Source of the DNA: an uncultured SAR86 cluster bacterium
GTDB taxonomy: Bacteria > Pseudomonadota > Gammaproteobacteria > Magnimaribacterales > AG-339-G14
NCBI GenBank assembly: GCA_902526045.1
Contig: CABZJI010000001.1
Location: 26,482 to 90,481, forward strand
Direction: 5' to 3'
Length of the DNA: 64,000 nucleotides
The notes under the pieces are model-generated. The model was not told where the DNA came from. It did no database searches and saw only the letters and a program-made list of their open reading frames with translations. How positions within the stretch are numbered: the first letter of the stretch is position 1; each line of letters starts with the position of its first letter. The translations under genes and the position numbers were made by a program. This document shows, piece after piece, positions 1-64,000 of the stretch.

Positions 1-59
1 GATTGATTTAGGATTGACAACCTTCTTTTAATTTCAGACCGTGCATCCTCTTTGTTCAT
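1..59 (-). CDS. 5' end of probable 5-formyltetrahydrofolate cyclo-ligase (YgfA/Fau), runs off window
   Basis: Hand translation MNKEDARSEIKRRLSILNQ from ATG at 59; lies directly downstream of 6S RNA, the usual ygfA position. Confidence 0.55.
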   Translation of the reverse strand, partial: MNKEDARSEIKRRLSILNQ

Positions 60-66
60 TAAGGAA

Positions 67-234
67 GTTTCCCAGATTACCGTTAACAAAACTAGACCTG
101 AACCGTCAAGTTCAGGGCGGGAAAATCACCCGCTATCAGGCTGCCCTTAGGGCGCTCAACAAGCAAGGTATCAAGTCCCTTGATTTTAATTATCGGCTCG
201 AGGTTTATTTTGTATATCGAATAACCCAGGAAAC
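67..234 (-). ncRNA. ssrS: 6S RNA
   Basis: Ends pair (GTTTCCTGG / CTGGGAAAC); contains GAGCCGATA and CCTGAAC-TTGACG-GTTCAGG elements typical of gammaproteobacterial 6S; zapA-ssrS-ygfA synteny. Confidence 0.9.
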
Positions 235-255
235 AAAGAAATTATAATTCTTATA

Positions 256-633
256 TCAAAGTTTTGAAAGCTCTGATATTTCTGAGACCAGCTTGAAATT
301 AAGATCTTCATCTTCCTCTTCTGGAATATCTGCTTCTTCAGTTTGACTGCTCTGTAATTCTTTCTTGGTTTCTTCCTTTGGAGATTCTGGCTGATCTATA
401 CTTTCAATCACCTCAGCTCCTTGAGATTGAAGTTTTACCAGATCAGAGGAGATATCCAATGCTGCCAGTACTGAAATTCTCTCCATCGGAAGAGTTTTTA
501 ATTTTCTTTTTGTTGATTTAATTTTTTTGTCCAGTTTTTCAGCTGCTTCTAATAGGTGAGCTTGCTCTTCGATTGGGCACTGAAGTTTGTATTCCAAGCC
601 TCCAATTTTTATTGAAATAATTTCTTCTTCCAT
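256..633 (-). CDS. zapA: Cell division protein ZapA with acidic C-terminal tail
   Basis: IKIGGLEYKLQCP..LLEAAEKLDKKI..ERISVLAALDI pattern; upstream of 6S RNA. Confidence 0.85.
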   Translation of the reverse strand: MEEEIISIKIGGLEYKLQCPIEEQAHLLEAAEKLDKKIKSTKRKLKTLPMERISVLAALDISSDLVKLQSQGAEVIESIDQPESPKEETKKELQSSQTEEADIPEEEDEDLNFKLVSEISELSKL

Positions 634-635
634 AG

Positions 636-824
636 TTATAGATTATCCACTTTATCGATTAAATTCTCTATATTTTCTAGCGCTTCATCCATGCCTTTTT
701 TTAAATTGATATTTTCAAGTTTAAGCTTTTTATTTTTCTTTCTTAAATCTTGATTAGCTTCTCTAAGTTTTTTTGACATTTCTAGAAGCTCTTTTATGTT
801 TTCTTCAATAGAAACTTTAGACAT
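636..824 (-). CDS. Short coiled-coil protein (TIGR02449/ZapB-like)
   Basis: 62 aa heptad-rich helix immediately upstream of zapA, as in Pseudomonas. Confidence 0.6.
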   Translation of the reverse strand: MSKVSIEENIKELLEMSKKLREANQDLRKKNKKLKLENINLKKGMDEALENIENLIDKVDNL

Positions 825-850
825 TCAATTATTCTAACATTCCGTACATA

Positions 851-890
851 AAAAAAAGCACCCTTTGAAAACTCTTAGGGTGCTTCTTTT
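851..890 (-). terminator. Intrinsic terminator after katG
   Basis: AAGCACCCT / AGGGTGCTT inverted repeat followed by a T-run on the minus strand. Confidence 0.75.
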
Positions 891-902
891 TCCAGAAGAA
901 AG

Positions 903-3135
<2,233 letters not shown>

Positions 3136-4041
3136 ATGATCAGTATTAAACAAATAAATTATGCTCTTACAGTGGCAAAAACTTTGCATTTTCGAAGAGC
3201 TGCAGAAATCTGTTTTGTATCTCCTTCAACTTTGAGCAATGCCATAACTGAAATGGAAAATCAGTTGGGCGTCAAAATCTTCGAAAGAGATAATAAAAAA
3301 GTCTTCGTGACCGAACTGGGGAAAGAAATACTTGAAAAATCTAAAACAATCAAAATGCAGCTTGAGGATATACAAAAAATCTCTGAATCTACGAAAGCGC
3401 CTTTATCTCATAACTTATCTATAGGGATTATTCCAACTATAAGTCCTTTCATTCTGCCTTACTTATTGCCAAAGTTAAGTGTTGATTACCCTAAACTGAA
3501 ACTTAAAGTAACTGAGGCGCAGTCTGAAAACCTTTTAGTCATGCTCGAAAACGGTGAAATAGATATGGCTGTTCTTGCGCTCCCTTATAATATTAAAGGG
3601 CTGAAATCCTATAAATTCTGGCAAGAAAACTTCTATTGGATCAGCACAAAAAAAGATACCAGAAGTAAAAGAAATAAAATCAAAGCAAAAGATCTTGATT
3701 TGAATGAACTCATCCTTTTAGAAGAAGGTAATTGTCTGAAAGATCATGTTCTTTCAGCCTGTAAAATTTCCAAAGATACTCAACACGATATAAAAGCAAC
3801 TAGCTTAAATACTCTCATTCAGTTGGTAAAAGGTGGCATGGGAACAACTTTAATTCCTGAGATGGCTCTGGAGCAACTTATTAAAGGTAACAAAAATCTT
3901 TCGATGACAGAATTAGATGAAAACGGACCGCATAGAGAAATTGCCATAATCGTCCGTCAAAATTATTCTGGAATGAGAGATGCTGAAATCTTGTGTTCAA
4001 TACTAAGAACAGAACTTGATATACGATTTTCAAAGCAATAA
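3136..4041 (+). CDS. oxyR: OxyR-type LysR peroxide sensor
   Basis: LysR HTH (LHFRRAAEICFVSPSTLS); GNCLKDHVLSAC has both redox Cys at the C199/C208 spacing; divergent from katG; start reset to ATG 3136. Confidence 0.88.
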   Translation: MISIKQINYALTVAKTLHFRRAAEICFVSPSTLSNAITEMENQLGVKIFERDNKKVFVTELGKEILEKSKTIKMQLEDIQKISESTKAPLSHNLSIGIIPTISPFILPYLLPKLSVDYPKLKLKVTEAQSENLLVMLENGEIDMAVLALPYNIKGLKSYKFWQENFYWISTKKDTRSKRNKIKAKDLDLNELILLEEGNCLKDHVLSACKISKDTQHDIKATSLNTLIQLVKGGMGTTLIPEMALEQLIKGNKNLSMTELDENGPHREIAIIVRQNYSGMRDAEILCSILRTELDIRFSKQ

Positions 4042-4074
4042 ATTACATAAATAAATCTAGGTTAAAATAAATAG

Positions 4075-5364
4075 ATGAATACTTATCAAAAAAGAAGAGA
4101 TGAACTAGTTAATTCTTTGCCAAAAAACTCCTTGGTTCTGATTGCTTCGGCTGATGAAATTATCAGAAACAATGATGCCATGTTCTCTTTCCGTCAGAAC
4201 AGTGATCTTTTGTATTTATCTGCTTTTAACGAGCCTGACTCTATTGCTTTATTTGATACTGACAATAAAAAATTTCATCTATTTTGCAGAGACAAAGATC
4301 CCCTTCGAGAACAGTGGGATGGAAAAAGATTAGGATACAAAGGAGCATCTGATATTGGTGCAGATGAAGGGCATGATATTAAAGAATTTGATTCAAAATT
4401 CTTAGAGTTGATAAAAAACAAAGAAAGGATTTATTTACAAAAGGACAACATCCATCTTTCAACAAAAATTGATGCTCTCGTAGATCAGGCAAAAAAGGAG
4501 TTTGGAAGAACTAACTATTCTTTTCCTGAGGAATTCTTCTCAATATCGCCAATCCTTCATGAAATGAGGCTTTTCAAGGATGAGGATGAAATTTCAATAA
4601 TGAAGAAAGCTTGTTATATTTCTGCTCAAGCTCACATTAGAGCCATGAAATCAGTAAAACCTGGCATGTTCGAGTATGAACTTGAGGCTGAATACGTTCA
4701 CGAATTTATGAAAAACGGTGCTAGAGAGTGCGCTTACACTCCTATCGTGGGTAGTGGTAACAACAGTTGTATTCTTCATTACAATCAGAACGACAGACAA
4801 ATGGAAGATGGCGATCTGGTTTTGGTAGATGCCGGTTGTGAATATCAAGGATATGCAAGTGACATAACAAGAACCTTTCCAGTCAACGGCAAATTCTCTC
4901 CAGAACAAAAGGCGATTTATGAAATTGTTTTGGAAGCTCATAAAAACTGTATTGAGATGCTTAAACCTGGAGTTTCATGGATGCAAGTTCATAAAAAATC
5001 AATAGAGACCATTACCTCTGGATTAATTGATATAGATCTTCTTAAAGGATCTCTGGAGGAGAATATTGAATTGGAGAAATACTCAAAATTTTACATGCAT
5101 AAAGTTGGTCATTGGCTTGGTCTAGATGTTCACGATGTAGGTGGCTATGGATCAGAGGGAAATTGGAGATTGATGGAACAGGGAATGGTTACCACAATTG
5201 AACCTGGCATATACATAAAGGAAGGTCTTGAGGATGTTCCAGAGAAATTCCACAAAATTGGGGTAAGAATCGAGGATGATGTTTTAATAGAAAAAGGTGG
5301 CCATCAAGTTCTCAGTTCAAATGTTCCCACCGACATTAAGTCAATTGAAGACCTGATGTCTTAA
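4075..5364 (+). CDS. pepP: Xaa-Pro aminopeptidase
   Basis: FRQNSDLLYL, VLVDAGCEY..YASDITRTFP, HKVGHWLGLDVHDVG, TIEPGIY, GVRIEDD. Confidence 0.95.
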   Translation: MNTYQKRRDELVNSLPKNSLVLIASADEIIRNNDAMFSFRQNSDLLYLSAFNEPDSIALFDTDNKKFHLFCRDKDPLREQWDGKRLGYKGASDIGADEGHDIKEFDSKFLELIKNKERIYLQKDNIHLSTKIDALVDQAKKEFGRTNYSFPEEFFSISPILHEMRLFKDEDEISIMKKACYISAQAHIRAMKSVKPGMFEYELEAEYVHEFMKNGARECAYTPIVGSGNNSCILHYNQNDRQMEDGDLVLVDAGCEYQGYASDITRTFPVNGKFSPEQKAIYEIVLEAHKNCIEMLKPGVSWMQVHKKSIETITSGLIDIDLLKGSLEENIELEKYSKFYMHKVGHWLGLDVHDVGGYGSEGNWRLMEQGMVTTIEPGIYIKEGLEDVPEKFHKIGVRIEDDVLIEKGGHQVLSSNVPTDIKSIEDLMS

Positions 5365-5387
5365 ATTCCTACTTTACAAAACCAATG

Positions 5388-5418
5388 TTAAAAGTGATCC
5401 TTTTTAGTTCACTTTTAA
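5388..5418. terminator. Hairpin after pepP (terminator or operator)
   Basis: TTAAAAGTGA / TCACTTTTAA 10-bp inverted repeat, 11-nt loop. Confidence 0.35.
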
Positions 5419-5486
5419 AGCTATTTATTGGTAGTCTTGGGTTAATAGATAGCGATAAAAATATAAGTCTTTACAGGAAATGTACT

Positions 5487-6311
5487 TTGGAAATTTTTCT
5501 TTTACTCTTGGCCTTACTAGCAGCTGGTTGCTTAGCAGGAGTAACGGCAGGGCTTTTTGGAAATGGAGGTGGTTTTATAATTGTGCCAACTCTAGTTATT
5601 TTTTTTTCACTTACAGGGAACGCATCTGAAAACATGATATACGTCGCAGTGGGTACCTCATTAGCATGCATCATATTTTCTTCTGGAAGGGCATTGATAT
5701 CTCACTTAAGTTTAGGAGCTGTTGATTTAATGATTCTTAAGTTGTGGGCACCGTGGTTGGTGATTGGTTGCTTAATAGGAACATATTTAGCGTCACTCAC
5801 CAGTGCTAATCAATTCTATGAAATATTTGCAACTGGTGTTTTATTTTTTGCAATTTATTTCCTCTTCCCAAGATTTTTTTACAATTTGAAAATGAAGTTC
5901 ACAATGCCCACTGGCTTGATCATGATTTTTTTCGCATCTTTTCTTGGTGGTTTTTCTACCTTGCTTGGAATTGCAGGCGGCACAATAACTGTGATAACGA
6001 TGTCTTTATCTCAAAAACCTATGTATGAAGCAGTAGCAACAGCATCTGGAGTAGGTCTCATAATTGGAGTCTCTGGAACATTAGGGTTTTTTATCTTAGG
6101 TTTTGGGATAGAAGATTTACCATTCGGATCGGTAAGCTTTATAAATCTGCCTGCGATGATTTTAATTGCTTCTATGTCATTGATAACAGCTCCTATTGGA
6201 GTTAAGTGGGCACATAATTTAGATGATATGAAGTTAAAACGAATATTTGGTTTTTATTTGATGATTGTTTCAATGGGTATGTTTTGGAAAGCAAACTTAG
6301 GTATCAACTAA
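5487..6311 (+). CDS. TSUP (TauE/SafE) family membrane transporter
   Basis: AGLFGNGGGFIIVP, VAVGTSLA, STLLGIAGG, AVATAS motifs; multi-TM; start reset to TTG 5487 after AGGA. Confidence 0.85.
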   Translation: MEIFLLLLALLAAGCLAGVTAGLFGNGGGFIIVPTLVIFFSLTGNASENMIYVAVGTSLACIIFSSGRALISHLSLGAVDLMILKLWAPWLVIGCLIGTYLASLTSANQFYEIFATGVLFFAIYFLFPRFFYNLKMKFTMPTGLIMIFFASFLGGFSTLLGIAGGTITVITMSLSQKPMYEAVATASGVGLIIGVSGTLGFFILGFGIEDLPFGSVSFINLPAMILIASMSLITAPIGVKWAHNLDDMKLKRIFGFYLMIVSMGMFWKANLGIN

Positions 6312-6332
6312 ATTTTGAAATGAGAAAATATT

Positions 6333-7526
6333 ATGAATGAAAAGAAAATAACAAGAAGGTCGTTCTTAAAAGGAACTCTTTTAACCGTAGGAGCAGCAAT
6401 TGCTTCGCCTGTATTAAGTCAAGTTGCTCCTCTAACATTGAGAGACCCAAGTCAAAACACTAAATCCTCCGAATTTATGCAGAGATCTGTGTCTCGAGTT
6501 AATTACGGACCTTCATATGGAATAGCCAAATTAAATGCTAATGAAAATCCATATGGGCCAAGTCCTGAAGCTTTAAATGCAATGAATAAGGCAATTCAAA
6601 AAGGTTCTTATTATGTGACAGCTGTCACAAAATTAAAAGAAATGATTGCAGAGAAAAATAATGTTACTCCTGATCACATTTTAATTGGTTCGGGATCAAG
6701 TGCTCCTCTTCAGTGGCTTGCAACAAAAGTAACCAGAAAAGGGCATATTCTTGGTCCAGATCTCTTTTGGGATACTACCTCTATTATGGGCAGTAAGAAT
6801 AATCAATTCACTCTTGAAAGATTACCTAAATCCTCTGATTTATCTATCAATTTGGATGATATGGAAAAATTTGTAACTCCCAATACATCATTAATTCAGA
6901 TTACTAACCCAAACAATCCAACTGGGTTAACTATTTCCCCAACTAAGCTAAAAGAATTCTGTAAAAAATTATCAAAGAAAGTATTAGTTTTAGTTGATGA
7001 GGCTTACAACGAATTAACTCCTCAACCAGAAAAAAATACTATGGTTCCTCTTGTAAGAAAAGGTTTTGATGTTGTTGTTGCGAGAACTTTTTCAAAAATT
7101 TATGGACTCGCTGGTATGAGAGTTGGATATATAATAGCCAAACCAGAATTAATAGAAAAAATAGCTTCCTTTGGGCTTGGAGATTATTCTCTTAATCAAG
7201 CTGGAGTTGCTGGAGCGATTGCTTCTTACAACGACGAAGTCTTTTTGAAGTTTTCAAAACAAAAAATTATAGAAGCAAGAGAAATAATTGAAGAAGCTGT
7301 AAAAGTTAATGGTCTTCAATCATTGTCTAGTACTACTAATTTTGTATTTGTGAATTTAGGTGATTTAAATGCCGAAAGTTTTAGGAAGGAAATGGCAAAA
7401 GAGAATGTACTTGTCAGAGGTATATATAGGGACTACTCCCATTGGTCCAGGGTAAGCACTGGAAAAATTGAAGATGTAATTCAATATGCAAATGCTCTAC
7501 CTAGAGTTTTAGAAAAGATAGCTTAG
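6333..7526 (+). CDS. Tat-signal PLP-dependent aminotransferase (class I/II, HisC-like)
   Basis: TRRSFLKG twin-arginine signal; LNANENPYG, NPNNPTG, VDEAY, RTFSKIYGLAGMRVGY (PLP Lys). Confidence 0.85.
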   Translation: MNEKKITRRSFLKGTLLTVGAAIASPVLSQVAPLTLRDPSQNTKSSEFMQRSVSRVNYGPSYGIAKLNANENPYGPSPEALNAMNKAIQKGSYYVTAVTKLKEMIAEKNNVTPDHILIGSGSSAPLQWLATKVTRKGHILGPDLFWDTTSIMGSKNNQFTLERLPKSSDLSINLDDMEKFVTPNTSLIQITNPNNPTGLTISPTKLKEFCKKLSKKVLVLVDEAYNELTPQPEKNTMVPLVRKGFDVVVARTFSKIYGLAGMRVGYIIAKPELIEKIASFGLGDYSLNQAGVAGAIASYNDEVFLKFSKQKIIEAREIIEEAVKVNGLQSLSSTTNFVFVNLGDLNAESFRKEMAKENVLVRGIYRDYSHWSRVSTGKIEDVIQYANALPRVLEKIA

Positions 7527-7599
7527 ATAGTCAATTTATTAATTACTTGATTTTATTCGAGATAACCTAGCTGAAACTCGCTATTATTAAAACATTAAA

Positions 7600-8736
7600 A
7601 TGAACTATGATGCCATGGTAATTGGAAGTGGAGTTGTTGGAACTGCAACTGCACTTGGTTTGGCAATGAAAGGTTTCAAGATTGGAATTGTTGATCAATC
7701 TTCATCTCCTCCTAATTCTCCAAGGCATCTTTCTGTAAATAAAAAAAGCTCAAAATTTTTGAGTTCCCTTGAGCTCTGGGATGAAGTTGTTACTTCATCT
7801 ATGCCATATTCAAAAATTCAAGTATGGGACCGAGAGGGAACAGGAAGGATAGAGTTTTCATCTGAAGACATAAATGAAAAATCACTGGGTTACATAATCA
7901 AAGAAGGTAACCTTCAAAAAGGTTTATTGAATCGATTGCAAGAATATGATGTAGATTTTTTTTGGTCTGAAAAATTAACTGAAATGAAAGAGGATAAAGA
8001 CAGTTTAATACTGTATTTGGATTCGGGTAAAAAAATTTTTAGTAAATCTATTTTAGGAGCTGATGGCCTTAATTCTACTGTTAGAAAATTAGGAAATTTC
8101 AAAGTTAAATCTTGGTCTTATGATCAGAGTGCAATTGTCGCTCAGATTGATTCTGATAGAGATCTAAATGGAATAATTAAGCAGTCATTCACAAAATATG
8201 GACCATTAGCCTTGTTACCAATAAATAAAAATCAAATGACAATGATTTGGTCTATCGATCAGGAAAAAATAAATGATTTTGTGTCTCTTAAGGATGAAGA
8301 ATTCATAAAAGTTTTAAAAAATGAATTTGGCGAAGAAATTTATAATCCATCAATTTCTTCTGAGAGGATTATCTTCCCTCTCCAGCATCTAACTGCGATT
8401 GGATTTGCAAAAAAGAAGATTGCTTTACTTGGTGATGCAGCCCATCATGTGCATCCACTCGCGGGGCTGGGTTTAAATTCTGGTCTAGGAGATGCTGAGT
8501 GTTTAGTGAAATTATTTGATAGCTATCCTGCAATTTCAGCAGAAAGTTTATTCAAAAAATATAATAATGAAAGACTACCTACCAATGTAGGTTTAGCCGC
8601 CGCAATGGAGTTATTTAAAAGAGGATTTGGAAATCAAGACATTTGGTTAAAAACTTTTAGAAATTCAGTTTTTAAGCTTGTAAATAGAGAAAAAGATATT
8701 AAAAAAATCTTTATTAACTTAGCAACTAATCTTTAA
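7600..8736 (+). CDS. UbiH/UbiI/UbiF family FAD-dependent hydroxylase
   Basis: VIGSGVVG FAD motif, GADGLNSTVR, LLGDAAHHVHPLAGLGLNSG; downstream of pepP. Confidence 0.88.
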   Translation: MNYDAMVIGSGVVGTATALGLAMKGFKIGIVDQSSSPPNSPRHLSVNKKSSKFLSSLELWDEVVTSSMPYSKIQVWDREGTGRIEFSSEDINEKSLGYIIKEGNLQKGLLNRLQEYDVDFFWSEKLTEMKEDKDSLILYLDSGKKIFSKSILGADGLNSTVRKLGNFKVKSWSYDQSAIVAQIDSDRDLNGIIKQSFTKYGPLALLPINKNQMTMIWSIDQEKINDFVSLKDEEFIKVLKNEFGEEIYNPSISSERIIFPLQHLTAIGFAKKKIALLGDAAHHVHPLAGLGLNSGLGDAECLVKLFDSYPAISAESLFKKYNNERLPTNVGLAAAMELFKRGFGNQDIWLKTFRNSVFKLVNREKDIKKIFINLATNL

Positions 8737-9595
8737 TTTTTACGCGAAGTTTTTTTATTTGCCTTCTGCTTGCAGATACAACAGTGAATTTGTATCCATT
8801 AATTTCAACCGATTCATTTAAGGCTGGGAATCTTGCAAATTCTTTTAAAACAACTCCACCAATTGTATCGAAGTCATCGGCCATAAATTTGGAACCAAAC
8901 TCATCATTGAAATCGTCCAAATCGATTAACGCTGGAACCAAATATTCATTATCAGAAACCTGAAGAATTTGAGTTTCTTCATCTATATCTGTCTCATCTT
9001 CAATCTCACCAACTATTTCTTCTAATATATCTTCAATTGTTACAAGACCACTGACAGAGCCATATTCATCTACAACAATCGCCATGTGGTATCTTTTTTT
9101 TCTGAATTCTTCTAATAATGAATCCAGCTTTTTACTTTCAGGTATGAAGTTTACTGGTCTCATAACTTGATCTAGGTAAAAAGACTTTGATGAATCAAAA
9201 CCGTAAGGAAGTAATTCTTTTGCAAGCAGAATCCCTTTAACTTCTTCTGAATCTTCATCTACAACAGGAAATCTTGAGTGTGAAGAATCAATAATTCTAG
9301 AAAGGAATTCTTTAGGCTTTTCATTGTGCCTGACTACAATCATCTGAGGCCTTGGAATCATCACATCCCTTACCTGCATTGAAGAAAATTCTAATGTCTC
9401 TTCCATCATATCCAGAATATTTTTATCGATAAGATTCATTTCTTCTGCTTCTTTAAGGACTCCGCTAAGTTCTCGTTGGTTCATAGGAGTATATGAGACC
9501 CTCTTGTAGAGGCCTCTAACAAAAAGTTTAATTTTTTTGAAAAATCCTAAGCCTTTTTTAGACTCAGGCGATGTACTTGGAGGTTCTTCTATCAT
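8726..9595 (-). CDS. corC: CBS/CorC Mg-Co transport protein
   Basis: VRDVMIPR, HSRFPV, HMAIVVDEYGSVSGLVTIEDILEEIVGEIEDE. Confidence 0.92.
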   Translation of the reverse strand: MIEEPPSTSPESKKGLGFFKKIKLFVRGLYKRVSYTPMNQRELSGVLKEAEEMNLIDKNILDMMEETLEFSSMQVRDVMIPRPQMIVVRHNEKPKEFLSRIIDSSHSRFPVVDEDSEEVKGILLAKELLPYGFDSSKSFYLDQVMRPVNFIPESKKLDSLLEEFRKKRYHMAIVVDEYGSVSGLVTIEDILEEIVGEIEDETDIDEETQILQVSDNEYLVPALIDLDDFNDEFGSKFMADDFDTIGGVVLKEFARFPALNESVEINGYKFTVVSASRRQIKKLRVKIKD

Positions 9596-10054
9596 TTAAT
9601 AAACATAAGGATCTGCGAAATTAAGTTTTCCCATTAATTCTTTCTCGATAGATTCCATATTTTTTCTATTATCCATATTTTCGTGAGAAAAACCCAGTAA
9701 ATGAAGAACGGCATGAATAATCAGATGATAAAGTCTGGATTCAAAACTTTTTCCGTATTTTCTGGCTTCATCATCAATTATTTGGGGACAAATAGCTATT
9801 TCTCCAAGAAAACCTTGCTCAATTAAAAAATTACTTTCGGGATAAAAAGACAATGCATTTGTAGGTGTATCCTTGTTTCTAAACTCTTTATTCAAAGCAG
9901 ATATTTCATCCACTTTGCAAAACTTTATATTGACCGATTTACCGGCACTTTTCTCGAATCTCTCTTCAATTAAAGCTAAGACTTCGCTGATTTTCTTTTT
10001 TGAGGGTATAGAAAATTTATTGAATTTTTTTGAGTTGGATAATGAAAGTTTCAT
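9596..10054 (-). CDS. ybeY: rRNA maturation endoribonuclease YbeY
   Basis: LNKEFRNKDTPTNALSF and HAVLHLLGFSH zinc motif. Confidence 0.93.
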   Translation of the reverse strand: MKLSLSNSKKFNKFSIPSKKKISEVLALIEERFEKSAGKSVNIKFCKVDEISALNKEFRNKDTPTNALSFYPESNFLIEQGFLGEIAICPQIIDDEARKYGKSFESRLYHLIIHAVLHLLGFSHENMDNRKNMESIEKELMGKLNFADPYVY

Positions 10055-11040
10055 TCCTTTTCGTGAGAATCATATGCCTCGATAATTCTTTGAACTAAAC
10101 CATGTCGGACTACGTCTTTTGATTCAAAACGACTGAAAGAAATATTCTTTTCACCCTCTAAGACTTCAATAGCATCCAATAGGCCTGATCTTGAGCCTTT
10201 GGGAAGATCCGTTTGGGTTATGTCACCAGTTACAATGGCTGATGAACCAAAACCGATTCTAGTCAAAAACATTTTCATTTGGGATTTTGTACAGTTCTGA
10301 GCTTCATCTAATATGATGTATGAATTATTCAAAGTCCTTCCTCTCATGTAGGCCAACGGTGCCAACTCAATTATTCCTCTCTCCAAAAGTTTATTGACCC
10401 TTTCAGGACCAATCATTTCATATAAAGCATCGTAGAGAGGCTTTAGGTAAGGATCAACTTTTTGAGATAAATCACCCGGAAGAAAACCCAGGTGTTCACC
10501 AGCCTCAACTGCAGGTCTAGCCAAGATTATTTTTTGAACCTTATTCAGCATCAGTTCTGAGACTGCAACAGCGACAGCAAGATAGGTTTTACCTGTTCCT
10601 GCCGGACCAATTCCAAAAGTTAAATCGTTTTTTAAAATTTCTTTCAGAAATTTTTCCTGTGAAACATTTCTTGGTGAAATGACTAACTTTGGGGTTTTTA
10701 TTTGAATGATTTTTGCAAAATTATCTTTTTCCTTTGGTCTTGATAAATTTCCTGAATCAACTTGAACGCTTGTTGACTGAGCCTTTCTAATGAATAAATG
10801 GACTTCGCCAGGCGTAATTAATTCTGACTTTTCAGCTTTTAAATGAAGAGTTTCAATAACTTCCTTCCCGGCTTTTATTGCCTCAGTATTTCCAACCAAA
10901 GAGAAGCTATTCCCTCTACTCTTAACTTTTATTCCTAAAGAATCTTGAATTTGATTAATATTAGCGTTTACAGGTCCGAAAACTTTAGAAAGTATTGATG
11001 AATCTTCCGAGCTTAATTTAAATTTAATTTCCTGAGTCAT
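10051..11040 (-). CDS. ybeZ: PhoH-like ATPase YbeZ
   Basis: GPAGTGKT, RPAVEAGEHLGFLPG, LAYMRGRTL, ILDEAQN. Confidence 0.95.
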   Translation of the reverse strand: MTQEIKFKLSSEDSSILSKVFGPVNANINQIQDSLGIKVKSRGNSFSLVGNTEAIKAGKEVIETLHLKAEKSELITPGEVHLFIRKAQSTSVQVDSGNLSRPKEKDNFAKIIQIKTPKLVISPRNVSQEKFLKEILKNDLTFGIGPAGTGKTYLAVAVAVSELMLNKVQKIILARPAVEAGEHLGFLPGDLSQKVDPYLKPLYDALYEMIGPERVNKLLERGIIELAPLAYMRGRTLNNSYIILDEAQNCTKSQMKMFLTRIGFGSSAIVTGDITQTDLPKGSRSGLLDAIEVLEGEKNISFSRFESKDVVRHGLVQRIIEAYDSHEKE

Positions 11041-11047
11041 TGAGCTA

Positions 11048-12373
11048 TTAAGAAAGGTCTTTAACTTCTCCTCTTAAAGAATTCGTATAGGCATCAAGAA
11101 TTTTCAAATTTATAAAATCTCCAATTTTGTGTTTTTTTGGTCTGAAATTGACAACTCTATCATTGATAGTTCTAGCTTGAAATTCGCCTGGATCTTTCTT
11201 TGACCTTGCAGTAATTAAACAATTTTGTGTAGATCCAACCATTTTCCTGCTATAACCATATGATAGCTGATTAAGTCTATTTTGTAAGATGTCCAACCTT
11301 AATTTTTTTTCTTCTAGAGGTACGCAATCAGGCATCTCTGCAGCCGGTGTATTTGGTCTAGGAGAATAAATGAAACTATAGGACTCATCAAAACCTACTT
11401 CATTGACAATATCCATAGTAGCTTGGAAATCTTCTTCTGATTCGTCGGGGAAACCAACTATAAAATCTGAAGAAAAACTCATGTCAGGTCTTGCGGATTT
11501 AATTCTGTTTATAAGATCTAAATATTTCTCCACGGTGTATCGTCTCCTCATTAATTTTAAAATTCTGTCAGACCCACTTTGAACTGGAAGATGAACATGA
11601 CTGACAAGTTCGGGCACAGACCCATAAACTTCCACTAAGTCATCTTTGAATTCATGAGGATGACTGGTTGTAAATCTAATTCTTTCTATATTTGCTATTT
11701 TTGCTACTTCCACAATTAACTTAGCTAAGGATGATTTATCTCCATTCTGAAGCCCCTTGAAATTATTTACGTTTTGACCTAGAAGGTGAATTTCTCTAGT
11801 TCCGTTATCTGCTAAGGCAGAAACTTCATTTAGGATATCATCGAAGTTTCTAGATACTTCATGACCTCTCGTGTGAGGAACTACACAAAAAGAACAATAT
11901 TTATTACATCCCTCCATGACAGAAACAAAAGAAGAAGGCTCTCCATAGTCAGGAGTTGGTATGTGATCAAATTTTTCAATCTTTGGAAATGATATATCTA
12001 TTTGAGATCTGTCATCAATTTCATTGTTTTTAATCAGGTCAGGAAGTTTATGAAGAGTCTGGGGACCAAAAACTATATCGACTGATGGGGCCCTTTTGAT
12101 GATTTTTTCTCCCTCTTGAGATGCAACACACCCTCCAATCGCTATTTTTAAATCAGGATTAGAATCTTTTATCTTTTTCCATCTACCAATTTGATGAAAT
12201 ACTTTTTCTTGAGCTTTTTCTCTTATCGAGCAGGTATTCAAAATTAGTAGGTCAGCTTGTTGCTCAGACTCAGCAAGCTCATAGTCTTCTTCACTTCTGA
12301 GAAGATCAAGCATTTTGGCTGAATCGTACTCATTCATCTGACAGCCGTGCGTTTTAATAAAAACTTTCTTCAT
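11048..12373 (-). CDS. miaB: tRNA methylthiotransferase MiaB
   Basis: [32 protein letters not shown] radical-SAM motif, TRAM domain. Confidence 0.97.
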
Positions 12374-12427
12374 TTCAAATATAAGATTCGCAACTATATA
12401 GGCTTGAGAAAAAAAGAAAAGGTCTGA

Positions 12428-12964
12428 TTATTGAGCAAAAATATAGTCTCTGTAAAATCGTAATTCCTCGATTGATTCGAATACATCCGGACGAGCGCGA
12501 TGAGCAATTTCTTTAGATTTTGGCTTGGTTGCATCAGGCCTCCATCTTTTTGCGAGTTCCTTAACTGAACTTACATCAATGACGCGATAATGAAAATAGT
12601 CTTCTAGTTGAGGCATGTAAAGAGTTAAAAATTTTCTATCATGCCAAACGGTGTTGCCACAAAGAGGAGAAACATTTTTACCTACGTGTTGCGATAAAAA
12701 ATCAAGGGTCATCGCTTCGGCATCTTCTTGAGTAATTACGCTTCTTTTAACTTCATCAATCAAACCTGATTTTTCGTGATGTTCCTGATTCCATTCATCC
12801 ATTTGATCAAGAATTTCATTTGGTTGCTTTATAACAAGATCAGGTCCTTCAATAATTTCTGTTAAATTTTCATCCGTTACAGCAGTGAATATCTCAATGA
12901 TTCTTTCTGAGTTTGGATCCAAACCAGTCATTTCTAGATCTAGCCATATTAATTTGTTTTCCAT
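12428..12964 (-). CDS. orn: Oligoribonuclease
   Basis: LIWLDLEMTGLDP, FHYRVIDVSSVKELAKRW, HRA. Confidence 0.95.
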   Translation of the reverse strand: MENKLIWLDLEMTGLDPNSERIIEIFTAVTDENLTEIIEGPDLVIKQPNEILDQMDEWNQEHHEKSGLIDEVKRSVITQEDAEAMTLDFLSQHVGKNVSPLCGNTVWHDRKFLTLYMPQLEDYFHYRVIDVSSVKELAKRWRPDATKPKSKEIAHRARPDVFESIEELRFYRDYIFAQ

Positions 12965-13014
12965 AGAACTACTTTACAATACAGGATGAGTGAAGGTTGG
13001 TTACTATAGCAAAT

Positions 13015-13767
13015 ATGGATAAAAACAAAAAAGAATATACTGACTTTGGATATAAAGAAGTACCAAAAGAAGATAAATCTAAGTTTGTCGGTGAAGTTTT
13101 TAGCAGTGTTGCTTCAAAATATGATCTTATGAATGATGTCATGTCTTTAGGCATCCATAGACTTTGGAAAAAAGCTGCTATTGAATCTAGCCAGGTTAAG
13201 CCTGGGAATTCAGTGCTTGATGTAGCTGGAGGAACGGGAGACCTAGCGATAGAATTTTCAAAAATTGTTGGATCTTCAGGGAGTGTCGTTTTATCAGACA
13301 TCAATGAGGACATGCTTGAGGAAGGAAAAAAGAGAGTTCTTGATGCAGGAAGGCTTAATGTTGACTTCAAGATTGCTGATGCTGAAGAGTTACCATTTAA
13401 AAAAAATTCTTTTGATTGCATCTCAATTGCATTCGGAATAAGAAACGTAACTGATAAAGAGAAGGCTCTTAAAAGCATGTTTGATTGTTTAAAATCCGGC
13501 GGAAGGCTCATAGTTTTAGAATTTTCAAAGCCAACCTCAAATTTATTTTCTCAAATCTACGATATTTACTCCTTTAATTTGCTTCCGTTGATGGGTAAAT
13601 TAATTGCAGATGATGCAGATAGTTATCAGTATTTGGCAGAGTCGATCAGAAATCATCCAGATCAAGAAACTTTTAAGAAAATGATGCAGTCTGCAGGTTT
13701 TTTTGATGCTAGCTATGAAAACCTCACCGGAGGAATTGTAGCTTTGCATAAAGGAACTAAAACCTAA
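13015..13767 (+). CDS. ubiE: Ubiquinone/menaquinone C-methyltransferase
   Basis: [44 protein letters not shown]; start reset to ATG 13015. Confidence 0.96.
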
Positions 13768-13768
13768 A

Positions 13769-15307
13769 ATGATTTTCATACAGTTCTTTAAGATTATTTT
13801 TGTTTTTTGGAAATATAGACTCGATCTCTTATTACCTGACCTCAATTTAAATAGGTTTTTTAAGATTTTGTATGTCATTAATCCATTACGTTTAATTCCT
13901 GCTAGAGGAAGTAAGGGAGAACGATTATTCTCAGCACTCCTAGCTGCCGGTCCTGTTTATGTAAAATTAGGTCAGATTTTATCAACCCGATCAGACTTCT
14001 TTGATGATGAAATAATTCATGAGCTCACAAAATTTCAATCTAATTTACCTACTTTTGACTCAAGGATAGCCGTTAGGACTATTGAAGATGACTTGGGCAA
14101 ACCAATTGAAGAACTATTTGAAAGCTTTCAGAGAAAACCTTTAGCGGCGGCATCAATTGCTCAAGTACATGAAGCGGTGCTTTTTTCTGGAGAAGAAGTT
14201 GTTGTCAAAGTGATACGCCCAAATATTCAAAAAGAAATCTCTAAAAACCTTGGTCTAATAAAATTAATTTCAAAATTATTGGATTTTCTTCTTGTTGATG
14301 CTCAAAGACTCCAACTAAAGGAATTAGTTCAAGAATATGAAATTGTAATTCAAGGAGAAGTAGATTTAAAAAAGGAATCTGCAAACACACGATTGACTGC
14401 GGAATATTTTGAAAATTCTAACCTGCTATACGTTCCAAAAGTTTTTTCAGAACTTTCTGGCAGCCAAACTTTAACGATCGAAAAAATTAAGGGCATTCCA
14501 ATAACAGATTTTAAAACTCTGGATAAATTAGATGTAGATCGTAGGCTTTTATCCGAACGTGGAGTCAACATTTTTTTTAAACAAGTATTTGAAGATAATT
14601 TTTTTCATGCAGATATGCATCCTGGGAATATTTTTGTTGATGTAAGTAATCCTAAGTCACCAACTTATATAAACGTAGATTACGCTATATGCGGAAGTTT
14701 AAGCGATCAAGAACAATTTTTTATTGGAAAAATGTTATCTGAAATGTTTTCTCAAAATTTTAAGGCGGTTGCTGAGACTATGATAAAAGCAGGATGGGTT
14801 GATAATAAAACCTCGCCACTAGAACTAGAGATAACTGTAAGAACTTTTTTAGAGCCAATTATTGAAAAACCTTTTGATGACATCAATTTTGGTGAAATGT
14901 TATTTCAGTTTTTTGATTCAACAAGAAAATATAATCTTTCTCTTCCTCCTTCGTTATTATTGCTGGAAAAAACATTAATTAACATTGAAGGCTTAGGTAA
15001 ACAGATTTATCCGCAGCTCGATTTATGGGTTACTGCTAAACCTTTTATCCAGGAGTGGATTAAGGCTAAATATAATCCAGCTAGGATTTTTAAAAAAATC
15101 CATGATGATGCTGGATTCTTGATAGAAAAAGCTGTAAACCTTCCTTCTCAAATAGCTAATTTATTTGATGCAGTAGATAAGATGGAAAATTACACCTTTG
15201 AATTACAAAACTTAAGAAAAGAAGTTAAAAAATCTGAAAGAAGAAGTTCTTGGCAACTATTTGCACTAGCTTTCCTTTTGATTCTGATAATATTTACTGT
15301 CATATGA
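13769..15307 (+). CDS. ubiB: Ubiquinone biosynthesis kinase-like UbiB
   Basis: GPVYVKLGQILSTR, AAASIAQVH, VVVKV, FFHADMHPGN. Confidence 0.95.
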   Translation: MIFIQFFKIIFVFWKYRLDLLLPDLNLNRFFKILYVINPLRLIPARGSKGERLFSALLAAGPVYVKLGQILSTRSDFFDDEIIHELTKFQSNLPTFDSRIAVRTIEDDLGKPIEELFESFQRKPLAAASIAQVHEAVLFSGEEVVVKVIRPNIQKEISKNLGLIKLISKLLDFLLVDAQRLQLKELVQEYEIVIQGEVDLKKESANTRLTAEYFENSNLLYVPKVFSELSGSQTLTIEKIKGIPITDFKTLDKLDVDRRLLSERGVNIFFKQVFEDNFFHADMHPGNIFVDVSNPKSPTYINVDYAICGSLSDQEQFFIGKMLSEMFSQNFKAVAETMIKAGWVDNKTSPLELEITVRTFLEPIIEKPFDDINFGEMLFQFFDSTRKYNLSLPPSLLLLEKTLINIEGLGKQIYPQLDLWVTAKPFIQEWIKAKYNPARIFKKIHDDAGFLIEKAVNLPSQIANLFDAVDKMENYTFELQNLRKEVKKSERRSSWQLFALAFLLILIIFTVI

Positions 15308-15615
15308 AGAAATATTTGGACGATCTTGAAGCGACAATTCGGGATAGGAAAAACAAGGATCCTCAAGAATCTTATGTTGCATCTTTAATTAAGAAAAAAG
15401 ATAAAATCATCTCAAAAATTAAAGAGGAGTCAGAGGAACTAGCAGAAGCTTTCCGGGATAATGACCCTAGTGGCATAAAACATGAATCTGCAGACCTCTT
15501 GTTTCACTTAATGGTATTATTATCTGAGAAAAATATAGCTTTCGATGAAGTTTTATTAGAACTAAAAAAACGAGAAGGAGTATCTGGTCATGAAGAAAAG
15601 AAATCGAGGAAATAA
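15304..15615 (+). CDS. hisE: Phosphoribosyl-ATP pyrophosphohydrolase
   Basis: SYVASL, KIKEESEE, ESADLLFHLMVLL, ELKKREGVSG; start reset to ATG 15304. Confidence 0.9.
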   Translation: MKKYLDDLEATIRDRKNKDPQESYVASLIKKKDKIISKIKEESEELAEAFRDNDPSGIKHESADLLFHLMVLLSEKNIAFDEVLLELKKREGVSGHEEKKSRK

Positions 15616-15618
15616 TTG

Positions 15619-15795
15619 ATGGGTTTTGGTGGCATAAGCATTTGGCAAATCTTAATCATTCTTGCAATCATAATATTGATTTTCGGTACTTCCCGATTAA
15701 AAAATATTGGTTCAGATCTTGGGTCAGCATTCAAAGGATTCAAAAAAGCTGTAAACGAGGAGCCAAAAAAGGAAGAAGATAAAGATAACCAATAA
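15619..15795 (+). CDS. tatA: Twin-arginine translocase TatA (58 aa, absent from ORF track)
   Basis: Hand translation [45 protein letters not shown]..; stop overlaps tatB ATG. Confidence 0.95.
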
Positions 15796-15989
15796 TGTTC
15801 TCTATTGGTTTTTTTGAGCTTTTCATAATCTCAATAATAGCTCTGGTTATATTAGGACCAGAAAAACTCCCACAGTTCATAAGATGGGTTGAAGAAACCA
15901 TTAAATCTATTCGTGCAAGCTTTAATAAAACTTCGAAAGAGATAAAAGATAGCATCTACATCGAAGATCATAATAAAAAAGATGATTGA
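15795..15989 (+). CDS. tatB: TatB (short form)
   Basis: [26 protein letters not shown]; between tatA and tatC. Confidence 0.9.
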   Translation: MFSIGFFELFIISIIALVILGPEKLPQFIRWVEETIKSIRASFNKTSKEIKDSIYIEDHNKKDD

Positions 15990-16710
15990 TCAAGATAAAG
16001 AAACTAACTATCTCGAGCACCTTTCTGTTTTAAGAAAAAGTATCATCAAGTTTCTTATATTTTTAGGGATAACTTTTGTTATTGCAGCTTTCTTTTCTAA
16101 AGATATTTTTAATTTTGTTTCGGATCCGCTAATCAGCGCTTTGCCAGCAGGATCCAATCTTATAGCAACTGAAGTTGCTTCGCCCTTTCTTACTCCTCTA
16201 AAATTTGCTTTTTATCTAGCCTTATTTGTTTCAATACCTTTTCTCATTTATCAGCTCATTAAATTTGCCTCGCCAGGATTGTATTTTGAAGAAAAGATTT
16301 ATTTCTTTCCTTTGGTTTTAGGTTCTATCCTCTTGTTTTATCTCGGAGTTACTTTTGCTTACTTTGTTATCCTTCCGATTGTTTTCTCTTTCTTTTCAGC
16401 CTCAACTCCAGAAAATGTAATGATGATGACAGACATCAATTTTCTCTTGTCATTTGTAATCAAAATGTTTTTTGCTTTCGGTTTAGCTTTTGAAATGCCA
16501 ATAATAATTATTCTGCTTCTTGTATCTAATTCAGTTACGGTCAGTAAACTGATAACAGCAAGACCTTATGTTTTTTTGGGATGTTTTGTGATTGGAATGT
16601 TACTTACTCCACCAGATGTAATTTCACAAAGTCTGCTTGCAATTCCCGCTTGGCTTCTCTATGAATTAGGAATCATTGTCGGTAGAATGCTCATCCGAAA
16701 TAAGCAATGA
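15982..16710 (+). CDS. tatC: TatC
   Basis: YLEHLSVLRK, ATEVASPFLTPLK, PGLYFEEK, GLAFEMP, LTPPDVISQ. Confidence 0.96.
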   Translation: MIDQDKETNYLEHLSVLRKSIIKFLIFLGITFVIAAFFSKDIFNFVSDPLISALPAGSNLIATEVASPFLTPLKFAFYLALFVSIPFLIYQLIKFASPGLYFEEKIYFFPLVLGSILLFYLGVTFAYFVILPIVFSFFSASTPENVMMMTDINFLLSFVIKMFFAFGLAFEMPIIIILLLVSNSVTVSKLITARPYVFLGCFVIGMLLTPPDVISQSLLAIPAWLLYELGIIVGRMLIRNKQ

Positions 16711-18521
16711 ATGCACTCAAATCAGTTTTTAATTTTTTAGGCAGATTTTTAACTTCCACAAGGATTGTTGTAACAAACTTAATTACTTTTATTTTTTTAG
16801 CGCTCGTTTTTATTGGTCTTATATCAGTTCTTCTCCCTAACGATAGGAGTGTTGATAAAGAAGGAAAGGTAGTTATTTTGAATCCTCAAGGCGTCCTAGT
16901 GGATCAAGAGGTGCAGTATTCAGATTTCCAATTTTCTTTCGGTCAAGTTGAACAAATTCAAACCAGAGATCTTATTAGACTTATTCAGTCAATCTCAAAA
17001 GACGAGGATATTCCTGCCGTTCTATTGGATTTCAGCGGTTTATCTTATTCTGGACCGACAAATTTAATTAAAATTTCTGAGGAAATTCAAAAGCTCAGTG
17101 AATTAAAAAGAGTTATCGCATTCTCTGATAGATATACCACTTCATCCTACTTAATCGCATCGCATGCAGATGAAATTTACATACATCAGGCAGGTGGTTT
17201 TGATATCCAGGGAATCGGAGGCTACAGAAGTTATAGCAAATCCCTATATGAAAATTTAAAAATGAAAGTCTATAACTATTCTCAAGGTGATTATAAATCT
17301 GCTGTAGAAGGACTAACTAGAGATTCAATGTCAGACTTTGATAAAAAACAAAGGAAGGCTCTTTACGATCCCATATGGAGTAAGTACAAAGAGATCATTG
17401 CCCAAGCAAGAGGTGTTTCGAGAGAAAATGTCCAAAACTTTGCAGATTCATATTTCGATGCCATTGGTGAGGCCGCTTTCGACAACATTGAAGCAGGAAT
17501 AGAGCAAGATTATTTAACAGGTGTAAAAAGTTTTCCAGAATTTAGAAGCTACATGATTGATGAATTTGGTAAAGAGGAATCATCCGATAGAGAAACCTAC
17601 AAACACATTACCTATCAGGAATATTTATCTTCAATGAAACAAGAAAAAGAAAAATCAGAGAATATAATTTCTGTTATTACTGCTGAAGGCGCAATTGTTG
17701 AAGGTGAAATTTCACAAGGCTTTGCAGGATCTGCCGGTATTGCCAGACAAATTAGAAAAGCTTATGAAGATAACAAAACTAAAGCTATTGTCTTCAGAGT
17801 TAACAGTCCTGGTGGATCAATAATTGCCAGTGAAATCATCAGAGATGAATTACTCCAGGCTAGAAATAAAGGAAAAAAAGTCATAGTTTCAATGGGTGAC
17901 TATGCTGCATCAGGTGGAGTATATATCTCCACGCCAGCAGATTATATTTTTGCACATCCGACTACAATTACTGGCTCCATAGGAGTTGCTATAGCTTTTC
18001 TTACTACTGAGGATTCCCTGGACTACATCGGTATTAGCAAAGATGGAGTTCAAACTTCTAAGTTTGCCGGTTGGACTCCTGAATTACCAGTAACGATAGA
18101 ATTAGATAATATTTTCAATAATTTAGCCGAAAGAAGCTACCAAAGATTTCTTGAGGTTGTCTCAGAATCAAGAAAAAAAGATATTTCTGAAATACACAAA
18201 ATTGCTGGTGGCAGAGTTTGGATAGGTTCAGATGCACTTCAAATAGATATTATTGATGAGCTTGGCGATATAGACGATGCTATAGAAAAAGCAGCTGCAC
18301 TTGCAGAAATTTCTGAATATCAGTTGAAATACAGCTCAAGCGATGTTTCTTTTGTTGAAATAGTTCTCTCTGAAATTTTTGGAAAACTATCTCTTCCACT
18401 AGAAAAAATTGAATTTATAGAAGCCTCTGAGTCGATTTTTAAATTTTTAACTGAGTTTGCTCCTTTGAATAAACCCTCAGCTAGCATGATCTGCGAGGTT
18501 TGCATAATTGAAACTTCATAA
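16707..18521 (+). CDS. sppA: Signal peptide peptidase SppA (67K type)
   Basis: RVNSPGGS, SMGDYAASGGVYI, TITGSIGV, GGRVWIG. Confidence 0.93.
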   Translation: MNALKSVFNFLGRFLTSTRIVVTNLITFIFLALVFIGLISVLLPNDRSVDKEGKVVILNPQGVLVDQEVQYSDFQFSFGQVEQIQTRDLIRLIQSISKDEDIPAVLLDFSGLSYSGPTNLIKISEEIQKLSELKRVIAFSDRYTTSSYLIASHADEIYIHQAGGFDIQGIGGYRSYSKSLYENLKMKVYNYSQGDYKSAVEGLTRDSMSDFDKKQRKALYDPIWSKYKEIIAQARGVSRENVQNFADSYFDAIGEAAFDNIEAGIEQDYLTGVKSFPEFRSYMIDEFGKEESSDRETYKHITYQEYLSSMKQEKEKSENIISVITAEGAIVEGEISQGFAGSAGIARQIRKAYEDNKTKAIVFRVNSPGGSIIASEIIRDELLQARNKGKKVIVSMGDYAASGGVYISTPADYIFAHPTTITGSIGVAIAFLTTEDSLDYIGISKDGVQTSKFAGWTPELPVTIELDNIFNNLAERSYQRFLEVVSESRKKDISEIHKIAGGRVWIGSDALQIDIIDELGDIDDAIEKAAALAEISEYQLKYSSSDVSFVEIVLSEIFGKLSLPLEKIEFIEASESIFKFLTEFAPLNKPSASMICEVCIIETS

Positions 18522-18981
18522 ACTTCATTTTCTTTTTTTAACAATTTTTCTTTCTGCAACTACTTATGCGGAAATCCTAAATAACTTAGAGGTTGTTTGG
18601 GTGGTAGACGGCGACACCGTGCATGCAACCATGAACGGTCAACTTTTCAAAATAAGATTAACTGAAATAGATGCCCCTGAGAGAGATCAGCCTTTTGGAA
18701 AACAATCTACAGATAATTTAAAAGTTTTTCTCATGAAAGGATTTATTGATGTAGATTTAGAAGGCCAAGATATCTACAAAAGACATTTAGGTAGGATTTA
18801 TGTTGACGGTGAAGACATTAATAAAAAGATGGTCTCGACTGGAAGTGCTTGGGTTTACGATAAATACGTTACTGAAGAAAGTTTTTATATAGAACAGAAA
18901 AAAGCCCAAAACGACAAGTTAGGAATTTGGGCTAATGAAGAAGCTGTGCCTCCTTGGGTATGGCGCCAACGGAAGAACTAA
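18508..18981 (+). CDS. Thermonuclease (SNase) family protein
   Basis: VVDGDTV, IRLTEIDAPE..QPFG, DIYKRHLG, GIWA..PPWVWR. Confidence 0.9.
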   Translation: MKLHKLHFLFLTIFLSATTYAEILNNLEVVWVVDGDTVHATMNGQLFKIRLTEIDAPERDQPFGKQSTDNLKVFLMKGFIDVDLEGQDIYKRHLGRIYVDGEDINKKMVSTGSAWVYDKYVTEESFYIEQKKAQNDKLGIWANEEAVPPWVWRQRKN

Positions 18982-19991
18982 TTTTCCAAAGAACCTTCCC
19001 ATTCTCCTAAAGCAGCTAATTTATTCATTTTAGCTCTATGAGAGAAAGCCTCTTGCGCGGCAGTCTCGTTCTCAACATTGCCACTCCAAGCTTTAAGAGC
19101 AGCTTGTTGAAGAGCTCTCCCATAAGAAAAGCTTAACTTCCAAGGATTAGATGATATTTTATTCATCTTGTCTAAATGTGCGGTTGAACCAATATCAGAC
19201 TGTCCACCAGACAAAAAAGTTACTGCCGGTAAATCATCGGGGAGACTGTTCTGTAGGCACTTCAAAGTTTTTTCTGCTACTAGAGAAATTTTTGCTTGCT
19301 CGCTTGCAGTTGAGCCACTGGTAACCATATTGGGCTTTAGAATTGTTCCATTTATATTAACCTCATAATCAGTTAGACAATTAAACAACCTTTCGAGTGA
19401 TCTAGATGTTGCTGAGTAACAATCTTCAATCGAATGAGAACCATCCATGAGAACCTCAGGTTCAACAATTGGAACCATATTATTGTTTTGAACAATCTTT
19501 GCATACTCCGCCAATGCCTCCATGTTTGCTTTGAGACAACCATCTGTTGGAAAAGAACCGTCTTGTTTTATTACTGCTCTCCACTTAGTAAATTTAGCTC
19601 CTAATGAAAAATATTCTGCACATCTCTCATCAAGACCATCTAATCCTTGTGTCAAGTTTTCATTTGGCGAAGAATCAAGTGGTATAATGCCTTTATCTAC
19701 TTTTATTCCTGGAAGAGCTCCCTGAGAGTAAATAATTTCCGAAAGCAATATCCCATCTTTCGCCTCTTGTCTTAAAGTTTCATCGAAAAGTATCACTCCT
19801 CCAATATTATTTTTCATACCTTCTGCTCTAAATAACAATTCTCGATAATCTCTTCTAGTTTCTTCGGTTGATTCTGCATTAATCGTGTCGAATCTCTTAG
19901 TAATTGTGGGCGTGCTTTCATCAGCTGCTAAAATTCCCTTGCCACCTGAAACTATATGATTAGCAATATCTTCTAAATTTTCAAAATTCAT
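18978..19991 (-). CDS. fba: Fructose-bisphosphate aldolase class I
   Basis: GKGILAADES, PGIKVDKG, FTKWR, VPIVEPE, ILKPNM, SFSYGRALQ. Confidence 0.95.
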   Translation of the reverse strand: MNFENLEDIANHIVSGGKGILAADESTPTITKRFDTINAESTEETRRDYRELLFRAEGMKNNIGGVILFDETLRQEAKDGILLSEIIYSQGALPGIKVDKGIIPLDSSPNENLTQGLDGLDERCAEYFSLGAKFTKWRAVIKQDGSFPTDGCLKANMEALAEYAKIVQNNNMVPIVEPEVLMDGSHSIEDCYSATSRSLERLFNCLTDYEVNINGTILKPNMVTSGSTASEQAKISLVAEKTLKCLQNSLPDDLPAVTFLSGGQSDIGSTAHLDKMNKISSNPWKLSFSYGRALQQAALKAWSGNVENETAAQEAFSHRAKMNKLAALGEWEGSLEN

Positions 19992-21145
19992 ATTTTCTCC
20001 TTTAATGCATCTAGAGAGGGCAATGATCCTCTTTCAATATATTCCAAAAAGGCACCTCCAGCAGTTGAGGCATACCCTACTCTATCTAATAAGCTTGATT
20101 GATTAAAGGCAGTTAAAGTCTCTCCTCCACCAATTACAGAATATGCGTTAGATTCCGAAATGGCCTTGGCTAGGTGCAATGTGCCTTTTGAAAATTCTTC
20201 TCTCTCAAAAAGACCCAAAGGACCATTCCATAAAACAGTTTTACACTTTGAGACGATTTTATTTAAGTTTTTTATTGAGTTAATACTAACGTCATAAATA
20301 ATGTCGTCTGGTAATATTTTTTCAAAAGATTTTTCAACAATAGACTTATCTTTTTGTTCCACCACAAAAGTATCGGGCAATATAATTTTATTATTTTTAC
20401 TAAGATTTTTTGCTTCTTCCAAAAAGTCATTTTCTACAATTGATTTGCCGATTTCATGTCCTTTAGATTTATATAATGTATTAGCTATCCCTCCACCAAC
20501 AAAAAGCCAATCAACTTTTTCAAGGAGAGATTCAAGAATATTGATTTTTGTGGAAATTTTAGAACCACCGATAATTCCCAGCATTGGTTTAGAAGGATTA
20601 TTTAAAATTCCGTCTAAAGAATTTAACTCTTCCTCAACTAACCTTCCAATACATGAATCCATGAAATGAATAACTCCTTCTGTGGAGCAATGGCTTCTGT
20701 GAGCAGATCCAAAAGCATCCATGACAAAAACATCTGCTAAATCTGCAAGTTTTTTTGAAAATAGCTCATCGTTCTCAGTTTCGCCTTCAAAAAATCTTAC
20801 ATTTTCCAACATTGAAATCTTTTTTTGATTGTTTGAAAAATAACCAAAGTTTAAATCATCATGAAAATAAATTTCCTCGGACAGTAAAGTGCTCAAGTGT
20901 TTTGCAACTTTCTTTAAAGAAAAGTTATTATCAATCTCTCCTTTTTTTGCAGGTCTACCAAGGTGACTCAGAATTATTACCGAGCTGGCTTTGGAGAGAA
21001 TGTAAGTTAAAGTTGGAAGTGTTCTTAAAATTCTCTCGTCATCACTGACTTTTCCATTTAAATACTTTACGTTGTAATCAAACCTCACTAATACTCTTTT
21101 TCCTTGAAGATCAAGATCATCAAGCGTTGGGATCCCGTTGATCAT
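19988..21145 (-). CDS. pgk: Phosphoglycerate kinase
   Basis: [45 protein letters not shown]. Confidence 0.95.
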
Positions 21146-23127
21146 TTTTTAAGAAAACTGATTATTTTTTTTGAAACCTTATCTGCGGTAAAACCGAAGT
21201 GATCCATTAAGACTAATCCTGGAGCCGATTCACCAAAGGATTCCATTCCAATGACAAGGTCTCCTTGATTGAGATACTTATGCCAGAAGTCTGGGTATCC
21301 GCACTCAATGGCTACTCGCGGTCCGTCTCCGAGAATATTATTCTTATATTCGTCGTCTTGCTGATCAAAAATTTCAGTGCAAGGCATTGATACGACGTTT
21401 ACTTTATAGCCATTTTCCTTTAAGCATGACTTCGCATGCATAGCTAACTGAACCTCTGATCCAGTAGCTATAATGGTCAGATCGTTCTGCTCTTCCTCGC
21501 TTAGTAGATATCCTCCTTTAGCAATTTGTGAGTGATCCTCTCTTTTTTGAGGTTCAAGATTCTGCCTAGAGAGGATTAGAGCAGTTGGTTTATCTTGTGA
21601 GGTTAATGATGCTTTCCAAGAGTAAGCAGTTTCAACTCCATCGCAAGGTCTCCAAGTATTTAAGTTTGGTGTAGATCTCAATATTGTTAGATGCTCAATG
21701 GGTTGATGAGTAGGCCCGTCCTCTCCTACGCCTATAGAATCATGAGTATAAACGTATATGATTGGTAGTTTCATCAATGCGCTCATTCGAACAGCGTTTC
21801 TTGCATAATCTAAGAAAGTTAAGAAGGTGCCTCCATAGGGTCTAAAACCACCATGCAAATAAAGCCCATTCATAATGGCAGACATACCAAATTCTCTTAC
21901 TCCATAACTTAAATAATTTCCTCTTCCATTTTCTAAAAATTCAGAACCCTTCCATTGAGTATTATTAGATGGAGATAAATCAGCAGAACCTCCGAACAGT
22001 TCTGGAATTCTAGGACCTAATAAATCAAGACACATACCAGATGCCTTTCTTGAAGCATAATGAGTCTCATCGATTGAAAAATTTTCTATTAAGTCATTAA
22101 AAATTTTTTCTAATTCTTCAGGTAAAGAATTTGAAAATATTCTTTTAATTTCCGAATGCTCTTTTGAGTAATTTTTTGAGTAATCATCAAAAATTGCGTT
22201 CCAATCATCTTCTTGAGCTTGGCCTTCTTTTTCATTATTCCAATCATCATAAACATGATCGGGAACTTCAAATGGAGGATACTTCCATCCAATCTCTTCT
22301 CTAGTTAGTTCTATTTCTTCATTGCCCAGTGCCGCCCCATGCACCTCAGAAGTTCCAGATTTATTTGGAGAACCCTTTCCTATGATGGTTTTACAGCAAA
22401 TCAATGTTGGCTTTTTAGATTTTTTTGCCTTTTCTATGCAAGCATTAATTTTGTTGACATTATGACCATCTACATTATCAAAAACTTCCCAACCATAAGA
22501 CTCAAATCTCTTCTTTGTATCGTCTGTGAACCAATTATCAACCCGTCCATCAATGCTGATTTCATTATCATCGTAAAATACAATTAAATTACCTAATTCT
22601 AATGTTCCTGCTAATGAACAAGCTTCATGAGAAATACCCTCCATTAAATCCCCGTCTCCAACAAAGGCGTAGGTTTTATGATCAAATATTTGGAAATTAT
22701 CTTTGTTGTATTTATTGGCCAATATTTTCTCTGCCAGGGCCATTCCAACAGCATTAGCAATGCCTTGACCTAATGGTCCTGTGGTAGTTTCAACTCCCGG
22801 CGCGTAACCTATTTCAGGATGGCCAGGCGTCTTTGAATGCAGTTGCCTAAAGTTTTTAAGGTCATCTATTGAAAGATCATATCCGGTAAGATGCAGCAGC
22901 GAATAAAGCAGCATTGAACCATGCCCATTTGAAAGAACGAACCTATCTCTATTTAGCCAGTTAGGATTATTAGGATTATGTGAAAGATGATTTATCCATA
23001 AAGCTTGAGCAATTTCTGCCATGCCCATTGGCATACCTGGATGGCCACAACCTGCAGCTTGAACTGCATCCATAGACAAAGCTCGAATAGAGTTAGCAAG
23101 ATCTGAATCAGTAGATATTTTAGGCAA
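21142..23127 (-). CDS. tkt: Transketolase
   Basis: [47 protein letters not shown]; TTG start. Confidence 0.97.
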
Positions 23128-23200
23128 TTTTCAAAAAAGTACATTTTCTACTATTTTCATCTAGCTTCATAGTAGAATGTCCGCCCTCAAAGAGTTATTA

Positions 23201-24352
23201 ATGAGTGAATATAGTACTTTTACATCAGAGTCAGTATCAGAAGGTCATCCTGACAAGCTTTCTGATCAAATATCTGATGCAATTCTAGATGCATTACTTG
23301 CTGAAGATCCTAAAGCTAGAGTTGCCTGCGAGACTCTCGTAAAAACTAATCTTGTAGTCGTAGCTGGGGAGATTACATCTAGTGCAAATCCTAATTTAGA
23401 AAAAATTGTTAGAAATGTTATCAACGAGGTTGGCTATGACAACAATGATGTTGGTTTCAATGGCAACAATGTTGAATTTCTTAATGTCATAGGAAAACAA
23501 TCAAAAGACATCGCACAAGGAGTCGATGAAGGGACTGGAGAAGATCTTGACCAAGGTGCAGGCGACCAAGGCTTAATGTTTGGTTATGCAACTAATGAAA
23601 CCGAACAATTGATGCCAGCTCCCATCCATTACTCGCATTTATTAGTCCAAAAGCAATCAGAAGTTAGGAAAAATGGAAAACTAAATTGGCTAAGACCGGA
23701 TGCAAAAAGTCAACTGTCTTTTGATTATGATGCCAATGGAAACCCTTCTGCTATTAAAGCAGTGGTTCTATCCACTCAACATGATGAAGAAGTCTCTCAA
23801 GATGATTTAAAGGAAGGCGTTATGGAAGAAATCCTTAAGCCAGTATTACCAAGTAATTTAGTCAATAAAGAAACAAAATTTTTTATAAATCCTACCGGTA
23901 GATTTGTCGTTGGCGGACCAGTAGGAGATTGTGGCTTAACAGGAAGAAAAATTATCGTAGACACATATGGTGGTATGGCAAGGCATGGTGGAGGTGCTTT
24001 CTCTGGCAAAGATCCTTCAAAGGTTGATAGGTCAGCTGCATACGCAGGAAGATATGTTGCAAAAAATATTGTGGCTGCTGGATTGGCTGATAAATGTGAA
24101 GTTCAAGTATCATATGCAATTGGAATTGCTGAACCAACCTCAATAAGCATTAACACTTTTGGAACAGAGAAAATTGCTGAAGAGCAAATACTGATCTTGA
24201 TTAAAGAAAATTTTGATTTAAGACCTAAAGGCCTAATTGCTATGCTTGATTTATTGAAACCTATCTATCAAGAAACGGCTGCATATGGACATTTTGGAAG
24301 AGATCAATTTCCTTGGGAAAAAACCGATAAAATTGAAAAATTAAAGTTCTGA
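23201..24352 (+). CDS. metK: S-adenosylmethionine synthetase
   Basis: [33 protein letters not shown]; start reset to ATG 23201. Confidence 0.98.
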
Positions 24353-24365
24353 AACGGAGCAATAA

Positions 24366-25742
24366 ATGGAATTTAAAGACTATAAGGTAGCAGATATAAA
24401 CTTAGCTGATTGGGGAAGAAAAGAAATCATTCTTGCTCAAGCTGAAATGCCGGCACTGATGAAATTAAGAGAAAGGTATGGTGAAGAAAAGCCTCTTAAA
24501 GGCGCAAAAATTATGGGATGCATTCATATGACAATTCAAACTGCTGTTTTAATTGAGACTCTTATTGAACTTGGAGCTGAAGTAAGATGGTCTTCTTGTA
24601 ACATTTTTTCGACTCAAGATCATGCAGCAGCCGCTATTGCTGCAGCTGGTATACCTGTGTTTGCCTGGAAAGGAATGAACGATGAAGAGTTTGACTGGTG
24701 TATAGAACAGACAATACTAGAAAATGAAAAACCGTGGGACGCAAATATGATTCTTGATGACGGTGGAGATCTGACTTCAATGGTTCACGAAAAATTTCCA
24801 GAAATGCTTGAAAGCATCCATGGGATCTCAGAAGAGACCACAACTGGCGTTCATCGATTAAATGAAATGGTCGAAAAAGGAGAGCTTAAAGTTCCAGCTA
24901 TTAATGTAAATGATTCAGTTACTAAATCAAAAAATGATAATAAGTATGGCTGCAGACATAGCCTTAATGATGCTATCAAAAGAGGAACTGACATGCTTCT
25001 TTCAGGTAGAAAAGCCTTGGTAATAGGTTACGGCGATGTGGGTAAAGGCTCTGCAATGAGCTTGAGGCAAGAAGGCATGGTCACAAGAGTTACTGAAATC
25101 GATCCAATTTGTGCAATGCAAGCTTGCATGGATGGTTACGAAGTGGTTTCGCCATATCTTAATGGTCAAAATAACAATAACGACGAATCAGTTAATAAAT
25201 CTTTGTTGCAAGATACAGATTTAATCGTTACAACTACAGGCAATGTAAATGTTTGTGATAAACACATTCTTAATAATCTCAAAAGCGGAAGTATAGTTTG
25301 TAACATCGGACACTTTGATAATGAAATTGATACAGCCTACATGAGGGATAAATGGACCTGGGAGGAGATAAAACCTCAGGTTCATAAAATTTATCGAGAC
25401 TCTAAAGATCCTTATAATTATTTAATCCTTCTATCAGAAGGAAGATTGGTTAATCTTGGAAATGCAACTGGTCATCCATCAAGAATTATGGACGGTTCAT
25501 TTGCTAATCAGGTGCTGGCTCAAAAATTCTTATATGAGCAAGGATTTGCTTCCATAAATGACGAAAGCGTAAAAGAAGACATGATCAATGTGCAAGTTCT
25601 GCCAAAAGAATTAGATGAAGAAGTAGCCAGTTATATGGTTGAAGGTTTTGGAGGTGTGATGACAAAGCTAACTAAAGATCAAGCTGAATATATCAAAGTT
25701 GATAAAGCGGGACCTTACAAACCTGAATATTACAAATACTAA
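24366..25742 (+). CDS. ahcY: Adenosylhomocysteinase
   Basis: [41 protein letters not shown]. Confidence 0.97.
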
Positions 25743-27127
25743 TGCCCAAAAAGAATACCAGTTGGGGAGGAAGATTTACTCAATCGGTATCTTCTATAGC
25801 TAGTAAATTTTCTAACTCTATTGATGTCGATTCTGTTCTTGCAGAAAAAGACATTATCGGCTCCCTAGCTTATGCAGAATCCTTACAAGAAGCAGGAATC
25901 ATAAATAAGTCAGAGCTTACCAAGATTAAGCGCGGCCTTAATCAAATAAAAAAAGAAATTGAAACTGGAAAATTTAAATGGAATCCTTCACTTGAAGATG
26001 TTCATATGAATATTGAGTCAGCCCTAGAGAAGAAAATCGGAGACTCTGCAAAAAAATTACACACCGGTAGATCAAGAAATGATCAGGTAGTCACAGATCT
26101 AAAGCTTTTTCTAAAAGATGAAACCAAAGCTATTAAGAAAAAAATTAAAGACCTACAAAAAAGCATTCTAAATAAAGCTCAAAAACATCATGCAGATCTC
26201 ATGCCGGGCTTTACTCATCTACAAATAGCCCAGCCAGTAACTATAGGCCATCATTTGCTTGCTTACTTTGAAATGTTGCAACGTGACTTTATTAGATTTG
26301 AAAATAATGAAACAGTCCTGGATCAAATGCCTTTAGGAGTCGGGGCATTAGCTGGCAATAGATTTGGCATAAATAGAACAAAACTTGCAAAGAAACTTGG
26401 CTTCGGTGAGATTACAAGAAATTCAATAGATACTGTAAGCGACAGAGACTTTGTTACCGACGTTTCCTACAGTTGCTCAATGCTTGCCGTTCACTTATCG
26501 AGAATGTCAGAAGAAATAATTTTATGGTCATCCTCACAATTTGATTATGTTCTACTACCTGAAGAGTTGTGTACTGGTTCATCAATTATGCCTCAAAAGA
26601 AAAATCCTGATATGGCAGAGCTTATAAGAGGAGGTAGTTCTCAAACTTTAGGCAACCTAGTTACAACTCTATCATTAATGAAAAACCAAAGCCTTTCATA
26701 CAACAGAGATAATCAACAGGATAAAGAGCCTTTATTTAAATCAATCAATTTCATCAAAGACTCCCTAGATATTATGTCTGAAATGGTAAAAGGTATGAGT
26801 TTTAACATGAAAAAAATGCTACAAGACCTGGATCTATCTGAGGTAGGAGCAACAGATTTTGCTGAATACTTAGTTTTAAAAGGTGTCCCTTTTAGAGAAG
26901 CCCATGAAATAACAGGCAAAACAGTCAGAGAAGCTGAAAGAAGAAATATTTTCATCAGAGAATTTAGTTTGAGTGAATTAAAAAAAATACATCCAAAGAT
27001 AGAAAAAGATATTTATAAATTTATTGATCCCATGAGAGCCATACACGCTAAGAATAGCCTCGGCGGGACATCGCCTAAAAAGGTCAAAGCAGCTATTAAT
27101 GCTGCTAAAAAGACTGTCTCAACATGA
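25742..27127 (+). CDS. argH: Argininosuccinate lyase
   Basis: WGGRF, LHTGRSRNDQV, GSSIMPQKKNPD. Confidence 0.97.
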   Translation: MPKKNTSWGGRFTQSVSSIASKFSNSIDVDSVLAEKDIIGSLAYAESLQEAGIINKSELTKIKRGLNQIKKEIETGKFKWNPSLEDVHMNIESALEKKIGDSAKKLHTGRSRNDQVVTDLKLFLKDETKAIKKKIKDLQKSILNKAQKHHADLMPGFTHLQIAQPVTIGHHLLAYFEMLQRDFIRFENNETVLDQMPLGVGALAGNRFGINRTKLAKKLGFGEITRNSIDTVSDRDFVTDVSYSCSMLAVHLSRMSEEIILWSSSQFDYVLLPEELCTGSSIMPQKKNPDMAELIRGGSSQTLGNLVTTLSLMKNQSLSYNRDNQQDKEPLFKSINFIKDSLDIMSEMVKGMSFNMKKMLQDLDLSEVGATDFAEYLVLKGVPFREAHEITGKTVREAERRNIFIREFSLSELKKIHPKIEKDIYKFIDPMRAIHAKNSLGGTSPKKVKAAINAAKKTVST

Positions 27128-27255
27128 GAATATTAAGCGAAACACTGCTCATTTTTAGTCTTATCTTAGGTTCCTGTGGAATCAAAGGTCCGTTATACTT
27201 GCCCACCGAAGAACCCTCGGGACAAGAGATAGATAAGATTCATGAGACCAAATAG
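27124..27255 (+). CDS. lptM: LptM/YifL (LppL) small lipoprotein, 43 aa, absent from ORF track
   Basis: Hand translation MRILSETLLIFSLILGSCGIKGPLYLPTEE..; CGxKGPLYxP signature; upstream of lysA-dapF. Confidence 0.88.
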   Translation: MRILSETLLIFSLILGSCGIKGPLYLPTEEPSGQEIDKIHETK

Positions 27256-28468
27256 CATCAAAAGTATAGATAATAACCTTTTTATAGAGGATGTTTCTTT
27301 ATTGGATATCGCTAAAAAATATCCAACTCCTTTTTATATTTACTCAAAAGAAATGATCCTTGCTTCTATTGATTCCTATAAGAAAAATATTCGAGAAGGA
27401 GATCTAGTCTGTTATTCAGTAAAAGCAAATTCAAACCTAGCTATATTGAAAATAATGGTAGAAAAAGGAATGGGATTTGATGTTGTTTCTGGTGGAGAAT
27501 TATTTAAGGTTTTGAAGATTGGTGCTGATCCACAAAAAATTATTTATTCTGGGGTTGGTAAAACAAAGCCTGAATTAGAGTTTGCTGTTGATAACGATAT
27601 CAAAAGCATAAATATCGAATCTCTTTTTGAATTAGACTTGTTAAATCAGATTGGTAAAGAAAAAAATAAAGTTATCAATATTGGCATCAGAGTCAATCCA
27701 GATATAGATGCTAACTCGCATCCCTATATTGAAACTGGTAAAGCCGACTGCAAATTTGGATTATCTACCGATGTTGCGATGAGGATTGCAAAGGAAAGAT
27801 ATGATTGTATTTCAATATCAGGCATCTCTTCTCACATAGGATCACAAATAACAGACGATGAACTCTTCGGTACATTATTCAATGACTTGAAAGATCTTTC
27901 TGAATTTTTTATATCTAATGGACATCCAATAAATCACATTGATGTTGGCGGAGGCCTTGCCATTGACTATGACTTCAAAGAAAGTTTCTATCCTGAATTA
28001 ATGACTAGAAAAGTTATTGATTTAGCTAGAGATGTTCCCATTTTTTTTGAACCTGGAAGATCTCTAATTGGACAAGCTGGTTCACTGGTAACGGAAGTTT
28101 TAGGTATAAAAATCAATGGTAAAAATAGATTTTTAATTGTTGATGCGGGTATGAATGATTTAATTAGACCGGCCTTATATAGAGCAAATCATAAAATAGA
28201 GGCTATTTCAGCTTCAGATGAAAATTCAAAAAAGTATTATGTTGCAGGTCCGGTATGTGAAACAGCGGATAGCTTTGGTGAATTTTCAATTTCTGCTAAA
28301 GAACATGATCATTTGATTATTTATTCTGTTGGGGCCTACGGTTATTCAATGGCTTCAAACTATAATTCCCGTCTACGTGCTGCAGAATATTTAGTAGATG
28401 GCAGCAAGATAACTGAAATACGAAAAGCAGAATCCTATGAGGATTTGATTAAGCTTGAGCAATATTAA
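27242..28468 (+). CDS. lysA: Diaminopimelate decarboxylase
   Basis: YSVKANSN, GFDVVSGGEL, HIGSQ, EPGR, GPVCE, YNSR. Confidence 0.96.
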   Translation: MRPNSIKSIDNNLFIEDVSLLDIAKKYPTPFYIYSKEMILASIDSYKKNIREGDLVCYSVKANSNLAILKIMVEKGMGFDVVSGGELFKVLKIGADPQKIIYSGVGKTKPELEFAVDNDIKSINIESLFELDLLNQIGKEKNKVINIGIRVNPDIDANSHPYIETGKADCKFGLSTDVAMRIAKERYDCISISGISSHIGSQITDDELFGTLFNDLKDLSEFFISNGHPINHIDVGGGLAIDYDFKESFYPELMTRKVIDLARDVPIFFEPGRSLIGQAGSLVTEVLGIKINGKNRFLIVDAGMNDLIRPALYRANHKIEAISASDENSKKYYVAGPVCETADSFGEFSISAKEHDHLIIYSVGAYGYSMASNYNSRLRAAEYLVDGSKITEIRKAESYEDLIKLEQY

Positions 28469-29277
28469 TGTCTGAAAACTTAACTCACATGTCTGCTCTA
28501 GGTAATGACTTCATTGTGATAGATGCCATTTCTCATCAATGCGATGTATCCAAAACTATAAAAAATAAGCTAGAGATTCTAAAAAAGGATATGCCTTTTG
28601 ATCAAATTCTTTGCCTCTTGCCACCTAGAGACATTCACTGTGATGTATATCTTGAAATATATAACGAGGATGGATCACAATCTGAGAATTGCGTAAATGG
28701 ACTCAGATGCATAGGTAGATACATGCATGATCACAATCTTGCTTTTAATGAAGAGATTTGGGTGCAGTTAGTTAATCAAATTACAAAAGTCAAAAAGATA
28801 GATGAAGAAAATTATGAAGTCATTTTAGAACAGTTCAGTTTAGATCCAGGGGATATTGGTCTGAAGAAAATCAAAAGTGATTCTTACTCTTTCATACATG
28901 ATCAAGAACAAATTAACTTCTATTCTGTATCTGTTGGAAATCCCCATGCAATTGTCTTTGCTAAAGAGATTTCTACTATAAAGCTGGATGCTTTAGCTCA
29001 GTCTTTGAAAGAGGAAAAATGTTTTATAAATGGTTTTAATCTCAATCTTGCAGAAATATCTCATAATAATTCCATAAAGCTGAGAGTTTATGAGAGAGGC
29101 GTTGGGGAAACCGAAGCATGCGGAAGCGGAGCTTGTGCAACGGCACTTGCAGCGACTCTTTTTAAAGAAATGCAGCATGACATTGAAATAATATTTAAAA
29201 AAGGCATATTAAATCTGAAAATAGACCTGGATAGTAATAAAATACATTTAAGAGGAACTACCAGCTATCTAAACTAA
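28468..29277 (+). CDS. dapF: Diaminopimelate epimerase
   Basis: ALGNDF, SENCVNG, VGNPH, ERGVGETEACGSGA. Confidence 0.93.
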   Translation: MSENLTHMSALGNDFIVIDAISHQCDVSKTIKNKLEILKKDMPFDQILCLLPPRDIHCDVYLEIYNEDGSQSENCVNGLRCIGRYMHDHNLAFNEEIWVQLVNQITKVKKIDEENYEVILEQFSLDPGDIGLKKIKSDSYSFIHDQEQINFYSVSVGNPHAIVFAKEISTIKLDALAQSLKEEKCFINGFNLNLAEISHNNSIKLRVYERGVGETEACGSGACATALAATLFKEMQHDIEIIFKKGILNLKIDLDSNKIHLRGTTSYLN

Positions 29278-29282
29278 TTTAC

Positions 29283-29978
29283 ATGTCAAACTCGTCAAAG
29301 ATTCCTTCTGAAGATGTTGTCAAATATCTTAAAGAAAATCCTGACTTCTTTAATTTAAACCCTGAGTCTTTGAACCAAATCAATCTTAAACATGAATCTG
29401 GAGATGCAATTTCTTTAATAGAAAAGCAAATTATTGAATTAAGAAGATCTTCAGATCAAGCTAATCAACATTTAATCCAGATTCTTGAAAATGCAAAAAG
29501 AAACGAAAAATTATTTCTGCTTTCAAGAGAAATCATTCTTGGTTTGTTGGCTAGCTCTACAATAGACGATACGATAAATGAACTGGAATCATATTTTATT
29601 AACTCATTTAATACCGATGCTTGTAAGGTGTTATTTTTTAGCGAAGATGAAAAAAGATTCGGAAAAGATAGAGTCATTGGCCCTGATCTTGCAACTGACC
29701 TCTTACGTGATCAATTTAAGGATAAAGATATTATTCAAGGCGGCATAAGTCCTGAGATGAGTAACTTTGTTTTTGGCTCTAAAGCAAAAATATTAGAAGC
29801 TGCAATATGCAAATTGGAATGCTCCACAGTAACTGGGATATTTGCGATCGGCAGTCAAACCTTAGGAAGATACTCAAGCGAAAAGGATAATCTATTTCTC
29901 CTTTTCATCGTTTCAGCTTTGAGTAAATTTATCGATAGAATTATTCTCAGCGAGTCATATGCAAAAGGAAATAAATAA
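29283..29978 (+). CDS. DUF484 (YigA-like) protein
   Basis: YLKENPDFF, AISLIEKQ; conserved position between dapF and xerC. Confidence 0.85.
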   Translation: MSNSSKIPSEDVVKYLKENPDFFNLNPESLNQINLKHESGDAISLIEKQIIELRRSSDQANQHLIQILENAKRNEKLFLLSREIILGLLASSTIDDTINELESYFINSFNTDACKVLFFSEDEKRFGKDRVIGPDLATDLLRDQFKDKDIIQGGISPEMSNFVFGSKAKILEAAICKLECSTVTGIFAIGSQTLGRYSSEKDNLFLLFIVSALSKFIDRIILSESYAKGNK

Positions 29979-30846
29979 GTTTCTTGATTACCTGCTAAAA
30001 GTGAGAAATTTTTCTGTCCACACGGTGAAAAACTACAAGAAAGACCTAGAAAAATATAGTGCTTTCTACGAAGCTAAAAAATTCACAGATCTAGCTGCTG
30101 TAAGCCAATCTGACATTAGGGATTTCGTTGGTATCGAAAGAAGGCGTGGGCTCAGTCCAAGAAGCATTGCTAGGTTAATTTCCTGCTTAAAAAGTTTTTA
30201 TCGGTACCTCAACTTGGAAAGAATTGTAATGAAAAATCCTATTTTGGGGATAAGTGCGCCAAAATCTGCCAACCTATTACCTAAAGCCATTGATGCTGAT
30301 TTAATCAATCAACTGCTAGATTTTCATCCGAAAGAATGGATCGACTATCGAGATAAGGCTATGGCGGAATTAATCTATTCCTCCGGATTAAGACTTTCTG
30401 AATTATGCAGTTTAAATATTTCTGATTTGTCTTTGAAAGATCAGAGTTGCAGAGTTATTGGTAAGGGAAACAAAATGAGAGACCTGCCCATTGGAGGCAA
30501 GGCATTAAAAGCATTAGAGTCCTGGATGTCGAAAAGATCTAAAATGCAGATAAACGAACCTGATGCTTTATTCATCAATAAAATGGGAAATAGATTGGGA
30601 GCAAGAACTGTGCAAGAAAGATTAAAAAAATTGAGCGTTAAACAAGGAGTCCCTTATTTACATCCGCACATGTTAAGACATTCCTTTGCTTCCCATGTGT
30701 TGGAATCTAGCGGTGATCTGAGGGCAGTTCAAGAGCTACTTGGTCATGCTAATTTATCGACTACACAGATATACACAAAGCTGGATTTCCAGCATCTTGC
30801 TAAGGTTTATGATAAAGCTCATCCACATGCTAAAAAAAGAACATGA
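29959..30846 (+). CDS. xerC: Tyrosine recombinase XerC
   Basis: YSSGLRLSEL, GKGNK, HPHMLRHSFASH, LGHANLSTTQIYT; dapF-yigA-xerC-yigB synteny. Confidence 0.95.
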   Translation: MQKEINKFLDYLLKVRNFSVHTVKNYKKDLEKYSAFYEAKKFTDLAAVSQSDIRDFVGIERRRGLSPRSIARLISCLKSFYRYLNLERIVMKNPILGISAPKSANLLPKAIDADLINQLLDFHPKEWIDYRDKAMAELIYSSGLRLSELCSLNISDLSLKDQSCRVIGKGNKMRDLPIGGKALKALESWMSKRSKMQINEPDALFINKMGNRLGARTVQERLKKLSVKQGVPYLHPHMLRHSFASHVLESSGDLRAVQELLGHANLSTTQIYTKLDFQHLAKVYDKAHPHAKKRT

Positions 30847-31541
30847 CCATTAAAGTAGTTACATTTGATCTAGATGATACTCTCTGGCCTTTGAGAGAGA
30901 CCATATTGGCTGCTCACAAAAGTGCTAATGATTTTCTAGCCTCTCAAGTTCCTAGCGTTAAAGAAATATTATCATCTAATAAGGAAAGAGAAGTATGGGG
31001 ACAATTAATTGAAAAAGATCCAACAATGCGTCACAGACTGAGCGAACTTCGTTTTAATGTCTTTAAAAACATTCTTCAAAGCCAGGGTAAAACTGAAGAA
31101 CAGGCGAAAAAACTTTCAGCTGAAGCTTTACATATATTTATGAATGAAAGACACCAATTAACTTTTTTTGATGGTGTTGAAGAAGTTCTTGCTCAACTTA
31201 AAGAAAAGTATACTTTGGGCGTTCTAACCAATGGCAATGCAAACATTAAGAGGCTAGGAATTGATCACTATTTTAGTTTTAGCTTCAGCGCAGAAGAGTT
31301 AAACGACAGTAAGCCGTCAGCTACGCACTTTAAAAAAGCTATGGAACAAACTTCAGAAAAGGCGGCCTCAATTTGTCATATTGGTGATCACACTGAATGC
31401 GATGTTGAAGGCGCTTTAAACGCCGGCTGCAAAGCAATTTGGTACAACGAACTTAATAACGTATGGCCAGATTCTAACGGTTGTCCCGTTCAGGAAGTTA
31501 AAAGTTGGTACGACATGGAGGAGGCAATATCACGATGCTAG
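30843..31541 (+). CDS. HAD hydrolase (YigB-like)
   Basis: TFDLDDTLW, LTNGN, KP, HIGD motifs. Confidence 0.88.
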   Translation: MTIKVVTFDLDDTLWPLRETILAAHKSANDFLASQVPSVKEILSSNKEREVWGQLIEKDPTMRHRLSELRFNVFKNILQSQGKTEEQAKKLSAEALHIFMNERHQLTFFDGVEEVLAQLKEKYTLGVLTNGNANIKRLGIDHYFSFSFSAEELNDSKPSATHFKKAMEQTSEKAASICHIGDHTECDVEGALNAGCKAIWYNELNNVWPDSNGCPVQEVKSWYDMEEAISRC

Positions 31542-31891
31542 TCAAGCGAATCTAGCATATGTTTGACAACTGCTCTTAATTCTTCATCAGTGCAGTCAGC
31601 ACACAGACCCATTGCTGGCATTGCATTCAAGCCGTATTTTACGTTGTAAGTTAATGTATCAATTCCTTTGTCAACTCTTTGACCCCAAGAGTAAGTATTT
31701 GCATAAATTGGGGCTCCAGCCATCCCTCTATCATGACAAAACGCGCATGCTTGAGTATAAATTTCTTGGATTGTTCTTAATTCACTCGTTTTGGAAACAG
31801 AGGATTGATTTACTTCAGAACAAGAAATGAAAGATAAAAATGTTATTAATCTTATAAATTTATAAAGCTTATAGTCTCGAAAGATAACCAT
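31538..31891 (-). CDS. Cytochrome c5 heme domain, possible lipoprotein
   Basis: CAFCH heme site, GAP, NAMPAMGLCADCTDEEL C-terminus; FISC possible lipobox; start uncertain. Confidence 0.85.
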   Translation of the reverse strand: MVIFRDYKLYKFIRLITFLSFISCSEVNQSSVSKTSELRTIQEIYTQACAFCHDRGMAGAPIYANTYSWGQRVDKGIDTLTYNVKYGLNAMPAMGLCADCTDEELRAVVKHMLDSLD

Positions 31892-32480
31892 CTAAACGAT
31901 CATTATTCATGATGAAGGTTGATTTTAAGTCACTCGCAGCAGACTTGATTTCATTAATGTTAGTGGCTTCTCCAACTTGAATTACCCCGATCATAGCCAT
32001 CATTGCATGCGGTGTGCAGTTGTAGACATAAACACCTTCTTTATCTAACGTAATGCTTATCTCTTGATTTATTTCTCCAATCCATGCTTCAGCTCCAGCA
32101 GGTATCATTCCCGGGAGACTAGCTGAGTTATGAAGTTGATCTGTTAAAATAAAATTGATCGTATCGCCAACAGAGACTTTTATTACGCCTGGTTCAAACA
32201 CCATGGTGCCATCTGCTCCTTCGTTTTTCATTTCAATGGTGTGCACATTACCTTCAGAAAGTTGGACTTTATTAGCTTCATCTTCATTTGATGCAGAAGA
32301 CATAGAACCAGAGTTAATTGCTACTTTGTAGCCTGGACCTGCTGTTCTAATGCCGCAACCATCGCCTTCCATACATACTTGACCTAAAGGCATGATTCTT
32401 TTTTCAATAGATTCTGGTCTCATATCCTGAGCAGAAGTTGCGTAAGATATTACAAAAACTAATAAAATAAATTTTTTCAT
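31869..32480 (-). CDS. Pseudoazurin-type cupredoxin with cytochrome c5-like N-terminal extension
   Basis: MVFEPGVIKVSVGDTINF, HNS, CTPHAMMAM type-1 Cu ligands; signal peptide; start reset to MKKFILL at 32480. Confidence 0.88.
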   Translation of the reverse strand: MKKFILLVFVISYATSAQDMRPESIEKRIMPLGQVCMEGDGCGIRTAGPGYKVAINSGSMSSASNEDEANKVQLSEGNVHTIEMKNEGADGTMVFEPGVIKVSVGDTINFILTDQLHNSASLPGMIPAGAEAWIGEINQEISITLDKEGVYVYNCTPHAMMAMIGVIQVGEATNINEIKSAASDLKSTFIMNNDRLDGYLSRL

Positions 32481-32562
32481 GAGGCGATTATAGATCATTG
32501 AAAGTCTAATATCGTTGAGGGTTGAAAAAATTTTATATCTAGAACCTGATGTTATGAAAAAA

Positions 32563-32638
32563 GGGCTAGTAGTTCAGTGGATAGAACGTCTGCCTCCGGA
32601 GCAGAAGGTCGCAGGTTTGAATCCTGCCTAGCCCACCA
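32563..32638 (+). tRNA. tRNA-Arg(CCG)
   Basis: GGGCTAG/CTAGCCC acceptor stem, TCTGC-CTCCGGA-GCAGA anticodon arm, GCAGG-TTTGAAT-CCTGC T arm, encoded CCA; 76 nt. Confidence 0.96.
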
Positions 32639-33929
32639 AATTATTTGATAGCTCTTGTTCTTGAGGCGCTAGATCCACACCATCCTGCTCAAGAAATTGA
32701 TTGAGCTCAAAATTACCGATAACCACATCAAATACCCAGCTATCATCAACAACTGCTTCATTTTTTATGTAACCTTGTTGATATAAAGATGCCCGGACGC
32801 CACCAAGCTTCTGTCTAACTGTGAGTCTGCCTGAGTAGATACCCTTACTTAGATGATTAGTAATCTTTTCTTTTAAACGACTCAGGCCTATTCCTTCTGA
32901 TGCAGATATCGAAACTTGATTTATGTCCTCAGATATTCCAATGGTGTTAGCTTCATCTACCTGATCGATTTTATTGTTTACTATAATTTGAGGAATATTA
33001 TCAGCATTTATTTCCCGCAAGATTTTATTAACTTCTCTTAATTTAAAATTACAATCAATATCGCTAACATCAGATACATGAAGCACAAGATCGGCCTCTC
33101 TAAGATCCTCTAGGGTTGCCTTAAATGATTCGATCAAAGCAGTAGGCAAGTTGGAAATAAAGCCAACAGTATCGATAAACAGAATCGACCCTGAACCTGG
33201 ACTTAAATTCTTCCTAGTAACAGTATCCAAGGTCGCAAACAACTGATCTGCCACATATTGATCAGACCCAGTTAACTTATTAAATAAAGTCGTTTTTCCA
33301 GCGTTGGTATATCCAACCAAAGCCAATACGTGGTTATTTCCTTTCCTTCGTGCATATCGATTTAATTTTTTTTGTCGATGACTCTTTTTTAAACGTTTTT
33401 TAATGGATTTAATCCTGTTTGCAATCAGCCTTCTATCGGTTTCTAATTGCTTTTCCCCAGGACCTCTTAAACCAATTCCTCCTTTTTGTCTTTCTAAGTG
33501 ACTCCACCCTCTCACAAGCCTAGTTGATAAGTGGTTTAATTGGGCTAGTTCAACTTGCATCTTGCCGATGTGACTGGTCGCTCTAGAGGCGAAAATATCT
33601 AAAATCAACCCAGTTCTATCTAAAACCCTTGTTTGAAGTTCTCTCTCTAGATTCCTTTCTTGGGATGGTGATAAATCATGATTAAAAATTACTAGATCAG
33701 CTTTATATTTTTTTGAGGCCTTACATATTTCATCAACTTTCCCTTTACCTAGAAAATACTTTGCAGAAAGACTGTTTTGCTGACCTTGATATTCCAAAAG
33801 AATATTGGCTCCTGTTGATCTTACAAGGTCTTTAAATTCAAGAAAGGGATCAATAGGATTTGATAAGTCGGTGACCTTTTTTAAATCAGATTGAACGATA
33901 ATGACATTAGAAAGAAATGTATTTTTCAT
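32628..33929 (-). CDS. hflX: Ribosome-splitting GTPase HflX
   Basis: LSPSQERNLE, GIGLRGPGEKQLETDRR, VGYTNAGKTTL, DQLFATLD, DTVGF, NKID. Confidence 0.96.
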   Translation of the reverse strand: MKNTFLSNVIIVQSDLKKVTDLSNPIDPFLEFKDLVRSTGANILLEYQGQQNSLSAKYFLGKGKVDEICKASKKYKADLVIFNHDLSPSQERNLERELQTRVLDRTGLILDIFASRATSHIGKMQVELAQLNHLSTRLVRGWSHLERQKGGIGLRGPGEKQLETDRRLIANRIKSIKKRLKKSHRQKKLNRYARRKGNNHVLALVGYTNAGKTTLFNKLTGSDQYVADQLFATLDTVTRKNLSPGSGSILFIDTVGFISNLPTALIESFKATLEDLREADLVLHVSDVSDIDCNFKLREVNKILREINADNIPQIIVNNKIDQVDEANTIGISEDINQVSISASEGIGLSRLKEKITNHLSKGIYSGRLTVRQKLGGVRASLYQQGYIKNEAVVDDSWVFDVVIGNFELNQFLEQDGVDLAPQEQELSNNLVG

Positions 33930-34010
33930 AAAAAAACAATCTTATCAGTCTTTTCTGCTTTACAATTAGTTTTGTTAACATTAATAAACCTAAATAAAGA
34001 AGGAGTTTGA

Positions 34011-34277
34011 ATGAGGTTTCTTTTCATAATTTTAATCAGTTTTGCCTTTTTTTCTTGCGCTAATAACATAACTACTTTGGCAAATATGGATAAAGATTTA
34101 AAGAGTTCAGCAAATGACAAGGAAGTAAAATGCGTTTACGAGAGAGCGACCGGGAGTTACATAAAAAAGAGGGTCTGTTACGACAATCAACTTGAGATAT
34201 CTCGTTATTTAGAAACTCAATCAGCCATAAGACAAATGGATATCTTCCCCATGCACTTAGAGCCTTTTTACCGATGA
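34011..34277 (+). CDS. Small hypothetical lipoprotein (C-x5-TGS-x-IKKRVC)
   Basis: FFSC lipobox-like; paralog of next gene. Confidence 0.75.
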   Translation: MRFLFIILISFAFFSCANNITTLANMDKDLKSSANDKEVKCVYERATGSYIKKRVCYDNQLEISRYLETQSAIRQMDIFPMHLEPFYR

Positions 34278-34528
34278 AATATTTTCTAGTGACAACCCTT
34301 TCTTTAATTTTTATATGTTGTGCTAATTCAGAAAAATCAATGCAAGCATCTGAAAATGAAAACAATGATTCACAAAATGGTTTGATCTGTAAATTTGAAG
34401 AGGTGACTGGCAGTCATGTGAAAAAGAGAGTGTGCTACACACAACGACAAATGGACAGGCAAAGAGAAATTGCGCAAGAGGCTCTAAGAAGAAGTTCTGG
34501 AGGAGTTGCTTCTAATCCAAATCCTTAG
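34274..34528 (+). CDS. Small hypothetical lipoprotein (C-x5-TGS-x-VKKRVC)
   Basis: FICC lipobox-like; ATGA overlap with previous gene. Confidence 0.75.
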   Translation: MKYFLVTTLSLIFICCANSEKSMQASENENNDSQNGLICKFEEVTGSHVKKRVCYTQRQMDRQREIAQEALRRSSGGVASNPNP

Positions 34529-35544
34529 GGAATTGAGATCTGATCCTGACCCTCTAAACTTTTTGCTGTATCAACTAAAGTCTCTTCAACTGGTCTAGGT
34601 TGCCATTTCAATATTGTTTTTACCTTTTCATTTGAGAGAAATTGAGGATCACCAAGCATCCTAACACTCTCTCGAGCAGTTGCGCTAAAAAGAGCAGCAA
34701 ACCTTATAAGAAAATTAGGTAATCTTAATTTTGGTGCCTTATTAAAACCTGCCTTTATTAAGACTTGAGAAATTTCATAAAGCCAGAAGCTTGAAGTACA
34801 AAGAATAAATCGCTCATTATTTGATCCTTGATTAGATATTGCGTCAACATGAGCTTGTGCAACATCTCTTACATCAACAATACCAAGATGAATATTTGGA
34901 GTTCCAGGTAATTTTCCAGAAGTTAACATCTGAATCAAAACGTTTGTTCCACCTAAATCAGGAGAAAGAGCAGGTCCTAAAACCATGTACGGGCAAAAGA
35001 CAGTTAATGGAAATTTTTCGTCTTCTCTTAAGTCATCAATGAATTGCCAAGCAGACTTCTCCGCCATTGTTTTGCTTTTTGCATATGGAGTAATTTTCTT
35101 TGAATCAACATCTGACCAGTCTTTTTCATCATAATTTTTTTTATCTGAATCGTCATAAAAAATTGAAGCAACTGATGAAGTTAAAATTACTTTTTTTATC
35201 TTGTTAGCTTTTGCAGTTTTAAGCGCACGAAGAGTTCCATCAACAGCAGGCCTAATAAGAACCTCTTCATCCACAGAATCACTAGCTGATATAGGGGAAG
35301 CAACGTGCATTACAAAATCACATTCTCTTCCGGCATCTTCCCAGCCCTCGTCCTTCAATAAATCTAATTCAATAATTTCTAAATTTTCTACTGAAGTGTT
35401 TGATTCTTTCATGGCAGTAATAACCTCTTCTTTTCTGACGTTATCTCGAAGAGTACCTCTGACTGCGTAACCTTGATCAAGAAGTTTTTTGCAACAATGC
35501 AATCCAATGAATCCCGTTACACCTGTTAATAATACTTTTTCCAT
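34525..35544 (-). CDS. Extended SDR, NAD-dependent epimerase/aldehyde reductase-like
   Basis: VLLTGVTGFIG, VMHVASP, TSSVAS, YAKSKTMAE. Confidence 0.88.
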   Translation of the reverse strand: MEKVLLTGVTGFIGLHCCKKLLDQGYAVRGTLRDNVRKEEVITAMKESNTSVENLEIIELDLLKDEGWEDAGRECDFVMHVASPISASDSVDEEVLIRPAVDGTLRALKTAKANKIKKVILTSSVASIFYDDSDKKNYDEKDWSDVDSKKITPYAKSKTMAEKSAWQFIDDLREDEKFPLTVFCPYMVLGPALSPDLGGTNVLIQMLTSGKLPGTPNIHLGIVDVRDVAQAHVDAISNQGSNNERFILCTSSFWLYEISQVLIKAGFNKAPKLRLPNFLIRFAALFSATARESVRMLGDPQFLSNEKVKTILKWQPRPVEETLVDTAKSLEGQDQISIP

Positions 35545-35553
35545 AATTTTCTT

Positions 35554-36741
35554 TTATTCTTGATCAGACTCTAGTCGACTGAGCCACCTTTTAATAATCT
35601 CATCGGTATGCTCGCCTAATTTTGGTGCACGGACAAAGCCTTCATCATGGTTAGATATTTTTACAGGGTTTCCTGGAACTTTCACTATTTCACCACTGTC
35701 TTGCATCAAATCTATAATCATATTTCTTTTCAAGAGATCTTCGTCTTGAAAGGTTTCCGAAAAGTTTTTGACTGGTCCACAAGGTACCCTATGTTTTTGC
35801 AATAAATCTATCCAATATTCTGTTGTATTTGTAGAAAATTTCTCTTGTAAAGCTGCATCAATAGTTTCTCTGTTTTCTAACCTGCCCTTTCTGTTTTTAT
35901 TCTGCTGGGTATCTAGATGTTTTAATCCCATTGCCTCAATCAAGCTGGGCCAAAAGTTTTCTGCTACTACAGCTACTTGAATAAAGTTATCTTGGGTTTT
36001 ATACAAGTTAAATGGAGCATGATTCATGTGTTGGTTCCCAATTGGAACTGGATTTTCTCCAGATAAGAAATGCATAGTTACCATGTAAGTTAGAAGGCTA
36101 ACTTGAGTATCCAACATGGAAATATCTACGTGCTCTCCGTAACCATAGATTTCTCGTGAGCGAATAGCACTTAAGATTCCGATAATAGCGTAAAGACCAG
36201 CACCAAGATCCGCAATAGGGATTCCTGATTTAATTGGATTATTTTTGTCCATTCCAGTAATCGACATGGCGCCCGAGTATCCTTGAACTATGTTGTCGTA
36301 AGCAGGGCGATTTATTTCTGTATCACCAAAGCCACTAATAGAGCAGGTAATTATTTTGGGATTTACCTTCGCTAAGCTTTCGTGATTGATTCCTAACCTT
36401 TTAGTTACTCCTTGACTAAAATTATCAACAACCACATCGGCAACTTCGACCAGTTTTAAAAAAAGTTTCTTCCCCTCATCGCTTTTAAGATCTAACTCAA
36501 TGCTCTTCTTATTTCTTGCAAGAGTTAGGTGATAAGCACCGATACCATCGTGCGAATACTTTGGATCATCTTTAAGAAGGTTTCTTGTTATATCTCCTGT
36601 TTTAGGTTGCTCAATTTTTACAACCTCAGCTCCCAAATCAGCGAGCACCATGGTTGCGTAAGGTCCCGCTAGCATATGAGTTAAATCTAAGACTTTTATG
36701 CCTTTTAGAGATTGCTTCAATTTAGTAATTTGTTTTGTCAT
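35554..36741 (-). CDS. Family III CoA-transferase (CaiB/BaiF)
   Basis: LDLTHMLAGPYATMVLADLGAEVVKIE, RNKKSIELDLK, PAYD (catalytic Asp). Confidence 0.93.
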   Translation of the reverse strand: MTKQITKLKQSLKGIKVLDLTHMLAGPYATMVLADLGAEVVKIEQPKTGDITRNLLKDDPKYSHDGIGAYHLTLARNKKSIELDLKSDEGKKLFLKLVEVADVVVDNFSQGVTKRLGINHESLAKVNPKIITCSISGFGDTEINRPAYDNIVQGYSGAMSITGMDKNNPIKSGIPIADLGAGLYAIIGILSAIRSREIYGYGEHVDISMLDTQVSLLTYMVTMHFLSGENPVPIGNQHMNHAPFNLYKTQDNFIQVAVVAENFWPSLIEAMGLKHLDTQQNKNRKGRLENRETIDAALQEKFSTNTTEYWIDLLQKHRVPCGPVKNFSETFQDEDLLKRNMIIDLMQDSGEIVKVPGNPVKISNHDEGFVRAPKLGEHTDEIIKRWLSRLESDQE

Positions 36742-37240
36742 CTACAGCATTACCCGCAGTAGGGATCAATGCCGAGCGTTTGTATGAAGCTACAACCACA
36801 CCGTTTTGATTGGTGCCAGTAGTCTCAACAGTAACTATGCCGCAGTTTTCTCTAGATTCTGACAACCTTTTCTCTAAGACCTTTGATTCTGCATACAAAG
36901 TGTCACCCACAAAAAGAGGATGAGGTAAAACAATATCAGTCCACCCAAGATTGGCAATGGCTTTTTGACTCACATCGCTTACACTCATGCCAACCATGAC
37001 AGCCACAGTAAAAGTGCTATTTACAAGTGTTTTTCCAAATTCCGTTGCTTTTCCGTACTCTTCATCGAAGTGCAACGGATGAGTGTTCATAGTTAGCAAG
37101 GTAAACCAAGTATTATCTGATTGTGTGATGGTGCGACCTGGTCGATGCTCATAAATATGACCAATTTCGAAATCTTCGAAATACCTGCCGAAAGTTTCTC
37201 TATATCTGTTATTACCTAAATCTTTAATGCCTTTAACCAT
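36722..37240 (-). CDS. MaoC-family (R)-hydratase, RipB/Ich-like
   Basis: GRYFEDF, HRPGRTIT..DN, NTHPLHFD hot-dog hydratase motif. Confidence 0.88.
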   Translation of the reverse strand: MVKGIKDLGNNRYRETFGRYFEDFEIGHIYEHRPGRTITQSDNTWFTLLTMNTHPLHFDEEYGKATEFGKTLVNSTFTVAVMVGMSVSDVSQKAIANLGWTDIVLPHPLFVGDTLYAESKVLEKRLSESRENCGIVTVETTGTNQNGVVVASYKRSALIPTAGNAVDDKTNY

Positions 37241-38070
37241 TAGTTATCATCTTCTCCTAACTCTAGTCTAAGTCTCATTGCTTCTGCAATTGGTTCATCA
37301 ACCATTTTACCATCGACTTTGATAACTCCTGATCCACCAATCTTTTCGTATTCTTTTAAGACCTTCATAGCTTCTTCTTTTTCCTCTTTGGTTGGCTCAA
37401 AAGCTTTATTTATGATGTCTACTTGTGAAGGATGAATACAAGCTTTCCCAGTAAAACCCATATTTTTAACAGCTATAGCTTCCTTTTCACATCCCTCAGG
37501 GTCATCAAGAAAGAAAAATGGAGCATCGATCGTAAATAAGTCGTACATTGCCGCTGCAATCGCTACTTTTGATCTGGCATAAAGTAAGGGTTCCCATGCT
37601 AATTTAGCTTTTAGGCCCGCTGAAAAATCTGCTGCACCAAAAAATAATCCTCTCACACCTTTAAAAGATGCTATTTCATCTACAGTGGCAACTGCTCTAG
37701 GCGTTTCGATTAGTGGAATGAGATCGTCTTCAAAGGCAATTTTGGTAGCAAGAGTTGCCAATGAGTCAAAACTTTGAATCTTGGGTAAAATGATAGCTTC
37801 TATTTGCTCTTGATAATCAGAAATTAGATCTATGTCTTCTCTTCCTAAGTCTGTAACAGGATCATTGACTCTGACAAAAACCGGTTTAGAAAATTTGTGA
37901 CCGTCTTTAAAATTACTTATTAAATCCTCACGAGCTTCTTTTTTTAAGTCATCCGGACAACCGTCTTCTAAATCAATGATAATGGCATTGACGTCGGTTT
38001 TCTGAACCTCATCGAGGTTGTGCATTTTGTGACCTGGCACAAACAGGTTGGACTTGAATCTGTATAACAT
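37240..38070 (-). CDS. CitE-family acyl-CoA lyase (RipC/Ccl-like)
   Basis: LFVPG, IDLEDG, FVRVN, PLIETP, FFGAADFSA, GFTGKACIHPSQ, GKMVDEP. Confidence 0.9.
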   Translation of the reverse strand: MLYRFKSNLFVPGHKMHNLDEVQKTDVNAIIIDLEDGCPDDLKKEAREDLISNFKDGHKFSKPVFVRVNDPVTDLGREDIDLISDYQEQIEAIILPKIQSFDSLATLATKIAFEDDLIPLIETPRAVATVDEIASFKGVRGLFFGAADFSAGLKAKLAWEPLLYARSKVAIAAAMYDLFTIDAPFFFLDDPEGCEKEAIAVKNMGFTGKACIHPSQVDIINKAFEPTKEEKEEAMKVLKEYEKIGGSGVIKVDGKMVDEPIAEAMRLRLELGEDDN

Positions 38071-38696
38071 TATTGACTCCTTTCTAAGCCTACTAGATGA
38101 TCAACAACATCTAAGAGCTCTTCGGTCGGAATATCTCTTGATGCTTTTACTTTATATTTTCCGTTCACAATGAATGCTGGCACGCCCATGATCTCGTATT
38201 TTCTTCCGTACACATCAGCTGCATTAATGTTCGACTTTATTCGGAATGAATTACTGATGGCTTGGTACTTTTCAGGTTCGACTCCAAATGCATTAAAAAG
38301 TTCGGTAATCTCTCTTTCGCTAGTCAGAAACTTCCTATCCAGGTGGATAGATGTAAAAGCTGAGCCAATAATCTCTTCCATACCTAAAGCTTCTGCTGCA
38401 TAAAATAACTTAGCATGTTCTTTGGCAGGTGGATTCCAAGTCACCGGAACTCGCCAAAAATCTATGTCGTCATTAAGGTTTTTCTTCCAATCTCTTATCA
38501 AACCTTCTAATGTAAAACAGTGTCCGCAACCCAACCAAAAGAATTCAATGACTTCAATTTTTCCAGGATTACGCGTTTGGACTTCTTCGTCTAAGAATTG
38601 GTAATCAACACCAGGTCGATAATCTTTTGCGTTTAATACAAAAGAAAAAAGACTTATTAAAAGAACTAAAAAAGATTTAATAGAGACCTGATACAT
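38070..38696 (-). CDS. dsbA: Thiol:disulfide oxidoreductase DsbA
   Basis: EFFWLGCGHC, GVPAFIVNGKY. Confidence 0.93.
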   Translation of the reverse strand: MYQVSIKSFLVLLISLFSFVLNAKDYRPGVDYQFLDEEVQTRNPGKIEVIEFFWLGCGHCFTLEGLIRDWKKNLNDDIDFWRVPVTWNPPAKEHAKLFYAAEALGMEEIIGSAFTSIHLDRKFLTSEREITELFNAFGVEPEKYQAISNSFRIKSNINAADVYGRKYEIMGVPAFIVNGKYKVKASRDIPTEELLDVVDHLVGLERSQ

Positions 38697-39318
38697 AATT
38701 AGCTACTGCTTGAATTTCTTCTAGGGTCAGCATGCTAGCAACGTTCTGCATAACCAAACCTTCCTCTTCGCCGTTTCCACGGATTTTGTTTTTGTAAGCC
38801 ACTAAACTGGTAACAACGTATTCTGCTTTTTGACCGCCAAGAGCAGGATAACCTGCTGAATTAACTCCTTTTCCTTGTGGTCCATGACACCCCGTGCAAG
38901 CTGGCAGTCCAGATGCAACATTTCCAGCTCGATAAATTGTTTGTCCAAGAGAAACGTTTTCCTCACTCGCTTGGCCTACTTTAATTTTTTGAGAAGCATA
39001 GTATGCAGCCATATCTCTTAAGTCATCGTCGTTATAATCATCAAGCAGCCCCATCATGGATTCAATAACCCTTTCACCTTCTTGGATATGATGGAGTTGA
39101 TCGAATAGATAAAGTTCCCTTTGACCTGCTAAAGTTGGCCACATGCCCACAAGACTATTTCCATCGGCACCGTGACAAGCAGCACAAGAACCCACTAATT
39201 TTTCTCCTCTAATTGGATCTCCTTTCGGTAAAGGTTTTACTTCGCCAACCTTTTCAGATGCGGTGAAAGCACCTCCAGATATACAGAGAATTGAGATGAA
39301 TATAACTTTTCTAATCAT
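38677..39318 (-). CDS. Diheme cytochrome c4
   Basis: CAACH and CTGCH heme sites; engB/c4/dsbA synteny. Confidence 0.92.
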   Translation of the reverse strand: MIRKVIFISILCISGGAFTASEKVGEVKPLPKGDPIRGEKLVGSCAACHGADGNSLVGMWPTLAGQRELYLFDQLHHIQEGERVIESMMGLLDDYNDDDLRDMAAYYASQKIKVGQASEENVSLGQTIYRAGNVASGLPACTGCHGPQGKGVNSAGYPALGGQKAEYVVTSLVAYKNKIRGNGEEEGLVMQNVASMLTLEEIQAVANYVSGLY

Positions 39319-39387
39319 TAAGAAATATTTCAGGGCTGAGCGAGCAAAAATTATATACCATACTCCTTTAATAATCTTTGTTTACTG

Positions 39388-39990
39388 ATGGAAACAATGA
39401 AATCAATATTACCTATTAACCTTGCGTTTGATCGTGTTGTTGGCAACCTTGCTCAGTTACCTTTTGATGAAGGAATCGAGATTGCCGTCTGCGGTCGCTC
39501 CAACTCAGGAAAATCCAGCATCATTAATGCCTTAGGTAATAATAAAAAGCTGGCAAAGACTTCAAAAACTCCAGGCCGAACCCAAACGGTAAATTTTTTT
39601 ACTATCAACGACGATCCACAAACTAAATTGGTTGACTTGCCTGGTTACGGTTACGCCAAAGCTTCTAAAAAAGATCAAAATAACTGGGCACAACTGGTGG
39701 AGAGTTATTTGCTCAGCAGACAGTGTCTAAGGAAAGTTGTGGTCATTATGGACATCAGACACCCGTTTAAGGAGGCAGATCTCGTTTTTCTCAACTGGTG
39801 CAAAGGGTTGCCTGTAAATGTTTTTATCTGTCTGAACAAAGCCGATAAATTATCCAACAATCAAGCAGGACAATCTTTAGCTTTAGCGCAACGTGCAGCG
39901 CAACAATTTCCAGAAATAGAACACCTGCAAATTTGTTCTGCCGAAAAGGGTAACGGACTCGAAGCATTAGGCTCCTTCATCACTTCATAA
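39388..39990 (+). CDS. engB: Ribosome biogenesis GTPase EngB/YihA
   Basis: GRSNSGKSS, SKTPGRTQ, DLPGYGY, NKADK. Confidence 0.95.
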   Translation: METMKSILPINLAFDRVVGNLAQLPFDEGIEIAVCGRSNSGKSSIINALGNNKKLAKTSKTPGRTQTVNFFTINDDPQTKLVDLPGYGYAKASKKDQNNWAQLVESYLLSRQCLRKVVVIMDIRHPFKEADLVFLNWCKGLPVNVFICLNKADKLSNNQAGQSLALAQRAAQQFPEIEHLQICSAEKGNGLEALGSFITS

Positions 39991-40022
39991 AAAAACCCCG
40001 GACATTGGGGTGGCCCGGGGTT
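39989..40022 (-). terminator. Intrinsic terminator
   Basis: AACCCCGG-13nt-CCGGGGTT followed by T-run on the minus strand. Confidence 0.8.
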
Positions 40023-40054
40023 AATAGGAGAGTAAACATGAAAAAATCTACCTA
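39989..40054 (-). ncRNA. Candidate ErsA/Spot42-position small RNA
   Basis: Between a sigmaE-like promoter and a U-tailed terminator in the polA-engB gap; 5' end estimated. Confidence 0.55.
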
Positions 40055-40058
40055 TACC

Positions 40059-40085
40059 TATGACCATCCAGAAGAATAAAAGTTC
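40059..40085 (-). promoter_or_regulatory. sigmaE (RpoE/AlgU)-type promoter
   Basis: GAACTT-N16-TCATA on the minus strand, just after the polA stop. Confidence 0.6.
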
Positions 40086-40102
40086 AATAAATGTGGAAAA
40101 AA

Positions 40103-42775
40103 TTAGTGGGCTTTGCCCCAGTTAGCTGCGACGCCACTTTCGACCACTAAGGGAACAGATAATTTTGTAACTTCAGACATGATTTGCTCTAAAGCTTTTA
40201 AAGTATTCTTAGTATAACTTTCAGGACATTCCACTATAACTTCGTCATGTACCTGTAAAATCAGATGAATATCTTTACCTGTACCTTTTATGTAATCGTG
40301 CATGTTAATCATGGCTAATTTCATGATGTCTGCAGCAGTTCCCTGCATCGGTGCATTGATAGCTGCTCGCTCTGCAGCCATGCGTGTTCTTCCTGAGTGA
40401 ATGCCCGGTAAATAAAGCCTTCTACCAAAAGCTGTTTCCACATAGCCCTGATCTTTTGCCTTGGCTTTCATCTCATCCATGTATATTTTTACTCTAGGAT
40501 ACTTACCAAAATAAGAAGCGATGTAATCAGCCGCCTCCGGGCGAGTCACTCCCAGAGCCTTGCCTAGGCCAAATGCTGACATTCCGTAAATAAGCCCAAA
40601 GTTTATGGCTTTTGCGTTCCGCCTAGCTTGCTCATCTGCAGAGCCAAACACTTCTTTGGCAGTTGCTGAGTGAATATCTTCGCCGTTTTCAAACGCCGTA
40701 ATTAGGCTCTCATCTTTGGAAAGATGCGCCATAATGCGAAGTTCTATTTGTGAGTAATCTATAGAGATTAAATCAAATCCTTTTGGGGCCACAAAAGCTT
40801 CTCGAATCATCCTGCCTTCCTCAGTTTTAATTGGAATATTTTGCAAATTAGGATCTGAAGAGGATAGTCTTCCTGTAGTAGTCACCGCCTGATGAAAGGT
40901 CGAATGCACCCTGCCGGTTTTCTCTGAAATCTGTTCAGGCAACCTGTCGGTGTAAGTTGATTTGAGTTTAGAAAGCGTTCTGTGTTCAAGAATAACCTGT
41001 GGGAGTTCGTATTGTTTTGCCAGCTCTTGCAAAACTGATTCCGCGGTTGAGGGCTGACCGCCTGGAGTCTTTTCAATCACCGGAATATTCATCTCATCAA
41101 ATAGAATTTCTTGGAGCTGTTTGGGTGAGGATAAATTAAATTCTTTGCCGGCCATGGAGAAGGCCTGCTCCTCTAGGCCATTGATGCGTTGGCCCAAATT
41201 TTTTGACTGTAGACTTAAAATATCAGAATCAATAACTGTACCTTTTTGTTCCATGTCTGATAAAACTGGAATTAAGGGCAGTTCAATATCTTTGAGAACT
41301 TTTTGCAGCGACTTTTGTTTCTTTAAATGCTCTCCAATGTTGTCATACATTTGCAATGTGATATCGGCATCCTCAGCAGCGTAATCGCTTGCGACATCAA
41401 GATTTACTTTGTTAAAGGTAAGCTGCTTAACTCCTTTTCCTGCCACTTCCTCAAAGGTTGTGGTTTTTAAATTGAGATAATGATTCGCCATATCGTCGAG
41501 GTTATGACGAGTTGCTGTTGAATCCAGAACGTAGGACATCATCATTGTGTCGTTTTCGATACTATTTAAATGAATGTCGTAATTAACCAGAACGTTTCGG
41601 TCGAATTTTATGTGTTGCCCAATAATTGGTTTCTCTTCCAAGATGGGTTTGAGTTTTTTTAAGCAAGCATCGCGATCTAATTGCGATGGTGCGTTATCGT
41701 AATCGTGGGCAAAGGGCAGATAAGCAGCTTCGCCCGCATCAACAGCAAAAGAAAGACCCACCAGATCAGCAGTGGTGAAATCCAATCGATCGGTTTCGCA
41801 ATCTAAAACGATTTGTTTTGCTTTGGCTAGTTTTTTTAGCCAATCGTCAAACGTTTTGTCATCCAAGATACAAGTGTACTTGCTGGTACTTTTTGGCTTA
41901 GAGGCTTTAGGCGCCTCTTTTAATAATGCTTTGAATTCAAGTTCCGTGAAAAGCTCATGCAATCTTTTTTCATCACGCTCCCCAACAGCTAAATCTTCAA
42001 TCCCAAAGTCCAATTTCACGTCTTTCTTAATTTCGGTGAGTTGGCGAGAAAGTTTTAATTGCTCAATGCCGGCACGTAAATATTCTCCAACCTTACCTTT
42101 GAATCCATCTGCTTTTTCAATGATGGTATCGATGTCGTTGTGTTCGGTTAACCAATTGACCGCAGTTTTCGGACCCACTTTTTCTACACCGGGAATGTTA
42201 TCTGAGGTATCGCCAACTAAGGCTAGATAATCAACGATTTGTCGAGGCTTCACACCGAATTTTTTTTGAACACCGTTTATATCGAGGACTTCGTTTTTCA
42301 TCGTGTTCACCAACTTGATGTTTTTGGTGACCAATTGAGCTAAATCTTTATCTCCTGTAGAGATGATCGTCGAGATACCTTTTTGTTCGGCCTCGGTAGC
42401 AAGCGTTCCAATGACGTCATCTGCCTCAACGCCTTCGACCACAAAGATTTTTATACCCAGCGCCTTGATCACTTCGTGAATCGGTTCAATTTGTGGAATC
42501 AAATCATCGGGCATGGCAGCTCTGTTGGCTTTGTAGTCCTCATACATTTCATGACGAAACGTATCGCCTTTAGCATCAAAAACCATGCCAACCGGAGCAT
42601 TAGGATGATCTTGCAAGATGCGCATCACCATGGTGACAACGCCGCGCACGGCACCCGTGGGCTGGCCAGTGGATGTCGTTAACGGCGGTAACGCATGATA
42701 AGCGCGGTAGACATAAGACGATCCATCGACCAATATAACTGAGTTGTTATCGTCTAAATTTTCAGGTTTGGCCAT
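40103..42775 (-). CDS. polA: DNA polymerase I
   Basis: LVDGSSY 5'-exo, LDCET 3'-exo, DYSQIELR, RNAKAINFGLIYG, QVHDE. Confidence 0.98.
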   Translation of the reverse strand: MAKPENLDDNNSVILVDGSSYVYRAYHALPPLTTSTGQPTGAVRGVVTMVMRILQDHPNAPVGMVFDAKGDTFRHEMYEDYKANRAAMPDDLIPQIEPIHEVIKALGIKIFVVEGVEADDVIGTLATEAEQKGISTIISTGDKDLAQLVTKNIKLVNTMKNEVLDINGVQKKFGVKPRQIVDYLALVGDTSDNIPGVEKVGPKTAVNWLTEHNDIDTIIEKADGFKGKVGEYLRAGIEQLKLSRQLTEIKKDVKLDFGIEDLAVGERDEKRLHELFTELEFKALLKEAPKASKPKSTSKYTCILDDKTFDDWLKKLAKAKQIVLDCETDRLDFTTADLVGLSFAVDAGEAAYLPFAHDYDNAPSQLDRDACLKKLKPILEEKPIIGQHIKFDRNVLVNYDIHLNSIENDTMMMSYVLDSTATRHNLDDMANHYLNLKTTTFEEVAGKGVKQLTFNKVNLDVASDYAAEDADITLQMYDNIGEHLKKQKSLQKVLKDIELPLIPVLSDMEQKGTVIDSDILSLQSKNLGQRINGLEEQAFSMAGKEFNLSSPKQLQEILFDEMNIPVIEKTPGGQPSTAESVLQELAKQYELPQVILEHRTLSKLKSTYTDRLPEQISEKTGRVHSTFHQAVTTTGRLSSSDPNLQNIPIKTEEGRMIREAFVAPKGFDLISIDYSQIELRIMAHLSKDESLITAFENGEDIHSATAKEVFGSADEQARRNAKAINFGLIYGMSAFGLGKALGVTRPEAADYIASYFGKYPRVKIYMDEMKAKAKDQGYVETAFGRRLYLPGIHSGRTRMAAERAAINAPMQGTAADIMKLAMINMHDYIKGTGKDIHLILQVHDEVIVECPESYTKNTLKALEQIMSEVTKLSVPLVVESGVAANWGKAH

Positions 42776-42829
42776 GCATTCAATATTGTTTTGATGGTTT
42801 ATACTTCGATACTCAAGTTTAGAGTAGCA

Positions 42830-43315
42830 ATGAAAAAAGTTCTATTACTGATTTTTGGTTTTTGCGTGGTCTTAATTGCCGTGGCTTATTTCATGGAATA
42901 CCAAATGGGTTTAGAACCTTGCCCAATGTGTATCATTCAAAGGATTGCTATTGCAATCACCGGTTTAGCAGCTCTCATTGGTTTCTTTCACGATCGCTGG
43001 TTTAAATTTTATTTTTCCTTAACGACTTTATTTAGTATTGCCGGAGCAGCTTCCGCAATTCGTCATTTGTACTTGCAATCTTTACCGGAGGACCAAGTGC
43101 CTTTTTGCGGACCCGATTTAGGCTACCTGCTCGATAACGCTTATTTTTCCGATGCTTTGCGCTTGCTTTTTATTGGTGACGGTAATTGCGCCGAAGTCGT
43201 CTGGAGCTTGTTTGGCATATCCATTCCAGGCTGGGTGCTTATCTGGTGCATCATAAATATTTGCTTATCGGTATCGCAACTGAATCCTAAAACTGCTCTT
43301 TCACAGAGTAATTAA
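42830..43315 (+). CDS. dsbB: Disulfide bond formation protein DsbB
   Basis: LEPCPMCIIQR plus second Cys pair (PFCG..GNCAEVVW); start reset to ATG 42830. Confidence 0.93.
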   Translation: MKKVLLLIFGFCVVLIAVAYFMEYQMGLEPCPMCIIQRIAIAITGLAALIGFFHDRWFKFYFSLTTLFSIAGAASAIRHLYLQSLPEDQVPFCGPDLGYLLDNAYFSDALRLLFIGDGNCAEVVWSLFGISIPGWVLIWCIINICLSVSQLNPKTALSQSN

Positions 43316-43359
43316 AAGTAACTTTTTAAGGCTCCTCTAAGATGAGACAATAAGCTGAA

Positions 43360-44247
43360 ATGAGCTTAAACGTTATCGCCATCGTCCTCTCGGCTGTCAC
43401 ACTCGGTCTAGTGACTTACTTGTTGTTAAAACTGAGAGATCAAAATACTTTGGAGAAAGGTAACACCGATCATTTACAAACAAAATTGGATTCGGTTTCA
43501 AAAGATATCAACGATATCGAAAATCAATTGGCATCAGTAACAACGCCCATCAATGAACTTAACCGCTTTCTTGGTGGGAATGTCACTACCGGAAGGTTGG
43601 GTGAATGGAATCTAAAGTCCATTGTCAAAGAAATCTTGCCGGATGGGAGTTATAACTTTCAGGCACAAATTAATCCTGAGACACAAGACAGAGTTGATTG
43701 CGCGGTCAACACCGCTGATGGTCTCATTATCCCTATTGATTCGAAGTTTTATGCCGGTCAATACAAGCAATACCAAGAGGCGAGTCGAGACAATGAACGA
43801 GGCACTGTCCTAAGAGATCTGCGCACAGCTATTTTGCGCGATGCCGACGATATTGCCAGCAAGTACATTCGCCAAAACTCAACTTCCAACTACGCTGTCC
43901 TTTACATTGCATCCGAAAAATTAATTGATCTAGTCGATGACATTGAAAATTTAAGACAGGATTGCCTAGCAGAAAAAAAAGTTCTCATTCAAGGTCCCAA
44001 TACTTTGGCTGCTTTTCTAGACACCATTAGAATCGGTCATCACTATCTGCAATTAAATGAAACGGCAGGAAAAGTGGCAGAAGTGGTCAGACGTATCAAA
44101 ACTCAGTTTGATAGTTTTGATAAAAGCACTGAGGCGGTGACTAAAAAATTAGAAGCATCCATTAAAGAAGTCTCTTCACTACAAACCAGAATTAATGTTT
44201 TGGGAAGAGAGCTCAATAAAGGTGCTGAGGATCTTAAAGAAGATTAA
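43360..44247 (+). CDS. rmuC: RmuC-family protein
   Basis: N-terminal TM and coiled coil, GRLGEWNL, RVD..PIDSKF nuclease-like motif, GPNTLAAFL. Confidence 0.8.
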   Translation: MSLNVIAIVLSAVTLGLVTYLLLKLRDQNTLEKGNTDHLQTKLDSVSKDINDIENQLASVTTPINELNRFLGGNVTTGRLGEWNLKSIVKEILPDGSYNFQAQINPETQDRVDCAVNTADGLIIPIDSKFYAGQYKQYQEASRDNERGTVLRDLRTAILRDADDIASKYIRQNSTSNYAVLYIASEKLIDLVDDIENLRQDCLAEKKVLIQGPNTLAAFLDTIRIGHHYLQLNETAGKVAEVVRRIKTQFDSFDKSTEAVTKKLEASIKEVSSLQTRINVLGRELNKGAEDLKED

Positions 44248-45107
44248 CTCAAATCGTAACCATAACGATCTTTTTGGACTTTAAAGTATTCGTCGTCATC
44301 TTCAATTTTGCCGTCTTTAATCCAAGCTTCTGGACCGTCCTCATCGTAAACTCTGATGTTATCTCTGGCATCTTGTTCAAGTAAATAATGCATCTTTGGG
44401 CTCTCTGAAACGACTATGTCCAACATGCACTTAGCTATATCGATTGGATCGCAACCTGTTTCCAATAACCCTTTAGTTATCATGCGGACTGTTCTTGATT
44501 GAAGCATTTCATAATGTTTCTTGTCTTCTTCAGGTAGAGCATTTTTTCCAAAAATAGGAGTCCTCACGACACCTGGCTCCACTAAGGCTACTCGGATGCC
44601 AAACTTAGCCACTTCGTGAGCCAAGGTTTCTGAAAGACCGTTGAGGGCATATTTACTGGCGCAATACGGACCCTGTAGAAAAAACGGACGCCTGCCTGCT
44701 TGCGAAGAAATGTTGATAATAGTGCCTGACCCTTTTGCTCGCATGGTTGGAATCACTGCTTTCATCATTCGATAAGCACCGAAGTAATTGGTTTCCATGA
44801 TCTCTCTGGCTTTATCGATAGAAGTATTTTCAACTGACATTCCGTGACCGATTCCAGCATTATTTATCAGCACATCGATATCTCCTACCTCATCTGTTAC
44901 TTTTTTGATTGTAGTATCTACTGAAGCTTGATCGGTTACATCGAGAGGTAGAACCAGAGAGGAATCATTACTTTGATCAAGAGATTGAAGCCCTTCAGAT
45001 GACTTTGGGTTTCTTGCCGTTGCGATCACTTGATAGCCTTTGGCAGTAAAGTGCTCCGCTGCAGCCAATCCAATGCCTGTGCTGCATCCGGTTATAAATA
45101 CGTTCAT
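44244..45107 (-). CDS. Short-chain dehydrogenase/reductase
   Basis: ITGCSTGIG, LINNAG, YCASK. Confidence 0.92.
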   Translation of the reverse strand: MNVFITGCSTGIGLAAAEHFTAKGYQVIATARNPKSSEGLQSLDQSNDSSLVLPLDVTDQASVDTTIKKVTDEVGDIDVLINNAGIGHGMSVENTSIDKAREIMETNYFGAYRMMKAVIPTMRAKGSGTIINISSQAGRRPFFLQGPYCASKYALNGLSETLAHEVAKFGIRVALVEPGVVRTPIFGKNALPEEDKKHYEMLQSRTVRMITKGLLETGCDPIDIAKCMLDIVVSESPKMHYLLEQDARDNIRVYDEDGPEAWIKDGKIEDDDEYFKVQKDRYGYDLS

Positions 45108-45163
45108 GGTTAACCTCTCAAAATTTTTTAATTTAATTGTGTGTTGGGTTTAGAATACCCCTC

Positions 45164-45583
45164 ATGTTGGGAATATATCAATCTTCGTTAATTGGTTTAT
45201 GGTTCATCTTGGTTACGATCGTGGTTCAAGCAATGGTTTTAATTCATCTGCATCGCAAACAACCTAATTATAAAGTTGGTGTAATAGATCCTTCGTTAGG
45301 ACAAGAATCTTTGTTTTTTAGAGCGTATCGAACGTTTTGGAATTCAATGGAAAACATAGTTCCTGTTCTTGGAATGGCTTTGATCGCATTAGTATCTGGC
45401 TATAGTGCAACCAAACTTTCTATTATCCTTTGGACGTATGCGATTGCGAGAGTCTTTCATATGATTTTGTACTACATGGTAGCTACAGATAAGAATCCGA
45501 GTCTGCGCAGTATCTTTTTTAGTATTGGCTTTTTAGCAATGTTTTACCTGTTGATTGACTTGGGTTTATATTTAATTTTTTAA
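45164..45583 (+). CDS. MAPEG family membrane protein
   Basis: RAYRTFWNSMEN, ARVFHMILY; 4 TM; start reset to ATG 45164. Confidence 0.8.
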   Translation: MLGIYQSSLIGLWFILVTIVVQAMVLIHLHRKQPNYKVGVIDPSLGQESLFFRAYRTFWNSMENIVPVLGMALIALVSGYSATKLSIILWTYAIARVFHMILYYMVATDKNPSLRSIFFSIGFLAMFYLLIDLGLYLIF

Positions 45584-45617
45584 CCGCTTTCATTTTTGTT
45601 CTTTTACAGGTTTAATA

Positions 45618-45914
45618 ATGTCCATGAAATTTAAGCTGTTTGCAGTTCTTTTTGCGCTCGTTTTTTCTGTAGGAATTATCTCCCATGAGACGTCGCATTA
45701 TGAATTGGATCATGGTGATCATGATCATGCAGATCATTCAGTTGAGCTCAGCGAAGATTGTTCAACTTGTTTAGCAGAACAAAGCGAGTTTGTTCAAGAA
45801 GAAACAACTCATCAACCTTCAGCAACGATTTCTGATTTCCTTGTTGTTAAAAAGACAAGGCAAATCAACCTTTCACCTAATCAACTCTCCATTCGTGCAC
45901 CGCCAAAAAATTAA
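45618..45914 (+). CDS. His-rich CxxC/RAPP leader protein (DUF2946/CruR-like)
   Basis: Hydrophobic N-terminus, HETSH..HGDHDHADH, CSTC, C-terminal IRAPPKN; 42 bp upstream of the TonB receptor. Confidence 0.75.
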   Translation: MSMKFKLFAVLFALVFSVGIISHETSHYELDHGDHDHADHSVELSEDCSTCLAEQSEFVQEETTHQPSATISDFLVVKKTRQINLSPNQLSIRAPPKN

Positions 45915-45956
45915 ATTTTAAATTTTTTTAATTTTTAAATTTTTTTTGGAGGTTTT

Positions 45957-48299
45957 GTGAAACATTTTATTTATTTTTTAGTAGTACTTTTTAGTGCACA
46001 ATTCTTAATAGCTGATGATGTTGAGGAAGTAACGGTTACCGCTTCTTTAATAGATCAGAATTTAAGTGAGGTTGGTGATCCGGTTCAAGTTTTATCCGGC
46101 GTTGATTTAGACGATCAAGGAAGAGCTAGTCTTGGTGAATCCATTGACGATCTACTTGGTGTAGCCAACTCTGATTATGGTTTTGCTACCGGTCAACCTG
46201 TTATCAGAGGATTATCGGGTCCCAGAATTAAAATTCTTAAAAACGGGATGGTTAACAGGGATGTTGCTGGTATCGGAGTCGATCATCCAGTTGAGATCGA
46301 TATGAACAACGTTCAACAAATCGAGGTAGTCCGTGGCCCTTCATCTCTGCTTTACGCGAACGGTGGCGTTGGAGGAATCATCAATATCGTTGATAACACC
46401 ATTGCAAGACAGGATTTCGATGGGTTAAGCGCAAACGTAGACTTTGAAAAGCAATCCGTAAATAGGGGATCAGTTGAAGCTTTTGGAATAACCAACATTG
46501 TTAATGGCATCAACTTTAGCTACTCCTATGAAAATACCGATTTTGAAAATTACGATATTCCAGACGGAGCAGTTATGCATTCTGAAGAAGAGCATGATGA
46601 ACACGAAGGTGAGGAAGAACATGACGAGCATGAGGAAGAAGAACATCATGATGAAGAACTTGGTTACTTAGAAAACTCTGATTATGAGCGTGAGTCTCAT
46701 AAATTTGGATTTTCAGTTGTTGAAGATTGGGGATACATTGGTGCATCTGCAAATATTTTAGAGACTCATTATGGTATTCCTTATCATGGCGAAGGCCACG
46801 GTGGTCATGGTGGCCATGGTGATGAAGAAGATCACGACGAGCATGAAGGTGAAGAAGATCACGATGAGCATGAGGAGGAAGAAGGTCATGATGAACACGA
46901 AGGTGAAAGAGTATTCTCTGTAACTGATTCCAACGAAGTAAACGTTCAAGGTTCTTACAATTTTGATGCAGGAGCAGTAAGCAAAATTAATTACTTCATC
47001 AGAGGAACTAATTATTCGCTTACAGAAGGGCATGCAGAGGAAGAAGGTCATGATGATCACGAAGGTGAAGAAGATCATGATGAACACGAGGGTGAAGAAG
47101 ACCATGATGAGCATGAAGATGAACATGGACATGGCGAAGAGGGTCCAACAACTTTCTCAAATGATTCTTATGAAATTGGAACAATTCTTGACCTTTCAAC
47201 TTCAAACTTAGGTCAAAAAATTTCTATCAATCTTGCCCAAGAAGAACAGTCCATTGTAGGTCATGAATCTTTTATGAATCCTACAAAGTCGGATGAATAT
47301 ACTGTTGGTTACTTCATGTCTAAAGATTTTTCTGATCATCACCTTGATTTTGGGATTCGTTATGACTCGGTCAGCAGAAATGGATCTTTAACTGAACGAG
47401 AAGAGCATGACGAGCATGAAGGTGAAGAGGATCATGACGATCATGAAGGTGAAGAGGATCATGATGAGCATGAGGAAGAGCATGGCGAGCAGACTTTTTA
47501 TAACGTCGACATGTCCAGTGCGAGTCTTGCATTAACTTATACTTACGATATCAATGAGAATGTAAAATTTCTAATTGGAGCAGCCTCTGTGGAAAGAGCA
47601 CCCTCTGCTTTAGAGCTTTTCATGAACGGTCCTCACTTAGCGACCGGAAGACTTGAAACAGGTAACGTCAATTTAAATGCTGAGAGATCCAATAACGTTG
47701 ATCTTACGCTTGAGTTTGATATCGACAGTTGGTTTGGAAACGTCTCTGTATTCGCAAATAACATTACCGATTACATCTACTTACAAGATGAAACCGAAGA
47801 AGATCATGAAGAAGAAGGTCACGATGATCACGGCGGATTAATAAAAGCTGACTATCTCCAAAAAGATGCTGAGTTTACTGGTTATGAATTAGAGTTTGGA
47901 ACCATTATTGATGTTGATAACGGAGAGGTTGAGGTTTCTTTTGGTAGGGACTCAGTTGAAGGTAAGTTTGCTGCCGGCGGTTACATCCCCAGAATGACTC
48001 CAACAAGGAACTTCTTTGATGTGTCCTACAGCAACGACGTTTTAAAAACGACTTTATCCCTTAAAGACGTTGAAGAGCAATCTAAGCTGGCGGTAAATGA
48101 AACTATTACTGGTGCATACCAAATGGTGGACTTCACCCTTTCAGGTACGGTTCCATTAGATCCTAATGTTGATTTGAAGCTATCGTTCTTTGCTTCAAAC
48201 CTTCTTGATGAAGCTGCACGAAATCATAATTCGTTTGTAAAAGACCAGGTCCCCTTACCTGGCAGAAACGTAGGTCTGAGGTTTAGCCTACGCTTCTAA
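45957..48299 (+). CDS. TonB-dependent receptor, ZnuD-like, with His/Glu-rich loops
   Basis: EEVTVTA TonB box, PVIRGLSGPRI, IEVVRGPSSLLY plug, ELFMNGPH, C-terminal F; GTG start after GGAGG. Confidence 0.92.
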   Translation: MKHFIYFLVVLFSAQFLIADDVEEVTVTASLIDQNLSEVGDPVQVLSGVDLDDQGRASLGESIDDLLGVANSDYGFATGQPVIRGLSGPRIKILKNGMVNRDVAGIGVDHPVEIDMNNVQQIEVVRGPSSLLYANGGVGGIINIVDNTIARQDFDGLSANVDFEKQSVNRGSVEAFGITNIVNGINFSYSYENTDFENYDIPDGAVMHSEEEHDEHEGEEEHDEHEEEEHHDEELGYLENSDYERESHKFGFSVVEDWGYIGASANILETHYGIPYHGEGHGGHGGHGDEEDHDEHEGEEDHDEHEEEEGHDEHEGERVFSVTDSNEVNVQGSYNFDAGAVSKINYFIRGTNYSLTEGHAEEEGHDDHEGEEDHDEHEGEEDHDEHEDEHGHGEEGPTTFSNDSYEIGTILDLSTSNLGQKISINLAQEEQSIVGHESFMNPTKSDEYTVGYFMSKDFSDHHLDFGIRYDSVSRNGSLTEREEHDEHEGEEDHDDHEGEEDHDEHEEEHGEQTFYNVDMSSASLALTYTYDINENVKFLIGAASVERAPSALELFMNGPHLATGRLETGNVNLNAERSNNVDLTLEFDIDSWFGNVSVFANNITDYIYLQDETEEDHEEEGHDDHGGLIKADYLQKDAEFTGYELEFGTIIDVDNGEVEVSFGRDSVEGKFAAGGYIPRMTPTRNFFDVSYSNDVLKTTLSLKDVEEQSKLAVNETITGAYQMVDFTLSGTVPLDPNVDLKLSFFASNLLDEAARNHNSFVKDQVPLPGRNVGLRFSLRF
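46578..47835 (+). repeat. Five blocks of degenerate 27-nt repeats encoding (D/E)HDEHEGEE
   Basis: Blocks near 46578-46658, 46786-46905, 47031-47140, 47395-47490, 47795-47835. Confidence 0.9.
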
Positions 48300-48310
48300 A
48301 AATATAAGCC

Positions 48311-48336
48311 AACCGCCCGATTAATTTCGGGCGGTT
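48311..48336. terminator. Hairpin terminator after TonB receptor
   Basis: AACCGCCCGA-6nt-TCGGGCGGTT perfect 10-bp stem between convergent genes. Confidence 0.75.
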
Positions 48337-48439
48337 TATAAATGAAGATAGGTTGATGTTGTCTTTAGATCCGATTTTTGATGAGGATCAGTTCAAGATG
48401 TATGTCTAATACAAACATAAGAAGAAAAAATTTATACCA

Positions 48440-49213
48440 TTACCCCTGGAAAATATGATGTACCCAATTGATTAATTTCGGGTGGTTCTTCACATCAATG
48501 ATGTATTCTTGCCCTCGACCTTTACAACGAGTTATACATTCCTTTTCGTCCTCCCATTTCAATCTGTTTAAAAAAGGATCTGATTTAGCAAAATATTTTT
48601 TTGGCAGTTGCCAGACAGAACGGGTCGCTTGATCTTTAGTTAAAACCAAGTTTTTATGAGTTTTTTTAAAATGACCGTAACCTCTTAAAGGTGATGATTT
48701 ATTCCCCAAAGTTAATTTTTTTGTTCCAACGTATAAGCAGTTATTACTAAATTTATAAAAAGCATGCGGATGCATCTTTTTTTTATTTTTGAAGTACTGT
48801 TGAATCGCCTCGTTTCCGTCGATAATTTTATCTATTTGGAGCCAGCCAAAAATGTGATGTAAGTCTCTACCGCCTTCTGAATAATTTTTGAACCATCCAA
48901 AAAATAGAAAAAGATCCCCCGGTCCAACTTGATTATTTCGTAACTCGGATTGTGAACTGCTTGCTTGCCCAAATAAACCTGTTTCTAAATTTGGATCGTA
49001 ATGACAATTATCGCTTGGCTTACTTTGTGCCTTGGATTCTTTCAGAGCATCGATACATCGAATGCCGTTCACACTGACGTCTTTAAATTTATCCGGCGCC
49101 GGTCCTGAGAAAGGAATGGGCAGAGAACACAAGCTTCCGTCTGAAAAAATAGGAGAAGCCACCCCACCAGAAGACGAGTCAAAGCCTTTTCTACTTAAAA
49201 TTATTCTTTTCAT
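48440..49213 (-). CDS. Nmad3-like (nucleotide modification-associated domain 3) protein
   Basis: ILSRKGFDSSSGG..SP..DG.L.SLPIP, CHYDP (HxD), FGQ, VGPGDLFLFFGWF, HIFGWLQI, HPH; recognised from memory. Confidence 0.7.
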   Translation of the reverse strand: MKRIILSRKGFDSSSGGVASPIFSDGSLCSLPIPFSGPAPDKFKDVSVNGIRCIDALKESKAQSKPSDNCHYDPNLETGLFGQASSSQSELRNNQVGPGDLFLFFGWFKNYSEGGRDLHHIFGWLQIDKIIDGNEAIQQYFKNKKKMHPHAFYKFSNNCLYVGTKKLTLGNKSSPLRGYGHFKKTHKNLVLTKDQATRSVWQLPKKYFAKSDPFLNRLKWEDEKECITRCKGRGQEYIIDVKNHPKLINWVHHIFQG

Positions 49214-49280
49214 GTACCAATAATGTGATTTTAAAGTAGCTATTTTTATCTACAATAATAAAAGTAATTATGGAGAATTT

Positions 49281-49766
49281 ATGAAAATAATTTTAGTTTT
49301 ATCAATGGTTTTTCTTGCGGCATGCAGTATGGAAGTAGATGTTCAAATTAACGGTGAAAAAAATGAAGAGTTAGCTCAATCCTGGATGGATCATTTGTTG
49401 ATTTCTGGCGATCTTGATGCAGCGTCAGACCTTATGCATGAGGATTTTACCTTCATGTGGATGGGAATCGTTTACCCAGGTAGTGAAATTCATGAGAAAG
49501 AAAGCTTTTTTGATAATTATTGGCCCGTAGTAGGCGAACTTTTACCAAACGGAATAGTTCTGACCACTATTGATGCTATTTCAGATCATGATGGAGTAGC
49601 TTTGATTCAAGTCGGTGATGCAGAAGGCATCAACGGTGAATACGATAATAAATATGTTTGGATATTCAAAATGAAGGATGGCTTGATCCATTCCGTCCGT
49701 GAGTACAATAGCGATTTATTGGTAGCAACTAGATTGTTTAAAAATGAATTAAAGCCCGTCGATTGA
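49281..49766 (+). CDS. SnoaL/NTF2-like lipoprotein
   Basis: LAAC lipobox; YDNKYVWIFKMKDGLIHSVREY. Confidence 0.8.
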   Translation: MKIILVLSMVFLAACSMEVDVQINGEKNEELAQSWMDHLLISGDLDAASDLMHEDFTFMWMGIVYPGSEIHEKESFFDNYWPVVGELLPNGIVLTTIDAISDHDGVALIQVGDAEGINGEYDNKYVWIFKMKDGLIHSVREYNSDLLVATRLFKNELKPVD

Positions 49767-50104
49767 TATATTTTATCTACAATGCCGATGGATCTTTTTT
49801 TGGAGAGATCAGCTACTTTCTTAAGAAGCTGTCCGGCCGTGACAAATGCAAACTATGCGATCTTAGTCATAATTTAATCTTTCAAAAAAAGTCTTGGGAT
49901 GATTTCCTTAAAGAATTAGATCGTCCTTATCAAGTTTTACATATAAACGAATTACCCGAGTCGATAAAACAGCTGAACCTGACTTATCCTTCAATATTAT
50001 TGGAAAAAGAAAATTCCTTTAAAGAGTTGGTCTCAAGAAAAGATTTTGAACACATCGATAATTTATCTCAACTGAAAGAAACTCTCGAAACTAAAAGTAA
50101 TTAA
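49763..50104 (+). CDS. Conserved hypothetical protein with CxxC
   Basis: YNADGS..GE..Y..K, CKLCDLSH; coupled to upstream gene. Confidence 0.65.
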   Translation: MIYFIYNADGSFFGEISYFLKKLSGRDKCKLCDLSHNLIFQKKSWDDFLKELDRPYQVLHINELPESIKQLNLTYPSILLEKENSFKELVSRKDFEHIDNLSQLKETLETKSN

Positions 50105-50114
50105 AAGGTAATTT

Positions 50115-50414
50115 TTAGTTCATGCTCCAAAGAACGTTTCCTGATCGAGGATCGGTTACACCCAGTTCAGGTGAGATTTCTTCTAGATAATCTCTGATGG
50201 TGTCTAAGAAAGCTATCATTTCGGGTCTAGCTGCTACCAGTGCTTCCTCGCTCTCAAACACTCCAAACGACACAAATTCCCTGTCACCGCTTTGAAACAT
50301 TTCGCTTACCAACATTCCAGCCGTCTGAAAATTTGAATCATTAAAGCCTGCGATGAAATCATCGACACAGTCTTCTTTGACAACAAAACGGACACAGTTT
50401 GCATACTTACTCAT
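50115..50414 (-). CDS. ABM-like dimeric alpha+beta barrel protein
   Basis: VRFVVK..DDF, ISPELGVTDPRSG; GGAG SD before ATG 50414. Confidence 0.65.
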   Translation of the reverse strand: MSKYANCVRFVVKEDCVDDFIAGFNDSNFQTAGMLVSEMFQSGDREFVSFGVFESEEALVAARPEMIAFLDTIRDYLEEISPELGVTDPRSGNVLWSMN

Positions 50415-50520
50415 AGTAATCTCCATTTTTAATAGTTTGTTTATGATAATGTTTAATGAAAAAAAATTTAAACCTTTAAAACTTTATAAACTTAATTAAT
50501 CTAACTATTTTGGAGTATGT

Positions 50521-50895
50521 ATGTCTTATCAAAACGATGTTGCACTATTTATGAAATCTGGAGAACAAGGAGTTAGATCGGAATTATCCTTAGAAGGCGA
50601 TCAAGCTAGTTTGTATATGGATTTGATTACTGAGGAGTATCAGGAGACATTGTCTGCATTTGAAAACAGTGACTTGATAGAAGTAGCCGACGGCCTTGCC
50701 GATATGGTTTGGGTCATTATGGGGATGTGTAACAGTTGCGGGATTGATTTTGATTCAGTTTGGCAAGAAGTAAAAGCATCCAACATGAGCAAATTTCCCG
50801 ATGGCAAGGCCATCAAAAATGAACACGGAAAGATTATGAAGCCAGATAGTTATTTCAAACCTAACATTAAAAAGGTTTTAGGCTTTGAGGAGTAA
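50521..50895 (+). CDS. MazG-like all-alpha NTP pyrophosphohydrolase (DR2231/dUTPase-like)
   Basis: LITEEYQE..EVADGLAD, EVKASNMSK, GKIMKP. Confidence 0.85.
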   Translation: MSYQNDVALFMKSGEQGVRSELSLEGDQASLYMDLITEEYQETLSAFENSDLIEVADGLADMVWVIMGMCNSCGIDFDSVWQEVKASNMSKFPDGKAIKNEHGKIMKPDSYFKPNIKKVLGFEE

Positions 50896-50898
50896 AAG

Positions 50899-51189
50899 AT
50901 GAAAAAAGGATATTGGGTCGTAAAAGCAAACGTTATTGATGGCGATAAGCAAGGCGCCTACGGAAAATTAGCGGAAGAAGTCATAGCAAAATTTAATGGC
51001 ATTTTTTTAGTTAGAGGCGGGGAGCAAATCACAAAAGAAGGTACAGAATTCATGCGTAATGTAGTCGTCGAGTTTCCATCCTACGAAATTGCTTTGCAAG
51101 CCTACGAAAGTGATGATTATCAACAAGCCCTTGCTATTCTCGATGGTGGAGCGGAGAGAGCTTTTGCCATTGTCGAGGGCTATGAATAA
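50899..51189 (+). CDS. DUF1330 protein
   Basis: FLVRGG, VVVEFPSYEIA..YES..YQ. Confidence 0.88.
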   Translation: MKKGYWVVKANVIDGDKQGAYGKLAEEVIAKFNGIFLVRGGEQITKEGTEFMRNVVVEFPSYEIALQAYESDDYQQALAILDGGAERAFAIVEGYE

Positions 51190-52192
51190 ATCCTTTCTTT
51201 TATTTGTCTCTCTTTCGATAGTTTTGGGCTGTGGTGGATCTTCTAATTCAGATAATAGCAATTCTATTCCATTAGAGACTGGATTTAATCCAAAGTGTAC
51301 AACTTATAATACAACGATCACCATTTATCCATCGCCATATGAAGGCACCCTAAGAAGATGTTATACGTCCGATAGGCAATTTTATGTATACCTTCCTGAA
51401 GACTATTCTGAAGTCGGATCATCTTATCCTGCCATGTTTAGTTTGCACGGTTATACCAGTACAGCTTTGACTAATATGAGTTATACAGGGTTTATGAAAC
51501 AAGCCGACATAAATGACTTTGTGGTCATTTATCCCCAAGGTTTAGTACATGAATCAAAAGGAGGTACTCACTGGAACACCGATGAAATTGGTCCGGGAAA
51601 CTCAGTGAACAGCATCGAATTTTTAGAATCTGTTCTAGATTGGGTTGGTCAAAATTACAATATAGATTTAGATCGATTTTATTCCGCTGGAATGTCTAAC
51701 GGTGGTTTCATGAGCTATCACCTTGCCTGCAATATCACTTCAAAAATTTCGGCCATTGCCTCTGTTACTGGATCAATGAGTGTTTTTACCTACGATAATT
51801 GCAACGCACAACCAACCTCAGTGATGCAAATCCACGGATCTGTGGATACAATTGTTCCTTATGATGGCACGGTAAGTGCTTCTGGGGTAGGCTTCAAAGG
51901 TATTGAAGATGTTATGGAATTTTGGTCAAGCAACAACATTTGCAATTTAGAACCCTCCATTGAAACGTTGCCTGATATTTCTGCAAACGGAGTAAGCGGC
52001 ACGCATAGAATTTACTCTGAGTGTGCCAATGATGTTGAAGTTCAATTGTACTTCTTAGAGGGAGTTGGCCACGATTGGCCAGAGAATTATGAGGTAGATG
52101 GAAACGGAGGCACAGGTTTGTATGACATAAACTCTGCAGAAATAATTTGGACGTTTTTCAATAATTTTGACCAGCTCGGTAGAAGACAATAA
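51182..52192 (+). CDS. LpqC/PHB-depolymerase-family esterase lipoprotein
   Basis: VLGC lipobox, LHG, VVIYPQG, GMSNGG nucleophile, IHGSVD, GHDWP; start reset to ATG 51182. Confidence 0.85.
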   Translation: MNKSFLLFVSLSIVLGCGGSSNSDNSNSIPLETGFNPKCTTYNTTITIYPSPYEGTLRRCYTSDRQFYVYLPEDYSEVGSSYPAMFSLHGYTSTALTNMSYTGFMKQADINDFVVIYPQGLVHESKGGTHWNTDEIGPGNSVNSIEFLESVLDWVGQNYNIDLDRFYSAGMSNGGFMSYHLACNITSKISAIASVTGSMSVFTYDNCNAQPTSVMQIHGSVDTIVPYDGTVSASGVGFKGIEDVMEFWSSNNICNLEPSIETLPDISANGVSGTHRIYSECANDVEVQLYFLEGVGHDWPENYEVDGNGGTGLYDINSAEIIWTFFNNFDQLGRRQ

Positions 52193-52194
52193 TT

Positions 52195-52755
52195 ATGTGC
52201 GGTCGCTTTACACTAACTAAAACTAATGACTTTGAGAGCATACCAAGGGAAAAAAGAGAGGTATCTTTTAACATAGCTCCATCAAATGAAATAATCATCC
52301 TTGATCCTGAGCCTACATTGAGAACTTGGTCTTATAGTCCCCTGTGGGCAAAAAAGCCCTTCCACCTTATCAATTGTCGATCCGAAACTATGCATAAAAA
52401 ACCTTCTTTTAAAGGTGCCATGCGCTGTCTGGTTCCCACCACTGGTTGGTATGAGTGGCAAGATAATGGTACCCAAAAGCAACCCTTTTATCATCATATT
52501 AATCACGATCTATTCTATTTTGCGGGTTTGGCTAATAATCAAGGCTGCCTCATCGTTACCAAAGAAGCTAATAAAGATATTAAGCAAATCCATCATCGAC
52601 AACCGGTTTTACTGACTCATGATGAGGGTGATCATTGGTTAAATAACGAAGATCAACTAGAAAGTGAACTCGATGATTTAATCGAGTTTTATCCTGTTAG
52701 CACTGAGGTTAATACTCCAAAAAATAATTCACCGAAATTAATCCAGCCTTTATAA
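52195..52755 (+). CDS. SRAP/YedK (HMCES-like) abasic-site protein
   Basis: MCGRF (Cys2), INCRSET, WYEW, IHHRQP. Confidence 0.93.
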   Translation: MCGRFTLTKTNDFESIPREKREVSFNIAPSNEIIILDPEPTLRTWSYSPLWAKKPFHLINCRSETMHKKPSFKGAMRCLVPTTGWYEWQDNGTQKQPFYHHINHDLFYFAGLANNQGCLIVTKEANKDIKQIHHRQPVLLTHDEGDHWLNNEDQLESELDDLIEFYPVSTEVNTPKNNSPKLIQPL

Positions 52756-52762
52756 TTCCCCC

Positions 52763-52867
52763 ATGAAGAAACCCGAAGATAATTTTGTAATCCAATATTA
52801 TAAATTCATTGTTACGCCAATTTTAATCACTGTTTTTATATGGCTAATGATCGATAGATTTTTGTGA
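52763..52867 (+). CDS. 34-aa single-TM peptide, absent from ORF track
   Basis: MKKPEDNFVIQYYKFIVTPILITVFIWLMIDRFL; TATAAT 6 nt upstream; GTGA overlap with next ORF. Confidence 0.5.
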   Translation: MKKPEDNFVIQYYKFIVTPILITVFIWLMIDRFL

Positions 52868-53061
52868 AGCTTTTCATAAGTGGCTTAGTTTTTTTTATTG
52901 TCATGTTTTACGGCATCAGATTATCGCATCGTCTCCGCGATCGTCATCTGACAAACGTGACAGATGATAATGTCCGCATCGCACTTGGTATGTTATCTTT
53001 TGTGGTCATTGCTGCGATGGCAATAAGTGCATCAATGATTGCTCAGTATATTATTGAGTAA
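52864..53061 (+). CDS. Small two-TM membrane protein
   Basis: 65 aa, two hydrophobic helices. Confidence 0.55.
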   Translation: MKLFISGLVFFIVMFYGIRLSHRLRDRHLTNVTDDNVRIALGMLSFVVIAAMAISASMIAQYIIE

Positions 53062-53479
53062 ACAAACCTATCGTTGAAAAGATACTTAAGACAAAACACG
53101 CTGTGACACCCGTAGTTAAGTTCAATCTTAAGCTGGCGTAGTCTTCATCAGCAAAACTGTCACTGGTTCTTTTTTCTTGTAGATAACAAAGAGGAAAACT
53201 AAGCGTCAGCATTATCAAAGGAATCATGACGTTAACCGTGAACAAAAAAATGCTTACAAAACCTAATAATGAGAACAATATACCGGACACTAAGTCGGAC
53301 TGTTTCTTAGAAGATTGCCAAATAATCCCGCCTAAAAATGAAAGGATGATTGCTCCGTAAATTACCAAACCTATCAATGACGGCCTCAGCCAATTTTCTC
53401 CTAGGATCCAGGGCAAAATAGTGAGTGCGGCGAAAGGAATAAACCCTAGATATCCTAATATGATTTTTGTTTTTAGCAT
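53051..53479 (-). CDS. DUF3429 membrane protein
   Basis: LGYLGFIPF, YGAIILSFLGGIIW, Y..LR..LT. Confidence 0.88.
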   Translation of the reverse strand: MLKTKIILGYLGFIPFAALTILPWILGENWLRPSLIGLVIYGAIILSFLGGIIWQSSKKQSDLVSGILFSLLGFVSIFLFTVNVMIPLIMLTLSFPLCYLQEKRTSDSFADEDYASLRLNLTTGVTACFVLSIFSTIGLFTQ

Positions 53480-53509
53480 TTCAAAAATTTTGCTAGTATA
53501 AAAGTAAAG

Positions 53510-54457
53510 ATGTTCTTAAAGAAAATTATACCTTGTTCGCTTGTAATGATATTTCTGTCTTGCAGTGAAGTTAAACTGCCGGATTTTAATGTTTATGCTG
53601 AAGGCCAAAAGGAGGTTCTAGATGCTTTTGGATTTACCTTCGATCCTTCCTTGATAAGACATGAAACGATTAAAGAAGATTTCCATGTAATTTTTGGTTT
53701 CGGAGGAAATATTTTAATTTCAATTGGAGAAGATGGCGTTCTAGCAATTGATTCACAGTTCCCTCAAATCTATCAGGCTTTGCTGGCAAAAATAAAATCT
53801 CTTGGAGGTTCGGGCATAAACCATATTATCAATACTCATTGGCATTTTGATCATGCCGATGGAAATAGAGCTTTTGGCCCTTTAGGTGCAGAAATTTATG
53901 CACATATAAACTCTCTAAATTATATGAAATCGGGAGCTTCGATTAACTTAGTCGGTGCCGTTTATCCGCAGCAACCCTATGAAGAGGAAGCGTTAGCGAC
54001 CGTCACTTATAAAGATACTCTTGATCTAAATTTAAACGGTCAAACCATTAAGCTAATGAACTTTGGTCCTGCTCACACCACTGGCGATACGGTTATTTTC
54101 TTTAAAGAAGCAAATATTATCCATACTGGAGATTTAACTAACTTAGATGGACTGCCCTTTATCGATGCAGATAACGGCGGAACCCTTGAAGGGATGATTT
54201 CTTCCCTTTATAGAGTACTTGAGCTGATCGATGACAATACCATTGTAGTTCCAGGTCATGGACCTATCGCTGATAAGGACACAATTAAAAGTTTCTTAAT
54301 GAAGCTTGTAGCAGTAAACAACAGAATAGACGCTTTAGTTGGCCAAGGTAAATCAGCACAGGAAATCCTTGAAATAAATCCTGCAAAGGAGATCATCGAA
54401 GAGGATCCTTTCCCTATATTGGTTAACAGAGCCCTCGTCGGAAAGGGTTTACTTTAA
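53510..54457 (+). CDS. Metallo-beta-lactamase-fold hydrolase, exported
   Basis: THWHFDHADGN, AHTTGD, TGDL, VPGHG; FLSC possible lipobox. Confidence 0.9.
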   Translation: MFLKKIIPCSLVMIFLSCSEVKLPDFNVYAEGQKEVLDAFGFTFDPSLIRHETIKEDFHVIFGFGGNILISIGEDGVLAIDSQFPQIYQALLAKIKSLGGSGINHIINTHWHFDHADGNRAFGPLGAEIYAHINSLNYMKSGASINLVGAVYPQQPYEEEALATVTYKDTLDLNLNGQTIKLMNFGPAHTTGDTVIFFKEANIIHTGDLTNLDGLPFIDADNGGTLEGMISSLYRVLELIDDNTIVVPGHGPIADKDTIKSFLMKLVAVNNRIDALVGQGKSAQEILEINPAKEIIEEDPFPILVNRALVGKGLL

Positions 54458-54524
54458 AGTCACAATTCTTACTCAAAAACTCTTTCTCCCATGCTAGTCT
54501 TATATTGATTATAGGAGATTTAAA

Positions 54525-55265
54525 ATGAAAAAAATAATATTACTTATGGCGTTAATTGGCCTACCAATTAGTCTTGTTGCTCAAGAAGTGCCCGATCCTC
54601 TCACTGCTGGATACAGTCAATGTAAATTTCTTCCTGGAAAAGGTATGAAGTCGCTTGAGGAGTATGTTGAACTTTTTAATGAGGAGTTGGACAAAGCGAA
54701 AATTGAAATGGGTTCAACAATGTTGGTGCCATTTTTTAAGACTGATATTTCAGAATATGATGTTTTATGGGTCAATACTTGGCAAGACAATACTCAAGCA
54801 GGCAAAGCAATGGATTGGTGGCTTTCTGATGCAGGGGAAAAATCAAGAGATGCTTGGCCAATGTTTTGCGATACTCAAATTCTAACTTATCAATGGTGGA
54901 TGGATGCAGTTACCGACCGAGATGATCTTGAGGGTCAAAATTTCAGCGCGTCTTATTACACATGTAACTTAAATGATGGGAAAAACCTGAGCGATGCTTA
55001 CTTAGCTTCCAATGCAGAACTTAAGCTAGGACATTCAAAAGGTTCTAAATCTAGCTCTGCGCTAATAAGACCTTCTTCAGGAACAAATGCTGCCGAATTT
55101 CCTTTTGATTTTGTGAGGTTGTTCACAAATCCTTCTTTTACCAATTGGGGTGAAGCTGTTGACGGTTGGTACGATGACGTAAGAGGATCAGCCGAAAGCA
55201 ATGCGGTAAGAGATGCTTTCGATTGCAACGGTTCAACTTTATTTTCTGGAAGAATAGTTCGTTAA
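54525..55265 (+). CDS. Secreted two-repeat hypothetical protein, type A
   Basis: Signal peptide; CKFLPGK..YDVLWVN..C and CNLNDGK..FDFVRLF..FDC halves; AGGAG SD. Confidence 0.8.
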   Translation: MKKIILLMALIGLPISLVAQEVPDPLTAGYSQCKFLPGKGMKSLEEYVELFNEELDKAKIEMGSTMLVPFFKTDISEYDVLWVNTWQDNTQAGKAMDWWLSDAGEKSRDAWPMFCDTQILTYQWWMDAVTDRDDLEGQNFSASYYTCNLNDGKNLSDAYLASNAELKLGHSKGSKSSSALIRPSSGTNAAEFPFDFVRLFTNPSFTNWGEAVDGWYDDVRGSAESNAVRDAFDCNGSTLFSGRIVR

Positions 55266-55276
55266 TGGTTTTCAAT

Positions 55277-55310
55277 AAAAAAAGGAAGGCTAAAGCCTTC
55301 CTTTTTTTTT
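55277..55310. terminator. Bidirectional intrinsic terminator
   Basis: A-run, AAGGAAGGC-TAAA-GCCTTCCTT, T-run between convergent genes. Confidence 0.85.
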
Positions 55311-55317
55311 ACCAAAC

Positions 55318-56019
55318 TTAGTATTGGATTAACGTATATCCAGCGTCAACAGTAACGATTTCTCTGATTGATTCTACTTCTTGAATAAATGTTTTAAAGT
55401 TATCACTTGCTTGACTGACGCTCAAAGCTTCGGTCATTTCAGCCATGGACGAACCAAAAATATAGGCAAAGTGAGTCATTCCATCAACTCCTCCTGACAT
55501 GATTCTGTTCACGCCATAACTTCCTGAGGCTAAGCCATCTTCAGTTTGTGCTTCCATCATCTTTTTATAAGCAGTAGCGTATTTGGCTTCATCCGAGACT
55601 TTCATTTGCCAAAGCATGTAAACGTTAGCTTCTGGAGCGCTTCCACCAGCATAAATAGGTGTCGAGAGAATCTGATATTCCTGAGTCACAACACCTACCC
55701 CGTCAGCAAGAAATTGTTGGGCAGCTGCACAAGTTTGAAAAGTTTGACGCACTGCGTCCATGCCTTTCCCATTTTGATAATTAAAGGTAAGTATATGTGT
55801 GGCTGCATTATCTCCATTGAAGTGCGGCTCAAACAGAGTTACTCGAGCTGGCATTTCTTTGGCGCAGTCAGACGCCATGAACGTTTGCAAAGATTCCACC
55901 ACCGCAGCAGGATTCGAAGTTGAAATCCCATAATGCGCAGTCATAGGTGGAGAAGCATGGCCGTCGGAGAAAAGATTCCCTGTGGCAACAATCATGAATG
56001 ATAGTAAAAACTTTTTCAT
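55318..56019 (-). CDS. Secreted two-repeat hypothetical protein, type B
   Basis: Signal peptide then DGH; ATHILTF and MTHFAYI repeats; start reset to ATG 56019. Confidence 0.78.
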   Translation of the reverse strand: MKKFLLSFMIVATGNLFSDGHASPPMTAHYGISTSNPAAVVESLQTFMASDCAKEMPARVTLFEPHFNGDNAATHILTFNYQNGKGMDAVRQTFQTCAAAQQFLADGVGVVTQEYQILSTPIYAGGSAPEANVYMLWQMKVSDEAKYATAYKKMMEAQTEDGLASGSYGVNRIMSGGVDGMTHFAYIFGSSMAEMTEALSVSQASDNFKTFIQEVESIREIVTVDAGYTLIQY

Positions 56020-56023
56020 AATC

Positions 56024-56755
56024 TTACTCAGCTGTGTATAGGATCTCACATTGTTCGTGAGAGTCTCTAACTATTTCATCTACTAGAGCCATCATTCCTA
56101 AGAATGCTTGTCCCCATGCTGCCCCGCCATAACCTTCTTCATAAAGAGAACCAAAAGATTCTCCGTCAGGAGCAATCCCTCTTAACATCATAGAAGTTTC
56201 TTTGGATCCTCCTCCTAAAGGTAGAAAAACACCCATTTCAAATTCAGAACCCGAAGCATTTATAGCAGCCTGAACCATTTCTGTAGCTTGAAGAAACTTT
56301 TGGGTATTCTCAGGCTTAACCATCACTCTAGTGACTCTCTCAAATCCAGGTTTCAGTTCGAATGGTGTCAAAGGCTTCCATGCACTTGTATACAAAATTT
56401 TTCTCATATTTTGAAGCTGCTTTGGAGCATCGTAAGGATTGTAAGAAAGACCTGCAGAGGAAGATAATGCATCTTTAAGACTGGAATAAGCATTCCAAAT
56501 AAACATTTCACCTGGATAATCATGACCAGTCATAGTCATGCAATAACCAACAACATCTCCTCCACCGGCTGCTAATGCCTCTGGAGCTGCTTTAAGGGCT
56601 TCAATGTATTCGTAAGGATTTTCAGCAACTACATGAAATGTAGAAAATCCACCTTCAGGCAAGCCTGCTCCTGCGGCAGAACTTGCGGAAACATGGTCAT
56701 CAGCAATCGTTATATTTGCCAAGACCATAATTAAAATTAAATTAAATATTTTCAT
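56024..56755 (-). CDS. Secreted hypothetical protein, paralog of 56772-57479
   Basis: Signal peptide, GGFSTFHVVAENP..CEILYTAE; GGAG SD, start reset to ATG 56755. Confidence 0.8.
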   Translation of the reverse strand: MKIFNLILIMVLANITIADDHVSASSAAGAGLPEGGFSTFHVVAENPYEYIEALKAAPEALAAGGGDVVGYCMTMTGHDYPGEMFIWNAYSSLKDALSSSAGLSYNPYDAPKQLQNMRKILYTSAWKPLTPFELKPGFERVTRVMVKPENTQKFLQATEMVQAAINASGSEFEMGVFLPLGGGSKETSMMLRGIAPDGESFGSLYEEGYGGAAWGQAFLGMMALVDEIVRDSHEQCEILYTAE

Positions 56756-56771
56756 AATATCTCCAAAAAAA

Positions 56772-57479
56772 TTATTCAGCTGTATAAAGAATTTCACACT
56801 CATCATAGCTATCATCAATGATAGTTCCTAAACTGAGAAGTTTTTGATACATTTCAGCCCAGGTTACATTGCCAGCAAAAAAATCATCTGCGAATTTCCC
56901 ATGTTCACCTGGAGTATCTGTTAATCCTCTAACCATGTATTGATTTGCAACTGCTTCTTCTGCACCGCCACCTAATGGTTGAAAAATTCCCAAAACAAAG
57001 CCAGGGTTTGATTTCTGAAGTTCTTGCTCAAACATGGTAGCAACTTGAATGTATTCTAATAAGTTCTCAGGTTGCACGATAACTCTGTTGACTCTTTCGA
57101 AACTCTTCGGTCTTATGTCGAACGACTTAAGTGGTTTCCAAAAAGATGAATAAAGAGGTGTCCTCATTTGTTTCAAGGCGAAAGGAGCAGAGTAGGGATC
57201 GTAGGCAGTTGTATTATCCATTGCCTCCTCCATGCTAGCAAAAGCTTGCCATACAAACATTTCTCCAGTGTATCTACTTCCAGCTCTTGTAATGCATGTA
57301 CCGGCAGCAACCGGATTTTGATTTCCTAAAAGTTGTGAATTCTCTTTCAGATAATCAGCATATTCTGTTGGATTTTCAGCTTTAACGTGAAAAGTTGAGA
57401 AGGCTCCATCTCCAGGCGCATTCTGCGCAAAAATAAAACTGGATAAAGCCAGCATTGCCATAAGTTGTAAAAATTTCAT
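56772..57479 (-). CDS. Secreted hypothetical protein, paralog of 56024-56755
   Basis: Signal peptide, GAFSTFHVKAENP..CEILYTAE; AGGAGAG SD. Confidence 0.8.
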   Translation of the reverse strand: MKFLQLMAMLALSSFIFAQNAPGDGAFSTFHVKAENPTEYADYLKENSQLLGNQNPVAAGTCITRAGSRYTGEMFVWQAFASMEEAMDNTTAYDPYSAPFALKQMRTPLYSSFWKPLKSFDIRPKSFERVNRVIVQPENLLEYIQVATMFEQELQKSNPGFVLGIFQPLGGGAEEAVANQYMVRGLTDTPGEHGKFADDFFAGNVTWAEMYQKLLSLGTIIDDSYDECEILYTAE

Positions 57480-57558
57480 ATTTCTCTCCTAAAAATTTTT
57501 TACGGCCTTTAACTATAGTGAAAAATCAATTGTTATGGAATGCTAAAATGAAAGATAT

Positions 57559-58374
57559 ATGAAAACCAAAAATTGGGTAATTTATTTTGGAATTTTAGTA
57601 AGCCTTTTTCTTCTTAGTTGCGAGACGGAAATTACTGAAAAAGGGGATAAATTAATAATTGATATCGATGCTATTCAAGACGTTTATCCTAAAACAAGCG
57701 GAATTAATATTTACAAAACTTGTGCTAGAGGAAAAGAATTTTCAAAAAATAACCTTAAAGTTTTGCTAAGAGGATGGAATGAAGTGATGGAGGAGTTAAA
57801 TAATCCATCAACTAGGTCATCTTTGTTTCAAAAAAATAGATCGGATTTCCTTATTTGGAATGAAACGTGGTCTGACCTTGATACAAGAACTGAATTTGAG
57901 GCAATGTGGCAAGAGCTTTATGGAGAAAGATGGGATTCTAGGTTCGATAAAGTACTAGACTGCGATCAAGAGGCTGAAGAGATTACAGAAATAGTTTCTT
58001 CCAAAGAGCCCGACGTCGAGTGGTTGGGTCTCCCACCGCATTATGCAATGTTTGTTTCTTGTAATTTTAAAGAGAACAATGACCTCAACTTGGCTTTAAA
58101 AATTCTTTCAACGGTAGATAATGCTAATCCAGCTATATTCTCCAATTCACATCGATATAACGTCGAAATCACAAACGGTAATACCTTAGTATTTTTAGAT
58201 AAAGAAAGATTTGATTTTATTTGGAGTAATTTTTGGTTAAACAGTAAAGAACGTGATTTAACGAAAAAAAGGTTAGATGAAAACTTTATTTTTGAAAACC
58301 TATCGCTCTATTTTAATTGCAAGGTTAATGAATTTTCTTATGAGCCAATCAAATCAATAATACAAGATATTTAG
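57559..58374 (+). CDS. Lipoprotein, two-repeat type A homolog
   Basis: LLSC lipobox; KTC..DFLIWNETW..LDC and VSCNF..FDFIWSNFW..FNC. Confidence 0.7.
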   Translation: MKTKNWVIYFGILVSLFLLSCETEITEKGDKLIIDIDAIQDVYPKTSGINIYKTCARGKEFSKNNLKVLLRGWNEVMEELNNPSTRSSLFQKNRSDFLIWNETWSDLDTRTEFEAMWQELYGERWDSRFDKVLDCDQEAEEITEIVSSKEPDVEWLGLPPHYAMFVSCNFKENNDLNLALKILSTVDNANPAIFSNSHRYNVEITNGNTLVFLDKERFDFIWSNFWLNSKERDLTKKRLDENFIFENLSLYFNCKVNEFSYEPIKSIIQDI

Positions 58375-58375
58375 A

Positions 58376-59425
58376 ATGTTAGATCATCCTCAGAAGCTGT
58401 CCAAAAAATTAATATCAAGTTTATTTAATCGGGCAGAATCTGATTTGAATGATTTTAACTTTAATCCAGTAGGTTCAGGTCAAGTTGGAGATTGTTACCG
58501 AGTAAACCTAAACTGGAGAGATGTGAAAAATTCGCCTATTTCTTTTATTGCTAAATGTCCTGCTGAAGATTCATCAAGTAGAAATACCGCTAGAAACCTT
58601 CATCTATATGAAATAGAAGTATCTTTTTATCAACTTTTATCTTCGAGATGCTCTGCTCGAGTTCCAGAACTTTACTTCTCGGAATACGATAAAAAAACTA
58701 GCGATGGTGTTTTGTTACTAGAAGATATGTATCCTGCAAAACAAATTCCTCAAGTGGACGGTTGTTCTAGCAGTGAAGTAGCGATGGTCTTAAAAGAAGC
58801 TGCTGCGCTTCATAAAAGTTATTGGAACGATGAGACGTTATTAACCTATCCTTGGCTTACATATGGTATCAGTGAGGAAAGGAAAAAATTTGCTGCCGAA
58901 CTTCTACCGGCCGTCTATCCAGAATGGAAGAGACGGTATCAAGGCAGAATTTCAAATAATATTTTTAAAATGGGCGATACCTTGCTTGCAAACTACGAAA
59001 AATATGCTGACTTACAAGAAGGGCCCATGACTTTGGTTCAAGGAGATTTGAGACTCGATAATCTGCTTTTTACTGATAAAAATAACAGAGCTATTCTTTT
59101 AGATTGGCAAACTGCAGCAGTGGGCTTGCCTCTAAACGATGTTGCTTATTGCATCTCCACAAGTTTCCAAGATCCAAAAGAAAGAGCCAGAGAAGAAAAA
59201 AACTTGGTTAGGGAATATCATGATTTACTTAGAGTTAGTGATAGTTATACTTTTGAACAAGCTTGGGATGATTACCGACGAGCTTCCTTTGTTGGCTTTT
59301 TGATGGCTGTTTTATCTGCGATGATAGTGGAAAGAACTGACCGAGGAGATGAAATGTTTGCGGTAATGGCAGAAAGATCGGCATGGCAAGCTTTGCACTT
59401 AGATGCTTTATCATTTTTAGAGTAA
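58376..59425 (+). CDS. APH/EcKL-like phosphotransferase
   Basis: VGSGQVG, FIAK, EVSFY, LLLED, QGDLRLDNLLF, LDWQ. Confidence 0.88.
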   Translation: MLDHPQKLSKKLISSLFNRAESDLNDFNFNPVGSGQVGDCYRVNLNWRDVKNSPISFIAKCPAEDSSSRNTARNLHLYEIEVSFYQLLSSRCSARVPELYFSEYDKKTSDGVLLLEDMYPAKQIPQVDGCSSSEVAMVLKEAAALHKSYWNDETLLTYPWLTYGISEERKKFAAELLPAVYPEWKRRYQGRISNNIFKMGDTLLANYEKYADLQEGPMTLVQGDLRLDNLLFTDKNNRAILLDWQTAAVGLPLNDVAYCISTSFQDPKERAREEKNLVREYHDLLRVSDSYTFEQAWDDYRRASFVGFLMAVLSAMIVERTDRGDEMFAVMAERSAWQALHLDALSFLE

Positions 59426-59428
59426 ATA

Positions 59429-60856
59429 ATGTTTGAAAACATAAAATTTGAAAATCCTTTTTCTACTTTGCCCAGTAGTTTTTATACAAAACAGAATTGG
59501 TCCTCGTTTGATCAACCATTTTTACTTCACTTTAATCATGACTTAGCAAAAAGTTTGGGCATCAAAGATGATCCACAAGAATTAATGCAAATTTTCAATG
59601 GAAGTAAAAGTTTCACTAAAGCATCTCCTTTAGCGATGGCTTATGCTGGTCATCAATTTGGTAATTGGGTGAGTCAATTAGGTGACGGTAGAGGAATTCT
59701 TTTTGGTCAAATCGATTCATCTGAAGGGCTTATTGATCTTCACATCAAAGGTGCAGGAAAAACTCCTTATTCCAGATTTGGTGACGGTAGAGCTGTTATC
59801 CGCTCATCGGTTAGAGAACATTTGTGTGGTGAAGCTATGTTTGGACTAGGCATTCCAAGTTCGAGATCCTTAATGCTTTTCGGCAGTAACGAACCGGTAA
59901 TGCGTGAAGTAACAGAACGAGGAGCGATGATTGTTAGAACTGCTAAAACACATATCAGATTTGGACACTTTGAGTATTTTCATCACAACAAAATTACAAA
60001 TGGCGTAAAAACTTTACTTGATCATGTTATAGATTGTTACTACCCGGATACGAAACAGGATTCTGATAAATATTTATTATTTTTTGATGCCACGGTTAAA
60101 AAGACAGCTCATATGGTTTCAGCTTGGCAAAGTGTCGGCTTCAATCATGGAGTGATGAATACCGATAATATGTCTATCCTTGGTGAAACTTTTGATTATG
60201 GCCCTTACGCTTTCATGGAAAATTATGATCCAAACTACATTTGCAACCATACAGATTCACAAGGACGTTACAGTTTTTCAAACCAACCAAATATAGCTGA
60301 GTGGAACTGTTATGCCCTTGCCTCGGCTCTGATAGACATTTATAACGAAACAGAGTTAAGAGATACTTTAAATAATTTTAATGGTTACTTTTATGACAGC
60401 TTGATTGAGAAATATCGAAAAAAACTTGGTTTAAAAAGCGCCCTTGATAGTGACTATGATCTTCTTTTGGAACTGTTTAAGGTAATGGAGACAGATAACC
60501 TGGACTACACTAATACTTTTAGAGATCTATCTAAGATCATTTCTCTTCCTGACAACTATGAATTGTCTGAAAAGTTAACTCTTTGGCTTACCTCTTTCAA
60601 AGATAGATTGATTAAAGATGAAAACACAATTGAGGAATCTGTTTTGATGATGGACGATAATAATCCGAAATATATTTTAAGAAATTATTTAGCTCAATCT
60701 GCTATTGAGGATGCTGAGCTTGGAAAATCAAAAAAGATAGATGAGTTAGTTAAAGTATTGCGCGATCCTTATATTGATCAAGGCAAATCTATGGAACACT
60801 TTTGCAAACCTGCTCCAGAGGAACAACAAAATCAAAAACTTAGTTGCTCTTCATAG
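59429..60856 (+). CDS. selO: Protein adenylyltransferase SelO/YdiU
   Basis: YAGHQFG, LGDGR, KGAGKTPYSRFGDGRA, HGVMNTDN, C-terminal CSS. Confidence 0.95.
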   Translation: MFENIKFENPFSTLPSSFYTKQNWSSFDQPFLLHFNHDLAKSLGIKDDPQELMQIFNGSKSFTKASPLAMAYAGHQFGNWVSQLGDGRGILFGQIDSSEGLIDLHIKGAGKTPYSRFGDGRAVIRSSVREHLCGEAMFGLGIPSSRSLMLFGSNEPVMREVTERGAMIVRTAKTHIRFGHFEYFHHNKITNGVKTLLDHVIDCYYPDTKQDSDKYLLFFDATVKKTAHMVSAWQSVGFNHGVMNTDNMSILGETFDYGPYAFMENYDPNYICNHTDSQGRYSFSNQPNIAEWNCYALASALIDIYNETELRDTLNNFNGYFYDSLIEKYRKKLGLKSALDSDYDLLLELFKVMETDNLDYTNTFRDLSKIISLPDNYELSEKLTLWLTSFKDRLIKDENTIEESVLMMDDNNPKYILRNYLAQSAIEDAELGKSKKIDELVKVLRDPYIDQGKSMEHFCKPAPEEQQNQKLSCSS

Positions 60857-61090
60857 CAACAAAAGAAGAAAGGCGAGATCTACATGCTTTTTTCAATCGT
60901 AATAGACCGTGTCAATCCTTAAAAAAGAAATGCAATGAAAAGTTATTGCAAGCAACGCAACTCTTAGTCAGGCTAAATGATAACTAGAGAAATAAAGTAT
61001 CTGATGGAGAAACCAGTGGTAAAGAACAACATTATTAAAAGGTTTCGAAGTTTATGAAGGTTTGCTTAATCCATGAGTTCTGATCTAGAT

Positions 61091-61129
61091 TAGACCCTTC
61101 AGGCATTTTTGGGAGAACTGAAGGGTCTA
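61091..61129. terminator. 12-bp stem-loop downstream of small minus-strand ORF
   Basis: TAGACCCTTCAG-15nt-CTGAAGGGTCTA; no clear U-tract. Confidence 0.55.
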
Positions 61130-61153
61130 GGGGGAAATGTTCTTATAGATTGA

Positions 61154-61258
61154 TCAGATTAAACTAAAGCTCGCCAATCCTAGGCTGCCTAGATAAATCA
61201 AAAATCCCAAGCAGAAAGCTAATCCTATGCTTCCGGTGAAAACTTGGAAATTAATCAT
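61154..61258 (-). CDS. 34-aa hydrophobic small protein, absent from ORF track
   Basis: MINFQVFTGSIGLAFCLGFLIYLGSLGLASFSLI; AAGGAG SD 7 nt before ATG. Confidence 0.6.
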   Translation of the reverse strand: MINFQVFTGSIGLAFCLGFLIYLGSLGLASFSLI

Positions 61259-61446
61259 TTTTTTACTCCTTAATTAATTGTTAGTATGTATTTGCTAAGG
61301 AGTTCATTATAAATAAAGCATTTTGATCAAATGATCTAAAAGAGTGCATGTATGTGAAATGTAAGAAAAATAGAATTTTTTTTATATATTTGTAACTCTT
61401 AATTATTAAGAAAGTGTTTATTTATGCATTTCAAGGAAAATAAATT

Positions 61447-62448
61447 ATGAAAAGAATAGAAATAGATAAGCCAGGCGGTTTGGATAAACTTAAATTTGTT
61501 GATGCAGAGCAACCTCGACCTCAAAGCGACGAAGTTCTGCTTAAAGTTTCTCACAGCAGCCTTAACTATCACGATCTTCTTGTGGCTCTTGGTTTCATTC
61601 CGACTGATGATAAAAGAGTGCCACTTGGGGATGCTGGATGCACCGTTGAGGCGACTGGTGAATCAGTGACTGAATGGCAGGTTGGCGATCAAGTAATGAG
61701 TGTGAGTTTTCCAAGATGGATCGATGGCCCTCCAAAATACGAATACTTTAGCTTCATTGGGGATAATGAAGATGGTTTCGCAAGCGAGTTCATGACCATT
61801 AAAGCTAATGCATTGACTCCGATTCCTGAGGATTGGTCTTTGCAAGAGTCAGCTACTTTGCCTTGCGCCGGTCTCACCGCATGGCGAGCAATTATGGAAG
61901 AAGGAAACCTTCAACCAAACGAAACGATTTTGGTCCAAGGATCTGGTGGCGTTTCCACTTTTGCTCTTCAATTAGCTAAAGCTCACGGAGCAAATGTCAT
62001 TGCTACTACTTCTTCCGATGAGAAAGCTGAAAAATTAAAATCTCTAGGAGCTGATGAAGTAGTCAATTACAAAGAACATCCACAGTGGGGAAAAGAAGTC
62101 TTGAAATTAACTGCGAATGAAGGGGTAGATCATATCGTTGAAGTTGCAGGAGGAGAATCTTTCAATGAATCAATCCGATGTGCCAAACTAGGTGGCCATA
62201 TATCCATCATTGGAATCTTAGACGGGAATAAGAGTGAGATTTTATTGCCGAGATTATTTGCAAAGCAACTGCGAACTTCAGGAATATCCATGGGCAGCCA
62301 AAAATCTCAAAGAGATATGGTTGACTACCTCAATAAAACGAAAATTAGACCGATAATAAGTGACACTTTCTCATTAGAGAAATTAGCTGAAGCATTTCAG
62401 TTCCAAATGGATAATAAACACTTTGGTAAAATTTCAATTGAGATTTGA
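61447..62448 (+). CDS. MDR-family NAD(P)-dependent oxidoreductase
   Basis: SSLNYHD, LPCAGLTAW, VQGSGGVS, HFGKI. Confidence 0.9.
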   Translation: MKRIEIDKPGGLDKLKFVDAEQPRPQSDEVLLKVSHSSLNYHDLLVALGFIPTDDKRVPLGDAGCTVEATGESVTEWQVGDQVMSVSFPRWIDGPPKYEYFSFIGDNEDGFASEFMTIKANALTPIPEDWSLQESATLPCAGLTAWRAIMEEGNLQPNETILVQGSGGVSTFALQLAKAHGANVIATTSSDEKAEKLKSLGADEVVNYKEHPQWGKEVLKLTANEGVDHIVEVAGGESFNESIRCAKLGGHISIIGILDGNKSEILLPRLFAKQLRTSGISMGSQKSQRDMVDYLNKTKIRPIISDTFSLEKLAEAFQFQMDNKHFGKISIEI

Positions 62449-62569
62449 ATAATTATGAGCGTGAATAATTTATTCACTTTAGAGATCAAATATGTCATAT
62501 TTTCTTTGATTGCCTTGCAAAACTAGCTTAAAAAAAAGGAAATTTATACAGGATTTTTAGGGGGAAAGA

Positions 62570-64000
62570 ATGTTTAAAATTTTACTAATTGTAACAACAA
62601 TAGTTTTCATAGGCTGTTCCGACTCTCTCAAACAAACAAAAGACTTTTCAGAAGAGGCAGACTTAAGCAAGAGAGAGAAAGCCAGACCCGCTTACAGCGA
62701 AAATAGAAACGTTTTTTTTGGTGATCTTCATGTGCACACCAAACATTCGTTTGACGCCTATATTTTTGGCACAACCGCAACTCCAGACGATGCTTATCGA
62801 TTTGCTCGCGGAGAGTCCATTAAGCATCCATTGGGCTTTGATCAACAATTACAAGAACCCTTAGATTTTTTTGCTGTTACCGATCATGGTTTTTTTATGG
62901 GCATGGTCCCAGGATGGGCTGAAGTTGGATCCAAAGCCTCTAAACTTCCTGGTGCAGATCACTTTCACGATCTTAATGCTATTGAGAATGTAAATATAGA
63001 CTCGATTCCGCAAAGGGTTGGTGCTTTTAGAAATATGGTTAGAACTCTGGCAGATTATGATTTAGTTGGAGCAATCAATGCTTGGCGAACAAATAATTTA
63101 TCCCAAGCGAGTGATATGTATGATCATCAAACGCATTTAGCTGCTTGGGCGGATGTAGCTCGTTCTGCTGAGGAAAATTATGAACCAGGAGAATTAACAA
63201 CTTTTATTGCTTATGAATATACATCTTCAATGGCAAATTCCGAAAACCTTCACAGGAACGTAATTTTTGAAGGATCAAACGTGCCGACCAGGCCATTTTC
63301 TCGAATTGATTCAATCAATCCTGAAGACTTATGGACTTGGATGGATATGCTCAGAGACCAAAAAGGAATCGATAGTATAGCTATCCCCCATAATAGTAAT
63401 GGCTCAAATGGACAAATGTTTGAAGATGAAAAATGGAACGGTGACGTTGTTGATAAAGATTACGCAGATTTCAGGATGCGAAATGAACCTCTAGTAGAGG
63501 TGACTCAAGTTAAAGGAACTTCAGAAACTCATCCTCTTCTTTCACCTAATGATGAGTGGGCTAATTTTGAAATCTTTCCTTCGAGAATTGGCCAAAATAT
63601 TTACTCCATTCCTTACGGGGGTTACGTCAGAGATGCCTATCTCCGTGGCATGCTTGCAGAGTGGGAAGGCAAGGGTAATCCCTATAAATTTGGTCTGGTA
63701 GGAGCCAGCGATACGCATACAGCTGCCTCTTCGTACGATGAATCAAACTATTGGTCAAAAGTCGGTCTGCTTGATGGTGAAACTTTCCTGAGAGGATCAA
63801 CCACCCTTGCTAAGGAAGATATTGATCAGATTACTTCATCAGTAAACACACAAGGTCTCTATCGATTCGTCGAACAAGACGATGAATATTTCCTTGATAC
63901 CTTCTACTCCCGCTGGGGAGCATCTGGAATCGCAGCAGTTTGGGCTGAAGAAAATACCAGAGAGTCTATTTTTGCTGGCTTCAGAAGAAAGGAAACCTAC
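62570..64000 (+). CDS. DUF3604 (PHP-like) lipoprotein, partial, runs off window
   Basis: Hand translation MFKILLIVTTIVFIGCSD..VFFGDLHVHTKHSFDAY..LDFFAVTDH..IPHNSNGS..EVTQVKG. Confidence 0.85.
   Translation, partial: MFKILLIVTTIVFIGCSDSLKQTKDFSEEADLSKREKARPAYSENRNVFFGDLHVHTKHSFDAYIFGTTATPDDAYRFARGESIKHPLGFDQQLQEPLDFFAVTDHGFFMGMVPGWAEVGSKASKLPGADHFHDLNAIENVNIDSIPQRVGAFRNMVRTLADYDLVGAINAWRTNNLSQASDMYDHQTHLAAWADVARSAEENYEPGELTTFIAYEYTSSMANSENLHRNVIFEGSNVPTRPFSRIDSINPEDLWTWMDMLRDQKGIDSIAIPHNSNGSNGQMFEDEKWNGDVVDKDYADFRMRNEPLVEVTQVKGTSETHPLLSPNDEWANFEIFPSRIGQNIYSIPYGGYVRDAYLRGMLAEWEGKGNPYKFGLVGASDTHTAASSYDESNYWSKVGLLDGETFLRGSTTLAKEDIDQITSSVNTQGLYRFVEQDDEYFLDTFYSRWGASGIAAVWAEENTRESIFAGFRRKETY

Follow-up and report, generated by a model that had tools for sequence, protein, structure and literature searches.

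A putative CoA-dependent cleavage module for branched dicarboxylates joined to cytochrome c4 and dsbA in a SAR86 cluster bacterium

Layout and gene content of the operon

The window, a stretch of 64,000 nucleotides from an uncultured SAR86 cluster bacterium, carries a transcription unit of six genes, three of which encode CoA-dependent enzymes (Table 1). Profile searches with the six proteins backed every family assignment by both Pfam and NCBIfam, and all three families originally predicted (a CitE-like lyase, a MaoC hydratase, and a family III CoA-transferase) proved right. The genes are real, which confirms the earlier observation, and the base composition of the locus is native. Direct reading of the junctions also bore out the tight attachment of the CoA genes to the cytochrome c4-dsbA operon: the dsbA stop overlaps the lyase start in TAATG, the same motif recurs between lyase and hydratase, and hydratase and transferase overlap by 20 nt. 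No terminator-like sites were found on the minus strand from dsbA to the end of the SDR gene.

Table 1. Genes of the transcription unit, in the order of transcription (positions refer to the window).
Gene product	Position	Strand	Features
Dihaem c4-type cytochrome c (opens the transcription unit)	38677..39318	(-)	two Cytochrom_C domains
DsbA thiol:disulfide oxidoreductase	38070..38696	(-)	NF008198 + PF01323
CitE-like beta-hydroxyacyl-CoA lyase, 276 aa, RipC-like, own clade	37240..38070	(-)	PF03328 + PF15617
Single-hot-dog MaoC / mesaconyl-CoA-hydratase-family (R)-hydratase, 172 aa, RipB-like	36722..37240	(-)	PF19315 + PF01575
Family III (SUGCT-like) dicarboxylate CoA-transferase, 395 aa	35554..36741	(-)	PF02515
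Extended SDR (epimerase / 3-beta-HSD type), 339 aa	34525..35544	(-)	PF01370 + PF01073

The operon is clearly a mosaic, with cytochrome c4, dsbA, and the SDR standing alongside the CoA genes, and in our view the CoA genes came to share a transcript with cytochrome c4 and DsbA through operon fusion in a streamlined genome, not because of a mechanistic link. The SDR does come next in line, as had been noted, after a gap of 9 nt, but it is no member of the CoA module: it occupies this locus in one genus only and is absent from it in other genera, while homologues with 36-48% identity lie elsewhere in the genomes of other genera and in families without the pathway. It was therefore rejected as a pathway step; it is co-transcribed here but probably lies outside the pathway.

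Family assignment of the three CoA enzymes

The best-scoring NCBIfam model of the lyase is RipC_Ccl (NF038242; 203 bits, below the equivalog cut-off of 375), and its best match among solved structures is RipC of Y. pestis (PDB 3qll; E=5e-39, 138 bits). A malyl-/beta-methylmalyl-CoA lyase comes second (PDB 5ugr; 104 bits), and CLYBL, 8khl, and Rv2498c reach 96, 95, and 77 bits, respectively. The motifs VRVN (Arg), IETP (Glu), GAAD (Asp), and MVDEP (C-terminal Asp) are conserved in families f1 and f2 of the order; in CitE-like lyases, these residues comprise the Arg, the Glu/Asp ligands of Mg, and the C-terminal catalytic Asp (PMC6689899). By fold family and residues, the lyase is thus a member of the CitE-like / HpcH-HpaI acyl-CoA lyases. 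In a further motif, PKxE, Gln replaces Glu in all f1 lyases; the Glu is kept in the f2 lyases and in most, not all, comparators. The lyase was also considered as a CitDEF beta subunit, which was rejected on account of its score on the corresponding model (TIGR01588; 123 bits, cut-off 443), the lack of an adjacent citD or citF, and its separation from Enterococcus CitE in the tree.

The hydratase hits the mesaconyl-CoA hydratase family first in Pfam (PF19315, 87 bits; PF01575, 74 bits), and its N-x4-H motif (NTHPLH) is conserved, so that by family and active site it belongs to the mesaconyl-CoA hydratase / MaoC (R)-hydratases. RipB_Ich (NF038241) is its best-scoring NCBIfam model with 226 bits, below the equivalog cut-off of 340; since none of 400 sampled gammaproteobacterial genomes exceeded this cut-off, the RipB label is to be taken at family level only. 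The best solved homologues are Mch-type beta-methylmalyl-CoA dehydratases, and the nearest named hydratases in family and structure hits (RipB/Ich as well as Mch-type mesaconyl-CoA / beta-methylmalyl-CoA enzymes) act on dicarboxylyl-CoAs. Identity is 54% to a ripB labelled by PGAP and 62-70% to homologues from other classes and haloarchaea, and conservation of the protein exceeds that of the neighbouring PolA.

The transferase scores 381 bits on PF02515, and the catalytic Asp of SUGCT and 10uh has its counterpart in the Asp of IPIADLG, which makes the enzyme a family III CoA-transferase (Frc/CaiB/SUGCT), one of five in the genome. Its top NCBIfam models are succinate-glutarate (293 bits, cut-off 750) and haloarchaeal succinyl-CoA:mesaconate (291 bits, cut-off 700); among solved structures, SUGCT reaches 227 and YfdE 221 bits, and human succinate-hydroxymethylglutarate CoA-transferase is one of the close relatives. 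Judged by these matches, the enzyme is SUGCT-like, not RipA-like. Its identity to the transferase beside a Pseudomonas-type Ccl proxy is ~32%. In the alignments, the catalytic residues of lyase, hydratase, and transferase are all intact.

The label originally proposed, a RipABC/itaconate-type pathway, therefore stands in part: the best models of lyase and hydratase, the 3qll match, the intact residues, and the co-occurrence of the genes agree with it, whereas a RipA-type family I transferase is missing from the operon and the scores stay far below the cut-offs. The phylogenetic comparison that had been suggested also speaks against a Rip-type operon. In trees that used proxies tied to PDB entries in place of the characterised Yersinia and Pseudomonas enzymes, the order's lyases were monophyletic (support 99/95) but lay apart from the RipC proxy and the P. 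aeruginosa Ccl proxy, with ~30% identity to both Ccl proxies and 34-40% between f1 and f2. The hydratase fell outside the RipB proxy, although the split between proxy and order is weakly supported.

Distribution in the order and candidate substrates

Orthologs of lyase, hydratase, and transferase are found in 20-22 of 24 f1 genomes and 5-6 of 6 f2 genomes but in none of the 10 genomes of f3 and f4, a phyletic pattern common to all three genes. The order cytc4-dsbA-lyase-hydratase recurs in all ten relatives' loci examined (f1 and f2), save in G021, whose locus lacks the hydratase, and a cytochrome c lies upstream of dsbA in every relative examined. The set has come down by vertical descent in two families of this order of abundant, streamlined marine gammaproteobacteria. 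New here are two relatives (G021 and G024) that have cleanly lost the hydratase and kept lyase and transferase, and a third (G025) in which the transferase ortholog (46% identity; next-best paralog 34%) lies 8 nt before a canonical HMG-CoA lyase.

It is conceivable, if highly improbable, that the three genes share no pathway and are chance neighbours in a compacted genome, each serving a different CoA-ester process. The mosaic operon, the transferase, which is unlinked in f2, the multiplicity of family III transferases, and the hydratase clade, which is frequently solitary in other bacteria, could be so explained. The identical phyletic pattern argues against it, as do the pair's synteny in all loci but one, the lyase and transferase that stay fused where the hydratase is lost, and the recurrence of the same families together in unrelated taxa: among 17 loci of other taxa, this hydratase clade often has a CitE-like lyase (10/17), an acyl-CoA dehydrogenase (7/17), or a family III transferase (5/17) nearby.

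We favour, with a probability of about 0.5, a CoA-dependent module that cleaves a small branched dicarboxylate and by which itaconate, mesaconate, or citramalate would yield pyruvate and acetyl-CoA; substrates, CoA donor, and products are what we infer from the enzyme families. The transferase would move CoA from succinyl-CoA, the presumed donor, to the free acid, the RipB/Mch-family hydratase would hydrate itaconyl- or mesaconyl-C4-CoA to a 3-hydroxy-3-methyl-dicarboxylyl-CoA, namely (S)-citramalyl-CoA, and the RipC-like Mg-dependent lyase would cleave the latter into acetyl-CoA and pyruvate. The literature credits SUGCT with making itaconyl-CoA (PMC12460153) and describes Ict activity for Rv3272, a family III transferase (PMC11789021); M. 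tuberculosis Rv2499c was assayed as an itaconyl-CoA hydratase and assigned by its authors to the Y. pestis type (PMC11789021), and the CitE-like lyase Rv2498c cleaves (S)-citramalyl-CoA and (R)-HMG-CoA (PMC6689899). The genome encodes dicarboxylate transporters (DctP, DctA-type, and DASS). It also encodes isocitrate lyase, described in the literature as a target of itaconate inhibition. A literature search revealed no paper tying the SAR86 lineage to itaconate, and one for marine sources of itaconate or citramalate turned up nothing beyond marine-derived fungi. Protection of a B12-dependent mutase from itaconyl-CoA was dismissed as a role, as MM_CoA_mutase was found in 0/5 genomes, and two neighbouring genes on contig C5, of a size to form another lyase/hydratase pair, proved to be unrelated.

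Hydroxy acids, citramalate among them, could join this cleavage module as soon as CoA has been transferred; for such substrates, the hydratase would be dispensable. Together, the loss of the hydratase in two relatives and the HMG-CoA lyase pairing in G025 suggest a 3-hydroxy-3-methyl-dicarboxylyl-CoA as the probable core intermediate. A restriction to C5-dicarboxylates did not hold up, given that the transferase is SUGCT-like and that its ortholog in G025 comes immediately before a canonical HMG-CoA lyase. Substrates with six carbons (HMG, methylglutaconate) are a serious rival to itaconate, although we consider them rather unlikely. The operon would then salvage 3-hydroxy-3-methylglutarate or 3-methylglutaconate, or end leucine/isoprenoid breakdown via (R)-HMG-CoA as in M. 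tuberculosis: the transferase would form HMG-CoA or methylglutaconyl-CoA, the MaoC enzyme would hydrate the latter ester, and the CitE-like lyase would release acetoacetate and acetyl-CoA. The human enzyme among the transferase's relatives and the G025 arrangement (in G034 and G037, the ortholog lies ~3 kb from a canonical HMG-CoA lyase) fit this scheme, as does the presence in f1 of MCC-like carboxylase clusters with crotonases but without a canonical HMG-CoA lyase; so does the dual activity of Rv2498c (PMC6689899), but the lyase matches that enzyme more weakly than RipC. Moreover, the MCC-like carboxylase also occurs in f3 and f4, which have neither lyase type, so its co-occurrence is no tie to the CoA module, and the idea of the CitE-like enzyme as a stand-in for a missing HMG-CoA lyase in leucine catabolism was discarded for this reason; three f2 genomes combine the CitE-MaoC pair with a canonical HMG-CoA lyase. 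Members of the HMGL family can also be citramalyl-CoA lyases, as in the case of the Chloroflexus R-citramalyl-CoA lyase, and the G025 pairing is therefore not decisive.

Quite improbable, in our view, is C1-ester/glyoxylate chemistry of the kind known from the methylaspartate cycle and the 3-hydroxypropionate bi-cycle, or the cleavage or repair of malyl-CoA. Mesaconate would here proceed via mesaconyl-C1-CoA and beta-methylmalyl-CoA to propionyl-CoA and glyoxylate, or, in reverse, propionyl-CoA and glyoxylate would be co-assimilated independently of B12. Such a route would suit the Mch-type homologues of the hydratase, the second-best structural match of the lyase, the near tie of the transferase's two top models, and a lineage with isocitrate lyase and without B12-dependent methylmalonyl-CoA mutase. 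The scores speak against it, however: on the haloarchaeal methylfumaryl-CoA hydratase model, the hydratase reaches only 88 bits as compared to 226 on RipB_Ich, the lyase has 65 bits on the malyl-CoA lyase model (NF041626, cut-off 500), and the mesaconyl-CoA isomerase model yields only 69. Nor is there a gap to fill, since the genus has malate synthase G and relatives a PrpB-like protein. A lyase replacing an absent malate synthase was likewise rejected, because malate synthase G, not found in G000, is present in 5/5 same-genus genomes, so that the gap is one of assembly.

We hold it to be decidedly unlikely, yet worth stating, that the set is no itaconate detoxifier but a core route for some branched diacid that is abundant in the sea but so far unrecognised (such as citramalate, HMG, or methylglutaconate, derived from phytoplankton isoprenoid/leucine metabolism) or for the B12-independent joining of propionyl-CoA and glyoxylate. 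As public pipelines already give the itaconate label (IMG names the hydratase 'itaconyl-CoA hydratase'), the value of the locus is ecological, not mechanistic: its substrate, if identified, would add one compound class to the short list eaten or detoxified by abundant, mostly uncultured, genome-reduced ocean heterotrophs and would reveal which branched diacids circulate in seawater.

Comparison with known systems

The ripCBA operon of Y. pestis (Ccl-Ich-Ict) shares with the present locus the order of lyase then hydratase, the single-hot-dog MaoC hydratase, and the CitE-like lyase. Its RipA, however, is of the family I acetyl-CoA hydrolase/transferase type, whereas the third gene here belongs to family III (PF02515). 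Operons of this type also occur in Salmonella and in Paraburkholderia, whose locus L056 served as a proxy with the canonical Rip layout; its hydratase and lyase are 54% and 30% identical to those described here, and the trees place them apart from the clades of the order.

In the P. aeruginosa PA0878-PA0883 / Cupriavidus itaconate-methylsuccinate cluster, as here, a succinyl-CoA-type family III transferase (PA0882) adjoins a CitE-like lyase, a transferase-lyase layout also seen at the Ralstonia proxy locus L081. The transferase and lyase of the P. aeruginosa-type proxy are only ~32% identical to ours, and on PA0883 Ccl (PDB 8khl) our lyase has 95 bits as compared to 200 for the Ralstonia proxy and falls into a separate clade, which argues against orthology. 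Neither the methylsuccinyl-CoA dehydrogenase nor the MmgE/PrpD isomerase of that cluster is found in the operon. In addition, Pseudomonas-type Ich belongs to the subgroup that contains the double-hot-dog Rv3389c (PMC11789021), whereas the hydratase here has a single MaoC domain in 172 aa.

The mammalian SUGCT - hydratase - CLYBL route resembles the present set in its family III itaconyl-CoA-making transferase and CitE-like citramalyl-CoA lyase (PMC12460153), and the M. tuberculosis set Rv3272/Rv2503c - Rv2499c - Rv2498c in its RipB-group hydratase and a lyase that works on both C5 and C6 substrates (PMC11789021, PMC6689899). The genes of both are dispersed, whereas here they form one operon, and the enzymes are distant from ours, as the scores of SUGCT, CLYBL, and Rv2498c given above illustrate (227, 96, and 77 bits). 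The kinds of enzyme are ordinary, and biochemically the locus is another mosaic of known enzyme types.

The CoA module and its operon

The six closely packed ORFs called on the minus strand (see the table) were assigned by Pfam and NCBIfam. TAATG is found at both the dsbA/lyase and the lyase/hydratase junction; the hydratase and transferase genes share 20 nt, and 9 nt separate the transferase stop from the SDR start. No terminator-like sites were found between these genes on the minus strand, and GC and GC3 of the operon are those of the window. The original prediction that a lyase, a hydratase, and a CoA-transferase are appended with overlaps to a cytochrome c4-dsbA operon and followed by an SDR is therefore right as written. 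The module's attachment to cytochrome c4 and dsbA is genuine and conserved; an operon fusion in a compact genome is the best interpretation of it.

The SDR was rejected as a module member because it occupies the slot downstream of the transferase only in the window's genus, with homologues elsewhere in the relatives' genomes and also in f3 and f4, two other families of the order. In genera g2 and g3 of f1 (the family of the window) and g10 of f2 (a further family), an Rv2258c-like winged-HTH and SAM-methyltransferase protein is paired with the transferase; the SDR takes this slot in the window's genus.

Genes of the operon and of related loci (Gnnn, genomes; Cn, contigs; Lnnn, loci with their own coordinates; G000, genome carrying the window)
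Feature	Location	Strand	Length	Basis or context
Six-ORF operon	window 39318-34525	-		ORF calling
Dihaem cytochrome c		-	213 aa	Pfam, NCBIfam
DsbA		-	208 aa	Pfam, NCBIfam
CitE-like lyase		-	276 aa	Pfam, NCBIfam
PKIQS of the lyase	window 37771-37785			residues 96-100
MaoC hydratase	window 36722-37240	-	172 aa	Pfam, NCBIfam
Family III CoA-transferase		-	395 aa	Pfam, NCBIfam
Extended SDR		-	339 aa	Pfam, NCBIfam
Rv2258c-like HTH-methyltransferase	L013:4180-5256, L016:9210-10283, L062:6303-7376		357 aa	beside transferase
Abutting lyase and transferase genes	G021 (L015:5486-7512), G024:C5:871-2852			gaps 2-5 nt
Transferase ortholog, HMG-CoA lyase	G025 (L063:8317-10429)			8 nt apart
Transferase ortholog, HMG-CoA lyase	G034 (L062:4968-10102), G037			~3 kb apart
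Acyl-CoA ligase, nitroreductase	L021:3036-6732, L022:8761-11048, L018:9980-13648			f2, after hydratase
MCC/GCC-like carboxylase clusters	G000:C2:51230-54780, C13:1716-3766			with crotonases
Co-directional cluster	G000:C5:3994-15676 (L058)
Family III CoA-transferase paralogs	G000:C1:62086, C1:104341, C2:115454, C5:6769, C5:19782

Distribution, descent, and constraint

Close protein relatives of the window genes are encoded in marine metagenomes and in MAGs of Gammaproteobacteria. Within the order, the lyase is present in 22/24 genomes of f1 and 6/6 of f2, the hydratase in 20/24 and 6/6, and the transferase ortholog in 22/24 and 5/6, while in f3 and f4 together none of the three was found (0/10 each); as these are kin genomes, the counts amount to about one gain or loss event rather than many independent ones. 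The order's sequences are monophyletic in both the hydratase tree (97/94) and the lyase tree (99/95) and divide into f1 and f2 in each, which indicates vertical inheritance of both genes. Identity across the order is 72-87 % for the hydratase as compared to 58-71 % for the neighbouring PolA; f1 and f2 lyases share only 34-40 %. Together with 62-70 % identity to unlabelled homologues in other Gammaproteobacteria, Tistrella, Variovorax, and haloarchaea, this conservation implies strong constraint on the hydratase.

That the genes are merely adjacent appears quite improbable: the order cytochrome c4-dsbA-lyase-hydratase is kept in f1 and in f2, and the commonest neighbours at 17 homologous hydratase loci are a CitE-like lyase (10/17), an acyl-CoA dehydrogenase (7/17), and a family III transferase (5/17). 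The context of these homologues nevertheless varies, and the hydratase at times stands alone. In f2, the hydratase is followed by an AMP-forming acyl-CoA ligase and a nitroreductase-family protein, in two genera with an RPE65-type carotenoid-cleavage oxygenase in between and in g10 with an intervening opposite-strand gene, a synteny of uncertain meaning.

The three enzymes and their candidate substrates

We consider conversion of C5 branched dicarboxylates (itaconate, mesaconate, citramalate) into pyruvate and acetyl-CoA the most likely reading of the module, with a probability of roughly one half. The hydratase, already named "itaconyl-CoA hydratase" in IMG, has RipB_Ich as its top NCBIfam model (226 bits, below the cut-off of 340) and the mesaconyl-CoA hydratase family as its top Pfam match, and is 54 % identical to a PGAP-labelled ripB. 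Among 400 sampled gammaproteobacterial genomes, none surpassed the RipB cut-off and about 15 carried a hydratase scoring similarly to the window's.

For the lyase, the top NCBIfam model is RipC_Ccl (203 bits, below the cut-off of 375) and the best solved homologue Y. pestis RipC (3qll, 138 bits), followed by malyl-/beta-methylmalyl-CoA lyase (104), CLYBL (96), the P. aeruginosa-type lyase 8khl (95), and Rv2498c (77). The phylogenetic check was run with proxy anchors, namely a Paraburkholderia plasmid locus of canonical RipC-ripB-RipA layout (lyase 216 bits to 3qll) and a Ralstonia transferase-lyase locus of the P. aeruginosa type (lyase 200 bits to 8khl). In the tree, the order's clade groups with neither anchor nor with true CitE. 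The Arg, two Mg ligands, and C-terminal Asp known as key residues of Rv2498c (PMC6689899) are conserved in the lyase. In the PKxE motif, Gln replaces Glu in all f1 lyases, with the known catalytic residues unaltered; the Glu is kept in f2 lyases and in the majority of comparators, among them RipC, CLYBL, PDB 8khl, and CitE, whereas a few others differ (Asn in Ralstonia, Gly in a Methylobacterium lyase).

A serious rival, albeit an unlikelier one, is that the module handles the C6 substrates HMG or methylglutaconate. Rv2498c acts on (R)-HMG-CoA as well as on (S)-citramalyl-CoA, cleaving either one (PMC6689899). The f2 transferase ortholog (53-54 % identity; next-best paralog 32 %) is not linked to the lyase-hydratase pair and sits near the isocitrate-lyase region. 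A canonical HMG-CoA lyase gene comes directly after it in G025 (340 bits, cut-off 246) and is close by in G034 and G037. In f1, a canonical HMG-CoA lyase was looked for and not found, although MCC-like carboxylase clusters exist there; this carboxylase also occurs in f3 and f4, however, and therefore does not track with the module. In g4, two of three genomes (G021, G024) are without the hydratase genome-wide, while the third (G018) keeps it, a natural experiment on its dispensability. This loss and the f2 pairing suggest a constant core, with a 3-hydroxy-3-methyl-dicarboxylyl-CoA as its likely intermediate, and the hydratase as an extension that would widen the module's range to unsaturated acids. 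C1-ester (mesaconyl-C1-CoA) or glyoxylate chemistry is improbable.

Among solved structures, the transferase comes closest to SUGCT (227 bits) and YfdE (221 bits), both dicarboxylate-type enzymes of family III. Its catalytic Asp aligns with that of SUGCT and 10uh, and its top NCBIfam models, succinate-glutarate (293) and succinyl-CoA:mesaconate (291), score far under their cut-offs; identity is only ~32 % to the transferases that neighbour homologous hydratases or lyases of other taxa. Isocitrate lyase is present. Malate synthase G (found in the window's genus) and a ~295-aa PrpB-like isocitrate-lyase-family protein (G016, G017, G028, G031) were not found in G000 (1.2 Mb, 93 % complete), probably owing to assembly gaps, and a search of five genomes for B12 methylmalonyl-CoA mutase found none. 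Dicarboxylate-type transporters (DctP, DctA-type, DASS) are present.

The five family III CoA-transferase paralogs of G000 are an unusually large share for a 1.2-Mb genome; relatives are similar. A separate co-directional cluster encodes an Rv3169-family protein, a family III CoA-transferase, an acyl-CoA carboxyltransferase, an amidase, a glyoxalase/epimerase-like protein, an SDR, and a copper amine oxidase.

Comparison with known itaconate systems

Two variants of itaconate degradation exist, and their enzymes are either non-homologous or related only by distant homology (PMC12290011). Ich falls into Y. pestis/Rv2499c and P. aeruginosa/Rv3389c subgroups, Rv3389c being a double-hot-dog protein, and Ict activity was shown for the family III transferase Rv3272 (PMC11789021); SUGCT has been named in the literature as an enzyme that yields itaconyl-CoA (PMC12460153). 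Set against these variants, the window trio is a mosaic of known enzyme kinds. Of the claimed itaconate-type C5 pathway, the kinds of enzyme stand, as does its place as the likeliest reading; by defining features, however, the trio belongs neither to RipABC of Y. pestis nor to PA0878-0883 of P. aeruginosa, although it is predicted to work like both.

Follow-up and report, generated by a model that had tools for sequence, protein, structure and literature searches.

The window analysed here, a stretch of 64 kb from the SAR86 cluster (now the order Magnimaribacterales), contains engB, encoding a GTPase, on the plus strand (39388-39990) and polA on the minus strand (40103-42775). The two genes are convergent and enclose a gap of 112 nt, in which a predicted minus-strand RNA gene, likewise convergent with engB, could be identified. 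The encoded EngB is 92-95% identical to its counterparts in SAR86-cluster single-cell genomes, and the same convergent gap, with a length of 111-114 nt, was found in 12 species-level relatives. Other SAR86 clades, in which EngB is 44-58% identical, have a different arrangement: polA is not convergent with engB, and lies downstream of it on the same strand, either directly or after one other gene. In other bacteria the polA/engB gap is occupied by small RNAs. Spot 42 is located there on the polA strand, and ErsA of Pseudomonas is a sigma22-dependent RNA of the polA-engB gap that pairs with its targets via a U-rich unstructured domain (PMC8575079, PMC5819304). The original prediction for this locus had invoked both precedents, which are supported by the literature and by our own gap scans; in the latter, Spot 42 was found in the gap at two loci (L064 and L074).

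On the minus strand of the gap, the sequence TGAACTTTT-N12-GGTCATA (40086-40059) precedes a segment of about 65 nt (40053-39989), whose last part is a GC hairpin with a run of seven U residues. The layout as first described, GAACTT-N16-TCATA followed by about 65 nt, a GC stem with a C-rich loop and a U-tail, was confirmed, with GAACTT at 40085-40080, a 16-nt spacer at 40079-40064 and TCATA at 40063-40059. Promoters recognised by E. coli sigmaE were characterized by Rhodius et al. as having a -35 element GGAACTTTT and a -10 element (T/C)GGTCAAAA, with a strong preference for a 16-nt spacer, a discriminator of 5 or 6 nt and a purine at the start (PMC1312014). The putative -35 element of the window, TGAACTTTT (40078-40086, minus strand), is to be compared with the consensus GGAACTTTT, and the putative -10 element, GTCATA (40059-40064, minus strand), with GGTCAAA. 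The transcription start is predicted at A40053 or G40052 of the minus strand, since this is where the E. coli sigmaE discriminator and purine rule places it. At the level of sequence, the gap matches a sigmaE-class promoter (GGAACTT-N16-TCAAA) combined with an intrinsic terminator, and the predicted promoter is of the extracytoplasmic-function sigma, RpoE/AlgU class. A sigma70-like promoter was not predicted anywhere between 39300 and 40800.

Whether this motif exceeds chance is decided by its conservation. The bare motif GAACTT-N15-17-TCNNA occurs five times in the window versus 3.5 times expected, which is not significant. In 476 kb of SAR86 DNA, searched on both strands, the strict motif is present at the engB-side site in all 38 loci and elsewhere only at one site in a dsbA-like gene, with about two chance matches expected. 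This additional site is a second exact motif inside the dsbA-like ORF of the window's genus (38277-38303), and was rejected, as coding constraint can explain its conservation. When the window was scanned with a position weight matrix derived from 39 promoters, no further convincing sigmaE-type promoter was found; the runner-up has a score of 17.0, which is within the range of shuffled sequences. In addition, tblastn searches with E. coli RpoE, Hfq and ProQ, using approximate query sequences, gave no match in the 64-kb window or in the loci of relatives. Neither the window nor these loci contain rpoE, rseA, hfq or proQ, an observation that bears on those regions only.

Conservation in the genus follows the boundaries of the proposed unit. 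A 13-nt block, ATTGAACTTTTAT, is invariant in all 13 close species, and only three sites vary in the 69-nt core that runs from GTCATA through the terminator stem, with 8 of the 11 promoter spacer columns being variable. For the flanking ends of engB and polA in the same 13 genomes, 64% and 56% of the third-codon sites are variable, respectively, and conservation of the 40 nt that separate the -10 element from the hairpin equals that of first and second codon positions. A promoter and its product would be expected to look like this: conserved boxes around a spacer that is free in sequence but fixed in length, and then a transcribed part that is conserved as well. The same unit was found in all 38 SAR86 relatives examined, where promoter and hairpin adjoin the engB stop on the opposite strand. 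The layout in the other clades is GAAC(T/C)(T/A)-N16-TCnn(A/T), followed by 60-80 nt and then the hairpin. The spacer (40064-40079 in the window, minus strand) is exactly 16 nt long in 39 out of 39 SAR86 sequences and free in sequence, while GAACT in the -35 element and G, T and C in the -10 element (GTC) are invariant. Inspection of the same gap in relatives, as had been recommended, thus revealed promoter and terminator to be conserved across the SAR86 order.

A simpler explanation would be that the region consists of the 3' untranslated region of polA with an intrinsic terminator, which also ends engB, and that the promoter motif has arisen by chance. A terminator scan found no terminator between the polA stop (40103) and the RNA promoter, and none other than the hairpin itself follows up to that point, so that polA transcripts in the genus must end at the terminator of the RNA; the lack of enrichment of the bare motif in the window also fits this explanation. 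Yet the unit is retained beside engB in clades whose polA follows engB in tandem or is separated from engB, which shows that it is not simply a polA terminator. The invariant boxes at fixed spacing and the strong conservation of the 40 nt upstream of the hairpin also speak against this explanation. We consider this explanation very unlikely.

Downstream of the -10 element the minus strand reads AGGUAGAUUUUUUCAUGUUUACUCUCCUAUUAA, followed by a 10-bp terminator hairpin (40022-39994) with the loop CACCCCAAU (40004-40012) and a U7 tail (39995-39989) that overlaps the stop codon of engB. The small RNA predicted here, about 65 nt in length (39989-40053, minus strand), belongs to the conserved 69-nt core and is described by a covariance model, R1. 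When started at 40053, the 65-nt RNA has a predicted folding energy of -21.6 kcal/mol (z = -3.4), and none of 200 shuffled sequences folds as well. The predicted fold comprises a weak 5' hairpin, an unpaired linker CUCCUAUU and the terminator. The 5' hairpin, SL1 (40031-40052, minus strand; GGUAGAU / GUUUACU with loop UUUUUCAU), is present in both the minimum free energy and the centroid fold and contains a U6 run (40041-40046) and an anti-start CAU (40038-40040); its helix is weak, with 66% of positions paired across SAR86 clades. A C/U-rich anti-Shine-Dalgarno stretch (40023-40032, minus strand, with CUCUCCUA at 40025-40032) is located mostly in the unpaired linker.

Evidence for a selected RNA structure comes from the terminator helix (39994-40022), which a terminator scan called on the minus strand only. 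In an alignment of 28 distinct SAR86 sequences (alignment A1), and in realignments, 97.5-98% of its cells are paired and compensatory changes occur in 5-7 of the 10 pairs. In A1 itself, where 97.5% of the cells are paired and 6 of the 10 pairs show compensation, the helix exceeds all 500 column shuffles and all slid registers. Unguided RNAalifold returned the same helix, with 7 of the 10 pairs compensated, and a model-based realignment agrees. The helix cells include 27 G·U pairs versus a single A·C; selection therefore acts on the fold of the minus-strand RNA rather than on that of the engB transcript. With model R1, the window gives 60 bits and the other SAR86 clades give 41-86 bits. A search of the window with R1 gave no paralogue; its single weak match there (7741-7805, minus strand) is antisense within a coding gene, has no promoter motif, and was rejected. 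Minus-strand ORFs across the RNA were also rejected, the 68-residue ORF at 39861-40067 beginning in the variable promoter spacer. Judged from these features, the existence of the gene, the strand it occupies, the class of its promoter and the terminator can be taken as established, and the small RNA gene beside engB is real, conserved throughout the order, and of a kind that is already known.

The plus strand of the same region carries what looks like a small gene: a strong Shine-Dalgarno sequence, AGGAGA, stands 7 nt upstream of an ATG that opens a 13-codon mirror ORF, MKKSTYTYDHPEE (40039-40080). The product could accordingly be imagined to be this 13-residue peptide, translated after read-through from engB, with the minus-strand RNA acting as a cis-antisense regulator or having no role. 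The length of the ORF and its stop codon are preserved in 13 of 13 species, and the hairpin is a poor terminator for the plus strand, where it is followed by UUAAU. However, the substitution pattern is not that of a coding sequence. None of the 27 nt of the first nine codons is variable, and synonymous changes do not occur, whereas about 60% of third positions vary in the neighbouring genes; the last four codons fall within the promoter spacer and differ at first, second and third positions alike. The Shine-Dalgarno sequence and ATG are missing from other SAR86 clades even though the unit is conserved, and the G·U pairs indicate that it is the minus strand whose structure is under selection. 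The candidate small protein gene was judged non-coding, as it fails the tests of codon-like substitution and of presence in relatives, and we regard the peptide as a highly improbable product. Its resemblance to a ribosome-binding site is explained by the minus-strand RNA, because an RNA that mirrors such a site will resemble one on the opposite strand.

This mirror of a translation-initiation region had originally been proposed to be the seed of the RNA, and conservation of both promoter and seed in relatives had been put forward as decisive. The promoter is conserved order-wide, but the long 23-nt seed, complementary to Shine-Dalgarno, AUG and AAAAAA, is conserved in this genus only (13 species). 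SAR86 clades outside the genus retain just a short C/U-rich anti-Shine-Dalgarno motif and the CCCCAA loop, most of them having CUCC, CCCU or CCCC where the window has CUCUCCUA.

Possible targets were sought among 70 start regions of the window, taken from rough gene calls and spanning -35 to +24, by computing their pairing with the 5' portion of the RNA. As mirror controls 70 pseudo-RNAs were used, each being the antisense of the start region of one of these genes. The best predicted pairing site is at the start of a gene for an exported protein of 235 residues, the 57479 gene (57474-57491, minus strand), with -25.5 kcal/mol; it consists of 8 bp, a one-base bulge and 10 bp including one G·U. 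A catalase-peroxidase gene and an aldolase gene rank second and third. The 54525 gene, encoding an exported protein of 246 residues, ranks fourth out of 70 with -18.1 kcal/mol (gene start at 54511-54533, plus strand). The best off-target scores of the mirror controls are -17.2 ± 2.5 kcal/mol, with a minimum of -23.6, and none of the 70 reaches -25.5, so that the match to the 57479 gene is better than generic complementarity to Shine-Dalgarno and AUG sequences. Both proposed targets have an N-terminal signal-peptide-like sequence, and searches of the two proteins against Pfam and NCBIfam gave no family match. In orthologues of the 57479 gene, recovered by a metagenome scan that yielded only 10 loci, a number too small to test conservation of the target site, the Shine-Dalgarno sequence and AUG are kept, the spacer between them drifts, and pairing energies weaken to -22.2 and -20.9 kcal/mol.

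The start regions quoted in the original prediction were accurate, both for the 54525 gene (ATAGGAGATTTAAAATGAAAAAA, identical to the complement of the RNA at 20 of 23 positions) and for the 57479 gene (TAGGAGAGAAATATGAAA). The target model that had been built on them is weakly supported: it gains from the first rank of the 57479 gene and its margin over the controls, and loses from the fourth rank of the 54525 gene and from the drifting spacer in the 57479 orthologues. The model is further weakened by the genus restriction of the long seed, and by the fact that among the 70 genes of the window a single one starts with ATGAAAAAA. We treat the assignments of the 57479 and 54525 genes as hypothetical targets suggested by the pairing model.

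The terminator loop may be a further site of interaction. The CCCCAA motif is kept in 27 of the 28 distinct sequences, above a stem that changes by compensation, and comparable C-rich loops are found in the terminators of the ErsA consensus and of the same-gap RNAs of Thiohalomonadaceae. This could mean that the RNA chiefly binds a protein, or a single G-rich RNA, via this loop, and that the anti-Shine-Dalgarno pairing of its 5' part is secondary. We know of no bacterial protein that recognises a CCCCAA-type loop. The search for a partner found none: UUGGGG, the complement of the loop, is not present in any Shine-Dalgarno or upstream leader region of the window, and its few matches near start codons there are within coding sequence, at +20 to +47. 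Such a primary role of the loop seems rather unlikely.

Alternatively, the RNA could be mainly cis-acting. It is fully complementary to engB read-through transcripts, and convergent transcription or duplex formation might tune the 3' ends or the stability of engB and, in this genus, of polA. The overlap or abutment of the RNA gene with the engB stop in every SAR86 clade, whatever the other neighbour, would agree with such a function, which would nevertheless have no need of an invariant CCCCAA loop or of C/U-rich motifs. In Pseudomonas, according to the literature, the neighbouring genes showed no polar effect when ersA was deleted. A mainly cis-acting RNA is in our opinion unlikely.

Rather, we consider it probable that the locus is an independently transcribed minus-strand gene for a small RNA of about 65 nt, with an RpoE/AlgU-type promoter, which acts by anti-Shine-Dalgarno base-pairing. 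We propose that an extracytoplasmic-function sigma factor of the RpoE/AlgU type would read TGAACTTTT-N12-GGTCATA, and that transcription would start near 40053 and stop at the hairpin and U7 abutting the engB stop, a hairpin that would also end polA transcripts in the genus. The C/U-rich anti-Shine-Dalgarno stretch may base-pair with the translation-initiation regions of mRNAs, with the potential pairing region in this genus extending to the anti-AUG and the U6 run, and such pairing would prevent ribosome binding. The near-invariant CCCCAA terminator loop could represent a second conserved functional site. Induction of the RNA by envelope stress and repression as its mode of action are inferred, as are the identities of its targets.

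Comparison with Rfam gave no direct assignment to a known family. At gathering thresholds nothing was found in the gap, and the whole window gave a 6S RNA and a tRNA only. In E-value mode, matches in the gap are all sub-threshold and mostly cover the terminator part. The full-length Pseudomon-1/ErsA model (RF01719) matches 39980-40077 on the minus strand with 20.7 bits (E 0.04-0.08), below the gathering score of 50, and it is chiefly the terminator that is similar (AACCCCGG.C ... CCCCA ... G.CCGGGGU(n)). The same model gives 28.2 and 24.3 bits for the same gap in two Thiohalomonadaceae genomes (L043 and L046, respectively), and no match in other SAR86 clades. The Spot_42 model (RF00021, gathering score 80) has no match at E <= 10. 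The Infernal comparison that had been suggested as a check is thus below threshold for ErsA and without a match for Spot_42, and the SAR86 RNA is outside both Rfam families as defined.

Position and promoter type, by comparison, point to a wider distribution of this kind of unit. Among 21 non-SAR86 gammaproteobacterial loci whose convergent polA/engB gap measures 100 nt or more, 10 carry the strict sigmaE-type motif on the polA strand, and none carries it on the engB strand. A relaxed motif adds four or five loci, which brings the number to 14 or 15 of the 21 gaps, and on these grounds the SAR86 RNA is the likely positional counterpart of ErsA, true homology being plausible. The two RNAs share the polA-engB gap, with the SAR86 RNA on the polA strand in the window, and an RpoE/AlgU (sigma22)-type promoter, which for SAR86 is deduced from sequence only. 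They also share a U-rich single-stranded pairing region and a terminator AACCCCGG...CCGGGGU(n) with a C-rich loop (CCCCUCCCCAUA in the ErsA consensus, CACCCCAAU in SAR86). On the other hand, ErsA has a length of 132 nt, with three stem-loops and a long U-rich domain between SL1 and SL2, whereas the SAR86 RNA has two hairpins and an 8-nt linker in about 65 nt. Target regulation by ErsA is Hfq-dependent, and its known targets algC, oprD, amrZ and anr are not relevant in SAR86.

The SAR86 RNA might also be a shortened orthologue of Spot 42 (spf, RF00021), in which the CRP-controlled sigma70 promoter has been swapped for a sigmaE-type promoter. Spot 42 occupies the same gap on the same strand, and its short forms share the two-hairpin layout and a UAACCCCGG...CCGGGGU(n) terminator. 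Model R1 has weak matches (21-25 bits, E 0.016-0.14) to short Spot 42-like RNAs in four Alteromonadales gaps, and in several SAR86 clades the predicted 5' end carries GUAGGGUAA, to be compared with the GUAGGGUACAG with which Spot 42 begins. Since R1 also gives a chance-level match of 23.7 bits within a coding gene, the likeness to these RNAs is no more than a lead. Spot 42 differs in being transcribed from a sigma70 promoter (CRP-repressed), of which none is predicted near the SAR86 RNA, and its Rfam model does not recognise the latter. Furthermore, in the gap of Alteromonadaceae the unit nearest to engB is of the sigmaE type and comes after a short Spot 42-like RNA. Where both RNAs exist, Spot 42 is polA-proximal, and it is the sigmaE-type unit that is adjacent to engB, as in SAR86. 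Descent from Spot 42 is, in our judgement, decidedly unlikely.

Other sigmaE-dependent small RNAs, i.e. MicA, RybB, MicL, VrrA and MicV, have the promoter class, the short length and the intrinsic terminator in common with the SAR86 RNA (PMC1804206, PMC6694218). They have no sequence relationship to it, and their targets are mRNAs of outer-membrane proteins and lipoproteins, whereas the best predicted partners in SAR86 encode exported proteins without a family. MicL shares a terminator with cutC, and the same arrangement exists in this genus between the RNA and polA, the gene upstream of it.

More speculatively, the engB-side RNA may be one ancient gammaproteobacterial small RNA under sigmaE control, an ErsA superfamily, whose effector would be the C-rich loop CCCCA[A/U] and not the 5' seed. 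The 5' arm would then have been rewritten in each lineage and, in this genus, have become a full mirror of a ribosome-binding site. We put this forward tentatively and consider it possible at best. If true, the RNA would have been retained even in the streamlined SAR86 genomes of 1-1.7 Mb, including that of HIMB1674. Independent of this, the finding that the polA/engB gap holds a predicted sigmaE-type RNA unit far beyond Pseudomonas would place ErsA in a wider evolutionary frame.

SAR86 bacteria are known from the literature for their small genomes and for the abundance of TonB-dependent transporters in their outer membrane. Dupont et al. reported a small RNA of SAR86 in a different region, involved in sugar utilisation, and this is the only SAR86 regulatory RNA found in the published descriptions that we searched; nothing relevant on SAR86 rpoE, or on the present RNA sequence, was present in the searchable literature. 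A putative sigmaE-type small RNA in all sampled SAR86 clades may provide an entry point to envelope-stress control in these bacteria. The RNA unit is also carried by HIMB1674 (locus L014), the only cultured isolate, so that direct testing is possible.

SAR86 clades differ in how polA is oriented with respect to engB (engB/polA loci L012–L039 of relatives, compared with window positions 39388-42775). In the genus of the window polA is convergent with engB, while in SAR86 clades outside this genus it lies 3' of engB on the same strand, either directly or one gene further. Despite these differing orientations, the small-RNA unit keeps its place at engB across the SAR86 clades. The predicted 5' end of the RNA reads GUAGGGUAA in several of them (alignment A2 of SAR86 RNAs; loci L017, L018, L034 and L036–L038). 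This bears some similarity to the start of Spot 42 (GUAGGGUACAG).

Other bacteria also carry RNAs in the engB-polA gap. A Spot 42-like RNA of about 75 nt (GUAGGGUACAGAGG...) was found in gaps of the Alteromonadaceae type (L063, L068, L075, L077 and L079), where it scores below the gathering score of the Rfam family Spot_42. Most of these gaps hold, after this RNA, another short one that has a sigmaE-type promoter and UGUGUGUUUUCUC as its 5' region; in L068 this second type of unit is present twice. The gap of L043 contains two units in tandem on the polA strand, both with sigmaE-type promoters and each with several C-rich hairpin loops, e.g. CUCUCCUCCCCAAUUA, and one of them is scored at 28 bits by the ErsA model (Rfam Pseudomon-1). 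Two comparison contigs are labelled as a Klebsiella pneumoniae MAG (L062) and as Flavobacterium sp. (L068). Their polA/engB gaps resemble those of the Pseudohongiellaceae locus L051 and the Alteromonadaceae locus L075, respectively, and both contigs are probably mis-binned or contaminant.

Within the window, the only above-threshold Rfam matches found were 6S RNA (65-235, minus strand; 50 bits against a gathering score of 46.4) and a tRNA gene (32563-32635, plus strand). The covariance model of the SAR86 RNA weakly matches (23.7 bits) a hairpin with terminator-like sequence at 7741-7805 on the minus strand, antisense within a FAD-monooxygenase-like ORF, and no promoter motif was found upstream of it. 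The proposed small-RNA targets are two of four neighbouring ORFs (54525-58374) encoding proteins of 235-271 residues with signal-peptide-like N-termini, for which no Pfam or NCBIfam family was found. A second motif that matches exactly, GAACTT-N16-(G)TCGAA, is located at 38277-38303 (minus strand) within a dsbA-like ORF; a CitE/RipC-like lyase gene lies 233 nt downstream of it. This motif, which may either act as an internal promoter or only reflect coding constraint, is kept in 11 of 12 close relatives.

Follow-up and report, generated by a model that had tools for sequence, protein, structure and literature searches.

What is the short open reading frame directly upstream of a TonB-dependent receptor gene in this SAR86 contig, and does it control the receptor? 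Among uncultured marine heterotrophs, the members of SAR86 rank with the most abundant. To our knowledge, arrest-peptide control of metal genes has experimental proof for copper only, in CruR and CutF. The frame had been interpreted from its sequence alone (the sequence-only reading) as a candidate metal-sensing ribosome-arrest switch, and this interpretation is supported by the sequence comparisons made here across the window, which is the whole 64-kb stretch of DNA that was analysed, and across related loci. The leader encoded by the frame is probably a cis-acting regulatory arrest peptide for a ZnuD-like receptor gene, not a stable protein. It is most likely a translational metal switch of the CruR/CutF kind, since its RAPP codons are predicted to pair with the receptor gene's ribosome-binding site.

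All the elements listed by the sequence-only reading are found in the leader (Table 1), namely a 98-aa frame whose N-terminus is signal-like, a cluster of His, the CSTC motif and a RAPP that two codons separate from the stop, and its segments follow in the order MSMKFKLFAVLFALVFSVGIIS HETSHYELDHGDHDHADH SVELSED CSTC LAE ... NQLSIRAPPKN*. RAPP is encoded by nucleotides 45894-45905 and is followed by Lys, Asn and the stop codon TAA (45912-45914). The likelier start of the protein, judged by sequence comparison, is ATG 45624 (MKFKL..., 96 aa) because this codon is invariant across the SAR86 loci, unlike ATG 45618, which is not kept as a start elsewhere. The export signal was recognized by inspection of the sequence, from the Lys-rich start, the hydrophobic run and the small residue that precedes His23. 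Six of the seven His residues of the leader lie between residues 23 and 40, and the length of this His/Asp-cluster segment differs among relatives. The AlphaFold2 model has a mean pLDDT of 54, a confidence below what a fold search needs, and the signal-peptide helix is its sole confident part.

Table 1. Coordinates of the features of the leader-receptor locus in the window.
Feature	Position	Strand	Description
MAPEG-family membrane protein gene	45137..45583	+	Always immediately upstream of the leader, 34-nt gap
Leader ORF	45618..45914	+	98 aa counted from ATG 45618
Signal-peptide-like N-terminus	45618..45683	+	Lys-rich start, hydrophobic run of ~15 residues, GIIS before His23
HExxH and His/Asp cluster	45684..45737	+	H23-E-T-S-H27 invariant; then H32, H35, H37, H40
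CSTC (C48, C51)	45759..45770	+	Inside invariant C-S-x-C-L-A-E block
CxxC-RAPP linker	45771..45893	+	Exactly 41 residues; residues 55-87 largely variable, length invariant
Stretch rich in C and poor in G within the leader's 3' third	45780..45940	+	GC skew down to -0.64
Putative arrest module N88-x-x-S91-I92-R93-A94-P95-P96	45879..45905	+	Invariance; stall geometry by analogy to ApdA, ApdP, CruR
Predicted hairpin	45892..45961	+	z = -2.5; same architecture in 14/14 loci; inverted repeat I5
Leader-receptor spacer	45915..45956	+	42 nt: 28 T, 10 A, 4 G; 67% U
Receptor ribosome-binding site GGAGG	45948..45952	+	Four nt ahead of GTG 45957; pairs with the Pro-Pro codons in the predicted hairpin
TonB-dependent receptor, ZnuD-like	45957..48299	+	780 aa, GTG start, Plug and beta-barrel

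Protein searches return 154 homologues of the leader, and the genomes of 10 SAR86 species as well as some 150 variants from metagenomes keep the leader-receptor pair. The order of MAPEG gene, leader and GTG-start receptor is common to the species genomes and the metagenome contigs, every locus examined has the leader directly 5' of its TonB receptor, and the pair, whose conservation the sequence-only reading had proposed to check, is syntenic in all SAR86 loci. RAPP and CxxC are present in all intact orthologues, the conservation of RAPP being the point on which that reading had staked itself beforehand; the departures from RAPP among the protein-search matches are one RSPP variant and one frameshifted sequence, with no others. 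The spacing from CxxC to RAPP is 41 residues in 103 of 103 scored members, including P0126, which is 46% identical. Among 1.84 billion representative proteins, the profile of the family matches the SAR86 family, some fragments, the divergent P0126 and one spurious protein only.

R[AG]PP occurs once in the six frames of the window, where shuffles expect 0.64 occurrences and 0.21 near a stop codon, so the lone motif is not significant by itself. RAPP is raised above chance because SIRAPP is invariant in 30 distinct CDS despite synonymous variation, which includes CGC, CGT and AGA for Arg, GCA and GCG for Ala and CCA, CCG and CCT for Pro. In the same CDS, C48, C51, H23, E24 and H27 are also invariant, the codons of H23 and H27 varying between CAC and CAT while the residues stay fixed. 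Proteomes avoid few tetrapeptides as strongly as RAPP and, in agreement with the sequence-only reading, the literature describes it as an established arrest motif of ApdA and ApdP and describes copper control by CruR, which combines CxxC with RAPP. RAPP alone is no guarantee of arrest because the adjacent N-terminal context matters. In the leader, N88, S91 and I92, just N-terminal of RAPP, are invariant, and Q89 and L90 come close to it.

The ZnuD-like nature attributed to the receptor agrees with its best NCBIfam match, ZnuD (NF038289), with an E-value of 2.9e-64 and 217.9 bits, which is under the 950-bit equivalog cutoff, and with its best PDB match, ZnuD 4rdr (2.9e-34), followed by the next structure at 1e-10 and by the copper receptor OprC at 1e-3. 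Its nearest match by sequence is ZnuD. The segment YGIPYHGEG aligns with YGLPAHSHE of ZnuD and a His-rich insert comes after it; the His/Glu/Asp-rich inserts number five (residues 206-236, 284-316, 357-396, 482-513 and 614-627). The receptor resembles the Zur-regulated ZnuD of Neisseria and Acinetobacter (4rdr) in having Plug and barrel and a His-rich insert near the corresponding His-containing segment, and differs from it in scoring 218 bits against a cutoff of 950, in its five long HDEHEGEE-type inserts and in having a RAPP leader in place of a Zur box. ZnuD homologues are derepressed by zinc limitation via Zur. Zur-box palindromes without a leader are found at three ZnuD-like homologues from other gammaproteobacteria, namely Acinetobacter, Xanthomonas and Catenovulum. 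In the whole window there are no matches to a Zur or Fur box at up to 3 mismatches, as the sequence-only reading had noticed, and no relaxed Zur-type palindrome lies near the leader-receptor locus.

None of the neighbouring genes, which encode DsbB, RmuC, SDR, Nmad3, SnoaL, MazG-like, DUF1330, esterase, SRAP and DUF3429 proteins, points to metal homeostasis. The leader and the receptor gene may share a transcript with the MAPEG gene or may be transcribed from a weak promoter-like site at 45543-45572. The terminator scan finds no intrinsic terminator between leader and receptor, and Rfam has no known cis-regulatory RNA in this region; a sub-threshold match to the S15 leader on the opposite strand was dismissed.

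The U-rich spacer followed by the Shine-Dalgarno sequence of the receptor, also pointed out before, is confirmed (28 of 42 nucleotides are T), and it is highly conserved among SAR86 loci, with a length of 36-43 nt. A new feature is that, in the predicted folds of all 14 loci that were folded, the RAPP codons supply the 5' arm of a hairpin over the receptor ribosome-binding site. The 5' arm (45892-45915) is made of the Arg, Ala, Pro, Pro, Lys and Asn codons and the stop codon, and the 3' arm (45934-45961) contains part of the U-rich spacer, GGAGG and the GTG start. The hairpin is the minimum-free-energy structure in 14 of 14 loci, the divergent L015 included, and the CCNCC of the Pro-Pro codons pairs with GGAGG in the predicted fold of each of them, while the Arg codon CGC is predicted to pair with the GTG start in most SAR86 loci. 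Twelve SAR86 loci reach a summed probability of about 4 of 4 possible pairs for the GGAGG/Pro-Pro pairing, and the thirteenth, L003, reaches 2.9. The value is 5 of 5 in L015, where the spacer sequence differs; this single contig of 562 bp is the one case of the same fold from a differing sequence.

The native spacer gives structures 5-9 kcal/mol more stable than shuffled spacers, and 0-3% of the shuffles match it. The hairpin is nevertheless weak, with -15 kcal/mol in the window, and rich in A/U, and the pairing of the ribosome-binding region of the receptor ranks only fifth among 60 genes of the window. Many shuffled spacers likewise give the GGAGG/Pro-Pro pairing because CCNCC is intrinsically complementary to GGAGG. 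RNAalifold on the MAFFT alignment detects almost no covariation within the SAR86 hairpin region, and its consensus fold missed the pairing of the ribosome-binding site because MAFFT shifted GGAGG between sequence subsets.

In the mechanism that we propose, leader and receptor would be translated from one mRNA, as the 42-nt gap without a terminator suggests. When the leader's 3' end carries no ribosome, the spacer, GGAGG and GTG would be masked by the Arg-Ala-Pro-Pro-Lys-Asn-stop codons through the predicted, conserved pairing. A ribosome that reads the leader would stall at RAPP, by analogy with the RAPP mechanism of ApdA, ApdP and CruR, and would unmask the receptor ribosome-binding site because the 5' arm of the hairpin includes the RAPP codons. 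The stalled ribosome would cover this arm to about 45915, so the ribosome-binding site and start, about 33 nt downstream, would become free and the receptor would be translated. At the stall, the putative sensor would comprise HExxH, the His cluster and CxxC, with two invariant His and two invariant Cys. At a fixed distance of 41 residues from RAPP, it would sit at the tunnel exit or further out, and on the far side of the translocon if the signal peptide has engaged SecYEG. Metal binding would fold the sensor and pull the nascent chain, which would release the arrest and allow termination, the hairpin would re-form and receptor synthesis would drop. This metal-off control would have the sign found in CruR and would be logical for an uptake receptor. 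Rho may additionally act on the C-rich leader RNA. In SecM-secA, similarly, ribosome stalling opens the stem-loop that covers the ribosome-binding site downstream, and stalling on CutF melts a stem-loop in which the ribosome-binding site is hidden (PMC9973294, bioRxiv 10.1101/2025.02.05.636593).

CruR (Bp2923) of Bordetella pertussis, a DUF2946 protein, has CxxC and RAPP at a fixed spacing and precedes a TonB transporter; its stall, which has been demonstrated by toeprinting, blocks Rho-dependent transcription termination, a rut "C>G bubble" has been described in cruR and the response is copper-specific (PMC9426467, PMC12992588). RAPP uORFs that carry a signal sequence and precede a TonB receptor form a class already described (PMC12992588). 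The SAR86 leader is likewise a small exported ORF directly upstream of a TonB-dependent transporter, with an invariant CxxC, RAPP 2-3 residues before the stop, a strict CxxC-RAPP spacing, a C>G-skewed 3' region and the same expected sign of control, from metal to receptor off. A stall at RAPP could then act mainly as it does in CruR itself, by blocking Rho-dependent termination between leader and receptor, and the C-rich, G-poor 3' third of the leader, with a skew to -0.64 like that of the rut "C>G bubble", could be a candidate Rho-utilisation (rut-like) region. We regard this as a minor possibility, in which joint action with unmasking could occur, because the SAR86 gap has 42 nt, is U-rich and carries a masking hairpin, whereas that of Bordetella has 162 nt, is GC-rich and carries a Rho terminator, and because a conserved hairpin over the ribosome-binding site is the design of CutF and SecM. 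The SAR86 locus differs from CruR in other traits, namely the length of the leader ORF (96-98 aa against 145), the CxxC-RAPP spacing (41 against 45 +/- 2), the additional HExxH/His cluster, a receptor that is ZnuD-like and not copper-related, and the absence of a PepSY_TM gene downstream.

The leader ORF of the window has no Pfam match to DUF2946 (PF11162) at E<=1, and when the leader and 13 relatives are scanned with Pfam (at E<=10) and NCBIfam, no DUF2946 or other meaningful match appears. The leader does have the N-terminal export signal, the conserved CxxC and RAPP 2 residues before the stop that are DUF2946 traits, and its spacing of 41, not the 45-residue value of DUF2946, is equally strict. 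As to the operon trait, a first gene with a long gap before a metal-homeostasis gene, a TonB receptor follows the leader directly in every locus, but the gap is 36-43 nt and the MAPEG gene ends 34 nt upstream on the same strand. In hhalign, the SAR86 leaders aligned with the CzcI-type sequences at a probability of 56.7% and an E-value of 1.1e-4 over 58 columns, which extend from the signal peptide through HE and the His cluster to DCxxC, the C-terminus being outside. Of the 28 members of the CzcI-type alignment, 25 match PF11162, and DUF2946 was compared through its CzcI branch. CzcI of Cupriavidus pMOL30 and others, many of them PF11162 members, shares with the leader, in the same order, the signal peptide, the HE motif, a His cluster with HExxH, D-C-x-x-C, a fixed linker (38 +/- 1 in CzcI) and a conserved proline-containing C-terminal motif, and it too precedes a metal-transport operon (Zn/Cd/Co). 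The C-terminal motif is P(D/E)RPQW in CzcI and RAPP in the leader, and the gene system downstream is the czcCBA efflux system in the first and an uptake receptor in the second. The sequence comparison makes kinship with the CzcI branch only suggestive. A tblastn search of plasmids with the C-terminal half of the leader returned nothing, and the RAPP leader is absent beside the plasmid-borne TonB receptors of Xanthomonas, Catenovulum, Acinetobacter, Caballeronia, Polaromonas and Burkholderia.

Zn(II) is the most likely metal to be sensed, given the family of the receptor, a set of ligands of the Cys2His2 type and the lack of a Zur box, which homologous receptors do have. It is rather unlikely that the metal is instead copper, or Ni or Co, and that the receptor imports that metal or a metallophore. 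CxxC is a classical Cu(I) ligand motif, CruR is copper-specific, RAPP uORFs cluster with copper-related genes, and the His/Glu-rich loops are not specific for zinc and could bind Ni, Co or Cu. Against this, the receptor is far nearer to ZnuD than to OprC and its homologues carry Zur boxes, the invariant ligands are two His and two Cys plus His/Asp with no Met, and copper genes are absent nearby.

For zinc, we tentatively suggest that the Zur control of a ZnuD-type receptor might have been replaced, in the streamlined SAR86, by a co-translational zinc sensor, HExxH...CxxC, placed 41 residues from RAPP in a nascent, Sec-engaged leader, in which folding with Zn would free the ribosome and the hairpin would pair again. 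If true, this would be the first zinc-responsive arrest peptide and the natural counterpart of the engineered force sensor ADR1a-SecM. In this construct, a Cys2His2 domain of 29 residues releases the SecM arrest when it folds with Zn, and does so only in a narrow range of linker length, with an optimum of 24-26 residues at which folding occurs inside the tunnel (PMC4571824). The leader shares with ADR1a-SecM a Cys2His2-type unit, an RA(G/P)P-type arrest and a sharply defined linker length. ADR1a-SecM is artificial, however, and in the SAR86 leader C51 and P96 are 45 residues apart, therefore folding would take place outside the tunnel or beyond the translocon.

The opposite sign of control, in which the metal prolongs the stall and induces the receptor, is improbable. 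Copper does induce stalling of CutF of Rhodobacter capsulatus, which belongs to DUF2946, shares the stem-loop design and resembles the leader in its Sec signal peptide, Cys motif and C-terminal proline stall site, and the architecture by itself does not set the sign of the response. The CutF target, however, is a detoxifying multicopper oxidase, while induction of an uptake receptor by abundant metal is physiologically illogical and the ZnuD homologues are derepressed at zinc limitation via Zur boxes. CutF moreover combines CxxxC with a PPP that depends on EF-P, whereas the leader combines CxxC with RAPP, which arrests intrinsically.

With metal-off arrest control as the preferred reading, there is little room for the ORF to be an exported metal-binding accessory protein, such as a chaperone or receptor partner, in which RAPP is incidental or merely slows translation. 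The signal peptide, the conserved metal ligands and the tight linkage to the receptor would suit such a protein, which is nevertheless very improbable since no stable fold is predicted, the CxxC-RAPP region keeps its length far more than its sequence, RAPP is invariant, much avoided elsewhere and the sole R[AG]PP of the window, and the arrest codons are predicted to pair with the ribosome-binding site. Marginally less credible still is a secretion monitor of the SecM or ApdP style, freed only by Sec-translocon pulling and with no metal sensing, because SecM, ApdA and ApdP, which like the leader are small exported proteins with a signal peptide and have an arrest core, RAPP or RAGP, close to the C-terminus, monitor Sec or YidC activity and lie upstream of translocation genes, whereas the leader precedes a TonB-dependent metal receptor, not a Sec or YidC component, and its conserved metal ligands, the invariant HExxH and CxxC and the His cluster, would be left without a role. 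A RiPP or metallophore precursor was rejected, as modification enzymes are absent nearby.

A zinc-type version of the switch in SAR86, if true, would extend the principle of arrest-peptide control to another metal and to microbes of the oligotrophic ocean, and would explain how a costly receptor is regulated in a streamlined genome without a Zur operator. The system of leader and spacer is compact, with about 340 nt (45618-45956). The arrest codons would double as an anti-ribosome-binding site (CCNCC with GGAGG and CGC with GUG), a simple design that may be general for RAPP leaders. The Arg codon of RAPP is CGC or CGT in 29 of 30 sequences, while among the Arg codons of the window CGC accounts for 4% and AGA for 61%; this rare codon CGC is complementary to the GTG start of the receptor.

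The elements named in the sequence-only reading, a 98-aa ORF with a signal-like N-terminus, a His cluster, CSTC and RAPP, then a 42-nt U-rich spacer and the SD of a TonB-dependent receptor, are all present. When 30 related upstream regions are aligned, the first ATG (45618), from which residues are numbered here, is not kept, being ATT, ACG, TCG or TTG in relatives, while the second (45624, MKFKL...) is invariant, so the conserved product has 96 aa. A MAPEG-family membrane protein gene (45137-45583) lies 34 nt ahead of the leader in every SAR86 locus examined.

Features of the leader-receptor locus, of the rest of the window and of one compared plasmid
Feature	Position	Strand	Remarks
6S RNA gene	65-235	-	Rfam, 50 bits
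tRNA-Arg(CCG) gene	32563-32638	+	
Leader ORF	45618-45914	+	MSMKFKLFAVLFALVFSVGIIS-HETSHYELDHGDHDHADH-SVELSED-CSTC-LAEQSEF...NQLSIRAPPKN*
Hairpin 5' arm (predicted)	45892-45915	+	Arg-Ala-Pro-Pro-Lys-Asn-stop codons
RAPP	45894-45905	+	two codons ahead of TAA
Leader/receptor spacer	45915-45956	+	42 nt: 28 T, 10 A, 4 G
Hairpin 3' arm (predicted)	45934-45961	+	spacer 3' half, GGAGG, GTG start
GGAGG ribosome-binding site	45948-45952	+	at spacer end, then TTTT and GTG
Receptor GTG start	45957	+	780-aa Plug + beta-barrel TonB-dependent receptor
Perfect GC-rich hairpin AACCGCCCGA...TCGGGCGGTT	48311-48336		between convergent receptor and Nmad3-domain genes
Nmad3-domain gene	48440-49213	-	convergent with receptor gene
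pMOL30 czcI	L042:13177-13524		family proteins P0128-P0263

R[AG]PP occurs once in the six frames of the window, which proves nothing because shuffles are expected to hold 0.64 copies, or 0.21 near a stop codon; by sequence comparison, it is conservation and not motif count that sets the leader above chance. A protein search found 154 relatives in marine metagenomes, and the leader occurs in SAR86 genomes representing 10 species, as well as at 20 more loci from metagenomes. The RAPP motif is kept in orthologs, S91-I92-R93-A94-P95-P96 being invariant in 30 distinct coding sequences under varying codons (Arg CGC/CGT/AGA, Ala GCA/GCG, Pro CCA/CCG/CCT). C48, C51, the CSxCLAE block and H23-E24-x-x-H27 are equally constant under codon variation, with His23 encoded by CAC in 15 sequences and by CAT in 15. 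Such invariance despite codon variation is the mark of selection acting on the peptide that is translated. The sequence of residues 55-87 varies for the most part, and the CxxC-to-RAPP distance is 41 residues in all 103 scored members, including P0126, the only divergent relative of the leader (87 aa, 46% identity) whose alignment requires compensating +5 and -5 indels. Only this distance is fixed in length, the His-rich segment ahead of CxxC ranging from 11 to 26 residues. Retention of spacing rather than sequence would be explained by a force-based mechanism, as in CruR, whose CxxC-RAPP spacing is 45 +/- 2 residues and in which 5 extra residues abolish regulation (PMC9426467, PMC12992588). 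Searching 1.84 billion representative proteins with a profile gave no matches outside the leader's own family, by these searches a narrow, SAR86-centred lineage. A 5-kb contig (L013) assigned to a Flammeovirgaceae MAG breaks off after 27 codons of a SAR86-type leader (89% identity) and is probably mis-binned.

Besides the arrest module, H23, E24 and H27 (an HExxH pattern), C48 and C51 are invariant, and the His/Asp run H32, H35, H37 and H40 is mostly conserved. Two His and two Cys form a classical tetrahedral Zn(II) ligand set. The span from H23 to C51 is 29 residues; ADR1a, a 29-residue Cys2His2 domain whose Zn-dependent folding releases SecM arrest only within a narrow range of linker lengths (PMC4571824), is an engineered precedent for the proposed sensor. 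Since C51 and P96 are 45 residues apart, the putative metal site would lie beyond the tunnel of a free ribosome or, if the very hydrophobic signal peptide docks the ribosome on SecYEG, near the periplasmic mouth of the translocon, where sensing would be periplasmic as in CutF; neither site is preferred. AlphaFold2 gives no stable fold for the leader (mean pLDDT 54, confident only in the signal peptide), as also reported for CruR, and this prediction is more in keeping with a transient leader than with a stable protein.

The receptor had been called ZnuD-like, which agrees with its best family match, the ZnuD model NF038289 (2.9e-64, though far below the equivalog cutoff), and its best solved relative, ZnuD 4rdr (2.9e-34; next structure 1e-10, copper receptor OprC 1e-3). 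It has five His/Glu/Asp-rich inserts (46572-47837) with HDEHEGEE-like repeat units, and contains 45 His, 104 Glu and no Cys; the second insert follows YGIPYHGEG, aligned to YGLPAHSHE of ZnuD. The leader's DHGDHDHADH is similar to the receptor's EDHDEHE repeats. The insert repeats also produce spurious antisense ORFs (46352-47532). Homologues on plasmids of Acinetobacter baumannii, Xanthomonas sacchari and Catenovulum adriaticum, at about 30% identity, all have an obvious upstream Zur-box palindrome (for example AATGTTATAATATAACAA), and none of the three is preceded by a leader ORF. As noted earlier from the sequence, no Zur/Fur box is visible here: the window has none at <=3 mismatches, and no relaxed Zur palindrome lies near the locus. 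The ZnuD-like receptor, the leader's Cys2His2-type ligand set and the Zur boxes found at homologues and missing from the window make zinc the most likely signal, with copper, nickel or cobalt as possible alternatives, and the leader appears to hold the regulatory position taken by Zur elsewhere.

The RNA from the RAPP Arg codon to the receptor start is predicted to fold as a hairpin (-20.9 kcal/mol, z = -2.5), in which GGAGG would pair with the Pro-Pro codons (CCG CCA in the window, CCA CCA in most loci) and the U run with the A-rich Lys-Asn-stop codons. In most SAR86 loci UUCGCG (Ile codon end, Arg CGC, first G of the Ala codon) is predicted to pair with UGUGAA, start codon included. All 14 loci folded have this architecture in their minimum-free-energy structure, and L015, a 562-bp contig with a different spacer sequence, yet has a predicted perfect 13-bp A/U stem plus GCGCCUCC/GGAGGUGU. 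Taken together, the controls on this modelled fold are mixed. Spacer-only shuffles cost 5-9 kcal/mol, with 0-3% equally stable; many still pair the ribosome-binding site with the Pro-Pro codons, because the complementarity of CCNCC to GGAGG is intrinsic. By the pairing of its ribosome-binding region the receptor gene ranks 5th among 60 genes in the window, and covariation within the SAR86 loci is essentially none. A further hint of RNA-level selection comes from codon choice: of 30 leaders, 29 encode the RAPP Arg by CGC or CGT, although Arg codons in 35 window ORFs are 4% CGC and 61% AGA, and CGC (45894-45896) is complementary to GTG, the receptor's unusual start codon (45957-45959). L015, the sole AGA user, has ATG rather than GTG. 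On this contig (1-562) the P0126 leader is followed by GGAGG and a seven-codon receptor-start remnant (ATG AAA CAT TTA ATT TAT ATA TAA), so the receptor appears lost or broken there.

RAPP-type arrest has been shown by cryo-EM for ApdA and ApdP and by toeprinting for CruR (PMC12992588). By analogy, the P site of the stalled ribosome would be at 45900-45902, and the ribosome would cover about 45885-45915, the entire 5' arm. This would leave the ribosome-binding site unpaired about 33 nt past the leading edge, with space for a 30S subunit to initiate. Stalling would thus switch the receptor on by occupying the 5' arm, while termination and ribosome release would let the hairpin re-form and switch it off, the same design as in SecM-secA and CutF-cutO. 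We consider it reasonably probable that the leader is an arrest-leader unmasking the receptor's ribosome-binding site; the full reading, in which it senses zinc specifically in place of Zur, is decidedly more tentative. A Rho component might also contribute to control, as the leader's 3' third (45780-45940) is rich in C and poor in G (GC skew as low as -0.64), like the cruR rut region.

Published DUF2946 leaders combine an export signal with a Cys/His metal site and, at the C-terminus, a proline stall motif (PMC9426467, PMC9973294, bioRxiv 10.1101/2025.02.05.636593). The SAR86 leader agrees with them in features but is at most a candidate member: Pfam DUF2946 matches none of the SAR86 leaders searched, the spacing is 41 residues against 45 in CruR, and the intergenic region is short. 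CzcI, the only DUF2946 branch used for profile comparison (PF11162 matches 25 of 28 CzcI-type members), has in pMOL30 and relatives a signal peptide, YCxHE, HLGHHEHxH, DCGxCH, a linker that stays at 38 +/- 1 residues and, at the C-terminus, P(D/E)RPQW without variation. These motifs suggest an arrest-type leader serving the czcCBA operon for Zn/Cd/Co efflux. In hhalign, the SAR86 family and the CzcI branch match with 57% probability (E 1e-4) across signal peptide, HE, His cluster and CxxC, which is suggestive of distant common ancestry.

This class of leader is already known, since a 2025 GTDB survey reports that, across Gram-negative bacteria, small signal-sequence ORFs with C-terminal RAPP/RGPP are over-represented ahead of TonB-dependent receptors, and demonstrates CruR arrest in vitro (PMC12992588). 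What is new is a SAR86-specific family that the DUF2946 model misses, a zinc-type (ZnuD-like) target without a Zur box, a Cys2His2-type ligand set including HExxH, and a CutF/SecM-style predicted hairpin in which the arrest codons themselves would hide the ribosome-binding site and start codon. The literature searched contained no paper treating ZnuD together with an arrest peptide.

Polaromonas plasmid pE10SP1 carries an 87-aa Cys-rich hypothetical ORF (L040:2664-2927) flanked by genes for a zinc ABC-transporter binding protein and a TonB receptor; it lacks RAPP and may represent another type of small upstream ORF. In the window, the GC-rich hairpin downstream of the receptor gene is probably a bidirectional terminator.
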